Part shown: piece after piece, positions 1-64,000 of the stretch
Numbering within the stretch: position 1 is the stretch's first letter
How the letters are laid out: the number at the start of each line of letters is the position of its first letter
Sequence record: NC_047770.1
Source: Escherichia phage ESCO13
DNA length: 64,000 nt
Strand: one strand, 5' to 3'
The notes under the pieces: model-generated
What the model was told of the DNA's origin: nothing
Seen by the model: the letters and a program-made list of their open reading frames with translations, nothing else
The model's database searches: none
Position numbers and translations under genes: made by a program

Positions 1-85
1 CCGCTTTTGCTGCATAACGGCTTTCAATCTTTGCTGAATTAGCCAGTTTCTGCCGTTGTGTTTTAGCTGCGGTTTTATTTCCCAT
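1..85 (-). CDS. Hypothetical protein, 5' part only (gene continues past window start)
   Basis: ATG at 85-83 with AAGGAG SD 7 nt upstream; frame open to position 1 (MGNKTAAKTQRQKLANSAKIESRYAAKA...). Confidence 0.4.
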   Translation of the reverse strand, partial: MGNKTAAKTQRQKLANSAKIESRYAAKA

Positions 86-122
86 AGTAGCACTCCTTTT
101 AGAAGGGGCCGAAGCCCCTTTA

Positions 123-623
123 TTAGTTGTAAGCATCTAAAGTTCCAGAAGTCAGAACTTTAATTACTCGTTCAGCACGGTTTGGCGTCTGGCTATACCA
201 TCGGCTTTTACGCATGTTTTTACCTGCTTGAGTATAATATGCATTGCTGATTAAAGTCAAGCTATTTTGAAACCCTTCAGCACCTTTTAACCCCAACTGG
301 AAAACCATGTTGATTATTCCCAATTTACGAGTATCACTCACCTTATCATAGATTGGTGATAAGATAGCACTGTTTTTTATGTCTCTCTTCACTTTTGCAA
401 CATCGTCAGCAAAGATTTGACGGGCTTCTTTTTCTGTGATAACTCCATTAGTCTTACGACCAAGAAGATTATCTAAGATTTGAATAGCCTTTGCTTTATC
501 TTTTATTTTAGTCAGAAGGTGTCCTATGCCGACTGTCCAATAACCAAGATGATCTTGGTAAACAGTAAGCTTCAGTCCTTCATCGACTCGTAGCATATCA
601 AACTCATCTACTACTTTAGCCAT
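123..623 (-). CDS. Endolysin, T4 lysozyme (gpe)-like GH24 muramidase
   Basis: 166 aa; near-colinear match to remembered T4 lysozyme (MLRVDEGL..YQD..GYWTIGIGHLLTK ... INMVFQLG ... KSRWYSQTPNRAERVI..GT.DAY). Confidence 0.9.
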   Translation of the reverse strand: MAKVVDEFDMLRVDEGLKLTVYQDHLGYWTVGIGHLLTKIKDKAKAIQILDNLLGRKTNGVITEKEARQIFADDVAKVKRDIKNSAILSPIYDKVSDTRKLGIINMVFQLGLKGAEGFQNSLTLISNAYYTQAGKNMRKSRWYSQTPNRAERVIKVLTSGTLDAYN

Positions 624-630
624 TTACTTC

Positions 631-780
631 CTATTCGTCGTCTCCTACTCCGTGATCCAACTCATTAAACAACAGATGTTCTGGAGAAGTTTCACGTTTT
701 GGTTTCGTTTTCTTTATGTTGGACTTCAGCTCATTTGCCAAAGCACGAGAAAAGATCTTACGTTTCTGTTTACTTTTCAT
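631..780 (-). CDS. Small basic hypothetical protein (49 aa)
   Basis: ATG at 780, TAG at 633-631, GGAG SD upstream; fills gap between glutaredoxin and endolysin genes; below the ORF-track cutoff. Confidence 0.3.
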   Translation of the reverse strand: MKSKQKRKIFSRALANELKSNIKKTKPKRETSPEHLLFNELDHGVGDDE

Positions 781-785
781 AATTG

Positions 786-1046
786 TTACTCCGCAATTTG
801 AGCCATGAGATCACGCAGTTCGGTAAAACCGCCTACGTATGTTACCTCCCCGTTCACTTCAGACAGAATTTGTGGAAATGTGCGTGGAGGAACTCCGGTA
901 AGATCAACAACTGTTTTAGTCATTGATTCTAAATCATAGTCTTGGTCAAGACTTAAATATTCAAACTGTTTATTGCGCATAGTCAATAGTTGTTTTGACA
1001 TTTCACAAAATTGACAGTTAGGTTTACCAAAAATTACAAATTCCAT
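786..1046 (-). CDS. nrdC: Glutaredoxin/thioredoxin-like redoxin (T4 NrdC-like)
   Basis: 86 aa with CQFC active-site motif; architecture resembles T4 NrdC (C..C...LL...FE(F/Y)...PQ(V/I)...GGF..LR). Confidence 0.7.
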   Translation of the reverse strand: MEFVIFGKPNCQFCEMSKQLLTMRNKQFEYLSLDQDYDLESMTKTVVDLTGVPPRTFPQILSEVNGEVTYVGGFTELRDLMAQIAE

Positions 1047-1888
1047 TACCTCTCCTTATTAAGTAATACTGCTAAAGACTGTTCAATACCTTTATTTAAA
1101 TCTGATTTTGTAAGATAGTGACTGGTTACTAGTTGTGACTTCACCGGACGTGCTGCTGGAGCATTATAGGTTGAAGCTGATACCGCCGATATCTTAACAG
1201 GTTCTGGCATCTGTGTCAAGATCTTTTCCGCAAACTCCGCCCAAGAAATAAGATGGCTTCCTGCAAAATGGTAAGTCTTAACAGACCTTGACCAACCTGT
1301 TTTTAATACTTCAAAAATAGCTTCTGCTAAATCTGGAGCATATGTTGGACAAGAGAACTGATCAGCAACAATAATAAAATCACGTTGTCCATCATTATAG
1401 CGAGACAACATAGTTTTTAGAAAGTTATTTCCAAATTCGCTATATACCGAGGCTGTTCGAATAATATATGCATTTGGGTTAACTCCTCGCACCATTTTTT
1501 CACCAAGTTCTTTCGTATACCCATAATTGTTTATTGGGTTAGGTGTAGTGTCTTCAAAAATAGGATGAGAATAATTAAAAATATAGTCTGTGGAAATATG
1601 CACAAAATCAATTTTAAGTTTGCTGCACACTGCCGCAATATTTGCAGGGCCATAAGCATTAACAGCCAAAGCAGTAGCAAAATCTTGTTCGGCTTTATCT
1701 ACAGCCGTATAAGCGGCGCAATTAATAACACCATCTACATAATCTTCAACAATAGCGTTTCGCACAGCTTCAAAATTTGTAATATCTACACGTTCTTTAG
1801 GATAAATTAAAGATACATTTGCAGGGGCAACTTTACGTAAAGCTTGTCCCAGTTGTCCATTACCACCCAATACCAGATATGTTAGCAT
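1046..1888 (-). CDS. rmlD: dTDP-4-dehydrorhamnose reductase
   Basis: 280 aa; N-terminal GGNGQLG Rossmann motif, AAYTAVDKAE and STDY(I/V)F blocks typical of RmlD; last gene of an rml operon. Confidence 0.8.
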   Translation of the reverse strand: MLTYLVLGGNGQLGQALRKVAPANVSLIYPKERVDITNFEAVRNAIVEDYVDGVINCAAYTAVDKAEQDFATALAVNAYGPANIAAVCSKLKIDFVHISTDYIFNYSHPIFEDTTPNPINNYGYTKELGEKMVRGVNPNAYIIRTASVYSEFGNNFLKTMLSRYNDGQRDFIIVADQFSCPTYAPDLAEAIFEVLKTGWSRSVKTYHFAGSHLISWAEFAEKILTQMPEPVKISAVSASTYNAPAARPVKSQLVTSHYLTKSDLNKGIEQSLAVLLNKER

Positions 1889-2448
1889 ACACCCTCGCTA
1901 CGTAACTGTTGAAAAGATTTAGCCATTGCATCTTTTGTTGATAGGATAGGTTTAAAACCTTCATCAAAAATCATATCGAAGCCCCAATCGATCCCTATAT
2001 CAGGATCATCCCAACGTAAACTTTCTTCACTAGAAGGGTCGTATGGAGTTGTGCATTTGTATTCAAAGATAGCATCCATACTCAAAACTATAAAACCATG
2101 TGCCAAACCAGGTGGAAGCCAAAACTGCGTATGGTGTCGTGCACGAAGAACAACACCGTCCCAAGCACCGTAAGTAGGACTATCTTTACGTAAGTCTACA
2201 GCGAAATCCAATACTTCACCACTTACACAACGAACAAGCTTACCTTGCGGATTATTTGTTTGAAAGTGCATTCCTCGCAAAACACCGAAGTTTGATTTAG
2301 ACATGTTATCTTGAACGAAAGTTTGTCTACCAATGATATCTTCGTATTTTTGTTCATTATATGTTTCTAAAAAGAAACCACGGTCGTCTTTATAAACGTC
2401 TGGTTTGATAATTACCGCACCTTCAATTTTTGTTTTTTCTACTTTCAT
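1882..2448 (-). CDS. rmlC: dTDP-4-dehydrorhamnose 3,5-epimerase
   Basis: Cupin with DDRGFF..E, VQDN.S.S...VLRG.HFQ and QGKLVRC blocks as in E. coli RmlC; track ORF extends to 2568 but likely start is the ATG at 2448 overlapping rmlA stop (ATGA). Confidence 0.85.
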
Positions 2449-3323
2449 TTTCCCTCCGCTAATTTGAGTAGGTATTGCCCGTACTCTGTTTTCTTCAGTG
2501 AGTTTCCATGGTAGACCAAAGTCTCTAAAGAAATCCACCCTTTTTTGAAAGCAATTTCTTCCAGGCACGCAATCTTCAATCCTTGACAGTTCTCAATAGT
2601 CTGCACGAATTGACCAGCTTCCATCAGACTGGCGTGTGTTCCTGTGTCAAGCCAAGTAAATCCTCGTCCGAGAACTTCCACTTGTAACTTCCTGTCTTCG
2701 AGGTAGCTGCGATTGATATCAGTGATCTCCAGTTCTCCACGCGCGGAAGGGGTTACTTCTAATGCACGTTGAATAACAGAGTTATCATAGAAATACAAAC
2801 CTGTGACAGCATAATCTGATTTAGGATTTTCAGGTTTCTCTTCAATAGAAATAACTTGACGATTACTCCCAAATTCAACCACACCGAATCGTTCAGGATC
2901 TTTCACCAAACACCCGAAGATACAAGCTCCGCCCCAAACATCTACCATCTCACTAGCGTCAATCAGTAGTTTACCAAAGCTTTGTCCGAAGAATAGGTTG
3001 TCACCTAAAATAAGAGCAACAGAGTCTTCTCCGATAAAATCTTTACCGATGATGAAAGCGTCCGCAAGACCTCGTGGCTTGGATTGGATTGCGTAAGTGA
3101 GTTTTATCCCAAACATAGACCCATCTCCAAGAAGATACTCAAAGTCTTCCTGATCGCCTGGTGTGGTGATGATTAAGATATCCTTAATGTCAGCCAACAT
3201 CAATACCGATAAAGGGTAGTAGATCATGGGTTTGTCATACACAGGGAGCAATTGCTTGCTCACACTGCGTGTTACCGGATGAAGGCGGGTTCCACTTCCT
3301 CCCGCCAAAATAATACCTTTCAT
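2445..3323 (-). CDS. rmlA: Glucose-1-phosphate thymidylyltransferase
   Basis: 292 aa; [34 protein letters not shown] ... [11 protein letters not shown] ... [12 protein letters not shown] very close to enterobacterial RmlA. Confidence 0.95.
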
Positions 3324-3331
3324 AACCCTCC

Positions 3332-4324
3332 TTAAATCTTCTCACTCCACCATTGAGGGTTGTTTAAGTACCATTCAATCGTTGAGTAGAGATCTTGTTC
3401 AAATGTAGAGTTTGCACTCCAACCCAGTTCAGACTCTATTTTAGAAGGATTGATTTCATAACGCAAGTCATGTCCTTTACGATCTTCAACAAAAGTTATC
3501 AAGTTGGAAGAAGGGTAGGTTCCTGCTTCTGGATGTACAGCATCCATGTAGTCACAAACCATATAGATGATCTCCATATTGGTTTTGGGATTACGTGTTC
3601 CAACATTATACGTTTGACCTGGTTCTCCACCTGTTGCCACTTGAAGAATAGCTCGCGCATGATCCTCAACAAAAAGCCAGTCTCGCACCTGATCGCCTTT
3701 ACCATACACCGGAATCTCTTTATTCGTCAAGATACTTGTGATGATTTTTGGGATCAGCTTTTCTGGATGTTGATAAGGTCCAAAGTTATTGGAGCAGTTG
3801 GTTATCACAACAGGTAAACCGTAGGTACGGTACCAAGCTTTCACAAGATGGTCAGATGCTGCCTTAGACGCACTGTACGGGCTTGAAGGGGCATAAGCTG
3901 TCTCTTCGGTAAAGGGAACGCCAGAGTCTGCCATATCGCCGTACACTTCGTCTGTGGAGACATGTACGAACATCTTAAGTTTATTTTTTGGGAGGAGCCT
4001 TGCAGCTTCCAATAAATTGTATGTACCAATAATATTGGAGTCGATGAAAACTCGTGGATTCTTGATAGAATTATCCACATGACTCTCTGCCGCTAAGTGA
4101 ATGATGAAATCGGGATTGCACTCTACTACTAAACTTTTGACCTGGGTTTCGTTTGCCAAATCTGTTATGCTCAGTTTAACGTGAGTGATATCGCCTACAT
4201 TCTCAATATCTGCTGCATAGCCCATCTTATCAACGACAAAAACTTCGTTATTGGGATCTTGACAAAGAGAGCGCACCACGGCACTCCCAATAAAACCAAG
4301 ACCACCTGTTACCAGATAGCGCAT
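3332..4324 (-). CDS. rmlB: dTDP-glucose 4,6-dehydratase
   Basis: 330 aa; [68 protein letters not shown] blocks of RmlB. Confidence 0.95.
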
Positions 4325-4333
4325 CAGTTCTCC

Positions 4334-4660
4334 TTACCAGACATGTTGAGAAATAATAGTTTCCGTTTTAATGTTATATTTTTCAAGTAGCTTTGCATAG
4401 GCTTCTTTTGCATTCTCATTCAATTGCTCAAGATCTACAGCTATGCTTCCTTCTCCGCCTTCTAAATCAAGGCCATATATGCAATAAGACTCATCCGCAT
4501 CGTAGAAAGGAGAGATGCGGCTTAAGTCAAGACCTTCTTGTAAGAACCAGTTAAAATCTCCGTCAAATTCTTCTTCAATTCTAGGATCTTCTCCTACAGC
4601 CTCTTCCCACTTATTTAAAGGTGCACCCTGTAACATACGCCATTCGATATCAATACCCAT
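4334..4660 (-). CDS. Hypothetical acidic protein
   Basis: 108 aa ORF in operon context; start overlaps upstream small ORF stop (ATGGGTATTGA). Confidence 0.4.
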   Translation of the reverse strand: MGIDIEWRMLQGAPLNKWEEAVGEDPRIEEEFDGDFNWFLQEGLDLSRISPFYDADESYCIYGLDLEGGEGSIAVDLEQLNENAKEAYAKLLEKYNIKTETIISQHVW

Positions 4661-4814
4661 TTTTCATCTCCTCCTCTTCTTGAGCAGCTTTAATAATTGC
4701 TTCATAAATATCGTAAGCAATGCCTCCACAACATCTAGCTTCGAAAGCTATTGCTTCTGCAATGTGATCTGTTAATTCTCGTGGAATGCGAACATACTCT
4801 TTTTCACTCTCCAT
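4650..4814 (-). CDS. Small hypothetical protein (54 aa)
   Basis: ATG at 4814; stop TGA overlaps next gene start; compact operon packing; below ORF-track cutoff. Confidence 0.3.
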   Translation of the reverse strand: MESEKEYVRIPRELTDHIAEAIAFEARCCGGIAYDIYEAIIKAAQEEEEMKNGY

Positions 4815-4956
4815 CTTCTACCTCCAACCCTTCTTTTTCAAAGACTACTACTCGTCCCTCACCATGACAATTCAGGCAAGGAAATGTTACCATAATTTCC
4901 ACTTCCATCTGTCCCGTCCCACCGCACACAGGACAAAAAATAAGTTTTTCAGCCAC
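4804..4956 (-). CDS. Small zinc-ribbon protein (50 aa, GTG start)
   Basis: GTG at 4956 preceded by AAGGAGG SD; CPVCG...CLNCHG four-Cys ribbon; stop overlaps next start. Confidence 0.35.
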   Translation of the reverse strand: MAEKLIFCPVCGGTGQMEVEIMVTFPCLNCHGEGRVVVFEKEGLEVEDGE

Positions 4957-5165
4957 TATTCCTCCTTAATTATTTCAAATTTGGCAACACCATTTACAAT
5001 AATATGACCACAAGACATAACTCCTAGCCAAGGATCGCCGTTTTTCTTCAGGCGTTTACCGAATACATCACAAAAACCATTCTTCATTTCAGAGGCTTCA
5101 TAAGAAGCCCCTTTATCAAAAACGTCTTTGAATGTGTCGATTATACCAACACATTTCAAAATCAT
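4956..5165 (-). CDS. Hypothetical protein
   Basis: 69 aa ORF tightly packed between nrdB and small downstream ORFs. Confidence 0.35.
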   Translation of the reverse strand: MILKCVGIIDTFKDVFDKGASYEASEMKNGFCDVFGKRLKKNGDPWLGVMSCGHIIVNGVAKFEIIKEE

Positions 5166-6250
5166 TCGAAGTCAAGCTCCTCATCATCAGAGAGATCTTT
5201 GTTAGCTGAATTCAATTTGTAGTTAGTTAACTGAATCTCTTGGGCTGCTGACTGAATCAAATCAGGATTCAACCATTTTTCCATCCAAGCTAAAGGGCTA
5301 TGTTTAGGTGCTTTAAACTTGGCTTTCATTTTCAATCGACGATAAATAGGAGCAGCATTGAAATAAACCCACTGTTTAGACAATTCGGCGTTAAGACCTA
5401 CAATAAAACGACCTTCACTAAACAGGTAGTCACACCACTGTTCCTCTTGTTCAACAACAGTGTCGAGGATCAAAGTCAACTCTTCAATATTGTCTTCGTA
5501 AATTTTACGCCAAATTGGGTCATGCATCAATGCATCAATTACAGCATAATCCATCTTAACATGCAAGATTTCATCTAGCATAATTTTCTGGATCAGTTTA
5601 CAAGCCCCAACAAACAGTTGTTGTTCTGCCATAGCAAAAGTAGCAGAGAAGGAAGATATAAACTGAATACCTTCTAATCCAATCAGGGCTACCATCCCTT
5701 TAAGAATCAGCAGTCGAAGTTCATCGTTAGCTTCAATCAATCCTAGAGCATACTTATGACCAGCTTCTTCCAACTGACCCATGATATCAGCAATGATACC
5801 CATACGATTGAAAATTTTATCATTAATCATAATCTGATTGATGACTTCAATTGGATCTGGAGTACATTGACGGATTATTTCAGAATACGTTAACGCATGG
5901 AGAACTTCCATTTCACTCTGCTTCATCATCATAGCACAGGCTTCATTGTTACTCAAAAATGGAGAGAACAAAGTGATGATTGATTTTGCAAGAGAATCAT
6001 TTTCCCATTGGAACGATAAGTTTTTAATCATAACATCATAGTTGTTTTTAGAACAAGCTACGAAATCTTTACGTGTCTGATCCAGATTGACTTCATTCTC
6101 ATCCCAATCTTGTGCTTTTTGAAGTTTGTAGAGTTTGTGCATTTCTGGATAAGTTACGTTAACAGAATCAAAGATCCCTAATTGCTCCCCCAAAAATACT
6201 GGATATTTTCCTGTTTTGTAAACTTCATTGTGTAAATTAATTGCTGCCAT
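5162..6250 (-). CDS. nrdB: Ribonucleotide reductase class Ia small subunit (R2)
   Basis: 362 aa ferritin-like protein; E..H di-iron ligand blocks (EACAMMMKQSEMEVLHA; F.SSFSA.FA...DE.LH) and acidic C-terminal tail. Confidence 0.85.
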   Translation of the reverse strand: MAAINLHNEVYKTGKYPVFLGEQLGIFDSVNVTYPEMHKLYKLQKAQDWDENEVNLDQTRKDFVACSKNNYDVMIKNLSFQWENDSLAKSIITLFSPFLSNNEACAMMMKQSEMEVLHALTYSEIIRQCTPDPIEVINQIMINDKIFNRMGIIADIMGQLEEAGHKYALGLIEANDELRLLILKGMVALIGLEGIQFISSFSATFAMAEQQLFVGACKLIQKIMLDEILHVKMDYAVIDALMHDPIWRKIYEDNIEELTLILDTVVEQEEQWCDYLFSEGRFIVGLNAELSKQWVYFNAAPIYRRLKMKAKFKAPKHSPLAWMEKWLNPDLIQSAAQEIQLTNYKLNSANKDLSDDEELDFE

Positions 6251-6575
6251 TTAAGTCCTCCACTATATAACACATGCTTTTAAGTTCTGCAATATCTTCT
6301 TCGCTTGCTCCGTCTATCTTATAAACACCTTCTAGACCATCCCATACACTTTTAGTTAAGATTATTGTTATGTTATTTTCTGATCTTGCTCTACCTAATG
6401 CAAAAGCCGTTGCACTAGGATCATCAGAAGCCCATATTTGTATATCCCTAAGTTGGTAGGCAGCAATATAATTGCAACACCAATGTAAAGTAAAATCTTT
6501 GGAATCTACCAAGATAACGGTTCCATCACGTTTATGGATAGGTGATGCGCCTGGTAACACTATTAATGTTTCCAT
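6237..6575 (-). CDS. Hypothetical protein between nrdA and nrdB
   Basis: 112 aa ORF, ATG at 6575 with AAGGAG SD; no family recognised. Confidence 0.4.
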   Translation of the reverse strand: METLIVLPGASPIHKRDGTVILVDSKDFTLHWCCNYIAAYQLRDIQIWASDDPSATAFALGRARSENNITIILTKSVWDGLEGVYKIDGASEEDIAELKSMCYIVEDLNGSN

Positions 6576-6616
6576 ATTTTCTCCTTAGAAAATAAAGGGG
6601 CCGAAGCCCCTTGATA

Positions 6617-8863
6617 TCACATAGAGCAGCCTTCACAACCAGATTCTTTTAAGTTATCTTCTTGTGCTAAAGAGTCTGCTGATTTTGTTCTACTGTTAAG
6701 GTAATACAATGACTTGCCACCCAGTCTAGCAAAATTCAGAATAAACTGCATCTCAGCTTTCACTGATAAACGTCCACCTACCAATTTAGAATAATCTAGC
6801 CAAGAATCACAAGAAATTCCTTGGTCCGTAAACTTGGTAAAGATACCATACATTTCTGCAAGATCTTTAGCCGGAGTGTCCCAGGCAGACTGGTAGAACA
6901 TTTTCAGTTTTTCATAATCTGGAACAATAAATAATACGCTACCTTTCTGACTTTGTTTATACATAATAGTATCACGAACAGGGTACAGAGAGTTAGTAGT
7001 ATTGCTTACCAAACTGCTGGACTCATTAGGTGCAATAGCAGCCAAGACACTGTTACGGATACCACCTTGTTCAATGATTTCAGCACGTAAGCCTTCCCAG
7101 TCCATTTTAAGATCAAAATTACCGATACTATCTACTGTTTTAGCATAAGTGTCAATTGGTAGCCAACCTTGAGGCCATTTGGTCTTATCGATCCATTCTG
7201 CATTACCTTTTTCCTTAGCCAGACGCAGAGAGGCTTTTGCCAACCAAAAGTAATGACGTTCTGCAAGTTCATGCATTAATTTTTTAGCATAAGCATCTGA
7301 ATAATTTACAAAATTACTTGCCAAATAATGCGCTAAGTTTGTAATACCTACACCAATAGATCTACGTGCTTTAGCAGTTATTTCGTTATGTTTAAATGGA
7401 TAATCCATTGTTTCAATAACGTTGTCAATTGTCAATACAGTGTAGTATGCAACATCCTCATATTCTTCAGGTAAGACACGACCAGCGACAATAGAAGATA
7501 AGAAGCATAAAGCCAATTCTTGATCTTCTGTATTCTCACCAGTAAAGAGATCCGGCATATTGTGGAAAGCTTTAGTTGGTAAGAAGATCTCTTGACACAG
7601 GTTTGATTGATACACCGTATCCAGGAAAGGTGTATGGTTGTTAACGTTGTCAGCAAAGAACATGTAAATACGTCCTGTTTCTGCACGTTGAACAATAATC
7701 TCTGTCAGAAGATCACGAGCCTTAACAAATTTTTTCTTAATGCGACGACGGCTTACTTTGTCATAAACTGCATCAAACTCTTCTTCACTTTTATACAAGG
7801 CTTCATAAAGTTCAGGAGCATCATCACAACTAACTAACATCCAGTCTTCGTTTTTTGCTGCTCGACGCAAGAACGAACGGTTAACAACAATAGAATAATC
7901 TAGTTTGTCTACTCGTTTATCTATAGGTGTTGTTGGATTCTTCAGTCGAATCAGATCGTCGAAGTCTGGTTCAAGTATGGTAAAGGTAACTGTAGCACTA
8001 CCTCCACGGCTTGCTTGCTTCGAAGCTCCAACACTATCTTCCATCCATTTCAGATATGGAAGAAGACCACCATGAATAATACGATTATTCTTAACACCTT
8101 GACCTGTGGCACGAGTTTGAAGATTAACACCAATACCTGCGTTATTCAACGTATACTCATGAGCTAAGTAATTAGCAATGGCTAAAGACTCTGCCGTATC
8201 GTCTGCACGGAACAAACAACAAGACGCACTTCCTTTGATTGGAGTTCGTAGAGTTGTCAGATATGGCGATGGCAGATTAATCTTAAGATCGCTGACATAA
8301 GTATAAAGTTTTTTAATATCTTCTATACGGCGTTCTTTTGGTTGGATCTCCATAACCTTCATTGCGATACCAATGAAAAGGAACTGTGGAGACTCATGCA
8401 CCACATCGTTTACTGCATCTCGAATAAGATATTTATCCACCATTTGACGTAAAACAGAATAACCATAAGTTAGATTTTTATTATGCTTTACAATCTTACC
8501 GATTTCTTTGATCTCTTCATCAGTATAATCCATTTTAGCCCAATGACCACGTTCTACCATATCATGATAAAAGGTATTCAGTGAAGGGATACTGTGGTAT
8601 CCCCCATGAGCCTGTTTGTAAATCATACCCAGAAGAAGTCTTCCTGCCATATCACTGTAAGCTTGTGTTTTCTTGTCAATACACGCTGCAATCATTGCTT
8701 TATGCAGATCACGTGTAGACACACCGTCATAACACCGCTTCACAGCTTCTAATTCAATTTCAGACCAGTTTAGTTTACCTGCTGCAAATTCAGACCACTT
8801 GCGAAGTTTTTCTGGATTAAACTCCTCTGTCTTACCGTTAGATTTAGTTACAAAACGAATCAA
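6617..8863 (-). CDS. nrdA: Ribonucleotide reductase class Ia large subunit (R1)
   Basis: 748 aa; N-terminal ATP-cone-like segment (V.KSNGK.E.F...KL), catalytic-Cys blocks, C-terminal CEGCS redox tail. Confidence 0.9.
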   Translation of the reverse strand: MIRFVTKSNGKTEEFNPEKLRKWSEFAAGKLNWSEIELEAVKRCYDGVSTRDLHKAMIAACIDKKTQAYSDMAGRLLLGMIYKQAHGGYHSIPSLNTFYHDMVERGHWAKMDYTDEEIKEIGKIVKHNKNLTYGYSVLRQMVDKYLIRDAVNDVVHESPQFLFIGIAMKVMEIQPKERRIEDIKKLYTYVSDLKINLPSPYLTTLRTPIKGSASCCLFRADDTAESLAIANYLAHEYTLNNAGIGVNLQTRATGQGVKNNRIIHGGLLPYLKWMEDSVGASKQASRGGSATVTFTILEPDFDDLIRLKNPTTPIDKRVDKLDYSIVVNRSFLRRAAKNEDWMLVSCDDAPELYEALYKSEEEFDAVYDKVSRRRIKKKFVKARDLLTEIIVQRAETGRIYMFFADNVNNHTPFLDTVYQSNLCQEIFLPTKAFHNMPDLFTGENTEDQELALCFLSSIVAGRVLPEEYEDVAYYTVLTIDNVIETMDYPFKHNEITAKARRSIGVGITNLAHYLASNFVNYSDAYAKKLMHELAERHYFWLAKASLRLAKEKGNAEWIDKTKWPQGWLPIDTYAKTVDSIGNFDLKMDWEGLRAEIIEQGGIRNSVLAAIAPNESSSLVSNTTNSLYPVRDTIMYKQSQKGSVLFIVPDYEKLKMFYQSAWDTPAKDLAEMYGIFTKFTDQGISCDSWLDYSKLVGGRLSVKAEMQFILNFARLGGKSLYYLNSRTKSADSLAQEDNLKESGCEGCSM

Positions 8864-8879
8864 CTTCTCCTCCCTATTA

Positions 8880-9134
8880 TTAATGCATATTCAAAACATC
8901 TACATCATAACCGAACTTCATTTCATTAAAAAGTCCATTAGCATATAGAAAACCTTCAAAATGAGTTATGTCATCAAACCCTTTTGCTTTTGCTCGACGG
9001 TCTGCTTCTTGTCTTTTAGGAGATAAACGTTTTGAAGTGTCTAGAATTACAGTTACATTACAACCAACAGTTTCATCAAAATAGACTTCGATTTCACAGC
9101 CTTCATATTTATTATCAGTCATTGTCCCTCTCAT
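8880..9134 (-). CDS. Hypothetical protein
   Basis: 84 aa ORF in operon context. Confidence 0.4.
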   Translation of the reverse strand: MRGTMTDNKYEGCEIEVYFDETVGCNVTVILDTSKRLSPKRQEADRRAKAKGFDDITHFEGFLYANGLFNEMKFGYDVDVLNMH

Positions 9135-9541
9135 TGATTAGTATCATCTGCTTTCGCAGGATCATAAGAGTTACCGAAATCATCCATCTTAATATGTGAC
9201 GCACCCCAACCTGTAAATTCTTCATCACCAAAATGAAAAATATCATTTTCTTGATAGATTCGTTTAAAACCACAATTAGGTGAAACAGGGAAAGTGAAAA
9301 GCGTTGTATTTGCAAACACTACTCGCTTATCGTTATTGCTTCGGATATTCACATTACGCTCAACAGAATAGTGTGAATCTTCAGCCATACCCAGCATTAC
9401 AAGCGACGCTCTAATAACAGCATTTTGTTTCTCGTGTGGGATATTGCCATTGTGTTTATTTGATTCTAGTTTCCAGATAGGGGTAGACATTACAGTAGAC
9501 ATGCTTACGGTAGCCCAAGTTGTAGTATTTACTAATGACAT
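9131..9541 (-). CDS. Hypothetical protein
   Basis: Track ORF runs to a GTG at 9574 with no spacer after its SD; ATG at 9541 with GAAGGAG SD 5 nt upstream is the likelier start. Confidence 0.4.
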   Translation of the reverse strand: MSLVNTTTWATVSMSTVMSTPIWKLESNKHNGNIPHEKQNAVIRASLVMLGMAEDSHYSVERNVNIRSNNDKRVVFANTTLFTFPVSPNCGFKRIYQENDIFHFGDEEFTGWGASHIKMDDFGNSYDPAKADDTNQ

Positions 9542-9595
9542 ATTTTCTCCTTCATTTTGAATGGGAGGACTCACCTCCTCCCAGTATTGTGCTAT

Positions 9596-9623
9596 ATTAT
9601 ACTAAAACTAATACTAAAGTCAA
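9596..9623 (-). promoter_or_regulatory. Sigma70-like promoter (TTGACT-16-TATAAT)
   Basis: Minus-strand -35 at 9623-9618 and -10 at 9601-9596, downstream of thyX stop and upstream of the 9541 start. Confidence 0.5.
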
Positions 9624-9639
9624 TAACTATTTAAACAGA

Positions 9640-10638
9640 TCACCATTTAGTATGATTTGTTAAAAGTTGACGATGTTGAATCCAGCCTTTGAAATTGCCA
9701 GACCAAAACTTACCATTACGATCTACATGGGTAATACCTGGTTCCCAAGAGTTAAAATCCCAAGGAGCATTGATAAACAAATCTTCAAAACAGTTCTCTC
9801 CATATTGTTCGCATGTTTCTTGCATTGGAGTGGCTTGATGTTCAAACGGAGAAGCATGAACCTTGCGCCCAGTCAGCAAGCGACCATAGATATCTAAAGC
9901 TTTATCTTTAGTTGCATTTAAACGACGATAGCTAACCTGTGCACAACACGAAGCTGAAATAGCTTTGGCTTCTTCCAAAGTAAGCACAACGACTTCTCCA
10001 GATTCATTTTGAACGTAGTATCCACCAAAAACAAAATGATCGTCACCTTCTGTGCCAATAGTATCATAGAAATGGTCTACATAAGGTGTGTGCCATTGCC
10101 CTGGTTTCAGCACTTCTGGTGTAGATCCTTCATACTCTTTGTGCATCTCTTTAGCCAAAGCTTCGATAGTAGGATCGGCTTCTTTGTCATCACGTAGCCA
10201 CCAGAAATTTTCATATTCTGTTGCTGTCAGAACTGTTTTAATTCGTTGGAAAGGTTCCAGAAGACGGTTTGCAACTTGTTTGTGGTACCCTGCCAAAGAA
10301 AATTCTTCTGCAAAACGTGCTGCACTAAGCGCGGCAAGATCCCACCACTCTTGAGCAGTATAACCTGCATCAATAAGAGCGTCATGATCAACACCTTTAT
10401 CCTGCATACCAGGTTGGTTAGCCCCAAAACGATAAGGACGAGCAGGTTGATTTCGCACCATTTCAATCAGTGTTTTAACAGGTATAGCACGGCTAGAAGC
10501 AGCATTACGACTGAACAGGCGGTGAGTCATCAATTCTGAATGAATAATACGTGGATATTCTAGTTCAAAAGTTACAATCTCTTTTCCGTCTTCAGTGATG
10601 GAATGCGCAATAATACTAGCCGAAATCTGTTTTGTCAT
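9640..10638 (-). CDS. thyX: FAD-dependent thymidylate synthase (ThyX-like)
   Basis: 332 aa; ThyX-type signature HRLFSRNAASSR (xHRxxSxxxxSxR); sits with nrdAB and other nucleotide-metabolism genes. Confidence 0.6.
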   Translation of the reverse strand: MTKQISASIIAHSITEDGKEIVTFELEYPRIIHSELMTHRLFSRNAASSRAIPVKTLIEMVRNQPARPYRFGANQPGMQDKGVDHDALIDAGYTAQEWWDLAALSAARFAEEFSLAGYHKQVANRLLEPFQRIKTVLTATEYENFWWLRDDKEADPTIEALAKEMHKEYEGSTPEVLKPGQWHTPYVDHFYDTIGTEGDDHFVFGGYYVQNESGEVVVLTLEEAKAISASCCAQVSYRRLNATKDKALDIYGRLLTGRKVHASPFEHQATPMQETCEQYGENCFEDLFINAPWDFNSWEPGITHVDRNGKFWSGNFKGWIQHRQLLTNHTKW

Positions 10639-10647
10639 TTTTTCTCC

Positions 10648-11256
10648 TTAGTTTTTAAAATTGTTCAAAGTGTTAAAAACATCCAAACATGTTAGCCACT
10701 GATCTTCTAAACCTGTGATCACAACATTTGGTTTTTTCTTTAGTTCTTCTAGATGGTTATCTTTATAAGGCGTATTAAAATATATTTTAACCACTTCATC
10801 TGGAAAATATAGTAGGTTATCAGCCCTGTCATCTATTGCTATATCACAAGGCAATAAGTATTTTTCTTTCGTAGCAAAAAAGCCGTTGCCAGATCCTTTG
10901 CTAAAATCAATCGTATCTAATGTTCTTAAAACATGCTTATGTTTAGAACTTAAGTGACCACCTTTTGTCACACTCGCGATCAAAAGATTGCTACCTTTCC
11001 TTGAAACATACTTTAAGAAATCTGGCATACCTGGAACAAAACCCATTGTATCGTAGAGATGAGGATTATCCAGAAATCCGTAAGGATCTATGTTGAACTC
11101 TTCCCTGAAACCAGGAAAATAGTTGGTAAGATCATAATCTGCATTTTTTGTGAATGTGTCGATTTTAACACCAAGGCCACTAATCTTATTCAACCATTCT
11201 AACCAAGCAACATCTAACGGAGCCACAACTAAATCCCAATCACATACTATCTGCAT
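10648..11256 (-). CDS. HAD-superfamily hydrolase, possible 5'(3')-deoxyribonucleotidase
   Basis: 202 aa; N-terminal DWDLV (DxDx[TV]) and later DDRADN motifs; family assignment tentative. Confidence 0.35.
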   Translation of the reverse strand: MQIVCDWDLVVAPLDVAWLEWLNKISGLGVKIDTFTKNADYDLTNYFPGFREEFNIDPYGFLDNPHLYDTMGFVPGMPDFLKYVSRKGSNLLIASVTKGGHLSSKHKHVLRTLDTIDFSKGSGNGFFATKEKYLLPCDIAIDDRADNLLYFPDEVVKIYFNTPYKDNHLEELKKKPNVVITGLEDQWLTCLDVFNTLNNFKN

Positions 11257-11275
11257 AAAACCTCCTCTCTCTTTT

Positions 11276-11303
11276 AGTATAGTTATCTTATACTAACTTT
11301 CAA
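11276..11303 (-). promoter_or_regulatory. Sigma70-like promoter (TTGAAA-16-TATACT)
   Basis: Minus-strand -35 at 11303-11298 and -10 at 11281-11276, followed by GAGGAGG SD and the ATG at 11256. Confidence 0.4.
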
Positions 11304-11868
11304 TTTCCTGCAATAGGATTTTGACTATTTGTTTACGGCGTTTTGCTACTGTGCTTTCAGGTTCTATTTTACGCTTCTTCAGCCATGCTTTATCTTTCTT
11401 AGCTCTACACAAAGCTATCGCTTCTTTTTCAGCTTTTGCTTCTTCAAAAGATATGCCTTGCTTGTCTGCATAAGCAAGAATAGAGTTGCACAATTTACAA
11501 ACCATTCGCAAATCTTCTTCTTTCACATAGATCAAACGGAAAACAAAAAGAGGAATATCATCAAAACATTGAAGTTGTTTTGCTGCGTGAATATGATCCA
11601 CTTGGAAGTCTTTCATTCCTCCTCTATGTCCACATATTTCGCACTCACAATTCCAAACTTGTTTTGGTTTTCCAGTTTTCTTATCTAGTATTACATTGCC
11701 GTCTTTATCTACGCGATCAACTTTAAAACGCCTTGCATTGATAACCTTAATTTTATTAGGGTGTCTCATCCATGCTTTTCTAAAACATCCCCTAAGATAA
11801 GTATAAAATTCCGCTTGTGTTTTCCAGGGTGTTCCTTCACCCCACATTATTTTTGGTTCACCTGCCAA
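11293..11868 (-). CDS. HNH endonuclease (possible homing endonuclease)
   Basis: 191 aa; CECEICGHRGG...FQVDHIHA...CKLCN zinc-binding HNH motif; inserted among nucleotide-metabolism genes. Confidence 0.6.
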   Translation of the reverse strand: MAGEPKIMWGEGTPWKTQAEFYTYLRGCFRKAWMRHPNKIKVINARRFKVDRVDKDGNVILDKKTGKPKQVWNCECEICGHRGGMKDFQVDHIHAAKQLQCFDDIPLFVFRLIYVKEEDLRMVCKLCNSILAYADKQGISFEEAKAEKEAIALCRAKKDKAWLKKRKIEPESTVAKRRKQIVKILLQEIES

Positions 11869-12035
11869 TATTGCTCACCTTTTTAGCTGTATATTCCCCT
11901 GGTGGGATATTGTGTTTAAAAAACAAAAGGCGGTCTAACCCCGCCTTGCACATTGTTTCTGGAATAGTCAAAGTTAGTAAAAGTTTATCACCTTTTCGGT
12001 TGAATATTTTATAAACTTCTCCTGCTCCATATTGT

Positions 12036-12437
12036 TTAGTATTGCTCGCCACTAATACGTTCCTTAAGTTGTTTAATAGCTTCGATTGCATCTACATAAG
12101 AAGAGTTATACATGTGTTTCAGTGCCACTCGGATTAAAGGATCTTTTGTGAAGAAATCAATAAGAAGCATAGCTTGATCATGTTTAGCTGCATTTGTCAT
12201 AGATGGATAATTTTCACGAACCATATACGTGTTATTTTGCATAAGGGTTCTTTCTAGTTCGATACAATGAATAGCTTTATCTAGGTTAATCTGACGTTCA
12301 CCTTTAATACGTGTTGCGTATTTTGCCAATTTGCAAAAACAAGGTGTGCCACCAACCAAATAAGCTAGTTCAATAGGTTGCATTGCCATTTTTGTGTAGT
12401 GATCACCGTCAACCTGATTATCAAAAGCATTAGACAT
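12036..12437 (-). CDS. Hypothetical phage protein (DUF3310-like GDHY...QPIE motif)
   Basis: 133 aa; N-terminal DGDHYTK...MQPIELAYL resembles a conserved phage family of unknown function. Confidence 0.4.
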   Translation of the reverse strand: MSNAFDNQVDGDHYTKMAMQPIELAYLVGGTPCFCKLAKYATRIKGERQINLDKAIHCIELERTLMQNNTYMVRENYPSMTNAAKHDQAMLLIDFFTKDPLIRVALKHMYNSSYVDAIEAIKQLKERISGEQY

Positions 12438-12657
12438 AATTTTCCTCCTGAATTCCTACTGCGCCTTCTTCTGGGTAATCTGTGTAATAAGCTACCCTAC
12501 CTTGATAGATAACATCACCATCATCATTGTAGATTGCTGTATCTTCTTGAATTGTTATTTTAACGTCAAGTAAATCTGGGTCTTTCTCGATGGTATAGTT
12601 TAAACCTAACATTTCAAACAGTTCGAAAATTTCGTTACCTGTTAATGTAATGCTCAT
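12430..12657 (-). CDS. Hypothetical protein
   Basis: Track ORF starts at GTG 12693, but a promoter -10 overlaps that codon; ATG at 12657 with AAGGAGG SD is the probable start. Confidence 0.45.
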   Translation of the reverse strand: MSITLTGNEIFELFEMLGLNYTIEKDPDLLDVKITIQEDTAIYNDDGDVIYQGRVAYYTDYPEEGAVGIQEENYV

Positions 12658-12684
12658 ATTTCCTCCTTTTATTGTGGTTAGCAG

Positions 12685-12714
12685 AGTATACACTAATATA
12701 AAATTTTTGTCAAT
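12685..12714 (-). promoter_or_regulatory. Sigma70-like promoter (TTGACA-18-TATACT)
   Basis: Minus-strand -35 at 12714-12709 and -10 at 12690-12685, immediately after a terminator and before the SD/ATG at 12657. Confidence 0.5.
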
Positions 12715-12737
12715 AAAAAAGGGAGCAATAAGCTCCC
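12715..12737 (-). terminator. Rho-independent terminator (minus strand)
   Basis: GGGAGC-AATAA-GCTCCC hairpin (12721-12737) followed on the minus strand by TTTTTT (12720-12715), just after the stop at 12744. Confidence 0.6.
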
Positions 12738-12743
12738 TGATTA

Positions 12744-13703
12744 TTAGATTCCAATAATAGTTGCTGCTCGTTTATCTTTGGATCTGGTGTTTGCTCTACT
12801 ACGTGACAAACCTCCACAAGATTCACAACGAATGATATCGAAAGAACTTACCGCAGTGTGGTATTGCTTACCAGTAACAACGTGAACATGATCACTGCCG
12901 CAACGAGAACAACGGACTTTCTCATCTGGGTAATAAGCGGATAAGTTAGGATGCTGTGGAATCCACGGAAGGATTTTCATATACAAATCACGGAGTGAAA
13001 CAACATCACCGTCATTGTAAATCTGCATACGTTCAAAAGCATCACGATCACCTTCACAACATGCTTTCCATAAAGGGAACCCCTCGTTATCCAGTTTTTC
13101 ACTTTCTGTTTCGAAATATGCTCCCATTTCTTTAAGGGAGTTGGAAGGAAGTGCAAATTGTTTCTTAGCTGCCTTCAATGTATCAACAACTACATAATTA
13201 GAAGGAGGAGCCATATCGTGATATGCAAATCGTTGGTTAATGTATGCACGGTCAAACTTATATCCGTTGTGTGCCACAACTACATCTGCCTCATTCAGAA
13301 GGTTCCAAAGATCTTGGCAAAGCTCCCAATCATCTGTATGATCAATATCAAAAAGAGGATAAGAAGACAAGTTCTTACCTTCCACTTCACCAGTATACAG
13401 GTCGGCAGAAGAGTAAGATAACAAATAACCCCTACGAATTACTTGATCTGGAGAAATGAAGGCTTTGAATCGACGGAAAGTATATGCAATCTCTGGTGCA
13501 GTTTCAACATCAATAATTTTAATAACTGGTTGTTTCTTTTTAACTGGCTCTTGTTTACTTGCACCGAAACGTGCAAGGAAATCATTTACTGTGCTTTTTC
13601 TTGTCGGGCTACCTAAAACAATTGCTGCAATATTGCGAGAAGACATACCCTCTGCACTCATACTAAGGATATCTGCTTTCTGCTCTTCTGTTAATCTGCT
13701 CAC
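12744..13703 (-). CDS. Putative HTH-containing DEDD-type 3'-5' exonuclease with C-terminal zinc ribbon
   Basis: 319 aa; N-terminal HTH-like segment, exonuclease-like blocks IIDVETAPE, VVAHNGYKFDRAYI, YNDGD, and C-terminal CSRCG...CESCGG. Confidence 0.45.
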   Translation of the reverse strand: MSRLTEEQKADILSMSAEGMSSRNIAAIVLGSPTRKSTVNDFLARFGASKQEPVKKKQPVIKIIDVETAPEIAYTFRRFKAFISPDQVIRRGYLLSYSSADLYTGEVEGKNLSSYPLFDIDHTDDWELCQDLWNLLNEADVVVAHNGYKFDRAYINQRFAYHDMAPPSNYVVVDTLKAAKKQFALPSNSLKEMGAYFETESEKLDNEGFPLWKACCEGDRDAFERMQIYNDGDVVSLRDLYMKILPWIPQHPNLSAYYPDEKVRCSRCGSDHVHVVTGKQYHTAVSSFDIIRCESCGGLSRSRANTRSKDKRAATIIGI

Positions 13704-14389
13704 TCTGCCTCCTGTTGTGAGATGTATGACTGAAGCATACTCTCAAATGTTGTATCGTCATTATCCCAGCGTTTCATGTATACCAACTGGAAAATTGTTT
13801 CTATCCATTCATCTGTTGTCATATGGACTTCTTCTCCATCCCAAGAAGTAAAATTAACACCATCTGGGAACCACGAGTAGTAAGTATCTTTAACTGTTTG
13901 GAAAAGCTCTGCTTGAGTTTTACAAGCTGAAAGAAGATTAAAACAAGTAATATCTCCAAACTTAATATCAAAATCTTGATAAGGTCGGATACTATCTGTT
14001 TTATCTCCCATTAGCATCTGATAGGCTAACCAATAACTTCCCCAACCTTTAACTTCTTTCTTTTTACCTTTATCTACGATCCATATGTCGCCAATAGACT
14101 CGTCAATAAGAATTATATCTGGATTTTTAAATACTCCATCCTCTTTGTAGAAATTAAAAAGGATACTAGGAGTATGTAAACTATCTTTATCTATAGACAC
14201 TACAATATAAGAAAATTTACCCGTCCTTTTATAATCTTTATAACCTTGGAAACCATACTTCTCTAACTCATCGTCAGCCTCTATTACAGTAACAACATCA
14301 CCATTGTGGAACTCCACAAGATAATCTTTGGTTTCTGAAAGCTGAAGTGGTTTGATATCTAATCGTTCAGACTTATATTCTACAGGCAT
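13700..14389 (-). CDS. Hypothetical protein (possibly longer; see ATG-less upstream frame)
   Basis: 229 aa from ATG at 14389; same frame stays open for 147 more codons upstream to the TAA at 14833-14831 with no ATG/GTG/TTG. Confidence 0.45.
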   Translation of the reverse strand: MPVEYKSERLDIKPLQLSETKDYLVEFHNGDVVTVIEADDELEKYGFQGYKDYKRTGKFSYIVVSIDKDSLHTPSILFNFYKEDGVFKNPDIILIDESIGDIWIVDKGKKKEVKGWGSYWLAYQMLMGDKTDSIRPYQDFDIKFGDITCFNLLSACKTQAELFQTVKDTYYSWFPDGVNFTSWDGEEVHMTTDEWIETIFQLVYMKRWDNDDTTFESMLQSYISQQEAE

Positions 14390-14830
14390 TTTGAAGGCGT
14401 GTCTGAAAGTTTTTCCTACGCCAATAACTCCGCAATATTTTTCTAAACGTAGATGTTTTAGAATACCTAAGACTTTTGTTTTAGCTGCTTGGAAGGTGTG
14501 TCCGATATCTTCTGGCGGGTATTGCTTATCAATAATTTCGAACTCTTCCTTTGTGAAGGGACGTTTGTTTTTGGAGGCTCTTTCTGCATTTGTATCTCCT
14601 AGCCAACCTCCAATTTTAGTCTTACTTTTACCCCAAAACTCTGTCTTATTTTTAAATTCCTTTTGAGCACCTGAAGGGATGTGCTTCGCAATGATTGTTC
14701 TTTTCTCTAATGCAGACGCTGCTTGGAAAGCAATCTGATCATAATCAATTGCAGCTATTGTCTCTTCGTTGACATATAAATGAAGATCTTCAGGTTTAAT
14801 TAAAATATAACCGCTAATATTTCCCCCTAA

Positions 14831-15040
14831 TTATTCATCGTCATCCTCTGTTGAGAATGTTTTAGTATACGGACATTGACGACTTTTCGGGATTGCTATA
14901 ACTTCATCTTGGTTAGCGTTAGAATAGTAGCAATATTTTGTGTTGCCATTAACTTCAGAATCAGACAAGATTAAAGTAATTTGACCTGCTGCTACTGTGA
15001 AACTAAAAGCTAAAAGAACGACTGTCAGAATCTTTTTCAT
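14831..15040 (-). CDS. Small secreted/membrane-anchored protein with signal peptide
   Basis: 69 aa; MKKILTVVLLAFSFTVAAGQ signal-like N-terminus; AGGAGG SD before ATG 15040. Confidence 0.45.
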   Translation of the reverse strand: MKKILTVVLLAFSFTVAAGQITLILSDSEVNGNTKYCYYSNANQDEVIAIPKSRQCPYTKTFSTEDDDE

Positions 15041-15050
15041 AACGCCTCCT

Positions 15051-15079
15051 AAAAAGCCTACCTCATTAAGTAGGTAGGC
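15051..15079 (-). terminator. Rho-independent terminator (minus strand)
   Basis: 7-bp stem GCCTACC/GGTAGGC (15056-15079) followed on the minus strand by TTTTT (15055-15051), after the stop at 15113. Confidence 0.5.
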
Positions 15080-15108
15080 ATAATATCATAACTAATCCCG
15101 CAAGTCAA
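15080..15108 (-). promoter_or_regulatory. Sigma70-like promoter (TTGACT-17-TATTAT) abutting a terminator
   Basis: Minus-strand -35 at 15108-15103 and -10 at 15085-15080; predicted start site falls inside the terminator stem. Confidence 0.45.
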
Positions 15109-15112
15109 GAAC

Positions 15113-15991
15113 TTATTTAAGGATTGTTGCTTTGGTTAAATCTTCCATCAGACCTCGAATCTCATTGAAGCACAGAAGGACTGAAGCTTCAATACTACCT
15201 TCTTCGTCTGCAAAATATTTCGGAAAACGTAGTTTAGAAAGTTTAAACTCTTTATCCACTACAAAATCTACAACACCGTCATATTCAAGACCGATTGCAA
15301 CAACATCTTTACCATCTTCTTTTAGTTCGACAGCTTTAGACTCGTATAGAGATTCTTTACTCCAAACAACAACGCCCTCGCTATCCTCCATTTTGATATA
15401 ATTTCCGAGAGTAATACGATCTGCTTCGTGATTCTCCAGCAATTCACCAAAACCTTTTACAATAGCTTCTTCGTGCACACTAAAACCTACCGAAGGGAAA
15501 GTCCCCAGGACGGAACGGAGGAAAGAAGTAATCTCTTCTGCAACCTTTTTACTTCCATTAAGAACATAAAGAAGATTCGTAGTTTTATCCAAGACAACAT
15601 AGTTAAAGAAATCTTCAGGTTCTGTTTCAGGCAATAGTGCAAATTCAATATCTTCTTTCATTGCTTTGACTACTTCTTTATCGACATAAAACTCTTTACC
15701 TTCGCTCTCCATGTCCTGACGCATTTCTTCTAGACGTTCATTCAGAATACGTTTAACTTTCTTTTTATCTACCTTCTTCACAGATTGACCTACATTAAGC
15801 AGTTCAAGATCTGAAAACTCTTTTACAAATTTAGAGTCATCTTCGAAACGAACAAGACCGATAGTGTGTGACTGGGAGCCTTCTGCTGTTACAAATTCCA
15901 GAGGAATATCTGTAATGCTGTTAAGGGATGCTACAGAAGCATTGTCACCAACAACCATAGGCAGAGCGGATTTAAAAGATTTTACAAACAT
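15113..15991 (-). CDS. Hypothetical protein, weak resemblance to RdgC recombination-associated protein
   Basis: 292 aa; length and some blocks reminiscent of RdgC; assignment weak. Confidence 0.3.
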   Translation of the reverse strand: MFVKSFKSALPMVVGDNASVASLNSITDIPLEFVTAEGSQSHTIGLVRFEDDSKFVKEFSDLELLNVGQSVKKVDKKKVKRILNERLEEMRQDMESEGKEFYVDKEVVKAMKEDIEFALLPETEPEDFFNYVVLDKTTNLLYVLNGSKKVAEEITSFLRSVLGTFPSVGFSVHEEAIVKGFGELLENHEADRITLGNYIKMEDSEGVVVWSKESLYESKAVELKEDGKDVVAIGLEYDGVVDFVVDKEFKLSKLRFPKYFADEEGSIEASVLLCFNEIRGLMEDLTKATILK

Positions 15992-16047
15992 GTTTCCTCC
16001 TATTTAATACATCTCACATTACCGCCCATAAAGGGCGGCTTACAACA

Positions 16048-16773
16048 TTACTTATTAATAATACCTGCAATATTAGGTTTGACAAAGGTCGATGGTTTCA
16101 TGATCTTACCTTTATCATCAAAGAACACATACACTTTCTGTTTTTCATTATAAACAGCATGAACACCAGTGTATGCCCCTTCTGGACGATTGGCATTTCG
16201 TTCTTCAATTGCAGCGCATTCTTGTGCAATGGCTGAATCGATATCCGAAGTTTTCCAAGTTTTCAGCAACTGTTGTTTAGTTGGATACTTGGAATCATTA
16301 CTTTTCAATACCTCTTTAATAACTTTCTTTTCTGGATATTTTGAACGGATTAGAGTGTCACGAGACATACGCATAATACCAGCAGCCATTAGTGCCATTT
16401 GAACTGGCTCTGTAAATGTTTGTTCCAAAGCATCAAAATCAGTATACACAGTTGGAGTAAAAACATCGCCTACAGCATAGTCCAAGAAATTCATCGTATG
16501 TTCTTCACCAAAGAACATGTAGGTCAGATAACTGGATACTACAAAAATATCCGCTGCTGCATCCAAGAGTTCTACATGATCGTTTACTTTCGCGGCTGTT
16601 TCATACTCTTTAAGCTCTTCACGAACGAATCCGATTTGGGACATAAATAGCTCTTGAGTGAATTCAGGTTGTTCACCACCTCGTGCTTTAGCATTCCAAT
16701 CAATCACGTGCTTCGCTGCATTTTTGAAAAATTCAGTATCGAACTTAATATCTTTAAAAAAATTCTCGATCAT
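16048..16773 (-). CDS. MazG-like all-alpha NTP pyrophosphohydrolase
   Basis: 241 aa; EE..E / D..D metal-binding helix pair (FVREELKEYETA ... VELLDAAADIFVV) typical of MazG/HisE-like enzymes. Confidence 0.45.
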   Translation of the reverse strand: MIENFFKDIKFDTEFFKNAAKHVIDWNAKARGGEQPEFTQELFMSQIGFVREELKEYETAAKVNDHVELLDAAADIFVVSSYLTYMFFGEEHTMNFLDYAVGDVFTPTVYTDFDALEQTFTEPVQMALMAAGIMRMSRDTLIRSKYPEKKVIKEVLKSNDSKYPTKQQLLKTWKTSDIDSAIAQECAAIEERNANRPEGAYTGVHAVYNEKQKVYVFFDDKGKIMKPSTFVKPNIAGIINK

Positions 16774-16782
16774 TATAACTCC

Positions 16783-16965
16783 TTATTTAAAATAGCTTTC
16801 TAGAAAGTTGCTAATATTTACTACAGTCTCACCCATGTAAATTCCTGCGAAACCGAAAACAAGCATACGTGGAATATTGAAATACCATTTATCCGCTGGA
16901 AAAGATGCCAGAATTACAATAGCAATTGCTATCAGCATCATAAGAATTGTTGCTAAAATTATCAT
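16783..16965 (-). CDS. Small hydrophobic membrane protein
   Basis: Track ORF runs to 17043; internal ATG at 16965 has a GGAGG SD; product is one long hydrophobic helix. Confidence 0.35.
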   Translation of the reverse strand: MIILATILMMLIAIAIVILASFPADKWYFNIPRMLVFGFAGIYMGETVVNISNFLESYFK

Positions 16966-17156
16966 AAAAATGCCTCCAGGTATTTTGAACAATGATAAGC
17001 TAAGAAACAAGAAACTACCGCATACCCAACTCCAGACATACATGAATCAATCACAACACATACGGTTCTTTTCTTTGAATTCTTAGGAAAGTTTTCCGAA
17101 GCATTCATACAATAAAAAGAAAGTACACTGAAAACGATTAAAATGGCTAAGAACAT
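16962..17156 (-). CDS. Small membrane protein
   Basis: 64 aa; AAGGAGG SD before ATG 17156; N-terminal transmembrane segment; stop overlaps next start (ATGA). Confidence 0.4.
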   Translation of the reverse strand: MFLAILIVFSVLSFYCMNASENFPKNSKKRTVCVVIDSCMSGVGYAVVSCFLAYHCSKYLEAFL

Positions 17157-17165
17157 TTTTCCTCC

Positions 17166-18293
17166 TTACTCTGCTGGTTCCCAAGTGCCTGGGATCATTT
17201 CTCGAATACGAACACCAACAGGTTTTGTTGGAATACCTTCATCTGAAAATTCTTCATACTCTATTTCAACGAACTGATTAATCAAGGTAGAAGCATTCTC
17301 TGCTTTACGATAATTGATAGTCTCATGAGCATCTTTACGCATTAAGAATTCGACTACTTTACCATTTTCCATCTCACCTGTCAACACTCCATCGCCATTT
17401 TTATCGCTTTTTGAATTTGTTACTTTAACTTCAAGGGTGTGGCGAGGCTTACGTTTAATAACGTCATAAGAACGTTTATCAAATTCGTAAACTCCGTGAG
17501 CATTACGATATACTACACCTTCAGCTTTCTCAAGTAAAGCTTTTTCATAGAAAGCGTCAAACTGCTCTTGGTTTTCAATATACTCTGTATGAACTACACA
17601 AATAAGCTCGTCAAGACCATAATCTTCAACTACTGCCTTAAGAGCAGCAAGAGCATCAACACGTTTTTCAAACGGTAGACCTGGAACTGGAATATCGTAT
17701 ACGTAATAATTCAGCAAAGGTGTATTTGCATTATGCTTCTTCCAAGCACTGTTAATTTGTTGCAGACTAAGGACACCTAACCCAGCAAACACTTCACCAT
17801 CAAGAGGATGACCAACAACTTCACTAATAAAGTTTGGAATACCTTTCCAATGAGGTGGCAGGTTATACACTTCCCCAGCTTTTGATAAACACTCCCCTTT
17901 CATGTTAATCATAGAACGTAACCCGTTCAGTTTGTATTGTGCATAACCAGGGAACACAACCCTTTCAGGATAATCTTTATAATCCTGGCATTTCATTGGT
18001 GTGGAAGGAACATGGTTTTCAGCTTCTTCTTTTGTTTTATAATAGCCATTCTTTAACTGTTTTGTCCATTTGGCAAAAGCTTCAAGTTCAGCTTGTTCTT
18101 CCGGTGTTGTTTCATTGGAACGACCAATGTTTTTTGCTTCTGCTGTATAAGATTTTTCTGTGATCTTTCCACCTACTCTTCCATGAGCTACAGTAACAAC
18201 TGCACCATCTGTATATACTGTCCACTGTTTAAGTTTTCCTTTTGAATCTTTACCATACAGCGTTTGATTTGTTTGTTGCATTAGTCCTCCCAT
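17166..18293 (-). CDS. ATP-dependent DNA ligase (nucleotidyltransferase superfamily)
   Basis: 375 aa; motif I variant KLNGLR, motif III DGEVF, motif IV EGVVYR and motif V Lys-rich block VIKRK parallel T4 DNA ligase blocks. Confidence 0.55.
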   Translation of the reverse strand: MGGLMQQTNQTLYGKDSKGKLKQWTVYTDGAVVTVAHGRVGGKITEKSYTAEAKNIGRSNETTPEEQAELEAFAKWTKQLKNGYYKTKEEAENHVPSTPMKCQDYKDYPERVVFPGYAQYKLNGLRSMINMKGECLSKAGEVYNLPPHWKGIPNFISEVVGHPLDGEVFAGLGVLSLQQINSAWKKHNANTPLLNYYVYDIPVPGLPFEKRVDALAALKAVVEDYGLDELICVVHTEYIENQEQFDAFYEKALLEKAEGVVYRNAHGVYEFDKRSYDVIKRKPRHTLEVKVTNSKSDKNGDGVLTGEMENGKVVEFLMRKDAHETINYRKAENASTLINQFVEIEYEEFSDEGIPTKPVGVRIREMIPGTWEPAE

Positions 18294-18502
18294 TTAAAAA
18301 CTGAAATTTTCAATCTGTTACACACTTCATCCAAATCTGCGTCGAGTAACGTTGTAGATGTTGCCAACATATAATCAATGCTTGTGAAACCTTGCCCTTT
18401 GGCATAGTCAAGCATATCTTCATACATATCTTCAAGATCACCGTCATCAAAAGTAGCTAGAAAATCCTCGTCTCCGCTACGAACATAAAATGCAGTACTC
18501 AT
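18281..18502 (-). CDS. Hypothetical acidic protein
   Basis: 73 aa ORF in operon context. Confidence 0.4.
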   Translation of the reverse strand: MSTAFYVRSGDEDFLATFDDGDLEDMYEDMLDYAKGQGFTSIDYMLATSTTLLDADLDEVCNRLKISVFKWED

Positions 18503-18690
18503 TCTTCTTCATCCCAAGATTCAAAAGCACAACAATCATCGGTTTCTATAATACCAACACGTCCGCAGGTATTGCAAGTGATTTTATCCCCGTAGAATAA
18601 ATAATTTTTATCACCCTCTGTGTTTACAGTTATGTCATTACTACCACAAGGGCAAGTCAGCCAACCAACAACAACGATATCTTTTTTCAT
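18499..18690 (-). CDS. Small zinc-ribbon protein
   Basis: 63 aa; CPCG ... CNTCG ... CC cysteine pattern. Confidence 0.4.
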   Translation of the reverse strand: MKKDIVVVGWLTCPCGSNDITVNTEGDKNYLFYGDKITCNTCGRVGIIETDDCCAFESWDEEE

Positions 18691-18699
18691 AATCCCTCC

Positions 18700-26580: not shown

Positions 26581-26853
26581 ACACAACATTAAGAGCACTG
26601 TGATTGATCGTCGTATCCTGTGCACAAGGTCTGCTCGAAAGACAGTGTTCTTAGTATTGTGTTGATCACAAAAAGAGTCACCCGAAACTTGACCGGAGTA
26701 GGGTTGGATGGGGCAAAATGAGAAGCGGCTCTCCCATCGACAGCAACGAAGAATAATATTTGACTTTGGTTTTGTATTATTTTAAGTTAGCTTACCGAAC
26801 GTAGGGCTAGTCACCCAACGGGATACTCGTCACTGTCCCAATCAATAAAAGTC

Positions 26854-26883
26854 TTGACAACAAATAGTAAAATGTAGTATAGT
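26854..26883 (+). promoter_or_regulatory. Candidate internal promoter (TTGACA-18-TATAGT)
   Basis: TTGACAACAAA box then TATAGT, 12 nt before tRNA-Gly. Confidence 0.4.
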
Positions 26884-26894
26884 AAATATATATG

Positions 26895-26968
26895 GCGTTC
26901 TTGGTGTAGCGGTAGCATTCCGTCCTTCCAAGTCGGCGGCACGAGTTCGATCCTCGTAGAACGCTCCA
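26895..26968 (+). tRNA. tRNA-Gly (anticodon TCC)
   Basis: Acceptor GCGTTCT/AGAACGC, anticodon loop CTTCCAA, T-loop TTCGATC, encoded CCA. Confidence 0.75.
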
Positions 26969-27066
26969 AATTATTTAATAAAGGGTTGCCAGAAAACTTT
27001 CTCTTTTACTCATGGTTTTCTCCTTCTCTCACACTTCTTCTGGTTGCCCTTCATTAAATGATTTAT

Positions 27067-27142
27067 TGGTTTGTAGTGTAGTCCGGTAGCACACGACACT
27101 TTGACTGTCGTAGGTTTGGTTCAAATCCAGACAGACCAGCCA
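27067..27142 (+). tRNA. tRNA-Gln (anticodon TTG)
   Basis: Anticodon arm CGACA-CTTTGAC-TGTCG; T-loop TTCAAAT; encoded CCA. Confidence 0.8.
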
Positions 27143-27235
27143 TATAACAAAGGTGAGTCACTACCTTAAGTGTGAAGTTAAAAACGAGGAGCCGCCGAAC
27201 ACTTTCTTTTGCGGTGTACCTTTAGAATGTTATCA

Positions 27236-27312
27236 CGGGACGTAGCACAGCTTGGTAGTGCGCTCGCTTTGGGAGCGAGAGGTCGAGTGTTCGAATCACT
27301 CCGTCCCGACCA
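27236..27312 (+). tRNA. tRNA-Pro (anticodon TGG)
   Basis: Anticodon arm CTCGC-TTTGGGA-GCGAG; T-loop TTCGAAT; encoded CCA. Confidence 0.85.
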
Positions 27313-27318
27313 ATTAAA

Positions 27319-27392
27319 TGTTTCGTAGTTCAATGGTAGAACCCACGACTGATAATCGTGAGACACAAGTTCGATTCTTGTCGAAACAACCA
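27319..27392 (+). tRNA. tRNA-Ile (anticodon GAT)
   Basis: D-arm GTTC-AATGGTA-GAAC, anticodon arm CACGA-CTGATAA-TCGTG, encoded CCA. Confidence 0.85.
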
Positions 27393-27394
27393 GT

Positions 27395-27464
27395 TTCCCG
27401 TTAGACTTACAGGATAAGAGTTCCACAGCTTATTGTGATGCTGGTTCGAATCCAGCACGGGATA
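27395..27464 (+). ncRNA. tRNA-like element with truncated anticodon arm
   Basis: Acceptor with 1-72 T.T mismatch, normal D- and T-arms, but only 16 nt where anticodon arm plus variable loop need about 21; no encoded CCA. Confidence 0.4.
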
Positions 27465-27470
27465 CATAAT

Positions 27471-27549
27471 AGCGGGATAGAGGAGTCTGGTCGTCCTCGC
27501 CAGTTTCATATGCTGGAGATCATCGGTTCAAATCCGATTCCCGCCTCCA
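27471..27549 (+). tRNA. tRNA with anticodon CAT, initiator-like features
   Basis: Anticodon loop TTCATAT; A1.C72 mismatch at acceptor end and A11:U24 pair; T-arm ATCGG-TTCAAAT-CCGAT resembles E. coli tRNA-fMet; encoded CCA. Confidence 0.7.
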
Positions 27550-27664
27550 AATATCGCTTGCCAGCGGTATCTTTGAAGACCTTGCCTGGTTCCTTCTAAG
27601 ATGGAGGGGTGCGACTCCTTAACGCACAATTATAATAAAGCATTTCAACTTAACAGTATTTACT

Positions 27665-27687
27665 AGCCTCCTTATTGGAGGCTTTTT
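27665..27687 (+). terminator. Rho-independent terminator closing the tRNA cluster
   Basis: 7-bp stem AGCCTCC/GGAGGCT with 5-nt loop followed by TTTT. Confidence 0.7.
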
Positions 27688-27706
27688 GCTATCTATTGAA
27701 TAAAAC

Positions 27707-27735
27707 TTGACTTATTATTTTTTATATGTTAAGAT
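27707..27735 (+). promoter_or_regulatory. Candidate promoter (TTGACT-17-TAAGAT)
   Basis: -35 at 27707-27712, -10-like TAAGAT at 27730-27735, then AGGAGG SD and ATG 27757. Confidence 0.45.
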
Positions 27736-27756
27736 AAAGTTTAGGAGGATTTTATT

Positions 27757-28053
27757 ATGCCTAAACTAAAACGTGGTCGTGGAAGACCAACAGCCGAAAT
27801 GCAACAGATCTACGCAATGGATGCGGCGCAAGCAAGTGTAAAAGAATTATTTGCAGAGCATTATTTAGAAGCTATGCGATATATTGTTGAACTTGTTAAT
27901 GATAAGGATGCAGCAAAACCTCTCCGCTTCCAAGCAGCTAAAGCTATTAAAGAGCAAGTAGAAGAATGGTTAGAAGAACATTATGAAGCTATGGAAGAAG
28001 AAACTCCTGCCGTGCAGAATACAGATGACGTTCCTAAAAAGATCGTAATCTAA
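27757..28053 (+). CDS. Small DNA-binding protein with AT-hook (possible small terminase or regulator)
   Basis: 98 aa; N-terminal KRGRGRP AT-hook, acidic helical C-terminus. Confidence 0.4.
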   Translation: MPKLKRGRGRPTAEMQQIYAMDAAQASVKELFAEHYLEAMRYIVELVNDKDAAKPLRFQAAKAIKEQVEEWLEEHYEAMEEETPAVQNTDDVPKKIVI

Positions 28054-28103
28054 TCCCTCTCCTCTCTTGGGGCTTTGCCCCCTCCTCCTTGTTATTTTTA
28101 ACA

Positions 28104-28138
28104 CCCCTCTCCGAAAGGTTAGGGGCTTTTTTATTTTT
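28104..28138 (+). terminator. Rho-independent terminator
   Basis: CCCCT...AGGGG stem with GAAA tetraloop followed by TTTTTTATTTTT. Confidence 0.6.
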
Positions 28139-28143
28139 AATGC

Positions 28144-28173
28144 TTGCAATTGTATATACTTTTGTGATAAGAT
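28144..28173 (+). promoter_or_regulatory. Candidate promoter (TTGCAA-18-TAAGAT)
   Basis: -35-like TTGCAA at 28144-28149, TAAGAT at 28168-28173, then GAGGAGGA SD and ATG 28195. Confidence 0.35.
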
Positions 28174-28194
28174 CAGATATGAGGAGGATAAAAT

Positions 28195-28365
28195 ATGCGC
28201 AATTTTGTAGTTAAAAATGATTTTAACCGTTCTTCTTATCATAAAGATAAAAAGAATGATTACACACGGGCTTGGAACTTGGAGGAAGAACTTTATGATG
28301 ACAGAGAAGACGTGGGAAGAGATCCTAGTGGAGGCTCAACCGATGGAAGTGAAGAAGATAGTTAA
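28195..28365 (+). CDS. Small hypothetical protein (56 aa)
   Basis: ATG at 28195 with strong SD 6 nt upstream; acidic C-terminus; below ORF-track cutoff. Confidence 0.3.
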   Translation: MRNFVVKNDFNRSSYHKDKKNDYTRAWNLEEELYDDREDVGRDPSGGSTDGSEEDS

Positions 28366-28432
28366 CAACGCCCCTTCTCTTCCTAAAATAAAATTTTATG
28401 AGGAAGTAGAAGATAATGAATCTAAAGACTAA
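28295..28432 (+). CDS. Small hypothetical protein (45 aa), alternative frame
   Basis: ATG at 28295 with GGAGGA SD; overlaps 28195 ORF in another frame; only one of the two may be real. Confidence 0.25.
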   Translation: MMTEKTWEEILVEAQPMEVKKIVNNAPSLPKIKFYEEVEDNESKD

Positions 28433-28808
28433 AACTGTATTAGGTTTTGTTTTAATTGTTGTTCTTATTCTTGCCGGAATGTTTGCTTATAACAAGATAC
28501 ATGAGTCTGGCTACAAAGATGGTGTTGCCTATCAAGCGCAATTATATCAAGCAGCCCAAGCAAAAGCAAAACAGGATTTTGATGTTCTTCAAAAAAGAGC
28601 AGATGAAGAAAGAGCATTATTAAATACCCAAATAAACAACTTGTCTAAAAACAATGCACAATTAAAAGCAGATTTAGAGAAGAAGAAACAAACGATCAAT
28701 GAGGATACAACGAATTATGCAAAAACTAATTCTGGCAGTATGTCTTGCTTTGCCCCTAATGATGACGGGTTGTTCATCATCAACAAAAGTTTCCCCAGTT
28801 CTTATTGA
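28416..28808 (+). CDS. Inner-membrane spanin (Rz-like)
   Basis: 130 aa; N-terminal TM helix then coiled-coil periplasmic domain; contains the start of the overlapping lipoprotein gene. Confidence 0.5.
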   Translation: MNLKTKTVLGFVLIVVLILAGMFAYNKIHESGYKDGVAYQAQLYQAAQAKAKQDFDVLQKRADEERALLNTQINNLSKNNAQLKADLEKKKQTINEDTTNYAKTNSGSMSCFAPNDDGLFIINKSFPSSY

Positions 28809-29043
28809 TGAGTGTAAGGCTGTAGCCATAGAAAAGGTTAAAGGTCCAGATTCGGATTTGATGGATAAAGTATCGACACCTGTGCCATACACTAAAAATC
28901 AAATTGCAAAAGGGGTTAGTAGATCTGAAGTTGTTAACAACCAAACTCAAAACAACGCTCTTTGGGAGCAAGATAGACGAAAGGTTTTAGGTTTACAAAC
29001 ATATATTAAAACACTGCAAGAAAAAGGTATTATTGCTGAATAA
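28699..29043 (+). CDS. Outer-membrane lipoprotein spanin (Rz1-like)
   Basis: Signal peptide with lipobox LMMTG-C; starts in +1 frame inside the Rz-like gene; possible start also at 28717. Confidence 0.5.
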   Translation: MRIQRIMQKLILAVCLALPLMMTGCSSSTKVSPVLIDECKAVAIEKVKGPDSDLMDKVSTPVPYTKNQIAKGVSRSEVVNNQTQNNALWEQDRRKVLGLQTYIKTLQEKGIIAE

Positions 29044-29052
29044 GGAGGGAAT

Positions 29053-31128
29053 GTGGCAAAGAAAAAGGCAGCAGGTAGTTTAGCTGGAGTAGATATTGAA
29101 GTAAAGGCTCAACCAGGTAAACAGACTCTTGCAATGGATTTAATGCCAGAAGTTATGATTTATGGTGGTGCCGCTGGATGTGTTTCTGCTGAAACGGAAT
29201 ATCTTACAAAAGATGGTTGGAAACAGATTAGTGAATATTCGGGAGAGGATATTTACCAATACAACCCTAAGAATAAGCGTTTAGAATTGGTAACACCTTA
29301 CTTTGTAGAATACGATTTAAATGGAGATAATCTATACAGAATAACAAATGGTGTAGGATTGTTCCAAGAACTTAGTATGGAACACCGTTTTGTATTCTAT
29401 AAGAAAAAGAAATCAAAGAAACATTTCGAGATTCTTGTAGGAGATCTTATTGCATTACAGCAAATAGGAAAACCCCTGCAAGGTTATGTAGAAAATCCAT
29501 TCGGTAAACGTGTTCCTTTTAACATACCTGGTAAAAAGAGCACTTACTTAAAAATACACGAGGTTATTTCAACAGATGATAAGAAATATTGTTTTGAGAC
29601 TCCAAGCAGCTATATTGTCTTTAGACGTGGCGATCACTGCTTCGTTACTGGGAATAGCGGCAAGTCTCGTCTGCTATTGCTGAAAGCTTTAAAATACGCC
29701 TACAAAGACCCTTTGTTTGGTGGAATACTTTTCCGTAAGAACACCACTGCTCACCGTAAACCAGGTGGTCTGTTTACAGAAGCAAAACGTTTGTATCTTC
29801 CTTTACAACCGCACGTAAAAGAAAGTACAATGGATATCATTTTTGAAGCCACTGGCGGCGGAACCCTCAAATTTGACCATTTGGAAAACGATAACGTAAC
29901 CGCAGAAACAAACCATCAGGGTACACAGTATTCAATGGTAGGTTTTGACGAGTTAACCCACTTCACACAGTATGAAATGCTCTATCTTCTGGGACGTATG
30001 CGTTCAGAATCAGAAACAAGCTTCATGTTGTGCACATGTAACCCCGATGCAGATAGTTGGGTTTTGAATTGGGTACTACCTTATCTCGATGAGGGCGGTT
30101 ATCCTAGAGAAGATATGTGTGGTAAACAAAAATATTTCATCATTGTTAACGATGAACCTGTTTTTGCTGACACACCTGAAGAACTGAAAGAAAAATATCC
30201 AGAAAACTGTTTCATGGAAAACCCTAATACAGGGGAGACAGTTGTTATTGAACCACAAACTTTCGTATTTATCGGTGGGACAATATTTGATAACCCAGAA
30301 TTGATTAGGCTTAACCCTAATTATTTAGCACAGCTTAAATCACAAACAGCAATCAAAAGAGCACAACTCTTGGACGGCTGTTGGTTTGCACGTATACAGA
30401 AAGAGTCTTTCTTCCAACGTGAATGGTTGCATAAGATATCTTATAAAGATGTTCCTAATAATCTTAAACTAATGCGAGCATGGGATAAAGCTGTTTCAGT
30501 TCCTACAGAAACTTATCGTTATCCAGACTATACAACATCTGTCAAAATGGGTAAAGACCAAGATGGTAATATCTACATCTTTGGTGACTATGATTATGAT
30601 GCTGTGGATGAGAAAAGTAAAATTTTCGGAAGGTTTCGAAGATTACCTGGGGAAAGGGATAACCTGATTCTAAATCAATGTAAGATTGATGGACCAGAAG
30701 TTACAGTAGTTCTTCCTAAAGACCCATCTGGTGCTGGGACAATAGAATATACAGAGTCTGCAAAGAAACTTATTCTAGAGGGTTTTGTTGTTAAACCAGA
30801 TGCTATGCCAGGCAACAAGAAAAAGCTTCAGCGTTTTATGCCTTTTAGTAGTGCGTGTCAAAACGGTTTTGTTTATATTGTTGAAGATTCTTTCCCTAAT
30901 GTGGAAACTTTAACCCACTTTTATAAAGAATTGGAATCTTTCAATGGTGAAAGATCTACAGCCACTATTAAAGATGACATTCCCGATGCTGCTGCTTCTT
31001 GTTTCAATACTCTGTCAAAAGAGAATACTTTCAAAGCAGTAGCTATCCCTGCAACAACAAATGCTCCTACAGGATACAGTAGAATGAACAGCGGATTTCA
31101 CCAACCGTATAGTGTCCGTAAAAGATAA
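29053..31128 (+). CDS. Terminase large subunit, interrupted by a mini-intein
   Basis: 691 aa; Walker A G-A-A-G / S-G-K-S split between residues 42 and 202 by a Cys...Asn insertion; position directly before portal. Confidence 0.8.
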   Translation: MAKKKAAGSLAGVDIEVKAQPGKQTLAMDLMPEVMIYGGAAGCVSAETEYLTKDGWKQISEYSGEDIYQYNPKNKRLELVTPYFVEYDLNGDNLYRITNGVGLFQELSMEHRFVFYKKKKSKKHFEILVGDLIALQQIGKPLQGYVENPFGKRVPFNIPGKKSTYLKIHEVISTDDKKYCFETPSSYIVFRRGDHCFVTGNSGKSRLLLLKALKYAYKDPLFGGILFRKNTTAHRKPGGLFTEAKRLYLPLQPHVKESTMDIIFEATGGGTLKFDHLENDNVTAETNHQGTQYSMVGFDELTHFTQYEMLYLLGRMRSESETSFMLCTCNPDADSWVLNWVLPYLDEGGYPREDMCGKQKYFIIVNDEPVFADTPEELKEKYPENCFMENPNTGETVVIEPQTFVFIGGTIFDNPELIRLNPNYLAQLKSQTAIKRAQLLDGCWFARIQKESFFQREWLHKISYKDVPNNLKLMRAWDKAVSVPTETYRYPDYTTSVKMGKDQDGNIYIFGDYDYDAVDEKSKIFGRFRRLPGERDNLILNQCKIDGPEVTVVLPKDPSGAGTIEYTESAKKLILEGFVVKPDAMPGNKKKLQRFMPFSSACQNGFVYIVEDSFPNVETLTHFYKELESFNGERSTATIKDDIPDAAASCFNTLSKENTFKAVAIPATTNAPTGYSRMNSGFHQPYSVRKR
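29179..29655 (+). other. Mini-intein (Hint domain, about 159 aa) inside the terminase P-loop
   Basis: Starts with Cys43 (CVSAETEYL...), S..H block near LSMEH, ends HCFVTGN followed by Ser; removal restores GAAGSGKS Walker A. Confidence 0.6.
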
Positions 31129-31131
31129 TTG

Positions 31132-31160
31132 TTGACAAAAGTCACTTTAAAGTGTATTAT
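31132..31160 (+). promoter_or_regulatory. Sigma70-like promoter (TTGACA-17-TATTAT)
   Basis: Consensus -35 at 31132-31137 and -10 at 31155-31160 between terminase stop and portal start. Confidence 0.55.
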
Positions 31161-31229
31161 AACTAGATAGGTGAGGTTGTATATAATACAGCCTTGCCTT
31201 AACGATTTTATACCTGACTGGAGGAACAA

Positions 31230-32795
31230 GTGTCAACAGGAAAAAGAACGTACACTAAAAAGTCAGAATACTGGGACAAAGGTGCTGCAAATAAAGCTGC
31301 TCTCTCTCCAACAAAAGAGGCAGAGAAAGAGAAAACGTTACTCCTGTCACCTGAAATAGGAACGATCGGATTAAACTCAATCAAAGCATTTACGAATTTC
31401 ATGCAACCTTATGAGACTCGTTTCCCAGAATGTATTCGCACTTTTAAAGAGATGGGTGAAGACCCTGATGTAGCTACTGCTCTTGACGCTACATATATCT
31501 TTGTAGATAGAGCATTCTTTGATTTCAAGATAAAATACAATGTAAACTCGGCAAAGTCAAGAAAAGCTGCTAAGTTTATTGATTACATGTTACGCAATAT
31601 GCAAGCCCCTCTACGTCAATATGTTAGATCACTTTTGACATATAAGCAATATGGTTTTGCATTCGCAGAGAAAGTTTATGAGTTGGATGAAGATCCTAAG
31701 AGTCCTTACTTTGGGTATTGGCGATTGACCAAACTGGCTTTTAGACCACAAGACACTCTTCACATGGCTCAACCTTTTACATATTCGGCAGACGGACGTT
31801 CTATTCTATCTGTTAACCAGAATATCACCAATACGATGTTAGCTCCAGGTAATACAACTTTAGAAACTGGTATTAAAGAAATTCCTTTCAGTAAAGTTTT
31901 ATTTGTTGGTAGTAACATTACAGAGAATAACCCACTAGGAGTTAGTCCGCTTTTAGCTGTATATCGTAGCTGGCGTGAAAAATCTCTTATTCAGGAATTT
32001 GAGGTTATTGGGGTATCTAAAGATTTAGGCGGTATGCCAGTTCTTAAGGTTCCAAGTGACATTCTAAACAGGGCATCTTTAGATCCTGCTGGGGATGAAG
32101 CACAATCTCTTCGAGTTCTCCAAGCCAATATCGCTAACCTGCACTCTGGTGAGCAAGCCTATATGGTATTGCCTTCAGACGTTTATGAAGGCACAGTGAT
32201 GCGTCAATACGATCTTGTATTCCAAGGTGTTGATGGCACGGGTAAACAGTTTGACACTCAAGCACTAATCAAACAACGCAAACTGGATATTTATAACCGC
32301 TTTGGTGCGGGTGTGTTGATTATGGGTGATGGTGATGCAGGAAGTTTTGCGCTTTCTGACAACAAACAAACACTATTGTCTCATTTTATTGAGCGAGATG
32401 TAGATATTGTTGTAGAAGCTATAAACTCTCAACTGATCCCTCAAACACTACGACTAAACAATATCTTCCTTTCTGATGAAGATATGCCTAAGTTTGTCAG
32501 TGGTGAAATGGGTGATCCTGATATTGAAGTAAATGCTAAAGCTATTCAGCAGTTGGTAGCCTCTGGTGCAATACCTTTAACCCCAGAAGTTATTAACGAG
32601 TTCCTTGAAAAAATTGGTTTTGAATATCGTATCCCTGACGATATTGTTGCCAATAAAGAGAAATTCTTTGAATTCATGGATAACTATATGCCTGACAAAA
32701 CTTCACGATCAGGAGATGGTTTAGCTACAGCGGGAACTGGAACGTCTGATACTGTTTCTGCTTTAGATCCTTCGGCACAAAACCTGTCGAATTAA
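31230..32795 (+). CDS. Portal protein
   Basis: 521 aa, GTG start with GGAGGA SD; position immediately after large terminase; size typical of portals. Confidence 0.6.
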   Translation: MSTGKRTYTKKSEYWDKGAANKAALSPTKEAEKEKTLLLSPEIGTIGLNSIKAFTNFMQPYETRFPECIRTFKEMGEDPDVATALDATYIFVDRAFFDFKIKYNVNSAKSRKAAKFIDYMLRNMQAPLRQYVRSLLTYKQYGFAFAEKVYELDEDPKSPYFGYWRLTKLAFRPQDTLHMAQPFTYSADGRSILSVNQNITNTMLAPGNTTLETGIKEIPFSKVLFVGSNITENNPLGVSPLLAVYRSWREKSLIQEFEVIGVSKDLGGMPVLKVPSDILNRASLDPAGDEAQSLRVLQANIANLHSGEQAYMVLPSDVYEGTVMRQYDLVFQGVDGTGKQFDTQALIKQRKLDIYNRFGAGVLIMGDGDAGSFALSDNKQTLLSHFIERDVDIVVEAINSQLIPQTLRLNNIFLSDEDMPKFVSGEMGDPDIEVNAKAIQQLVASGAIPLTPEVINEFLEKIGFEYRIPDDIVANKEKFFEFMDNYMPDKTSRSGDGLATAGTGTSDTVSALDPSAQNLSN

Positions 32796-32823
32796 AAATA
32801 TTTAATATTTTTTAATTTTTCTA

Positions 32824-32852
32824 TTGACAAAACAACAAATATCCTGTAGACT
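32824..32852 (+). promoter_or_regulatory. Candidate promoter (TTGACA-17-TAGACT)
   Basis: -35 at 32824-32829 and -10-like at 32847-32852 after an AT-rich tract. Confidence 0.4.
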
Positions 32853-32888
32853 AAGATTTATGGGATATCTGTTTTTAAGAGGTTTCAA

Positions 32889-33368
32889 ATGGAACTCAAT
32901 AAAGATACACTGTGGGAACTCTTCAAAACCTTCGCTGGTTTTAAAGAGAATTCTGAATCCCAACAAGATTCTATACCATCTCAAAAACCTGAAACTCTAG
33001 TCAAACAAAATAAATTTGATGAAGAAAAGATGCAGGTTATTGAGGTCTTGTATTGTCCACCTGAAGAAGACGATCTCCACGGAGAGCGCATGTCTGATTT
33101 GGAAATCAGGAAGATGGTTGACAACTTCAATGAGAATATTACCAACATTAGTGGTAATCTTGGTCACATGAAGAACACCGATAAGTTTTCTCCAATTAAA
33201 GCTTGGGTAAATGAAGTCGATTGTTACATTGGTGACGAACTCGTTGTGGAAGGAACTCCCCTCGTTAAAATCCAATTCAACGACCCTGAATTATATCAAG
33301 CTCGTAAAGACGGCGTTCTTAAAGGTTTGAGTATAGGCGCAATGGGCGTTAAAGTCAAGAAGGACTAA
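32889..33368 (+). CDS. Head morphogenesis protein (function unclear)
   Basis: 159 aa between portal and scaffold genes. Confidence 0.4.
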   Translation: MELNKDTLWELFKTFAGFKENSESQQDSIPSQKPETLVKQNKFDEEKMQVIEVLYCPPEEDDLHGERMSDLEIRKMVDNFNENITNISGNLGHMKNTDKFSPIKAWVNEVDCYIGDELVVEGTPLVKIQFNDPELYQARKDGVLKGLSIGAMGVKVKKD

Positions 33369-33370
33369 TC

Positions 33371-34486
33371 GTGGCAAATACATATTTAACTAACGTAGAC
33401 TTTTCTGGAAAAGCTACGGAAGAGTCACTAGGTGCTCATATTGCTTACACTTTTGATTTTCAAGGTGGAGCGGCATCTGGTTATAATACCCCCCTTTTAT
33501 TTAAGTCAGACGGATCTCCAGACATAACTTTTGAAAAGTTAGAAGCTCTCACTAAAATGGGAGAAGATGTTACAGAGTTACGTAAAAGCTATATTCAACA
33601 AGTGATGGATCGCATTTCTGAAAAAGTGCGTGAAAAATTTGAAGCTGGTTGGGATTGGGTTTACGTTATTGATGCTGACTTCGATGCGAACGTTGCAATT
33701 TTCTGTTCAGATAACGGTATGTTCTCTGTTGGCTTTAAAGTTGACGGACTGAATGTTGAAGTTGAAGAGGTTGCTAAACCTGTTGTTCGTGTTACTGATT
33801 ATCAAGTTGTTGATGGTGATGTAATGATCTCCATTGATTTCTTTGAGGACGTTTTAGACGATGCTTTGAGTAATCTCGTTAAGAGTTCCTTGAAACAAAG
33901 TCAAGTTAAAGATTATTTAGTGAAAGCTCACGCTAAAGCTAATACAAACTCTGTGGATGCAGAGGCTAACCCCGCAGGTGATAAATCTGCAAACACAACT
34001 GGAATCAATAAAGGAGAAACCCCTTTGGAAAATATCAACAAAGAAGAATTCCTGAAATCTGCTGAATTCCAAGAACTGATGAAAGCACAGATCGCTGAAG
34101 CTGTAGAAAAAGCAGCCGCAGATGCACGTGCAGCCGCAGAACTTGAAGCACAGGAAAAAATCGCTAAGGCAGAACAGGAAGCAGAAGAACTTCGTAAAGC
34201 TGAACAAGCTCGTATCGAAGAAGAATATACAACTGTTGTTAAATCCTATTCTTTCGTAGAAGAAGACAAAGTTGAAGCTCTCGTTAAATATCTGGTAGAC
34301 AATAAAGATATCGCTGAAACTATCGTCAAAGCATTCGAAAAAGCACGTGCAGAAGTGGACGCAGTTAAGAAAGAATTTGGAGCAGAACGTGGTGTTGATG
34401 TGATCAATACTCAACCTGTAGCTAAATCTTCTTCTGAACTGATTAGTCAGAAAGCTGCTGAACTTAAAAAAGCCCAGAAACAATAA
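33371..34486 (+). CDS. Scaffolding protein
   Basis: 371 aa; long A/E/K-rich coiled-coil segment; immediately upstream of decoration and capsid genes. Confidence 0.55.
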   Translation: MANTYLTNVDFSGKATEESLGAHIAYTFDFQGGAASGYNTPLLFKSDGSPDITFEKLEALTKMGEDVTELRKSYIQQVMDRISEKVREKFEAGWDWVYVIDADFDANVAIFCSDNGMFSVGFKVDGLNVEVEEVAKPVVRVTDYQVVDGDVMISIDFFEDVLDDALSNLVKSSLKQSQVKDYLVKAHAKANTNSVDAEANPAGDKSANTTGINKGETPLENINKEEFLKSAEFQELMKAQIAEAVEKAAADARAAAELEAQEKIAKAEQEAEELRKAEQARIEEEYTTVVKSYSFVEEDKVEALVKYLVDNKDIAETIVKAFEKARAEVDAVKKEFGAERGVDVINTQPVAKSSSELISQKAAELKKAQKQ

Positions 34487-34505
34487 TCTTAGGAGATTAA
34501 ATTAA

Positions 34506-34904
34506 ATGGCTAAAGGAATTACTTTATCTAACTCTCGCCAGGAATTCGGACACCTGGTTCTGGGTGGAGTGTTTAGCTCTGACCTTGGACACTGTGTACG
34601 TGAAGTTAACCTGGTTAAAACAGCAACCATGAAAATTGGTTCTATCCTGAAAGCTGACAACACTGAAGCTGCTAAAGCTGAAGCTGCCGATGCTGCTAAA
34701 GTTCTGATTTGGACTGATGCTCTGTTCGGTATTGATGATGTAGCAGTAGGTGACACTTTCACCGCAGTTGTTGGCGTACGTGATCTTACTCTGAACCGCT
34801 TTGCAGTATACTACAAAGATGGCTCCCTGGTAGATGACGCTGGCGTAGCAGCACTGGAAACACATGATCTGAAACTGACCGAAAAAGTCGTTTTCACTTC
34901 TTAA
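34506..34904 (+). CDS. Head decoration protein (lambda gpD-like)
   Basis: 132 aa; blocks similar to lambda gpD; strong SD. Confidence 0.55.
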   Translation: MAKGITLSNSRQEFGHLVLGGVFSSDLGHCVREVNLVKTATMKIGSILKADNTEAAKAEAADAAKVLIWTDALFGIDDVAVGDTFTAVVGVRDLTLNRFAVYYKDGSLVDDAGVAALETHDLKLTEKVVFTS

Positions 34905-34925
34905 TTTTAATAGGAGATTAATATA

Positions 34926-35927
34926 ATGCCAGCAGTAATTTTAGATCAGGTTGTAGATTTCAGCCCTATGATCGAACTTCAGGATTCCCCTGATACACTG
35001 ATTGCCAGCCTGAATCTGTTCAGTGTTGACTATCATTCAACTACCGCTATTGAAATCGGTAAAGAAAAAGCTGAAGATGCTCTGATCTCCGCTCGTGAGC
35101 GTGGTGGTGAGCGTAACTTCCTGACCATGAAAAATCCAGAACTGAAAGCGTTCCGCATTCCGTTCTTCCCTCTGGATAAAAACATCAAAGCTCAAGATAT
35201 TCAATCTTTCCGTAGCTTTGCAATGGCAGGAATCAATGACTCTCTGCGCACAGACGCTGAAGTTGTTAACCGTTATATGTCCCAGATTCTGCGTGACGTA
35301 GCAAAAACCAAAGAGAAAATCTTTGCAGAAGCAGTTATGGGTCGTGCCTATAACGGCGTAGGTGGTGCAGCTAACTCTGCATACAACTGGTATACCGAGT
35401 GGAATGCTACCCAGAAATCTGTTGCTGTAGACTTTGCTTCTACCACTGTTTCTCCAGCAGCCACTATCGAACAAGAAGCTCGTGCTTACATCATCGATAC
35501 TAAACAAGATGGCTCTACCGCTACCCGTATCGTAGCTCTGTGTTCTCGTGAATTTTTCGCATCTCTGGTTAACTCTCCATTTGTTCGCCAGGCGTATCAG
35601 TATTTCCAGGGAACTCCTAACCTTCTGCGTGACCGCCTTAGCGGTAACATGGATGTTCAGGTGTTCGAATGGAACGGTGTAACTTACATTGAAGATATCC
35701 ACGGTAACATCCCTGCTGGTGAAGCATATGTTCTGCCTATGGGTATCGAAGGTATGTTCCAGGCGCACTACGCTCCTGCGGATACTCCAGAACTGGCTAA
35801 CACCCAGGCTCGTGAACTGTATACCTTCATGATCAGCCAGCACCGCACTATTCAGCTTCAGTCTGAATTCTCGCTGCTCGCAGTTAACACCCGTCCAGAA
35901 CTGGTAGTTAAACTGACTACGGCTTAA
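34926..35927 (+). CDS. Major capsid protein (lambda gpE-like)
   Basis: 333 aa; C-terminal ANTQARELYTF block matches lambda gpE GNTQARGLRTY; followed by a strong terminator. Confidence 0.75.
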   Translation: MPAVILDQVVDFSPMIELQDSPDTLIASLNLFSVDYHSTTAIEIGKEKAEDALISARERGGERNFLTMKNPELKAFRIPFFPLDKNIKAQDIQSFRSFAMAGINDSLRTDAEVVNRYMSQILRDVAKTKEKIFAEAVMGRAYNGVGGAANSAYNWYTEWNATQKSVAVDFASTTVSPAATIEQEARAYIIDTKQDGSTATRIVALCSREFFASLVNSPFVRQAYQYFQGTPNLLRDRLSGNMDVQVFEWNGVTYIEDIHGNIPAGEAYVLPMGIEGMFQAHYAPADTPELANTQARELYTFMISQHRTIQLQSEFSLLAVNTRPELVVKLTTA

Positions 35928-35948
35928 CAGAACTCTGTTAATATTAGA

Positions 35949-35980
35949 GGCTCGTCCGTGATGGGCGAGCCTTTTCTGTT
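35949..35980 (+). terminator. Rho-independent terminator after capsid gene
   Basis: GGCTCG...CGAGCC stem (35949-35971) followed by TTTTCTGTTT. Confidence 0.65.
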
Positions 35981-36011
35981 TACAATAAGAGTTTACAATG
36001 AGGAGATTGAT

Positions 36012-36356
36012 ATGTCAAACCCAGAATTGAAACGTTACTTTAGTTATCACGAAATGATTCGTGATTTCGAATCGCTTTCACCACTGATTGATGCTGATAA
36101 AACATTAGTATCTGCGCCACCAATGTCTTTCTATCTGAAAGATGGTCGTATTGCATTAGGTGGAAACTTCATTCACTTCCTCACGCGTTTGAGAGAAGAA
36201 ACAGGTATTCTTGTGCATCCTTTTGCAAGTGAAGAACACATGGGTTACTATCTTGTAAGTTACGAAGACTATGCACCTGTAAAAATCAAAGAAGAAGTTT
36301 TAAAAGTAGAAGCGGTAGACACTCCAGCTAAAAAACGTTCCCTTCGTAAAAAATAA
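36012..36356 (+). CDS. Hypothetical head/neck protein
   Basis: Track ORF from 35958; ATG at 36012 with GAGGAG SD lies beyond the terminator. Confidence 0.4.
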   Translation: MSNPELKRYFSYHEMIRDFESLSPLIDADKTLVSAPPMSFYLKDGRIALGGNFIHFLTRLREETGILVHPFASEEHMGYYLVSYEDYAPVKIKEEVLKVEAVDTPAKKRSLRKK

Positions 36357-36365
36357 GGTGGGCTT

Positions 36366-36914
36366 ATGCTGAATGCGGTAGAGTTGGCACCACTGATCCG
36401 AATTCTTGTTTATAACCCTTCTCAAGAAGTATTGCCAGATGCAATGCTGATTCAGATCGTCCAAACTTGGATTGATATTATAGGGAATGAAGATAAGGAT
36501 AAGTGTGCAGTATTGTGGAACAGCTTGATTTCTGTTTTAGAGTATTTATGGAACAACGATGTTCTTAATAACAATACTCAAACAGGAGGAGCTATGTCCC
36601 GCAGAGAAAAGATGGGTGAAGTCGAAGTTGAAGTTAAATTTAACAACGGTCAAGTAACTTATAAGTCTCCGTGGGAAGATATCTATCATAACTATTTAAA
36701 TGGTCTTATGGTGATCCCTGGGTGCACGGCAGGACGAGGAGCAACCAGTAAAGTTCTTATTGGTGGTGTTGATGCTCGTGAGATTGATCGAGTAAACAGT
36801 GATCCTAACTCTGTAAATGGTCTTGGTAATGTTGCAAGTGTTGATCGTAATACACGCAACGTTAATTATTTGCGAAATTACGGACCTGTTTCTTTTTATC
36901 GTAGGGACAAATAA
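36366..36914 (+). CDS. Putative head-tail connector/completion protein
   Basis: 182 aa; position between capsid and tail genes. Confidence 0.35.
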   Translation: MLNAVELAPLIRILVYNPSQEVLPDAMLIQIVQTWIDIIGNEDKDKCAVLWNSLISVLEYLWNNDVLNNNTQTGGAMSRREKMGEVEVEVKFNNGQVTYKSPWEDIYHNYLNGLMVIPGCTAGRGATSKVLIGGVDAREIDRVNSDPNSVNGLGNVASVDRNTRNVNYLRNYGPVSFYRRDK

Positions 36915-37402
36915 TGGAAAGTGAGATCTTACCAGGTGACGATACAGATTGGGAAACCATTATCAAAAAGATGATGGACCTTGAACAAGTTCAAATCGAA
37001 GCTGGTTTTTTAACAAACAAAAGGCATCCTGAATCAGATCTCACTATTCCTGCAATAGCAGCTATTCAACAATATGGTAATGAAACAAACAACATACCTG
37101 CTCGCCCTTTTATAACAGATGGTGCTGTTATCTCACAGAACAATATCGCTAAAAAGATGAAGCAGGTTTTTGCAAATTACCTAATGAACAATGTTGGGTT
37201 GGCTGTTTTTGAGCCTATAGCGAGAGCCTCTAGAGAAGGAATAGCTCAAGCGATTGCAATGCAACGTTATCGTCCTTTATCTCCTGTGACAATTAAGATA
37301 CGACAAGATAAAGGCAACTATTCTAATCATATCTTAATAGATACGGCATATATGATAAATGCAATCGAAACAAAAATCACAAAAAGCAAGTCTAAAAAAT
37401 AA
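36914..37402 (+). CDS. Putative head-tail joining protein
   Basis: 162 aa; ATGA overlap with upstream gene. Confidence 0.35.
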   Translation: MESEILPGDDTDWETIIKKMMDLEQVQIEAGFLTNKRHPESDLTIPAIAAIQQYGNETNNIPARPFITDGAVISQNNIAKKMKQVFANYLMNNVGLAVFEPIARASREGIAQAIAMQRYRPLSPVTIKIRQDKGNYSNHILIDTAYMINAIETKITKSKSKK

Positions 37403-37403
37403 C

Positions 37404-37432
37404 TTGCATAAACTTTGTTTTTGATGTATACT
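37404..37432 (+). promoter_or_regulatory. Sigma70-like promoter (TTGCAT-17-TATACT)
   Basis: -35 at 37404-37409 and -10 at 37427-37432; implies the downstream gene starts at GTG 37448. Confidence 0.45.
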
Positions 37433-37447
37433 AAAAAGGAGATACAA

Positions 37448-37864
37448 GTGTTACTAGATCAATTTACTCTCCTTGATCTAACTGAATACCAAGGTCGTAG
37501 ACGAGTCTACAAAGAGGCCGTTGGTTCAGTTATTGCTAACTTAGAAAGTAGTGTAGAATATGAACCATTTACTATTGAAGCTGCAAGCTTACAACCGATA
37601 TCTGGTAAAACACTGAATGCACTACCTGAAGGTTACAGATCTAAGGCTCAATATAGTTTCTGGACTAAAACAGAAATGAAGGGGTTACAACAAGGAACAG
37701 AACAGCTATCAGATCAGATATTGATAGATGGTAAATGGTATTCTGTTTATTCCCTTAAAGATTGGACCAGAACATCTTTCTTAGTCCATCATCACTGTGT
37801 TGCAATATTAGACGATCAAAACAACTCCTGGTCTTATGGAACAGAAGGAGGAAACTTTGGCTAA
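37448..37864 (+). CDS. Putative tail completion protein
   Basis: In-frame GTG at 37448 preceded by AAGGAG SD; track ORF start (TTG 37415) lies inside the promoter. Confidence 0.4.
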   Translation: MLLDQFTLLDLTEYQGRRRVYKEAVGSVIANLESSVEYEPFTIEAASLQPISGKTLNALPEGYRSKAQYSFWTKTEMKGLQQGTEQLSDQILIDGKWYSVYSLKDWTRTSFLVHHHCVAILDDQNNSWSYGTEGGNFG

Positions 37865-38495
37865 TATTTACCAACAAATAGAAGCATACGAAAATGCCAT
37901 CTACTTAAATATAGGTGGCTTCCTTCAAGAATTAGTGGGGTTGCCAGTCTATGTTATGGATAAGCCATTCATTAAACCGGATACTCCTTACCTAGCACTA
38001 CGTATTATCACTTCCAGCGATTCTGGAGGTTGGTCTTACCGAAGCTCTATTCAAAATGATATGTATTCCTACGAGATGGATAATACCTACGAGATTGAAC
38101 TCGTAGCCTATCGTGGAAGACCTACCACTTTGATGAGCTATGTTCTGGCTGCTCTCCGTGGTGCAGAGGAATTAAAATACAAACATCTCTATTCTAAAGG
38201 TCTTGGTTTTTTAGGAGCCTCTAATATAGCTCAAGCCAATACAATTGTAGACGGAGATAAGACTGAATTAAGAGCGCGTATGGTTATGACGTTCAACACT
38301 CGCATGAGTATTGAAGATATTGCTACTACACCAATAGAAGCAATCAACATGCACATCCGTTCATTCAGAGATAGTTACAATGATCCTATCCCTTTAGATT
38401 TAATTCTAAACAGGGTTTATGCAATTACTTTGGTTCCAGGCGAATACTCGTCAGTTAATCAAAATGGATCATTATTTAACAACCCTACCGAATAA
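37836..38495 (+). CDS. Hypothetical structural protein
   Basis: 219 aa; alternative TTG start at 37857 has AGGAGG SD. Confidence 0.4.
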   Translation: MEQKEETLANIYQQIEAYENAIYLNIGGFLQELVGLPVYVMDKPFIKPDTPYLALRIITSSDSGGWSYRSSIQNDMYSYEMDNTYEIELVAYRGRPTTLMSYVLAALRGAEELKYKHLYSKGLGFLGASNIAQANTIVDGDKTELRARMVMTFNTRMSIEDIATTPIEAINMHIRSFRDSYNDPIPLDLILNRVYAITLVPGEYSSVNQNGSLFNNPTE

Positions 38496-38529
38496 ACTCA
38501 TTGGAATTAAGTTTCTAACAGGAGCATAA

Positions 38530-39903
38530 ATGGCAACTTTTCGTGAAAAGGTAGCAACCGTAACTTTACTGTATGGTGCTACATCAATTCGTGAAACCCA
38601 GTTCGATATTCCCCTGATCCTTACAGGTCAGAACGTAACTGGCGAAGCGATTCAATATTACTCTTCTTCCGATGCACTTTTGGAAGCAGGTTATGGATTA
38701 AATGATCCAGCGTATATTATGGCAGTCAAACTGTTTAACGGTTTGTTCCCACCAGATCAAGTTATGGTTGGTAAGCGTGAAGTTACAAACTTTACTCTAA
38801 CTCCAATCGTAGAAGATAGTGCAACTTACACAATTACCATCAAAAATGGTACCAAGAAAAAAGAATTTAAATTCATTGCTGATGACACTGCAACTGCACA
38901 AGAGATTGTAGTTGGTCTGACTGAAATGATCAATGCAGATCTTGTTTATGGCCCACTGTTTACAGTAGCTAACAACGGCGCTGCAATGACTTTCACTCCA
39001 GTAGAAGGTAAGTTTGGTTCTATTGACAGCACAGGTTTCACTCAAGAAACTGTCTATGCTAATGCTATTACGGAAGATATTGCTGCTCTGCATGATATTG
39101 ATAGTAGCTGGTTCTGGACCCTTTCAGATTCCCATGAAACAGAAGATGTTCTAGCTTTGGCTGCATGGGTAGAAGAGAATGATAAAGTTTACTTCTTCTC
39201 TAGCTCTGAACCTGGAATTAAAACGAAAGCAGAAGATAACGTTCTGGAACGACTGAATGACCTCGGTTATAATAACACTTGCTTTGCTTTGTGGATGACC
39301 GATGCAGATTCTGTATTCCCAGAAGCAGCAGTTGTTGGTGCAATCTGTTCTCGTCAACCTGGTTTAACTACTCTTCACGGTAAAACACTGGTAGGTGTAG
39401 AGATCGAGAAACTGGATCAGACTTCGGAAAACAATATTGTTCAACAGAACGGTAACATCTATCGTAAAGAGCATGGAACTCTGTTCTATCGTGATGGATT
39501 GATGGTTAGCGGTTTCTTTGTTGACTATGTTGTTCATGCTTTGTGGTTTAAAGCTCGCACAGAAGAATCACTGTTTACACTGTTTAAACAACAGTCTATG
39601 CTGGGCGGTGGTGTTCGTGCTACTTCAAACGGTCTAGCTTTGATTCGACAAGCTGTTCTGGCTAACCCGATCCAAGTAGGTATCCTCAACGGTTCCATCG
39701 CTAATGAAGTTGTTACTTCTGAAGAGACTGGTTTGCGTGTCGATCTGAAACCTATAGTTTATATTCCTTCTCGTGCCGATATGACCGATGCGCAAATCAA
39801 TGCTCGTCTGGTTGATGGGATGAAGATTGAATATGTTTACGCTGGCTTCTTCCATTACGTTAAAGTTCAGGTCAACGTCCTGACTAACCGTACTGCAAAC
39901 TAA
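38530..39903 (+). CDS. Putative tail sheath protein
   Basis: 457 aa; immediately upstream of tube, frameshifted chaperone and tape-measure genes (P2 FI/FII/E/T order). Confidence 0.5.
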   Translation: MATFREKVATVTLLYGATSIRETQFDIPLILTGQNVTGEAIQYYSSSDALLEAGYGLNDPAYIMAVKLFNGLFPPDQVMVGKREVTNFTLTPIVEDSATYTITIKNGTKKKEFKFIADDTATAQEIVVGLTEMINADLVYGPLFTVANNGAAMTFTPVEGKFGSIDSTGFTQETVYANAITEDIAALHDIDSSWFWTLSDSHETEDVLALAAWVEENDKVYFFSSSEPGIKTKAEDNVLERLNDLGYNNTCFALWMTDADSVFPEAAVVGAICSRQPGLTTLHGKTLVGVEIEKLDQTSENNIVQQNGNIYRKEHGTLFYRDGLMVSGFFVDYVVHALWFKARTEESLFTLFKQQSMLGGGVRATSNGLALIRQAVLANPIQVGILNGSIANEVVTSEETGLRVDLKPIVYIPSRADMTDAQINARLVDGMKIEYVYAGFFHYVKVQVNVLTNRTAN

Positions 39904-39949
39904 TACGGCGGGGGTTAAGCCCCCGTTATCAAAATAAAGAGGATCTATA

Positions 39950-40429
39950 ATGGATAAAATGCTTACTGGCGTAATGGCCTACGACCCATCTCAAGTTATC
40001 CTTTCATTAGGTGGTTGGGAACCGTGGGGTTTTGCGGCTGATACTAAAATCGTTATTGCTAAATCTAACGATATTATCAACCCTTATTCAGGGACTGATG
40101 GGGACGTTTCATTAGCTTTGAGTCGTAACCGTTTGGGAACACTCACAATGTCTTTGCAACGCACATCTCCAGCTAACGAAGTACTTGCAACATATGCACA
40201 AACAATGTATTCTACTCGTCAAGTAGCATTCAGTGTTTACTTGGAAGACCCACGTGGCTATTACATTAGCACGATTGGATGGATTCAAAGTCAGCCTGAA
40301 GATACTATTGGCGAAATGATTACAGAGAACCAATGGGTTATTGGTCTTAAAGATGCAAGCCTTCTGCGTAATGAAGTTGGTGTAGGTTTGAGCACCCTTA
40401 ACTCAATCTCTGCTCTGACAATTCAATAA
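39950..40429 (+). CDS. Putative tail tube protein
   Basis: 159 aa; between sheath and chaperone genes; followed by a strong terminator. Confidence 0.5.
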   Translation: MDKMLTGVMAYDPSQVILSLGGWEPWGFAADTKIVIAKSNDIINPYSGTDGDVSLALSRNRLGTLTMSLQRTSPANEVLATYAQTMYSTRQVAFSVYLEDPRGYYISTIGWIQSQPEDTIGEMITENQWVIGLKDASLLRNEVGVGLSTLNSISALTIQ

Positions 40430-40434
40430 TAAAT

Positions 40435-40457
40435 AAAGGGCAGAAATGCCCTTTTTA
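40435..40457 (+). terminator. Rho-independent terminator after tube gene
   Basis: GGGCA-GAAA-TGCCC hairpin followed by TTTTT. Confidence 0.7.
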
Positions 40458-40474
40458 TCATTAGAGAGGAAAAT

Positions 40475-40957
40475 ATGTCACAAGAACAAGATAACACAAT
40501 TCAAAAATATGCTCGACCAGAAGAAGTAGTTGAGATTCCGTTAGATGGAAACAGATCTGTTACTTTCCGTATTATGAAGTGGAGTCCATCTAAAGTGTTT
40601 GACAGGATTCCAGAATTAGGTAGTGTTCTGGTTGTTCCTATGACTATGTATAGCACAGCAACAATGTCCGCAGACGAAGACCTTGAGTCACGTATTGCTA
40701 TGGCACTGATCCAACTTTTTGCAGGTTTGGAAGAAAAGAATTTAACTGTCTTTTTGCGTAAAATTTTAGATGAGGTTTATACCCAAGACGGTTATAACGT
40801 TGCAGAAAATTTTGATGAATTATTTATGGCTCACCCAGAACTAGTGTTAGATCTTACTGCTAAAGTTCTGGAGGTAAACTACGGCCCTTTTTTCAAACGA
40901 GGTTTCGGAAAACTGTTCACACAGCTTCAGGCGATGACGAGTTTAGCAGCAAATTAA
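40475..40957 (+). CDS. Tail assembly chaperone (gpG/gpE-like, short product)
   Basis: 160 aa; directly upstream of tape measure; contains slippery heptamer near its 3' end. Confidence 0.55.
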   Translation: MSQEQDNTIQKYARPEEVVEIPLDGNRSVTFRIMKWSPSKVFDRIPELGSVLVVPMTMYSTATMSADEDLESRIAMALIQLFAGLEEKNLTVFLRKILDEVYTQDGYNVAENFDELFMAHPELVLDLTAKVLEVNYGPFFKRGFGKLFTQLQAMTSLAAN

Positions 40958-41223
40958 CACCTGCGATTGAACATGCTATCGACACAGCAACGAAAACCCT
41001 TACTTTGAAGTGGTATGAGGTTATTCTTTGCAAAGTCGTTAAAGATACCTCGGAAACACTGAAAACATTGGATAACTACGGTGTAGATTATCTTTTAAAA
41101 CTATATGAGTATTTAACATACGAAGAGTATGTTGAAGCCATGTATGTTAAAGACACTTCAATAAAGAGAAAACATCAAAACCAGACAAATAAAATGTCAG
41201 ATTTGTTTAAGAAACTTGTTTAA
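40475..41223 (+). CDS. Tail assembly chaperone, -1 frameshift fusion product (gpGT/gpE+E'-like)
   Basis: A -1 slip at T TTT TTC (40888-40894) enters a frame open from 40864 to the stop at 41221-41223, which includes track ORF 41005-41223. Confidence 0.5.
40888..40894 (+). promoter_or_regulatory. Programmed -1 ribosomal frameshift slippery site (T_TTT_TTC)
   Basis: X_XXY_YYZ heptamer in the zero frame (ccT TTT TTC) about 20 codons before the chaperone stop, upstream of tape measure. Confidence 0.5.
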
Positions 41224-41243
41224 TCCAACACGAGGAACATACT

Positions 41244-43232
41244 TTGTTAGAAATTAACGCCTCCAGAATTAGTAACGTGGTTACGTTTAAGGTGGACAAG
41301 AACAGTCTCAAGGAAGCAAAAGATGCCGTGTTGAGTGTTCAGAAGTTTGCAAATAAAATGCAACCCACTATGAACATGACCAAGTTTAGACAACAAATGA
41401 AAGAGATTGAGCGTGAACTTAAGAAAGCTCAAACTCAAAGTCAAAAACCTATGCGAGCACCTACTCCCGCCGGAGCGGGTGCTCCTGTAGGAGGATCTGG
41501 TAGACCTAGAACTCCTAAAACCCCGCAAGGAAGAGAAGAAGAAAAAGCTCGTAAAGCTGCTGAACGCGAAGCTAAAGCAGCAGCACGTAGGGAAGATTTA
41601 GGTAATCTTCGTTTGCAGAACTTTAACTACAGAGCAAGAGCATTTAGTAAAGCCAGTCCTGGCGCTATGCAAGAAGCTAGGGACGTTATGGGTAAAGCTG
41701 TAGAGCAATACAAAAAGGGTGAAATAACTCTTCAACGTATGAACCAAGCTCTTGCTCACCAGTTGGATGCTTTACGCAGATCTCATCGTGAAAAGAATGC
41801 TGAAATAGAAGACGAGGTTCGCGGTCGTCGCCGTATTCGTAGAGAGCTAGAAGCAGAAGCTAAAATGCGTATACGTATGCGAAATCGTGAACTTAGAGAT
41901 ATAGAACGCAACCGTAAGCGTGAATTAGCTCAACAAAAACGTGATCGTGATCGTAGATACGGACAATTAAAAGAAGGTGCAGCAGGTCTTAATCCACGCA
42001 TGATTGCATCCTCTTTGATAGGTGCTGGGCTGTTTGCAGGTGGTTCTGTAGTTGGTAACACGTTGATGAATACTAACGAAAGAATTAAACTTGTAAGTCG
42101 TGGTGCTGAAAACGTTCAGACAAACGCCAACGCTATTTTGGCAATGACAGCTTGGGGTGAACAGAACGGTGTAGACTCTGCAAATATTATTAAATCAATA
42201 GATAATATTAAAGACGTTCGTGAACGTCTTGGTAATACTGTTTTAGCTGCAAAGTGGAATGAGAAAGAAGGGAAGTGGAAAGGCGGTGATAATGGCATAA
42301 CTGACATTATGAACTTGTTCGGATGGAATCCAGAACAGCTTAAACCTTTACAGAACGATCCTTTAGCTTTTATTCAGGCTACTGTTAATGAAGGTGAGCG
42401 TCGAGGTATGAACTCTGCTCAAATCGGGCGACTTCTTGAAAACCTTGGTGATGACCTTATGCACTACCAACGTATGTTTAGTAAAAACGGCGAAGGGTAT
42501 AATGAAGTATTGAAAATGCTTCAAAGAACAGGTGCAACATTAACTCAAGAACAAATAGATGCTTCTAAAGAGTTTACTCGTTTTGCTGCAACAGTTCAGC
42601 TTGTAGGTCAAGGTATGCAGAACCACTTCTTAGAGGGTTTTGTGAAAGCCTTACCTAAAGATGATTCTTGGTTGGATAACGTTAAAGTGCTAGATCAGTT
42701 TGCCAAAGATTTAGGTGAAGAACTCGGTAAGACAACAGTTCAATTAGGAGGTTTTGCTAAAGAATTAGGAGATGGCTTCGGATCTTTTACCAATTGGCTT
42801 AAAGAAACATTCCCAGATACATTCGGAGACAACACAGATCCTAATAAATCTATGGCACAAAAAGCATACGAGGCAACGCAAAGTGGAGACAGCAATCCTG
42901 TAGCAGATTGGTTGTACAATTTAACAGGTATTGATACACAAGACATTGGTCGTATGTGGAGAGGAGAACAAACAAGGACACGTGCTTTTGGATTTGGTAA
43001 TCCTCTTGAAGATTTACGTGAATCAGCCTATACACCTAACGTAAGTTTGGCTCGTAATCAACCTGTTGTTGAGAATACGGTAGCAATACCAAGTGATCTT
43101 ATCAAAGTTACGATCAGCCCTTCTTCAGAGTTTGGAAATATTCTTGATGCAAGAATTCAAAATAGCGGAAATAGCATTTTCCAACGTTTGTCTCTTTCAA
43201 CTCTAAGTGGACAATCTAACACTGGTGGTTAA
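41244..43232 (+). CDS. Tail tape measure protein
   Basis: 662 aa; Arg/Glu/Lys-rich helical repeats; follows chaperone genes; TTG start with GAGGA SD. Confidence 0.7.
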   Translation: MLEINASRISNVVTFKVDKNSLKEAKDAVLSVQKFANKMQPTMNMTKFRQQMKEIERELKKAQTQSQKPMRAPTPAGAGAPVGGSGRPRTPKTPQGREEEKARKAAEREAKAAARREDLGNLRLQNFNYRARAFSKASPGAMQEARDVMGKAVEQYKKGEITLQRMNQALAHQLDALRRSHREKNAEIEDEVRGRRRIRRELEAEAKMRIRMRNRELRDIERNRKRELAQQKRDRDRRYGQLKEGAAGLNPRMIASSLIGAGLFAGGSVVGNTLMNTNERIKLVSRGAENVQTNANAILAMTAWGEQNGVDSANIIKSIDNIKDVRERLGNTVLAAKWNEKEGKWKGGDNGITDIMNLFGWNPEQLKPLQNDPLAFIQATVNEGERRGMNSAQIGRLLENLGDDLMHYQRMFSKNGEGYNEVLKMLQRTGATLTQEQIDASKEFTRFAATVQLVGQGMQNHFLEGFVKALPKDDSWLDNVKVLDQFAKDLGEELGKTTVQLGGFAKELGDGFGSFTNWLKETFPDTFGDNTDPNKSMAQKAYEATQSGDSNPVADWLYNLTGIDTQDIGRMWRGEQTRTRAFGFGNPLEDLRESAYTPNVSLARNQPVVENTVAIPSDLIKVTISPSSEFGNILDARIQNSGNSIFQRLSLSTLSGQSNTGG

Positions 43233-43239
43233 TAAAATA

Positions 43240-43262
43240 CCTCGCTTCGGCGGGGTTTTTTC
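43240..43262 (+). terminator. Rho-independent terminator after tape measure gene
   Basis: CCTCGC-TTCG-GCGGGG hairpin followed by TTTTTT. Confidence 0.7.
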
Positions 43263-43269
43263 GTTTCCC

Positions 43270-43299
43270 TTGACACGAAGTTTCTATATGTGTTACAAT
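43270..43299 (+). promoter_or_regulatory. Sigma70-like promoter (TTGACA-17-TTACAAT) for baseplate operon
   Basis: -35 at 43270-43275; -10-like TTACAA/TACAAT at 43293-43299. Confidence 0.45.
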
Positions 43300-43358
43300 A
43301 ATCAATATGGGAAGATCTTGCATCTTCCTTTTGGCATTATCATTACTACGAGGTTATC

Positions 43359-44060
43359 ATGGCAGCAATGACTCCACAACAGTCGGTGAGAGCCGTCTAT
43401 AAGGCAGAACAGGAAATCAACTCTACCGAGAATAAAAATACCTCGGCATCTACTGTAAAGGGTGATAATGGTTTCTGCATTTTAGCAAGTGTTTATAATA
43501 GTTCAAGTGATCAATACATTCAAAACTTTAAAGCAATTACTTTCGATTCGGTCCCTGAAGTAGGTGTAACTCGTGAGGCAGATGTTACAAGTTTTCCAGT
43601 AGAATCAGGATCGGATGTAAGTGACCACGTTCAAATAAAAAACAACAGATTTAAACTTTCAGGTATAATTACCGAAACACCAATTCGGCTTATGCGAGAT
43701 CAATTATACAGTGCAGGTGTAAATGGGGCAAGGATTTCTCAAGCAATAGAATATCTAGATCAAATATTTGAGTCAAGACAACCAATAGTTCTTTTGACAG
43801 AACACAGGACTTTTGAAAATGTTATTCTGAAAGGGTACTCTTATGATTATAAATCTGAATTTGCTATGCAATTTGATTTAGAGTTCGAACAAATTCGTCT
43901 AGTCTCTAAGGCCACTACTAATGCTATTGCTGTAAAAACAGCACCAAATAAGTCAACTGGTGGTGATGTGAAAGGTCAAGTCGCTTCTAATGGTCCTAAG
44001 TCAGATATTACAGTAAGAACTGCTGAAGCTACTAATACCCCAACAAACAACGGAGGTTAA
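43359..44060 (+). CDS. Putative tail/baseplate protein
   Basis: 233 aa; first gene after tape measure. Confidence 0.35.
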   Translation: MAAMTPQQSVRAVYKAEQEINSTENKNTSASTVKGDNGFCILASVYNSSSDQYIQNFKAITFDSVPEVGVTREADVTSFPVESGSDVSDHVQIKNNRFKLSGIITETPIRLMRDQLYSAGVNGARISQAIEYLDQIFESRQPIVLLTEHRTFENVILKGYSYDYKSEFAMQFDLEFEQIRLVSKATTNAIAVKTAPNKSTGGDVKGQVASNGPKSDITVRTAEATNTPTNNGG

Positions 44061-44062
44061 TA

Positions 44063-44476
44063 GTGACAACTTATTCTAAAACAACAAGGTCTACAAGTAA
44101 TACTGGCTACAGTGCAGTTTATCTGGAGGACCATTCTACTTATTTTGCATGGTATCTGAAAACTGAAGAGTACCCTGATCAAACATATACAGTTACATTG
44201 GATGGAGTTGATTATGACATTCGTTTAAGGTGGAACACTAGGGACGAGTCTTGGCAATGTCAGATAGGATTATCTGGAGATGATCCAAGTATAAGTTTCA
44301 AAGTTACAAATGGTTTAGATCTTCTTAAACCTTATAAATATCTTGAAAGTGTGCCAGATGGTCAATTGTATATAGTAGATACAGTTAAGATTAATGGTCG
44401 TCCTGGGTATACAACTACAGGTCGAGATAAACGTTTTGTATTGGTTTATATTGATAACAAACCTAATCAGGCGTAA
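44063..44476 (+). CDS. Putative baseplate protein
   Basis: 137 aa; operon position. Confidence 0.35.
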   Translation: MTTYSKTTRSTSNTGYSAVYLEDHSTYFAWYLKTEEYPDQTYTVTLDGVDYDIRLRWNTRDESWQCQIGLSGDDPSISFKVTNGLDLLKPYKYLESVPDGQLYIVDTVKINGRPGYTTTGRDKRFVLVYIDNKPNQA

Positions 44477-44485
44477 GGAGATAAT

Positions 44486-45496
44486 ATGGCAGAAAGAGAG
44501 TATACAAAAGCTCCTGCCCCTAATTTAAACAGGGCATACAAATTATTAATTGGTTCTGCCACAAACACAATACAGAAGAGAACTAAGAACTCGGCATTTA
44601 AATCTACAGTAGATTTGGATACCAAGTTAGGGACAACAGAAAAATCCTCTTCTAATTTGTATTTGTTGCAAGACCATCAAATAACCTTCAGTATTAAGAA
44701 AGATAATAACAAAGATCCTAACCAAGCAGAGATTGTAGTTTATAACCTTTCGGATGATACTGTTAACTATATAAACCGTGGTATCCGAAATAACTTGGCT
44801 GTTGCTTTAGCGGTAGGATACGAAGGTGAAGAGTTGGTTATGGTCTTCAAAGGAACTATCCAGTGGGTTAGTGATACTTTTGACTCGGTAGACAGGAAAA
44901 CCACTTTACACTGTTTGGATGGCGGTATTAACATTGCAGAAGCAAGAACAAGCCGCAGTTATCCAAAAGGAACTAAAATCAAACGTGTTGTGACAGATTT
45001 GGTAAAGGATTTAGGAACTACAGAAGGTAATATACACGTAGATAATGATCAAACCTTATCTTCAGCAACAGCTATGTGTGGAAACACTTCACATTACCTA
45101 GAACATATTTGTAAAAGTATTGATCACAATGTGTCGATACAAGATGGATCTGTTTATGTCACTCCTCGTTCACAAATGTCTAGTGCACGTAGCGCCTACA
45201 TTAGCCCTGAAACTGGTCTGATAGGAAGTCCAGAACCATTCCACAACGATATAAAACCTACTAAAAAAGTTACCAAGTCCTCTAAGAAGGCAAAGAAACC
45301 TACAGATGGTGTTAAATTCAAATGCCAAATGAATGGTGCAATACTACCAGAAAAAACAATCTGGTTAAAAAGCCGAGATTATGATGGTCCATTTAAAGTT
45401 GTTTCTGTTTCTCACAATGGTGATAAAGAGGGTAAAGAGTGGGTTACTGAAGTGGAGTGTGTATCCGTGTCTGAAATAATGACTAAGGAGAAATAA
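44486..45496 (+). CDS. Putative baseplate hub protein (P2 gpD / Mu gp44-like position)
   Basis: 336 aa; position after tape measure and before spike. Confidence 0.35.
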   Translation: MAEREYTKAPAPNLNRAYKLLIGSATNTIQKRTKNSAFKSTVDLDTKLGTTEKSSSNLYLLQDHQITFSIKKDNNKDPNQAEIVVYNLSDDTVNYINRGIRNNLAVALAVGYEGEELVMVFKGTIQWVSDTFDSVDRKTTLHCLDGGINIAEARTSRSYPKGTKIKRVVTDLVKDLGTTEGNIHVDNDQTLSSATAMCGNTSHYLEHICKSIDHNVSIQDGSVYVTPRSQMSSARSAYISPETGLIGSPEPFHNDIKPTKKVTKSSKKAKKPTDGVKFKCQMNGAILPEKTIWLKSRDYDGPFKVVSVSHNGDKEGKEWVTEVECVSVSEIMTKEK

Positions 45497-46230
45497 TGGA
45501 TGCATTGAATTTTGTCACAGCAATGCGCGGATTAATGACAGAACAATTAGCAGAAGTCCATACAGCCCTGCCAGTCCGTGTGACTGGCGTTAATTATGGT
45601 GCTAAAACTGTCACTTTAGAATCTATTGTTAAAAACACACGATCTAGTGAAGATGAAATAGATTATCCTACTTTTGAAGATGTTCCTTTTATGGTTAATG
45701 GGGGTGGGACAGGAAGAATCTCATTCCCTATTAAAGCTGGCGATTTAGGAACTGTTATATTTTCTGAAAGAGATCCTTCTAATGCACTGCAAACTAGTGG
45801 AGAAACCTCTTCATCATCCACTTTTATGCAGCCTTGTGGATTATACCCTATTTGTTTTATTCCCAAAATAGCTACAGGAACAGATTCAACAGAAGCCGTA
45901 GATTCTGAAAAGGTAGTTATTTCTAATAACAAAAACACGTACGCTTCTTTCGACCCTACAGGTAATATTTCAATATGGAATAGTCAAGGGATGAAAATAG
46001 ATATTACTACCTCCGGTATTACTATTACAGATGGCACAGGGACTTTGGATCTAAAAGGTGGTAATTTAACTTTCAAAGGCGGCGTGGCAGATATCAATGG
46101 TCTTAAAATAGATCAGAACGGTTTGATGACAGATGGTAATGGCATCGGATTCCATACTCACACGCACACGGTTCGTAACATTCAGAGCGGTAACTCAAGT
46201 GCCGAGTCCTTAAAACCAACAGGAGCCTAA
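45496..46230 (+). CDS. Putative baseplate spike (gpV/gp45-like) with His-rich apex
   Basis: 244 aa; C-terminal GFHTHTHTV His-x-His motif; ATGA overlap with previous gene. Confidence 0.45.
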   Translation: MDALNFVTAMRGLMTEQLAEVHTALPVRVTGVNYGAKTVTLESIVKNTRSSEDEIDYPTFEDVPFMVNGGGTGRISFPIKAGDLGTVIFSERDPSNALQTSGETSSSSTFMQPCGLYPICFIPKIATGTDSTEAVDSEKVVISNNKNTYASFDPTGNISIWNSQGMKIDITTSGITITDGTGTLDLKGGNLTFKGGVADINGLKIDQNGLMTDGNGIGFHTHTHTVRNIQSGNSSAESLKPTGA

Positions 46231-46231
46231 C

Positions 46232-46858
46232 ATGGGAATCCCTTTTGACTTAAAACTTGGGCCAAACAACGACCTCATCATGGATGATGGGGATTTGGTC
46301 CTCACTACAACCAGAACAGAAATTGCAGCACAAACTCTTGGGATAACTCTGAACACGTATCGTGGGGAGTGGTTTTTAAATACTAACTTCGGTGTTCCTT
46401 ACTTACAAGAGATTATTGGTGTTGCTAGAAAGAAAGATATTGTAGACAGAATATTTTTAGCAGAGATTGCCAAAAACGTTTACATAGATACAATAAACAG
46501 TTATAAATCTGCTTATGACATGGATCAACGTTATTACTCAATGACAGTTATGGTCACAGTTGGAGCAGATACAGTAACATCTATATTCAATACTCAACCT
46601 TCTGAAGAGTTTATTTACCCTGAAGCTGGTGAAGACAATGCAGCGATCACTTGTGAAGCTTACAGTATTGTTGAGAATTCGAATAGACTTTATCGCTTTA
46701 TCAACTTTGTTGGTTTGCCACGTGATACCTACTCTACTTGGTGGAATGAATGGTCTACAGAGTCAGCAGTGGAAAGAATCATGGTTAACGAAAAAGGTGA
46801 TGCATTAGCTACAAACAATAATTTCGGTATAACAGCTATGACAGGAGTAGAAGAGTAA
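46232..46858 (+). CDS. Baseplate wedge protein, gp25/GpW-like
   Basis: 208 aa; YRGEWFLNTNFGVPY matches the GE...FG signature of gp25/GpW-like proteins. Confidence 0.5.
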   Translation: MGIPFDLKLGPNNDLIMDDGDLVLTTTRTEIAAQTLGITLNTYRGEWFLNTNFGVPYLQEIIGVARKKDIVDRIFLAEIAKNVYIDTINSYKSAYDMDQRYYSMTVMVTVGADTVTSIFNTQPSEEFIYPEAGEDNAAITCEAYSIVENSNRLYRFINFVGLPRDTYSTWWNEWSTESAVERIMVNEKGDALATNNNFGITAMTGVEE

Positions 46859-47331
46859 TGGCAGATTTAACTACGATCAAAGTTTCTGATCTTACACAAA
46901 CAACCTCTGTGTCTGATACAGATTTCTTTGTAACAGATCAGGCTGGAATAACAAAGAAAACTTCTTTGAAAGTGCTGTTGAGTGGTGCAGGGGTAACTAG
47001 AAACCGTCTGAATGCACGGGGAACAGTAACTAGCACCCTGGCATTAGATATTAGTTCGGCAGAATATTTTTCAGCAACTTTATCTTCTGCAACGTGCACA
47101 ATTAGTTTTACTAATATTCCAGTAGCAACAAATGCAGTTTTAAACTTTACTTTAGCTTTGCGTCAAGGAAGTGGTGCAAATAAAGTCGTATGGCCTTCTT
47201 CTGTAAAATGGAGTTTTGGTCGTTCCCCAGTTTTGAGTTATCGTCAAGGTGCAACAGACACTTTTGAGTTTATCAGTTATGATAATGGAGCAACTTGGAC
47301 AGGTAGCTTAGTTTTAGCAGGAGTTATTTAA
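46858..47331 (+). CDS. Hypothetical baseplate-associated protein
   Basis: 157 aa; overlapping start/stop with neighbours. Confidence 0.35.
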   Translation: MADLTTIKVSDLTQTTSVSDTDFFVTDQAGITKKTSLKVLLSGAGVTRNRLNARGTVTSTLALDISSAEYFSATLSSATCTISFTNIPVATNAVLNFTLALRQGSGANKVVWPSSVKWSFGRSPVLSYRQGATDTFEFISYDNGATWTGSLVLAGVI

Positions 47332-50207
47332 TGTCAAGAGTTAAGCACAATATTGACAACACGTTTCAGTTGATTGAAGGGTTGGTTCAGTTTTTGGAAA
47401 GAAATACTGGGCTTACCATAGATCCTACGGTTCAGCATTACATTATCAACCCACAAAACGTATTGGCGAACAACAGACACTTTATTAACTGGACAGCGCA
47501 GGAAGGGCAACCAAACGGTGACGCTACTACCGAAGGTCAATCTGTGCTTATCACTGGTTTTGCTTATGCATATTTGGCTACAGGGGATAAAAAATATCTT
47601 GAATCTGCCGAGAAGTATTGGCAAGCCTATATAGATCACTTCTTCGGGGGCCAACCTATTCCTGATCCTCCGGCTAAGTATCGTCCCAACTGGATCATCA
47701 ATGGTAAAGAACCACGTTTAGCACATTACCCTCTCACAGATGATGGGTATCCTACGCACGGTGGGTTCAAAGGTAGCATGATGACTTGGATTAACGGAAG
47801 GACTGTTATTCCTAAAGGTGCACCGCATTGGGGAGAATACTTAGATAAAGCTTGGTTTGCTTTCAATGGTAATCTTGGTTGGAACTCCGTTAACGCAACA
47901 GTTTATGCAACTAACCCAGATGGTTCAACTAACTGGAAAGAATATGGAGATCAGTGGGACGTTGAATGGATTATAGATCGTCTAGGACGTAAAGTTGATT
48001 GGGATGGTAACATTTTATCTACAGGGCACAGCTTCGCAGAATATGGAACAGTGCAACTTAAAAATGCTTCTGTGAACGGTGATTATAAATTCAACTACGC
48101 TACATGCAACCCTGTAGAACACGGTGGATATCTGCTTAAGCGTAATGAGATGTGGCATAACCGTCCTGTAAACGTTCCGGTAGAGTTAGGCTATCAAGAT
48201 AATGCTTCCGATGCTGAAACGTGGTGGTGTGATGCAAACTACTTGATGTATCAGATCACAGGAGAGAGAAAATACTGGCTTTGCTGGCAATCTTCTTTAT
48301 TGTTGTGTCAAGACTACTCAAACATCGATATGTTTGATAAATTCTTCCGTAGATCTACGACAGCAATAATTCCTTTTACAGATGGTATCTCGTATGATTA
48401 CTCATACCCATCTACAGCAATACCTAAATATTCTCGTGACGAATTAGGATATACAGTAATTCGCCAAGATGTTTCAGCACAAACAACTCTAGAACAACAG
48501 GCAGTTTGGTTCAGAGTGGATCAGAATTCAAAACTGCGTATTGAGTTTCAAGGTGTAGATGATGCAGGGGAAGGTGTTCTTTTCCGTCCAGAGTTAGAAT
48601 TAAGCAAGACTAAGAGTGAAACAGACACAGTGACATATCGTTGTGGCTTACCTCTTGGTGCAGCTAATATGACTAAGATGGATATACCTTTATCTAGTTT
48701 TATGCGCACCGAACCTCCTGGAGGTGGTGTATATATTATTGCTGAACCTAGAATCATTGTTGACTGGGGAAGCAATACTGTGATACAATATAAATATGCA
48801 ACTGGTATTGCTGGGACAAATAGTGATCAGATAGTTTCTGCTAATATGGATTCAGATGGTGGTTTTACTATTGGATTTTGGTTAACACCAACTAAAACAG
48901 CCAATTTAAAATCTATTACCTATCGTTCATACGCAGATGATTTTAACATCACTATTACGGATTCCGCAGGTTGGAGATGGTGGGCCATGTTAGAAAAAAC
49001 AAATTCTGCATGGGTTACTAAAGCTTTAAGTCCTGCTGATTTCAAATTAAGCACTTGGCAACCTAATCACAATGACACAGAGACAAAACCTTCGTCAATA
49101 AACCTGACTGCTGTTGATCAGATCAACATTGCATTGGATTCTGAACCTGCAAATGGCTTGACAGGGGCAATCGACTTTTATTGCGTTAACGATATCCCAT
49201 CTTTGTATTCTTCAGCCGCTGGTGATGATTACACAATGTATTTCAGGGTTACAGTTTCATCTGAAAATCCTTATACAGCAAAACTTGGAGATTGTACAAT
49301 ACTGGACTACAAACTTGACAGTTTGAATTATACTCCAGGAATCATTCCATTTTCCAATATTAGTGATCCTAACACAGCATTATATGACGGTTGGCGTGGT
49401 ATTCCTTACCCAGGTTATCAATACCCATCCTTATATTGTTTTAAAGGGAGAGATATTGACTGGGTTCGTATGAACAACAGTATAGACTTTTTATATGATT
49501 CACAAATGTGGTTTTATAATAAGTTTGCCCCTGTGATGCCTGGGCCAATGGCACAAGCTTATGTTTGGGATCGTTGGGATGCTCATAAATACGGAAACAA
49601 GAATGAGTTCACAATGTATCATTGGAACGATAAAGCTTGGGATGGTTATGAAGCACGAGCATTCTTCTGTGCATGTCATACAGTATACGAACTGAAACAA
49701 CGAGGAGCAGAAGTTCCTGCAAAACTTTTAACAGTTTGTAAAAACTGGATCAACTATCTGAAATGGTTCCAAGATAACAACGAAGGAAGAACACCAACAA
49801 TATTTTATCCCAATGGAGAAGTGGCTGCGCCTGTAGATGACTTTACAAGTCACATGTCTGCGCTCTTTATGGCGGGATGTGCTATAATGGGGATGGCTGG
49901 ATATGATTCAGAAATTCCTAACATTAGAATAGTAGCAGACCGCTGTTTTGAACTTATTCAGGAAAACTATATTGTTCTTGGTCCTAATCACGTCATGAAT
50001 GGTTGTTGGAGTGCCGCTCCTAGACCAGACAGTGATAACGGAGTCTTCTTTGGCTTCCACGCTGGAGAGTTGTTACGTGGTTTTGGGTTGTATGCTTTAT
50101 ACAAAAAACTTAATCCCCAAAATGCATTACCTGTTTTGGATTCGAGCAATATTCCTGCACTTACTGTTTTGACAATGGCAAACATTAGTGTGGACGTTAC
50201 CGAGTAA
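47331..50207 (+). CDS. Large tail-associated protein, possible polysaccharide depolymerase
   Basis: 958 aa; N-terminal region has (alpha/alpha)6-toroid-like pattern (SVLITGFAYAYLATGDKKYLESAEKYW); W/Y-rich; inserted between wedge and gpJ-like genes. Confidence 0.4.
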   Translation: MSRVKHNIDNTFQLIEGLVQFLERNTGLTIDPTVQHYIINPQNVLANNRHFINWTAQEGQPNGDATTEGQSVLITGFAYAYLATGDKKYLESAEKYWQAYIDHFFGGQPIPDPPAKYRPNWIINGKEPRLAHYPLTDDGYPTHGGFKGSMMTWINGRTVIPKGAPHWGEYLDKAWFAFNGNLGWNSVNATVYATNPDGSTNWKEYGDQWDVEWIIDRLGRKVDWDGNILSTGHSFAEYGTVQLKNASVNGDYKFNYATCNPVEHGGYLLKRNEMWHNRPVNVPVELGYQDNASDAETWWCDANYLMYQITGERKYWLCWQSSLLLCQDYSNIDMFDKFFRRSTTAIIPFTDGISYDYSYPSTAIPKYSRDELGYTVIRQDVSAQTTLEQQAVWFRVDQNSKLRIEFQGVDDAGEGVLFRPELELSKTKSETDTVTYRCGLPLGAANMTKMDIPLSSFMRTEPPGGGVYIIAEPRIIVDWGSNTVIQYKYATGIAGTNSDQIVSANMDSDGGFTIGFWLTPTKTANLKSITYRSYADDFNITITDSAGWRWWAMLEKTNSAWVTKALSPADFKLSTWQPNHNDTETKPSSINLTAVDQINIALDSEPANGLTGAIDFYCVNDIPSLYSSAAGDDYTMYFRVTVSSENPYTAKLGDCTILDYKLDSLNYTPGIIPFSNISDPNTALYDGWRGIPYPGYQYPSLYCFKGRDIDWVRMNNSIDFLYDSQMWFYNKFAPVMPGPMAQAYVWDRWDAHKYGNKNEFTMYHWNDKAWDGYEARAFFCACHTVYELKQRGAEVPAKLLTVCKNWINYLKWFQDNNEGRTPTIFYPNGEVAAPVDDFTSHMSALFMAGCAIMGMAGYDSEIPNIRIVADRCFELIQENYIVLGPNHVMNGCWSAAPRPDSDNGVFFGFHAGELLRGFGLYALYKKLNPQNALPVLDSSNIPALTVLTMANISVDVTE

Positions 50208-50215
50208 GGGGTAAA

Positions 50216-52279
50216 ATGAAACAAGCTATATTTACTGTCACGCGAGACAAGAGAGTAAATGCGAGTTCATTTAACTACACGACTGTTGACGGAACAGCAG
50301 TCGCTGGTAGAGATTATATAGCAAAATCGGGAACACTTGTGTTCCCTGATGATGCTGATTCTGCTACCATTGTGGTTGAAGTATTTGAACGACCAAAGAA
50401 CTCAATAGATCTTAACTTCTCCCTCCAAGTTTCAGGGATTAGTCAAAATAACATGATGGTTGAAACGACCATCAATTGTATTATAACTACTATCCAAGAA
50501 AACACTACTCCAATAACTTGGACTACAAAAGACGTTAAAATGTTCTCTCCTATGTATTGGACAATAGACTCTCAAGCAACGGAAAGTTGTTCTATTGTAT
50601 CTCATGGAGACTCTTTTACTGCAAGATTTGTAAACAGAACAGCAGCAGGTTTGGCAGGGGTTATCTGGAGCACAGTTGACAAATATGATCACAAAGGTGT
50701 TGGGTATTTACCCCACACAGATTTAAGTTCAGAGAAACTTTGGTTTAAAATGGAAATTAGTCAAAACATGCCAGGTTTTAAAGAAGAACCTTTGGTGCCG
50801 ACTTTGACTGTAACTCTCCTGGATAAAAGTGTTCATTATGTCAGTTTAGGATTCTACGCTTCAGATATTTCAGAAGATGGTAAAACAGCCACAATCAAGT
50901 TAGATTTTGGTAATATCTTTTCTGGCCCTAATAATGATATTCCTTTGGATATGAGTGCTGTAGATAATATTTTCTTCTCTTTGATTACAGCAAGGTATGA
51001 AGAAATAGAAGAGATTGTACCTATTGCCAGTCAAGAGGCTTGGTTTACTTTCACTCTTCTTGAACCTACTTCTGGTTACAGTATGATGAAAGTCAGCAAC
51101 CTTGTCCAGCCTGAACATGATATTCGCATGTGCACATCTTATGATGATATGTATAACCTGACTCCAGAGAGAGTTATTTATAATACGTATGCACTAGGTT
51201 ATCGTGGAATGATTAACCATTACAACGGAATGTCTCACTATTATGAGTTCTCATGGAACGGAACATCTTGGGCTTTAAATAGATCTGTTTTCCTGAATCC
51301 GGCTACAGAAGCTTGGCTTAACAGTTTCCATTCTATAGCTAATGAAAATGGCTACACAATAATGAACTCTTTGAGTTTTGAGTTGATGAGCACAGTTTGT
51401 CCTGTAGAATGGGTTCAACATGATTGGAACGATGCTCTTGCAGCAACAGGTTATGAGCCGCCTAGTTATGTGTTATCTCCAACAATTGATGAAGGTATGG
51501 AATATTTGCAAAATGTTATTAACAAAATAGCATCTATTTCTCAAGCTAACAATATTCCAGTCGTCATTCAAATTGGTGAACCTTGGTGGTGGTATAATAC
51601 AGCAAGTAAAATGCCTTGTATATATGATTACACTACCAAACTAGCATTCAATACAGAAACAGGCTTATTTGCACAAGATGCAGGAACAATAGATAATTAT
51701 AAAACAGGAACACCGTTTGACGAATACTATGCATTTTTGTCTCGTAAACTAGGATTAAGAGTTACAAAGTTTGCAACAGACACTAGAGCAACTTATCCAG
51801 GAGCTAAAGTAACATTGCTTCCGTTCTTACCGTCAATTATTGGCAACGGTTTGATGGAGAAAGTTAACTTTCCGTCTGATTACTACATTCCTGAAGCTTT
51901 TGATTTTTACTGTTCAGAGTGTTACGACTGGCTTCTGGAAGGTAAAATGATGAAAGCATTTGATGCAATTACCATACCACATGAAAAATTAGGTTTTGAA
52001 TATTCTGATATTCACTATCTTTCAGGTTTTGTTCCAGATGCTACTCTTGCACCTTTGTATGGCTTCGATCCTGAATCAAACTACCGCACGTATCTTTGGA
52101 AAATGATTATAGGTAATATAGTGTTGAACGCCAATAAGTTCAATGGACTTACACAATATATATGGGCCTATCCTCAAATAATGCACGATTCCATCACGGT
52201 AGTTAATTCTCAATCCCAAGTTTTCTATATGGGTAACGTGCCTTTGAACGTTTATTTACAGGATACAGTATATGCCTAA
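50216..52279 (+). CDS. Large tail-associated protein (unknown; possible receptor-binding/enzymatic)
   Basis: 687 aa ORF in baseplate/fibre region. Confidence 0.35.
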   Translation: MKQAIFTVTRDKRVNASSFNYTTVDGTAVAGRDYIAKSGTLVFPDDADSATIVVEVFERPKNSIDLNFSLQVSGISQNNMMVETTINCIITTIQENTTPITWTTKDVKMFSPMYWTIDSQATESCSIVSHGDSFTARFVNRTAAGLAGVIWSTVDKYDHKGVGYLPHTDLSSEKLWFKMEISQNMPGFKEEPLVPTLTVTLLDKSVHYVSLGFYASDISEDGKTATIKLDFGNIFSGPNNDIPLDMSAVDNIFFSLITARYEEIEEIVPIASQEAWFTFTLLEPTSGYSMMKVSNLVQPEHDIRMCTSYDDMYNLTPERVIYNTYALGYRGMINHYNGMSHYYEFSWNGTSWALNRSVFLNPATEAWLNSFHSIANENGYTIMNSLSFELMSTVCPVEWVQHDWNDALAATGYEPPSYVLSPTIDEGMEYLQNVINKIASISQANNIPVVIQIGEPWWWYNTASKMPCIYDYTTKLAFNTETGLFAQDAGTIDNYKTGTPFDEYYAFLSRKLGLRVTKFATDTRATYPGAKVTLLPFLPSIIGNGLMEKVNFPSDYYIPEAFDFYCSECYDWLLEGKMMKAFDAITIPHEKLGFEYSDIHYLSGFVPDATLAPLYGFDPESNYRTYLWKMIIGNIVLNANKFNGLTQYIWAYPQIMHDSITVVNSQSQVFYMGNVPLNVYLQDTVYA

Positions 52280-52532
52280 AGAAAGTGGTTTTAAAAAATT
52301 TATTCGCGGAATGTTCTGCACTTACCCTGGCAACGGGGTAAGCTCTACAAAAGTCTGGAACGCTGTAGGCATGTCTGTTATGACAGGCATGTTTATCTTT
52401 TTAGGAATAGAAAAAGAAATTCCTGAATGGATGGGTTGGGCTTTTGTTTTCATGATAACTCCTTCTCGCCTCATGAAAAATCTTATTGATTTACGCTGGG
52501 GCAGATCACAATCTACCAAAGAGGATGACTAA
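52272..52532 (+). CDS. Small protein with hydrophobic segments
   Basis: 86 aa; two hydrophobic stretches; overlaps neighbours. Confidence 0.35.
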   Translation: MPKESGFKKFIRGMFCTYPGNGVSSTKVWNAVGMSVMTGMFIFLGIEKEIPEWMGWAFVFMITPSRLMKNLIDLRWGRSQSTKEDD

Positions 52533-54019
52533 TGGATGAATATGGTTTGACAGATGCGGGATTTGTAATCCCGACTTTTGACGATGTTCTAAACAACTAT
52601 ATGACAGCAGTAAAAAACACATTTGGTGCAGATGCAGCCACTTCGGAAGATACTGTGATCGGACAACTGTTTAGAATAATTGCATACACAGATTACACAT
52701 TGTGGGAAGGTATGCAAGGTGTTTATAATACTCAAACACTAGATGGTGCAGAAGGTATTTATCTTGATGAAATCTTTTCTAAACGCGGTTTCTATCGAGC
52801 AGGGGCAGCAGCAAGTACAGGTTATGCCTATGTTAAGAGTAATAACAAAGCAGCTTGGACTTATGAGTTAGGCACGGATATTTACTTCAACTCTGATAGT
52901 GATATGAACTACTATGTTAGCACACCAACTATGTTGAATGCTAAGATTGCAGCTTATCAAATCTCTCGTGCTAATGCAACTGCTACAGGTGTTCCAAATA
53001 TTACTTTTTATGCACAAAGTGCGGTGGATGGAGGACTAAACAGTAAAACACTTGCACCTGGTTCTTCTACATTTATAACCGATCTTGAAACTTTTATCAA
53101 GGCGAATTTAACAGAAGCTGATCGTAGTCTTGTATTTTCTGATTCAGGTAACTTATCAATTGGTTTTACTTCTTTAACCAGTGATACTCCAGTGGGGCTG
53201 GTAACTCCTATTAAATTTTATGCTAGTGTTCCGGTTGGAACCAAGTGGAGTGAGATTCCGGTAGTTGCAGCAGAGAAAGGATACAATCCTGTTGGTGTGG
53301 AGTCTATTACAGGGATATCTTCTACCTTTACAGGTTATCTTGATAGTGGTAACTTCTATTCATTTTCCCCTGGTCGAGATGTTGAGACAGACGCAGAATT
53401 CCGCTCTCGTTTCAATGACAACGTTGACGAAGCTAACGCAGGGACACGAGCAGCTATTGTGAAAGCTCTGCTACTTACAGATGGTGTTACTAAGGTGAAG
53501 ATTTATGATAACCCTACATTACATGATCAAGAACATGCTCCAGCTATGACTTTCCAGACTATAGTTTATGGTGGCAGTGCAGAAGAAATTGCAAATGTTA
53601 TCTATAAAACCAAACCAATCAACACTTTGACACACGGAACAACAAACATAACAGTTACAACAGAAGATGGAGGACAAGAAATTATTCGCTTCTCTCCTGG
53701 TGCTTCTGTTATGTATTCCGTAAAACTTGTTTATCAAACTGTCAACGGAACAACTTTAAGTGGAACAGAAAAACAAAACATCGTAGAAGCTTTACAAAAC
53801 CTGCAAGCTTACTTTGAGTTAGGTTCTTCAGTAACGAACGATCAAATCAAAGGTGTTATTTATGCAGCACTTGCTTTTGGACGCTTGACTTCTCTTCGTG
53901 TTTATGTTAAACTTAATACTGAGGATGACAGTAAATATACAGAGAATAATATAGTTCCTGCTTATAATGTTGTCCCTTCTTTTGACCTTGATAACATTTC
54001 TTACGAGTATGGAGTGTAA
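52532..54019 (+). CDS. Baseplate protein, gpJ/gp47-like
   Basis: 495 aa; position immediately upstream of gpI-like and fibre genes. Confidence 0.4.
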   Translation: MDEYGLTDAGFVIPTFDDVLNNYMTAVKNTFGADAATSEDTVIGQLFRIIAYTDYTLWEGMQGVYNTQTLDGAEGIYLDEIFSKRGFYRAGAAASTGYAYVKSNNKAAWTYELGTDIYFNSDSDMNYYVSTPTMLNAKIAAYQISRANATATGVPNITFYAQSAVDGGLNSKTLAPGSSTFITDLETFIKANLTEADRSLVFSDSGNLSIGFTSLTSDTPVGLVTPIKFYASVPVGTKWSEIPVVAAEKGYNPVGVESITGISSTFTGYLDSGNFYSFSPGRDVETDAEFRSRFNDNVDEANAGTRAAIVKALLLTDGVTKVKIYDNPTLHDQEHAPAMTFQTIVYGGSAEEIANVIYKTKPINTLTHGTTNITVTTEDGGQEIIRFSPGASVMYSVKLVYQTVNGTTLSGTEKQNIVEALQNLQAYFELGSSVTNDQIKGVIYAALAFGRLTSLRVYVKLNTEDDSKYTENNIVPAYNVVPSFDLDNISYEYGV

Positions 54020-54021
54020 AA

Positions 54022-54651
54022 ATGGCAGTGAGTGTTGACCATGTAACAACTTGGGCCAGTATCAATGAAGATGTTAAAAACCTTCTGATTGAAGATTTTA
54101 AATCTTCTCCTAACATTGTCAAGCTCCTCTACATCGTATCCAGTGAAAAGCAAAAGATAGATCAGGCAATGATCTATCTTGCTAAACACCGCTTGATCTC
54201 TACAGCCACAGGCAAATACCTAGATATTCTAGGGGAAGAAATGGGGATCGAACGTAATGGCTCTGATGATGAAGAGTATAGAACAATATTAAAAATCAGG
54301 GCTTACCGCGTAGCCTCATCGGGGACTCGTGGTGACATAATTGATATCTTCGCCCGTTTCACAGGAACAGAGCGTGAAACGCTTAATACTTACGTAGGTT
54401 TGAATAAAACCTTTGATGTGTTTTTCTACAACCTGTGTCTTCAATCTGATCAAGCTTTAGAGCAGTTGCTAAGTGTTTTCCCTATTATTAGTAGCTACCG
54501 TCTTGGAGCAAAAGCAGGATCAGCTTTTGGTTTTAGTTCTTATTATGCTACCAAACCGCCTCATGGTATTGGTGGTTTAGGTTCCCTGTACATGGAATCT
54601 ACTGGGGATGAAACAGGACGCATGTGTACGCTTCTCAAGCAAATAGATTAA
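54022..54651 (+). CDS. Baseplate/tail protein, P2 gpI-like
   Basis: 209 aa; ATGKYLDILGEEMGIER block resembles gpI-family motif. Confidence 0.45.
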   Translation: MAVSVDHVTTWASINEDVKNLLIEDFKSSPNIVKLLYIVSSEKQKIDQAMIYLAKHRLISTATGKYLDILGEEMGIERNGSDDEEYRTILKIRAYRVASSGTRGDIIDIFARFTGTERETLNTYVGLNKTFDVFFYNLCLQSDQALEQLLSVFPIISSYRLGAKAGSAFGFSSYYATKPPHGIGGLGSLYMESTGDETGRMCTLLKQID

Positions 54652-54660
54652 GGAGTTTAA

Positions 54661-55722
54661 ATGGCGAAGCCAATATATTATCCTGACTGGGCTACACAAA
54701 CTGTAACGCTCCCAGGAACTTTAAACACAAACAAAATTAGACCTAAAGAAACCATCCGCACAGTTGGTATGGATTATGGTCAAATCATGACTTGCGAAGA
54801 AATGAACTGGATTCTTAATAATATCGGTTTATGGATTCGCTATTTGGTGGATGACTTTCTTCCAACTTTACCTAATACCTACTTGCCTTTAGTGGGAACT
54901 AAGATTACAATGGCAGGTGATGCTACTGGTGAGGCTACTTGGAACGGTAACAAAGAAGTTACTTTATCTATCCAGGTTCAAGATAACAGTCATAATCACT
55001 TGTCGGCAAACATTACGGATGCCACTAGTTCAACAGTAACACCAAACGTGTTGGTAAAACGTGATGCGGGTGGTGCTATTTATGGTGGTGATGTTTATGT
55101 TAACGGTACTTCCACAACAGATCCTGCAACACTGTTCTTCAAAAACTTTGCAGGACAAACAAATGGTGAGATTTCTGCCGAGTATCAAAGCGGAGGTCAG
55201 CTTTACATCTATCGTAGAAATCCTAGCACAGGCAGTGTATCGGCAGGTGTTCGTTTATATGATGCAGGTTATGTTCTAATAGATAATCCAAGATCAAACA
55301 GTGGACAAGACACTTCTAACGGAAATGCTTTAGTTCGTTTAGATTATCTGAACTCTCGTTTGACTTCCCTTCAGAACACATTGCAGACGAATATTAACAC
55401 TGTTCAAAACAACTTGAATAATGTTAACAACAACCTCTCTTCTCGTATAAACAATGTAGAAAGTAATCATCAAAGTCAGATTACAAATAACTACAACTAT
55501 GCTAACGGAACCTTTGTAAGAGATATTCGTTATACTAGCCAAGGTGTGTATTATCCACCAGGGAACGAGGTTTCTTGGACTTATATCTGTTCTTCTGGTT
55601 ATGTTCTTTCTGGTATTATCGTACAGGAAACAGGACGTAGCTCTGCGGATAACATCGGTGGGGTTTACTTCAAACGCCTCCAGCGCAACGTTAACGGAAA
55701 CTGGTACGATATTGGAGGCTAA
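54661..55722 (+). CDS. Tail fibre protein
   Basis: 353 aa; central N/L/Q-rich coiled-coil; follows gpJ/gpI-like genes. Confidence 0.5.
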   Translation: MAKPIYYPDWATQTVTLPGTLNTNKIRPKETIRTVGMDYGQIMTCEEMNWILNNIGLWIRYLVDDFLPTLPNTYLPLVGTKITMAGDATGEATWNGNKEVTLSIQVQDNSHNHLSANITDATSSTVTPNVLVKRDAGGAIYGGDVYVNGTSTTDPATLFFKNFAGQTNGEISAEYQSGGQLYIYRRNPSTGSVSAGVRLYDAGYVLIDNPRSNSGQDTSNGNALVRLDYLNSRLTSLQNTLQTNINTVQNNLNNVNNNLSSRINNVESNHQSQITNNYNYANGTFVRDIRYTSQGVYYPPGNEVSWTYICSSGYVLSGIIVQETGRSSADNIGGVYFKRLQRNVNGNWYDIGG

Positions 55723-56268
55723 ATGATATTTACAAACTTTAAAAAATATATTCCTGAAGACCCTGAACTAAAAGAATTGGTAGAAGCAGAGAACATTCTT
55801 TTTCTTCGTTGCGATCAAGGTTACGACTGGTATGATTTACGTAGCACAGAATTCAATAACGATAAAATGAAAGTCGTTTTTGATGATCAAAATCGTATTG
55901 TGTTTTGGAATACTGATCCTACACTACTTTGCCCTGAAGATCTTTCTATAGCACAAGTAGACTTTAATATAGATACTTTTGAGGATATTAGGAACAAGGT
56001 TCTGGATTTAGAAACCTTAACTCTTAAAGATAAAGAGTATTCCCGTGAAGAGTTGATGACACAAGCTAGTGCAAAAATTCGCTCTTTACAAGAAACAGCG
56101 GTAGCACTTATAACACCTTTACAGTATGCTAAAGATTTAGAAATGGCTACTGAAGACGAATTAGCTTATCTTAAAAATCTTCAAGTTTATGTAGTTAAAC
56201 TAAATCGTGTTCCGCTTCAAAAAGACTATCCTTACGCTATAGATTGGCCTACATTACCGACAGAATAA
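55723..56268 (+). CDS. Putative tail fibre assembly protein
   Basis: 181 aa directly downstream of fibre gene (ATGA overlap). Confidence 0.35.
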   Translation: MIFTNFKKYIPEDPELKELVEAENILFLRCDQGYDWYDLRSTEFNNDKMKVVFDDQNRIVFWNTDPTLLCPEDLSIAQVDFNIDTFEDIRNKVLDLETLTLKDKEYSREELMTQASAKIRSLQETAVALITPLQYAKDLEMATEDELAYLKNLQVYVVKLNRVPLQKDYPYAIDWPTLPTE

Positions 56269-56277
56269 GGGATCACT

Positions 56278-56613
56278 ATGGAATTTCAAGAAGCATGGGG
56301 ACTTGCAAAGGATGCAATAATCCCTTTAATCGGAGTCATCTGGTTCTTTTTCAAACAAAAAATGGATAAATTCGGCTCTGATCTTGAGGAAATGGAGGAG
56401 AAAAGTCGAGAGCTAGAGAAGAAGTTGGTCTTTGTTGAATCAACTTATGCAACTAAAGCCGAACTTACCCAGATGCTAAATCAAATTAACTCTACATTAA
56501 TGGCAAATAATAACACCCTTGAGCAAAAAATTGAAAAGATTATGGACCTCAAGAATGCGACTATCCAAATGATGCTAGATGACATAGTTAAACGTACACA
56601 GAATAAGGGGTAA
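56278..56613 (+). CDS. Small membrane-anchored coiled-coil protein (holin-like or fibre accessory)
   Basis: 111 aa; single N-terminal TM helix followed by coiled-coil. Confidence 0.35.
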   Translation: MEFQEAWGLAKDAIIPLIGVIWFFFKQKMDKFGSDLEEMEEKSRELEKKLVFVESTYATKAELTQMLNQINSTLMANNNTLEQKIEKIMDLKNATIQMMLDDIVKRTQNKG

Positions 56614-56616
56614 TTA

Positions 56617-59600
56617 ATGGCAACATTCCCAACATATCCAGCAACGTCTCTCGAACAGGGCGTAGACCTGGTTATTTTCTCATCTAACCAACTCCATGAT
56701 GTTATTAATGGAAGTGCTACAGAGAGTATTGAAACAGAATCAGGGTTGATACCAACCCTGAGAAAAGCCCTTGTTGACAACTTTTTCTTTAAAAGCCCAT
56801 TGGATTGGGCGCAAGGCACAAACGAAACAGTTTTTAACCAACTACGTTATTTTCAGAATGGGGTATTGAGCGGTTATTATTATGCTCCTAATGCTACACT
56901 GGTAAACCCAATTCCTATGCAAGGGACTCCAGTAGGAGATAACAACTGGGTATTGTGGGGACTGAAGACAGAACAACTAGCAACAGAAGTCACCCCGTGG
57001 GTATACTCTGGTGCAACGGGTTATGAAACAGTAATTAGTCCTCCTTACATCTTTGATAGTGCTATTGTTACGATCAATGGTGTTATTCAGGTTCTGGGGG
57101 AAGCTTTCCGTATAGAAGATAGTAAGATCATCTTATCTGAACCTTTGGGACACGATCCTGCAACAGGACTACCAAACAAGCTTTTTGCTTATATTGGTAA
57201 AATCGTAGCTTCAGCAGATACAGATCCTAATCTAGAGAACCGTCTTGTTAGTTTAGAAACAAAAACGGAAGAACTAACAGAAAGCATGGATAAAGTCCCT
57301 CTGCAAACTATTGCTCGTAAATATGGTTTGTTAGATGACGAGGTGGCTTACGCAACAGCAGGTCAATCGTTAACAGGGATTAAAGCTCTGTATGATCCAG
57401 TAGCACAGTCTTCCTACACATTACCTCCTAACATCACAGGAACTTTAACATCCTTGTCTGTTTCTGGAGTAATGACTTATTCTGGGGGGTCTGTAGATCT
57501 TTCTGCACTAGCTGTTGAACGTGGACAGTTTGTTCATTTGCCTACAAGCTTTGGTAATAACGTAACTCTGACAGCTAAAAATCAGACGATTGGACGTGGT
57601 GCTGGTCGTTATCGTTGGGCTGGAAGTTTACCAAAAAGTATTTTGGCCTCCGATACATTGGAGACAAGCGGTGGATTAGGTCCAAATGCATGGGTTCTGA
57701 CCAATACAGAAGGACTGTTAACCCCTCGTGGTGGAACATACAACGATTTATTCGATGTTGTCTACTTGTCAGAATTTGCTAACAACACAACAACATATAC
57801 CACACCAGAAGCAGCTTTCCAAGCGGCACTGTTAGCAGCAAAAGCTTCGAAAAGCAAGATTCTCGATGCTTACGGTTGCGATATGACTTTCACGACAAGC
57901 TCTTTTGATATTCAAGGTATCACTTTGCGTGGGGGTGTGTTCCGTGGTCAACGCGACTATCGTGTGCAAAATGCTACAGTAGAAGGCACAACTTTCCGTA
58001 ACTCTCGTGTTATGTATTGGGGTGGTGCTGTGCGCATGTTCGATTGTTTGTGGGACGGTGCTCCTCGCGCAGGTCAAGTTGGTAGCTTGGTATTCCAAGG
58101 CAACCCAATATCAGGTACTTTTGAAATTGATAACTGTACTTTTAAAAACGGGTTGTATGGCATCCTTCAACAAGGAACAGGGGAACCAGTAACACATGGT
58201 GTCTTCCGTAACCTTACCTTCATGGACATGCAAGGTGATGCAATAGAACTGAACGTCATCAATAAACATTATGACGATGGTTGTGTGATTGAGAATATTT
58301 ACCTGTCTAATATCGATGGGACTAACGCTCCTATTCCTCTGTCCAACTGGGGTATCGGTATCGGTGTAGCTGGTAAAGGACCATATGGTTACGGAATACC
58401 TGATGATCAATATTGCAAGAATATTACAATTCGTAACGTTTTTGCAAAACGTTGTCGTCAGATTGTCCACGTAGAAGTTGGTCGTAATATCTCTATCGAA
58501 AACATTCATGGCGATCCAGACCAAACTGTATCTGTTGGGACAGGTTTGGCAACTGGCGCAGTTGTAATGTATGGAAGTAAAGACTTTACGATTGATGGTG
58601 TTTATGGAGAGCCTAAAACAGACGGTAGCACACTTGCAAGTAATATCCGTATGATTTATTTGGAGTGGGGAACTAACGCAGTTCTGGACGAAGAGGGTAA
58701 TCCGGTAGTTCCGGCACAGGGTAGACCTTCAAATCCATGCTTTAACTATTCTGTTCGTAACATTCACACCAAAACTGGGCGTGTTTTTGCGGGAGTTTCC
58801 GCTGGGCCAGGTTATGAAAACAGAGTTAGCTTTGAAAATATTCGTTGCGCCGCATTGCAGTTGTTCGGTATAGCTTCTTGGCTTTCAATGTCTAACATCA
58901 CCTGTAATATCTTCGATTGTGTTGGTCAACCTGAATCTGGTCCAGGGACATTTTATGATGGATTCTTCCGTAGAGAAAAATCTGTTCTTGAAATGGTTAA
59001 CGTAAACTGTTACCCAGATGGCAAGACGATGGTTACTGGTCGTCCACAGTGGAGCCGTTGCCGTTACTCGGATATTCATCGTGTCAACTGTAATGTTGAA
59101 GCTAATATGTATACCAATATCGCAGGTGGTATTGGAGCTATTGTAGGGACAACGGGCAAAGTTTATTACTTAGAGCCTAATCCTAGTCGAAACATTGATG
59201 GAATGCATTTCCCAACGGGGAAAGAGTTTGACAAAGGGGATATGATAGTCAAGGCGGATAATACGTTCTTCCTTGTAACAACAAGTGGGGCATATATTCC
59301 AGATATCCCAGCTTTCGGTATTCGAGCTACACAGGCAGGAGATACCTTCCTGACACAGAACTTGACTCCTAACGGGACAGCAACAAATGCTTCTTGGTTG
59401 TATCATTACCCTCTGTCAGCAGGGACACGTATCCGTATTCCTGGTGCTGGTGTAGGTGGAGCAGATTTGGACACAGTTATTACTCGTGCACCTTATCAAG
59501 ATAATGATACGTGGACTAACCCAGTTAAAATAGACATTGCAGATCCAATTGTAACGCCTACAAGTGCTGGAGTTAGAATTAAAACCATACCTAATGATTC

Positions 59601-59670
59601 CAGTAATGTTTCTGTAGGTAATACTGCGGTTATTCGCCCAACGCCAGTAGTAGATGTGCCAACAACCTAA
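56617..59670 (+). CDS. Tailspike with right-handed beta-helix (pectate-lyase-like) domain
   Basis: 1017 aa; repetitive Gly/Asn/Val-rich strand pattern of parallel beta-helix; followed by terminator-like hairpin. Confidence 0.55.
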   Translation: MATFPTYPATSLEQGVDLVIFSSNQLHDVINGSATESIETESGLIPTLRKALVDNFFFKSPLDWAQGTNETVFNQLRYFQNGVLSGYYYAPNATLVNPIPMQGTPVGDNNWVLWGLKTEQLATEVTPWVYSGATGYETVISPPYIFDSAIVTINGVIQVLGEAFRIEDSKIILSEPLGHDPATGLPNKLFAYIGKIVASADTDPNLENRLVSLETKTEELTESMDKVPLQTIARKYGLLDDEVAYATAGQSLTGIKALYDPVAQSSYTLPPNITGTLTSLSVSGVMTYSGGSVDLSALAVERGQFVHLPTSFGNNVTLTAKNQTIGRGAGRYRWAGSLPKSILASDTLETSGGLGPNAWVLTNTEGLLTPRGGTYNDLFDVVYLSEFANNTTTYTTPEAAFQAALLAAKASKSKILDAYGCDMTFTTSSFDIQGITLRGGVFRGQRDYRVQNATVEGTTFRNSRVMYWGGAVRMFDCLWDGAPRAGQVGSLVFQGNPISGTFEIDNCTFKNGLYGILQQGTGEPVTHGVFRNLTFMDMQGDAIELNVINKHYDDGCVIENIYLSNIDGTNAPIPLSNWGIGIGVAGKGPYGYGIPDDQYCKNITIRNVFAKRCRQIVHVEVGRNISIENIHGDPDQTVSVGTGLATGAVVMYGSKDFTIDGVYGEPKTDGSTLASNIRMIYLEWGTNAVLDEEGNPVVPAQGRPSNPCFNYSVRNIHTKTGRVFAGVSAGPGYENRVSFENIRCAALQLFGIASWLSMSNITCNIFDCVGQPESGPGTFYDGFFRREKSVLEMVNVNCYPDGKTMVTGRPQWSRCRYSDIHRVNCNVEANMYTNIAGGIGAIVGTTGKVYYLEPNPSRNIDGMHFPTGKEFDKGDMIVKADNTFFLVTTSGAYIPDIPAFGIRATQAGDTFLTQNLTPNGTATNASWLYHYPLSAGTRIRIPGAGVGGADLDTVITRAPYQDNDTWTNPVKIDIADPIVTPTSAGVRIKTIPNDSSNVSVGNTAVIRPTPVVDVPTT

Positions 59671-59676
59671 TGGAAT

Positions 59677-59703
59677 AGAGGGGGGGATTCCCCCTCTTCT
59701 TCC
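59677..59703 (+). terminator. Terminator-like GC hairpin after tailspike gene
   Basis: 8-bp stem AGAGGGGG/CCCCCTCT followed by a weak U-tract. Confidence 0.45.
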
Positions 59704-59733
59704 AATAGAATGGTCTAATGATAGGAGAGATAA

Positions 59734-61758
59734 ATGAATTTAACAAGACCTAATAGTGCGATAGCCGATCTGGTAGAAGCTACTTATCGAAAACGTCGCA
59801 GCTTTGAGGCAGGTTTTACATTACGTAATTCCCGTGAAGTTTTGCTGTTAGCAGCAGAAGGGAATTATTACCAATGGAAAGGAACTTTTCCTAAAGTAGT
59901 TCCAGCAAACTCTACGCCAGCCACCACAGGTGGTATTTCTTCCCTTGCATGGCAAAATGTTGGGACCGCTGATGATATAGCAATTATCAATGCCAAGTTT
60001 ACGGCAGTGCAACAACAGATTAATGATTTGTCAGAAGCAATACCTGAAGCTGGTAAATCGGCTTATCAGATCGCACTTGATAATGGTTTTGTTGGAACAG
60101 AAGCCCAGTGGCTTGCTTCTTTGAAAGGAGATACTGGTGCTCAACTTAATATTAAGGGATCATTAGCAAGCACTAGTGAACTACCATCTACAGGTAACAT
60201 CGCAGGAGATGGTTATATCGTAGGTGATGTGATTTACGCTTGGGATGGTTCTGTTTGGAAACTTATTTCTTCTCTTGGACCAGAAGGGAAATCAGCTTAT
60301 GAGGTATGGTTGGCAGATGGTAATACAGGATCTGTTTATGACTTTCTTACCTCTATAAAAGGTGATAAAGGTGATGTTGGTCCTACAGGGCCACAGGGAG
60401 CACCTGGTGTTAACGCCAACGGTTTTGATTATCGTGGGGATTTACCTTCTACAAGTAACTTACCACAACCTAACTCTGAAAACGTAAGCCAAGCTTATTC
60501 TATCAATGGTAATCTTTATGTCTCTAATGGGACAGCTTGGGTCAACATGGGTAATATTGTTGGTCCTCAAGGTCCACAAGGTGAGGCAGGTAAAGACGGT
60601 CTTGATGGAACAGATGGAGATGAAGGGAAATCTGCATATCAAAGTTGGCTGGATGCTGGTAATGAAGGGACAGAAGTAGATTTTATTGCCTCACTTAAAG
60701 GTCCAAAAGGAGACAAGGGTGATCAAGGAGAGCGAGGTCCACAAGGTGAACTAGGTCCACAAGGACCAGTGGGTGCAACAGGATCAGGCTTAGAGATTAT
60801 CGGGGTTCTGAACAGTGAAGCTGAACTTCCTCCTACTGGAGAAGTAGGTGACGCATATAAAATTAATAATGATTTATATGTTTGGGTCCAAGATGCTACG
60901 GAATGGATGAATGTTGGCAGTCTTGGAGGAACATCAATTACAGCTAAAGGTCATGTTCCGAACAGTGAAGCTCTCCCTGTTTACAATAACTATGGTGATG
61001 CTTACTTAACTGAAGACACTAGTAATCTTTACATCTATACCTACGATCAAGACACCAATTCCGCATCTTTTGTTGACATGGGAAGTATTAAAGGCGACAA
61101 AGGTGAAAAAGGGGATAAAGGAGATAAGGGTGATCCTGGAACAAACGGAACCAACGGTACTGATGGGACCAACGGTAAGGATGGCGCACAGTGGTTTGTA
61201 GCAACAACTAATCCAGTCACAGGAGACGGTGTTATCAATGATTACGCCTTCAATACTACCACTGGAGCAGTGTTTAAGAAAACAGATTCTTCTACGTGGA
61301 CGCTTATAGGCACTCTTCCTAGTATACCAGAAGCCCCTCAAGACGGCTTGACGTATGGTCGGTCTGATGGAAACTGGATCGAAATATCAGGATCAGATCC
61401 TACGGAAGCTATAACACCAACTAGAGTTACAGCAGGTTTCATGGAACTTGAAACAACTACTGCCAACTCTGGAGCATCTTGGACTCCTTCTGGAACTTCC
61501 AATATGTATGTTGTTACAGTAACTGATGCTCTGACAGTTGGAGCATGGCCTGGTGTCACTGGCTCTACAAAACCTAAAGCATTTTCAGCAATGATTTATT
61601 TGATTCAAGATACAACGGGACACACGGTTACACTAGATGCGTCTTATGGAGCACTAAATGATACAGAAATAGCAACTACTGCTAACGCAGTAACAATTTT
61701 GCAATTAACGTATCCTGGTGTGGGTGATATCGTGGACATGGTTGTTGTAACACGATAA
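59734..61758 (+). CDS. Tail fibre with collagen-like Gly-X-Y tracts and GKSAY repeats
   Basis: 674 aa; three copies of GKSAY...WL..GN.G......SLKG.KGD plus GPQGPQGEAGKDG and GDKGEKGDKGDKGDPG tracts. Confidence 0.65.
   Translation: MNLTRPNSAIADLVEATYRKRRSFEAGFTLRNSREVLLLAAEGNYYQWKGTFPKVVPANSTPATTGGISSLAWQNVGTADDIAIINAKFTAVQQQINDLSEAIPEAGKSAYQIALDNGFVGTEAQWLASLKGDTGAQLNIKGSLASTSELPSTGNIAGDGYIVGDVIYAWDGSVWKLISSLGPEGKSAYEVWLADGNTGSVYDFLTSIKGDKGDVGPTGPQGAPGVNANGFDYRGDLPSTSNLPQPNSENVSQAYSINGNLYVSNGTAWVNMGNIVGPQGPQGEAGKDGLDGTDGDEGKSAYQSWLDAGNEGTEVDFIASLKGPKGDKGDQGERGPQGELGPQGPVGATGSGLEIIGVLNSEAELPPTGEVGDAYKINNDLYVWVQDATEWMNVGSLGGTSITAKGHVPNSEALPVYNNYGDAYLTEDTSNLYIYTYDQDTNSASFVDMGSIKGDKGEKGDKGDKGDPGTNGTNGTDGTNGKDGAQWFVATTNPVTGDGVINDYAFNTTTGAVFKKTDSSTWTLIGTLPSIPEAPQDGLTYGRSDGNWIEISGSDPTEAITPTRVTAGFMELETTTANSGASWTPSGTSNMYVVTVTDALTVGAWPGVTGSTKPKAFSAMIYLIQDTTGHTVTLDASYGALNDTEIATTANAVTILQLTYPGVGDIVDMVVVTR
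60052..61170 (+). repeat. Intragenic repeat region (three ~28-codon GKSAY modules and collagen-like triplets)
   Basis: Repeat modules begin near 60052, 60286 and 60625; Gly-X-Y tracts near 60361-60412, 60562-60627 and 61072-61170. Confidence 0.55.
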
Positions 61759-61762
61759 CAGA

Positions 61763-61786
61763 AGCCCCGAAAGGGGCTTTCTTTTT
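61763..61786 (+). terminator. Rho-independent terminator after collagen-like fibre gene
   Basis: AGCCCC-GAAA-GGGGCT hairpin followed by TTCTTTTT. Confidence 0.7.
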
Positions 61787-61799
61787 ATGGAGGGTTTAA

Positions 61800-64000
61800 A
61801 TGTTTCCAATTCCAATATTTACTATTATGACCAGCACTGGTGTCGTTCCTCTGCCAGCAGGTATTGTTAAAAAAGTAATCACTTTAGATTACCCAGATAA
61901 CGCTGGTAATTCTAACAGCAGTTTAGCAATTTTGCTTAATGATGGTAGATTGTTTACTCAAGGCGCAAACCTCTTTGGTGAGATTGCAGATGGAACTCGT
62001 AGTGCACGATTCAATAATTTCCACTTAGCTTCTACTGTAGTAGCGGATGTGTTTACCGCAGATCGTTGTTTTGTTATTAAAACTAACAGTGGGGGATGGC
62101 AATATTCAGGATTGACAGCAGGGTTGGTAGGATCTATAGCAGCAGGTGGTACGGATGCATGTGTAACTACCTGGACCAGCTTTCCATCTGTAATAACAGG
62201 GACTATTTCTTTAGCCAATCTTAAAGAGGTTAAAGGAGGGTATAACAATACTCTCTGGTTAATGAATAGTGGTGTTCTTTATGGATCGGGTCAAAACACA
62301 GTAGGTAGTTTAGGTGCAAGCACTACTAACGAAGTTTCTACTCCTCGTCAGATAACAAGCGCAGCAGTTGCTTTTGATGCAGGTTACAACCAATGCTCTT
62401 ATGTCAACAATGTGGGAACCTTGCGTGTTTGTGGAGCTAGTAAAGGTTTAGCAGGTAATAATAACACAACAACAGCTTTTGTCAATGCCACAATATCCAC
62501 TACTGAAACAGTGTATGTCAAAGATTACATCAATACAGTTTCCCAGACAATAGTTGTAGGAGATACCTCCGGTGGCACGGGTACAGTAAACTACTTATAT
62601 GTTAGATCTAATACAGAAACAACCTACACTAAACTGGATACCTTTGCAGCAGGTTTCTCAACATGGAAGTTTCCACCAAGCCGCCACTCTTTTTTCGTTG
62701 GGATCAATAATTCCTTGTGGGCTATTGGTAAGAACTACACTGCAAACTTAGGTTTGGGGTATGATTCTGCGAGCGGAGATCCACTCCAAGTGGGAAAACC
62801 AGTTAAACCTGAAGGAGTGGGTTCTTGGGATATAAACAAGCTCACAAGCGTTCATACGCTGAATATGGATGTTACTAACCAATTAGGTTATCAAGGAACC
62901 TTTTTCGTTTATAATGGAGATATGTATTATTCCGGTATTTGGAAAGATGGGAAAGCCTCGTATCTGTTCAATAGTGGTCTAAACTATAATAAATTCACAC
63001 CAATAGCAAGCTCCGTGATTACGGGCGATATTCTGGCAACAGGCTTAACTACAGATTCTTTAGGAATTTGTATTGTAGGTGGAACTAAACAGTTGACACA
63101 TTCTGTTAGCCCAGAAGGAGGCAAACTTTTCAATATTAAATACACTTCTTCTGCCCCTGCAAACATGACAATATCATCTACTGGTTTAATGACTTTCCAT
63201 GCAGAAGGTGGTTTTGATGCAGGTATGACAGCCTTAAACGCTGAAGGAACAACTTTATCAGATACCTCTGGAGGATATGCTTCAACATTGAGTGTTTACA
63301 CCCCTAGCTTATCTGCGATGGATGTAGGAACAACACAAACAATGGTAGCAGAAATAACGCCAACAGGAGCAGCAAGCTTACCTGGTATGGTTGTTGAGTA
63401 TTTCTCTAATGACCCTACGGTAGCAACAGTTGACCCCGTTACAGGCGTTATTACAGCGGTTGCTGATGGAGGTTGTCGTATCGGTTGTAGAGCAACTTAT
63501 CAAGGTGTGGTAACTGCCGAAGATAGTTCTTATCTCACAGTGAATGCTGTGGTGATTGTGATGGATTATGATTTGACGCAAGAAACTATTCCGGCGGATG
63601 TAAAGGTCAACAGGAGTAACCGTTATGCCAGGGCTTCTGGAGATATCCTTGTACCTACAGAGAGTTCTGCTCCCGTAGCACCTTTAGAATATGTTGGTAC
63701 AACTCCACAAGGTAGACGTGTTGTAGCAGCCAACCGTACACATATCTTTATCAACAATAACTTGACAACAGCTTCCCCGTGGTTGAAGACGAACTTGACA
63801 GTCACGGCATCAACAATCAACTCTCCGGTTGGAACTACAGCTAACACTTACAAGTTAACACCTTCTACAACTTCAGGACAACATATTTTATCAGCAGTGA
63901 ATACAGCTTCTGATATTACAGCAGGTAAGCACTGGGCGGCATCCGTATTCTTGAAGCCAGACGGGATCACTAAAGTGAAACTCAAATTGACTTCAGGAGA
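61800..64000 (+). CDS. Tail fibre/receptor-binding protein with C-terminal Ig-like (Big_2-like) domain, 3' end beyond window
   Basis: ATG at 61800 with GGAGGG SD; frame open to window end (over 730 codons); Ig-like block VAEITPTG...VTAVADGGCRIGCRATYQGV. Confidence 0.5.
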   Translation, partial: MFPIPIFTIMTSTGVVPLPAGIVKKVITLDYPDNAGNSNSSLAILLNDGRLFTQGANLFGEIADGTRSARFNNFHLASTVVADVFTADRCFVIKTNSGGWQYSGLTAGLVGSIAAGGTDACVTTWTSFPSVITGTISLANLKEVKGGYNNTLWLMNSGVLYGSGQNTVGSLGASTTNEVSTPRQITSAAVAFDAGYNQCSYVNNVGTLRVCGASKGLAGNNNTTTAFVNATISTTETVYVKDYINTVSQTIVVGDTSGGTGTVNYLYVRSNTETTYTKLDTFAAGFSTWKFPPSRHSFFVGINNSLWAIGKNYTANLGLGYDSASGDPLQVGKPVKPEGVGSWDINKLTSVHTLNMDVTNQLGYQGTFFVYNGDMYYSGIWKDGKASYLFNSGLNYNKFTPIASSVITGDILATGLTTDSLGICIVGGTKQLTHSVSPEGGKLFNIKYTSSAPANMTISSTGLMTFHAEGGFDAGMTALNAEGTTLSDTSGGYASTLSVYTPSLSAMDVGTTQTMVAEITPTGAASLPGMVVEYFSNDPTVATVDPVTGVITAVADGGCRIGCRATYQGVVTAEDSSYLTVNAVVIVMDYDLTQETIPADVKVNRSNRYARASGDILVPTESSAPVAPLEYVGTTPQGRRVVAANRTHIFINNNLTTASPWLKTNLTVTASTINSPVGTTANTYKLTPSTTSGQHILSAVNTASDITAGKHWAASVFLKPDGITKVKLKLTSG

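Follow-up and report, generated by a model that had tools for sequence, protein, structure and literature searches.

A probably active mini-intein without a homing endonuclease splits the Walker A motif of the large terminase subunit in phAPEC8-like coliphages

The terminase gene and its insert

The window analyzed here, a 64,000-nucleotide stretch of the genome of Escherichia phage ESCO13 (NC_047770.1), belongs to a phAPEC8-like Phapecoctavirus. It contains an ORF (Table 1) that is 100% identical to annotated genes for the large terminase subunit (TerL) of Phapecoctavirus phages and that matches the Pfam family Terminase_6N with E=5e-17 and PHROG 979 (terminase large subunit) with E=9e-217. 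TerLs of the Terminase_6 type combine a Terminase_6N ATPase domain with a C-terminal RNaseH-like nuclease domain, and the ESCO13 protein is of this type: the match to PF03237 (E=4e-19) is well over the curated cutoff, and the nuclease domain yields weak matches under the respective cutoffs, namely 18.9 bits to PF17289 (cutoff 22.6) and 23.6 bits to TIGR01630 (cutoff 41.65).

An earlier note on this DNA, made from the sequence alone, had read the terminase as ...MIYGGAAG, a block of 159 residues, and SGKSRLLL; the translation of the ORF agrees with this reading, including the numbering of the terminal residues of the block as Cys43 and Asn201 of the precursor. The Walker A motif is thus interrupted as GAAG / 159 aa / SGKS, and removal of the block yields GAAGSGKS, which fits the pattern GxxxxGKS. 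In intein-free TerL homologs the P-loop is unbroken, e.g., YGGAAGSGKT in Erwinia phage M7 and YGGSAGGGKT in Rhizobium phage N28_2, so that the restoration of Walker A by removal of the block, as claimed in that note, is borne out. The end of the N-extein aligns to ITLYGGAAG and IAIYGGSAG of these two proteins, respectively, and TerL genes of Aeromonas phages match across the spliced junction in one piece. The TerL spliced in silico consists of 532 aa (60.1 kDa), and its match to Terminase_6N extends over profile positions 1-214 with 69.6 bits, compared to positions 8-214 and 62.7 bits for the precursor. A PDB search with the spliced sequence detects no relative.

Table 1. Features of the terminase locus (positions in the window)
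Feature	Coordinates	Strand	Remarks
TerL precursor ORF	29053..31128	+	691 aa, 78.6 kDa; GTG start; stop included
N-extein	29053..29178	+	42 aa; ends ...IYGGAAG, first Walker A half; GGAAG = 29164-29178
Mini-intein	29179..29655	+	159 aa, 18.6 kDa, Cys1...Asn159; 159 codons, no stop; ends ...DHCFVTGN
Intein position 1 (Cys1)	29179..29181	+	Invariant in alignments; Cys 198/200, Pro 2/200 in the family
Block B region	29356..29397	+	Residues 60-73, GLFQELSMEHRFVF; S66 (B7), H69 (B10), R70 (B11), F71 (B12)
Block F region	29581..29628	+	Residues 135-150, KKYCFETPSSYIVFRR; Cys138 (29590-29592) at F4; RR motif
Block G	29635..29655	+	Residues 153-159, HCFVTGN; T157 (G5), G158 (G6, penultimate), N159 (G7)
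C-extein	29656..31125	+	490 aa; Ser+1 = 29656-29658; second Walker A half SGKS = 29656-29667

The insert adopts the Hint fold

The AlphaFold2 model of the insert is a single compact domain (pLDDT 92.7, pTM 0.84). A Foldseek search of the PDB with this model returns inteins, bacterial intein-like (BIL) domains and hedgehog autoprocessing domains, i.e., exclusively Hint-fold proteins among the 50 matches listed; the best of these is 6zgq, the AceL NrdHF-1-1 split intein, with a TM-score of 0.67-0.70. The same protein is identified, well beyond chance similarity, by a profile of the insert family; the N-terminal part gives E=1.4e-12, and a match that spans positions 6-158 gives E=2.5e-7. The insert alone, used as a single-sequence query against the PDB, finds nothing significant; the matches to the portal protein 9sza (E=0.053) and to the WW-domain protein 1o6w reflect chance or low-complexity similarity and are superseded by the profile searches. 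The comparison with Pfam intein and Hint models that the earlier note suggested came out negative, given that the insert shows no match at E≤1 to the intein models of Pfam and NCBIfam (Intein_splicing/Hint, TIGR01445/TIGR01443). Its relatives are recognized sporadically, by PF14890 in 2 of 19 cases (best E 0.0011) and by TIGR01445 in 5 of 19 (best E 1.3e-4).

The splice-junction residues of the insert are C1, S66-x-x-H69, N159 and S+1. The Hint hallmarks listed previously (an N-terminal Cys, an S..H block and a C-terminal HCFVTGN followed by Ser) are accordingly confirmed by the fold and by the conserved S66-M-E-H69, Cys1, Asn and Ser+1. Two residues typical of class 1 inteins but not obligatory, the penultimate His (G6) and the Asp at F4, are replaced by G158 and C138, as is also the case in the functional AceL NrdHF intein. 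The element is a mini-intein without a homing endonuclease: that it is too small for such a domain, as had been proposed, agrees with its 159 aa and with the absence of any homing endonuclease domain between blocks B and F, where larger relatives (300-350 aa) contain an additional LAGLIDADG-like segment of ~150-190 aa.

Two other assignments were considered and rejected. BIL domains are Hint domains that lack a +1 nucleophile or are located in variable regions of the host protein, and mainly mediate cleavage; here, a Ser+1 nucleophile is present and the host protein is an essential ATPase that is interrupted in its most conserved motif, which speaks against this possibility. Alignment of the insert to a native terminase subdomain of intein-free homologs, which had been named as the observation that would speak against an intein, does not occur: the homologs simply lack the insert and contain no equivalent segment, so that a native TerL subdomain is rejected as well.

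A large family of phage and metagenomic inteins

A word-indexed protein search started with the insert alone retrieves 5 close fragments; the wider family is reached with an alignment as the query. It comprises 15,282 cluster representatives at E≤1e-10. This is a very large family of phage and metagenomic inteins, of which the AceL NrdHF split intein is the sole characterized member. Homologous elements with the same termini split unrelated proteins, namely RtcB, NrdA, DNA polymerase, PhoH, ThyX/ThyA and helicase P-loops, all classic intein sites, and Cys at position 1 is spread over dozens of extein contexts. Family HMMs for the N- and C-terminal parts, compared with the six-frame translation of the 64-kb window, match the TerL ORF only (E 1.9e-34 and 9.6e-22, respectively; the next best matches have E 0.56 and 0.07), i.e., there are no further copies of this family in the window.

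The conservation pattern was derived from 200 family members. Position 1 is occupied by Cys in 198 and by Pro in the remaining 2, both of which retain Cys at F4. In block B, H69 is present in all 200, B7 is S or T, B11 is Arg in 105, and B12 is V, M, I, F or L (Phe71 in the TerL element). The F4 position (Cys138), invariant in the alignments, is Cys in 198 members and never Asp, and the position of R149 is Arg in 192. Block G contains Asn at G7 in all members, T, S or C at G5 in 196 and Gly at G6 in 198. The penultimate Gly, which had been called slightly unusual, is indeed present but is no oddity, since it is a near-invariant signature of the family. The near-invariant Cys138 of block F and Thr157 at G5 had been passed over in the earlier note.

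Distribution, selection and annotation

All Stephanstirmvirinae records examined contain the element, and in all those that match both junction halves, the halves are 477 nt apart. A query of the phage collection with the spliced junction yielded no intein-free allele among close relatives, so that no empty homing site is available from the same clade. Purifying selection is equally strong on the intein and the extein (omega 0.052 and 0.056, respectively), these values being approximate because synonymous sites are saturated (dS 1.6-2.1).

The element is found in over 130 phage records of GenBank, among them phi92 (a structural model phage), phAPEC8 and therapeutic candidates. No intein is mentioned in the TerL features listed with the matches, some of which are labeled "terminase with endonuclease" or "hypothetical protein". 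The "endonuclease" wording does not denote a homing endonuclease domain because the element is too short and contains no LAGLIDADG-like segment. The BASEL table gives 0 inteins for a phage that carries the element, and according to a 2024 paper, inteins have not been reported in coliphages.

One could ask whether the insert is a decayed, non-splicing remnant or a domesticated subdomain of TerL, with a terminase that either works with the insert in place or is non-functional. The lack of a homing endonuclease is compatible with this possibility, as is the failure of Pfam to recognize the element; furthermore, the insert is fixed in all relatives, so that no intein-free allele of the clade proves it to be dispensable. 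In Walker A NTPases, however, an insertion between residues of the P-loop is incompatible with function, and here GxxxxGK[ST] is split between two residues of the loop. Moreover, the catalytic residues are all intact and are conserved in TerL copies that share just 55-63% identity, omega is ~0.05, the annotations of the related phages examined give TerL as one gene, and intein-free homologs lack an equivalent subdomain. A remnant or domesticated domain is therefore highly improbable, and the 159-codon block is, very probably, an active mini-intein without a homing endonuclease that is fixed in TerL of the phAPEC8/phi92-like coliphages (Stephanstirmvirinae). The mini-intein as such is real and probably active; we infer the splicing reaction itself from these features.

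Comparison with known inteins

The best sequence match and the best fold match listed for the TerL element are both to AceL NrdHF, which comes from an Antarctic phage-like contig and has been proven by experiment to be a class 3 intein (Hoffmann et al. 2020, PMC7891396). In block B, S66/H69/R70/F71 of the TerL element align to S65/H68/R69/M70 within SPNHRMIY of AceL NrdHF; Cys138 at F4 aligns with residue 124 of 6zgq (crystallized as C124A), the proven class 3 nucleophile; and T157-G158 of block G align to T144-G145 at the end of ...SVTG (PMC7891396). The two elements share a T-G-N/S C-terminus with a penultimate Gly, have no His at F13 or G6, contain a hydrophobic residue other than Trp at B12 (Met in AceL NrdHF, Phe in the TerL element), and are both of mini size (146 and 159 aa, respectively). 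Mutagenesis of AceL NrdHF showed that C124 is essential, that R69A is slow, that T144A is 10-fold slower, and that the block B Arg compensates for the missing His, with G145H abolishing activity altogether (PMC7891396). Unlike the TerL element, which has Cys1, is contiguous (and so would splice in cis) and resides in the TerL P-loop, AceL NrdHF begins with Ala1, occurs naturally as two halves separated by a GIY-YIG gene, and is inserted in the RNR beta subunit; the identity between the two is ~20%.

Inteins in terminases are already known. Mycobacteriophage TerL inteins (Kelley et al. 2016, PMC5050341) and prophage Terminase_6 inteins (Novikova et al. 2016, PMC4760082) occupy sites in the ATPase domain, including Walker A; these inteins spliced in reporter constructs, and splicing was argued to be necessary for the active site and for pentamer assembly (PMC5050341, PMC4760082). 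The known P-loop sites, TerL1-a and TerL1-b, are in TerLs of the Terminase_1 type, at or adjoining GK/T, whereas the ESCO13 site (G/SGKS) is in a Terminase_6-type TerL, two residues upstream of the Lys; the known TerL6 intein is in the C-motif rather than in the P-loop. Furthermore, the known TerL inteins can be recognized as class 1 or as canonical class 3 (WCT), some of them have active endonucleases, and their hosts are Actinobacteria, not enterobacteria. The metagenomic AceL-TerL intein (Dassa et al. 2009, PMC2677866) likewise resides in a large terminase, one that resembles myovirus gp17 and comes from an environmental phage; this intein occurs in nature as a split intein with an atypical split site and is accompanied by a free-standing endonuclease gene. 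The canonical class 3 inteins, e.g., MP-Be DnaB, Msm DnaBi1 (6bs8) and MchDnaB1 (6rix), are of phage origin, favor P-loop helicases and share with the TerL element the F4 Cys, the G5 Thr, the B10 His and a Ser/Thr at +1, but they lack an N-terminal nucleophile and have Trp at B12 and a penultimate His; in the fold search with the TerL element, 6zgq, Prp8 inteins and BIL domains all rank well above them. The family to which the TerL element belongs is large and poorly annotated, and the two cysteines of its active site are unusual.

Predicted splicing pathway and the two cysteines

Under the mini-intein interpretation, the 78.6-kDa precursor would be made with Walker A split as GAAG / intein / SGKS and, with this motif broken, would neither bind ATP nor package DNA. 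The intein would then excise itself, leaving a Gly42-Ser202 peptide bond in a 60.1-kDa motor protein in which the ligated exteins would contain the junction peptide VMIYGGAAGSGKSR. His69 and Ser66 of block B are predicted to strain the N-terminal scissile bond, where a thioester would form; the N-extein would be transferred to the hydroxyl of Ser+1; Asn159 would cyclize, aided by Arg70 in place of the usual penultimate His, with Gly158 making room for Arg70; and an O-to-N shift would restore the P-loop. In our working view, both near-invariant cysteines take part: Cys1 would be the nucleophile of the class 1 type, and Cys138 at F4, in a Cys-His-Thr157 triad, would be an essential second thiol that serves as a relay or as a branch point, as in class 3 inteins. 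This chemistry is predicted by homology to AceL NrdHF only, at ~20% identity, and the identity of the cysteine that carries the acyl group is likewise a prediction. AceL NrdHF, with its Ala1, is uninformative on the role of Cys1 where this residue is present.

With respect to the splicing class, the element presents a mixed picture. Cys138 and Thr157 belong to the class 3 catalytic constellation (Cys at F4, Thr at G5), but B12 is Phe71 instead of Trp and position 1 holds a nucleophile; because position 1 is Cys here and in 198 of the 200 family members, the element is not filed as class 3. A purely canonical class 1 reaction, in which Cys1 forms a linear thioester that is directly attacked by Ser+1 and Cys138 is a non-nucleophilic stand-in for the F4 Asp that positions or activates Ser+1, is a serious alternative, even if we consider it somewhat less probable than not. 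The retention of Cys1 in 198 of 200 members would be unexpected if this residue were dispensable; the S/T-x-x-H of block B is class 1-like and B12 is hydrophobic but not Trp; and class 3 is operationally defined by the lack of Cys at position 1 (Hoffmann et al., PMC7891396). Such a passive role of Cys138 is harder to reconcile with the F4 position being Cys in 198 of 200 members and Asp in none, with the aligned Cys124 of AceL NrdHF being a proven essential nucleophile 3.0 Å from the scissile carbonyl, and with the conservation of the G5 Thr, which is described as typical of class 3 only. In addition, two natural members have Pro1 with the F4 Cys intact, so that the F4 Cys is evidently able to carry the reaction in this scaffold.

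The converse possibility is a class 3 reaction despite Cys1, whereby Cys138 would attack the N-terminal junction and form the block F branched thioester, and Cys1, dispensable for the chemistry, would be retained for reasons of folding, redox sensing or the homing site. All class 3 residues other than Trp at B12 are present and align with AceL NrdHF, the lack of an N-terminal nucleophile being the only other missing feature; 3 of 37 WCT inteins have Ser1 or Cys1 (Tori et al., PMC2807308); later papers on class 3 refer to the N-terminal nucleophile as "not required" (PMC5222942); and the family includes variants with Pro1 and Ala1 (for Ala1, PMC7891396). Nevertheless, a dispensable residue would not remain Cys in 99% of the members across dozens of exteins, and in the fold search the canonical class 3 structures 6rix and 6bs8 come after Prp8 inteins and BIL domains, which indicates that the TerL intein family has no close relationship to canonical class 3. 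This pathway accordingly appears rather unlikely.

A further proposal, compatible with splicing of TerL as outlined above, is that the intein is conditional, with redox state gating splicing and hence packaging, e.g., through a reversible disulfide between Cys1 and Cys138 (or Cys154). By homology to 6zgq, in which the F4 thiol is 3.0 Å from the N-terminal scissile bond, Cys1 and Cys138 are predicted to lie on either side of this bond, and a mycobacterial DnaB helicase intein reportedly is an oxidative stress sensor. Fixation of a homing-incompetent intein throughout the subfamily fits a benefit of this kind but does not require one, and is equally well explained by the impossibility of a precise deletion from an essential P-loop; conditional splicing is, accordingly, improbable, even if less so than a decayed remnant.

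Returning to the view that both cysteines take part, its most far-reaching version is that the TerL element stands for a huge clade of phage inteins that has essentially escaped annotation (~15,000 clusters at 50% identity, E≤1e-10) and combines Cys1 with a Cys-His-Thr triad; both thiols would be obligatory in this clade, which would provide a reservoir for class 3 inteins through the loss of Cys1. We advance this version tentatively and regard it as possible, a little less so than the canonical class 1 reaction. If it is correct, the thiols might form an acyl relay from Cys1 to Cys138 to Ser+1, or else a redox-gated pair that times the maturation of the packaging motor. Class 3-type inteins would then have originated repeatedly by simple loss of Cys1, as exemplified by AceL NrdHF (Ala1) and the two Pro1 members. 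Such elements would supply the natural intermediate that has been judged implausible for the divergent evolution of class 3 from class 1 (Beyer et al., PMC7664689), and this intermediate would be available in coliphages that are easy to handle, e.g., phi92 and phAPEC8.

Implications

TerL is a standard phylogenetic marker, so that alignments and trees can be distorted by an unrecognized 477-nt insert derived from a mobile element. A family with thousands of members escapes the standard domain libraries, and intein censuses based on such libraries therefore undercount phage inteins. The combination of Cys1, the class 3 triad and the Gly-Asn C-terminus offers a system to address the question of which cysteine carries the acyl group and the evolution of class 3. 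For this purpose, the TerL element is convenient, being native to E. coli, only 159 aa long and, judging from its contiguous sequence, cis-splicing. In these phages, the packaging ATPase should require a post-translational step for its maturation, and this step could be open to inhibition or regulation.

A mini-intein in the P-loop of the large terminase subunit

The insert in the large terminase subunit (TerL) of ESCO13 (see the table) is, judging from sequence comparison, almost certainly an active mini-intein. This was the call of an earlier note, and homologues, fold, family and selection all indicate that the element is real; the coordinates, the residue numbers (Cys43 and Asn201) and the motifs quoted there agree with the ORF list and the translation. 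The flanks read ...PEVMIYGGAAG on the upstream side and SGKSRLLLLK on the downstream side, and deletion of the block yields, as anticipated, GAAGSGKS, a canonical GxxxxGK[ST] Walker A loop; an intact P-loop requires removal of the insert.

Features of the TerL locus in the window
Feature	Coordinates	Strand	Description
ORF upstream of TerL	28416-28808	+	overlaps the next ORF; annotated i-spanin in EmilieFrey
ORF just 5' of TerL	28699-29043	+	annotated o-spanin in EmilieFrey; lipobox-like LMMTGC
TerL precursor ORF	29053-31128	+	single 691-codon ORF
Insert	29179-29655	+	159 residues, no stop; starts CVSAETEYLTKDGW, ends DHCFVTGN
Lys-rich loop	29395-29424	+	FYKKKKSKKH, intein residues 73-82; A-rich coding run AAGAAAAAGAAATCAAAGAAA

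At the DNA level, the window gene shares 99-100% identity with its large-terminase counterparts in phAPEC8-like Phapecoctavirus phages of E. coli, and TerL of phi92-like Justusliebigvirus shows ~87% protein identity. Homology to phage EmilieFrey, a relative in the BASEL collection, identifies a spanin pair upstream and the portal gene downstream.

The precursor is matched end to end by PHROG 979 (terminase large subunit), because members of this family include the insert. The match to Pfam Terminase_6N begins at residue 202, directly after the insert, and at profile position 8, whereas TerL spliced in silico matches from profile position 1 (69.6 bits versus 62.7 bits for the precursor). The case that the earlier note set against an intein, namely that the insert is a native subdomain of intein-free homologues, is not borne out: the P-loops of Erwinia phage M7 (ITLYGGAAGSGKT) and Rhizobium phage N28_2 (IAIYGGSAGGGKT) are unbroken, and both flanks of the insert align with them. 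A synthetic spliced junction is likewise matched in one piece by TerL genes of Aeromonas phages.

The Pfam and NCBIfam intein models are not matched by the window sequence. An AlphaFold2 model of the insert (10 homologues in the alignment; mean pLDDT 92.7, pTM 0.84) has the Hint fold: the 50 PDB matches listed by Foldseek are all inteins, bacterial intein-like domains or hedgehog autoprocessing domains, and the top match among those listed is the AceL NrdHF-1-1 intein (6zgq; E 8e-7, TM 0.67-0.70). Together with a profile match to the same structure, this upholds the Hint-domain reading of the insert.

Searches with tblastn and profiles detect homologous inserts in unrelated hosts, including phage DNA polymerase, NrdA, RtcB (at the catalytic Cys), primase/helicase and other P-loops, PhoH, ThyX, ThyA and a metallophosphoesterase; these share C...(T/S/C)GN termini, with Ser, Thr or Cys as the next residue. 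In larger relatives of 300-350 aa, blocks B and F are separated by a LAGLIDADG-like endonuclease segment, and a few of these weakly match Pfam Intein_splicing, LAGLIDADG_3 and TIGR01445. This segment is absent from the window copy, which is therefore a mini-intein, too small for a homing endonuclease as had been surmised.

A comparison of the window with EmilieFrey gives an intein omega of 0.052 and an extein omega of 0.056; although these values are approximate because synonymous sites are saturated, they indicate that the intein is under purifying selection. Every catalytic residue is kept in metagenomic TerL mini-inteins that are only 55-63% identical. Thus several independent lines, spanning the anatomy, fold, homology and conservation of the insert, agree on its intein identity. 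Given the uninterrupted intein-free TerLs, the Hint fold, the homologues in unrelated hosts, the larger relatives and the purifying selection, it is very unlikely that the insert instead is native to TerL as a subdomain, has decayed to a remnant or is a BIL domain.

Survey of the intein family

A search of 1.84 billion cluster representatives with a profile of 19 members retrieved 19,638 proteins at E<=1e-3, 15,282 at E<=1e-10 and 5,090 at E<=1e-30, with part of the signal coming from the endonuclease domain. Among 200 complete inteins parsed from the best matches, His at B10 and Asn at G7 are invariant; position 1 is Cys in 198 and Pro in 2, B7 is Ser, Thr or Cys in 199, F4 is Cys in 198, G5 is Thr, Ser or Cys in 196, G6 is Gly in 198, and the first Arg of the block F 'RR' is present in 192. 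The +1 residue is Ser (96), Cys (76) or Thr (28). The P-loop site G↓[ST]GK[ST], the same sub-site as in the window TerL, accounts for 74 of the insertions, in many different NTPases; 30 are at the RtcB G↓CG site and 96 at other sites. Relative to the 'classic' GK↓T position of mycobacteriophage TerL1-a (PMC5050341), the P-loop sub-site is shifted two residues upstream.

Both Pro1 members, the metagenomic proteins P0050 (residues 39-360, G↓PLSNDTEF...) and P0155 (residues 115-429, G↓PLSGDTEY...), occupy P-loop sites and retain Cys F4 and the (T/S)GN↓[ST]GKS terminus; they are apparently natural class-3-type derivatives of the Cys1 family, and AceL NrdHF likewise looks like a derivative of the class 3 type.

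The Lys-rich loop is conserved among TerL mini-inteins down to 55% identity and occupies the place of the homing endonuclease in the larger relatives; its role may be that of a leftover linker or of a contact to nucleic acid.

Similarity to AceL NrdHF-1-1 and a proposed splicing mechanism

The family profile strongly matches one solved structure, 6zgq: the N-terminal half at E=1.4e-12 and positions 6-158 at E=2.5e-7. The class 3 assignment of AceL NrdHF-1-1 is proven by experiment, and several of its features are unusual: residue 1 is Ala, block B contains S65/H68/R69/M70, the essential first nucleophile is Cys124 (F4), with its thiol modelled 3.0 A from the scissile carbonyl, and the C-terminus is T144-G145-N146↓S, with the penultimate His absent (PMC7891396). 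Since Arg replaces this missing His in Asn cyclisation, the G145H mutant is dead and R69A is slow; T144A is 10-fold slower (PMC7891396). In the HMMER alignment, S66/H69/R70/F71 of the window element correspond to the block B residues, Cys138 to residue 124 (mutated to Ala, C124A, in the crystallised construct) and T157-G158 to T144-G145. The sole difference at a catalytic position is residue 1, Cys in the window element and Ala in AceL NrdHF. The penultimate Gly, correctly read in the earlier note but called slightly unusual, is therefore a signature of the family (198 of 200 inteins) with a known structural rationale.

By analogy, the 78.6-kDa precursor would self-splice into a 60.1-kDa TerL and an 18.6-kDa intein (computed masses). 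The Gly42-Cys43 bond (TerL numbering) would be strained by intein residues His69 and Ser66; a thioester would form, and the N-extein would then move onto Ser202; Asn201 would cyclise, with Arg70 of the intein assisting, and an O-to-N shift would rebuild GAAGSGKS. That 99% of members retain Cys1 speaks for this residue being needed, as in class 1 inteins. Conversely, Cys138 is suggested to be a competent nucleophile, and probably an essential one, as in class 3: F4 Cys and G5 Thr are conserved, the Cys of AceL NrdHF that aligns with Cys138 has a proven role, and Pro1 and Ala1 variants occur naturally. The favoured reading is that both cysteines take part in splicing. The element is not filed as class 3, because a check of one defining feature, the lack of an N-terminal nucleophile, found Cys1. 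Tori and Perler (2011) reportedly showed that WCT inteins starting with Ser or Cys use the class 3 route. Such starts have a precedent, occurring in 3 of 37 WCT inteins (PMC2807308). A more novel reading, that the dual-cysteine mechanism is obligatory or that class 3 inteins arose repeatedly from this family, is less likely than not.

Evolutionary state and related TerL loci

The two halves of a spliced-junction query lie 477 nt apart in every Stephanstirmvirinae record that matches both, and no intein-free allele was found among the >130 records with a match to this query. The GC3 values of the intein (0.277) and the extein (0.298) are close. These observations and the missing endonuclease fit an old, fixed, vertically inherited mini-intein, imprecise loss of which from an essential motif is impossible. 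Other stages occur at the same G↓SGKS site: a 146-aa mini version in TerL of Vibrio phage PWH3a-P1, a 332-aa endonuclease-containing version in a metagenomic TerL-like protein, and, in Escherichia phage Av-05 (Vequintavirinae; KM190144, locus 2911-4041), a family member of 241 aa with extra middle sequence. In Av-05, the CDS annotated as 'terminase large subunit' has only 376 aa and stops shortly past the Walker B region; probably the TerL annotation is faulty or a further interruption lies downstream.

TerL of a close relative, Escherichia phage nepoznato (MN850571, locus 301-3345), contains the same mini-intein and an additional insertion of ~1 kb, which holds an HNH homing-endonuclease ORF and splits the gene into two annotated CDS. 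The insertion point corresponds to ~1.24 kb into the window gene (near 30290), from which the insertion is absent; it is probably a group I intron or a free-standing homing endonuclease gene.

Annotation and significance

Full-text literature searches for inteins under the names of the genus, the subfamily and the phages found no description of the window TerL intein. The TerL annotations examined among GenBank relatives are 'terminase large subunit', 'hypothetical protein' or 'large terminase with (N-terminal) endonuclease (domain)'. The BASEL S5 table (PMC8594841, supplement file 5) counts 0 inteins for EmilieFrey, although its TerL does contain the element, likely because comparative detection is blind to an element present in all relatives. 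A 2024 paper (PMC11162368) states that coliphage inteins have yet to be reported, whereas TerL of its own phage, KMB37, is annotated as 'large terminase with endonuclease'.

Several GenBank records are named Campylobacter jejuni phages (MG065650 'B15', MG065645 'A145', MG065656 'C3' and others); B15 is 100% identical to TerL of E. coli Stephanstirmvirinae, and A145 shows ~87% protein identity to it. These are likely host-mislabelled or contaminant coliphages.

Phage terminase inteins, including those in P-loops, are well established (PMC5050341, PMC4760082, PMC2677866), so this kind of element is already known. The added interest lies in a very large family missed by standard libraries, in which Cys1 is paired with a class 3 catalytic triad.
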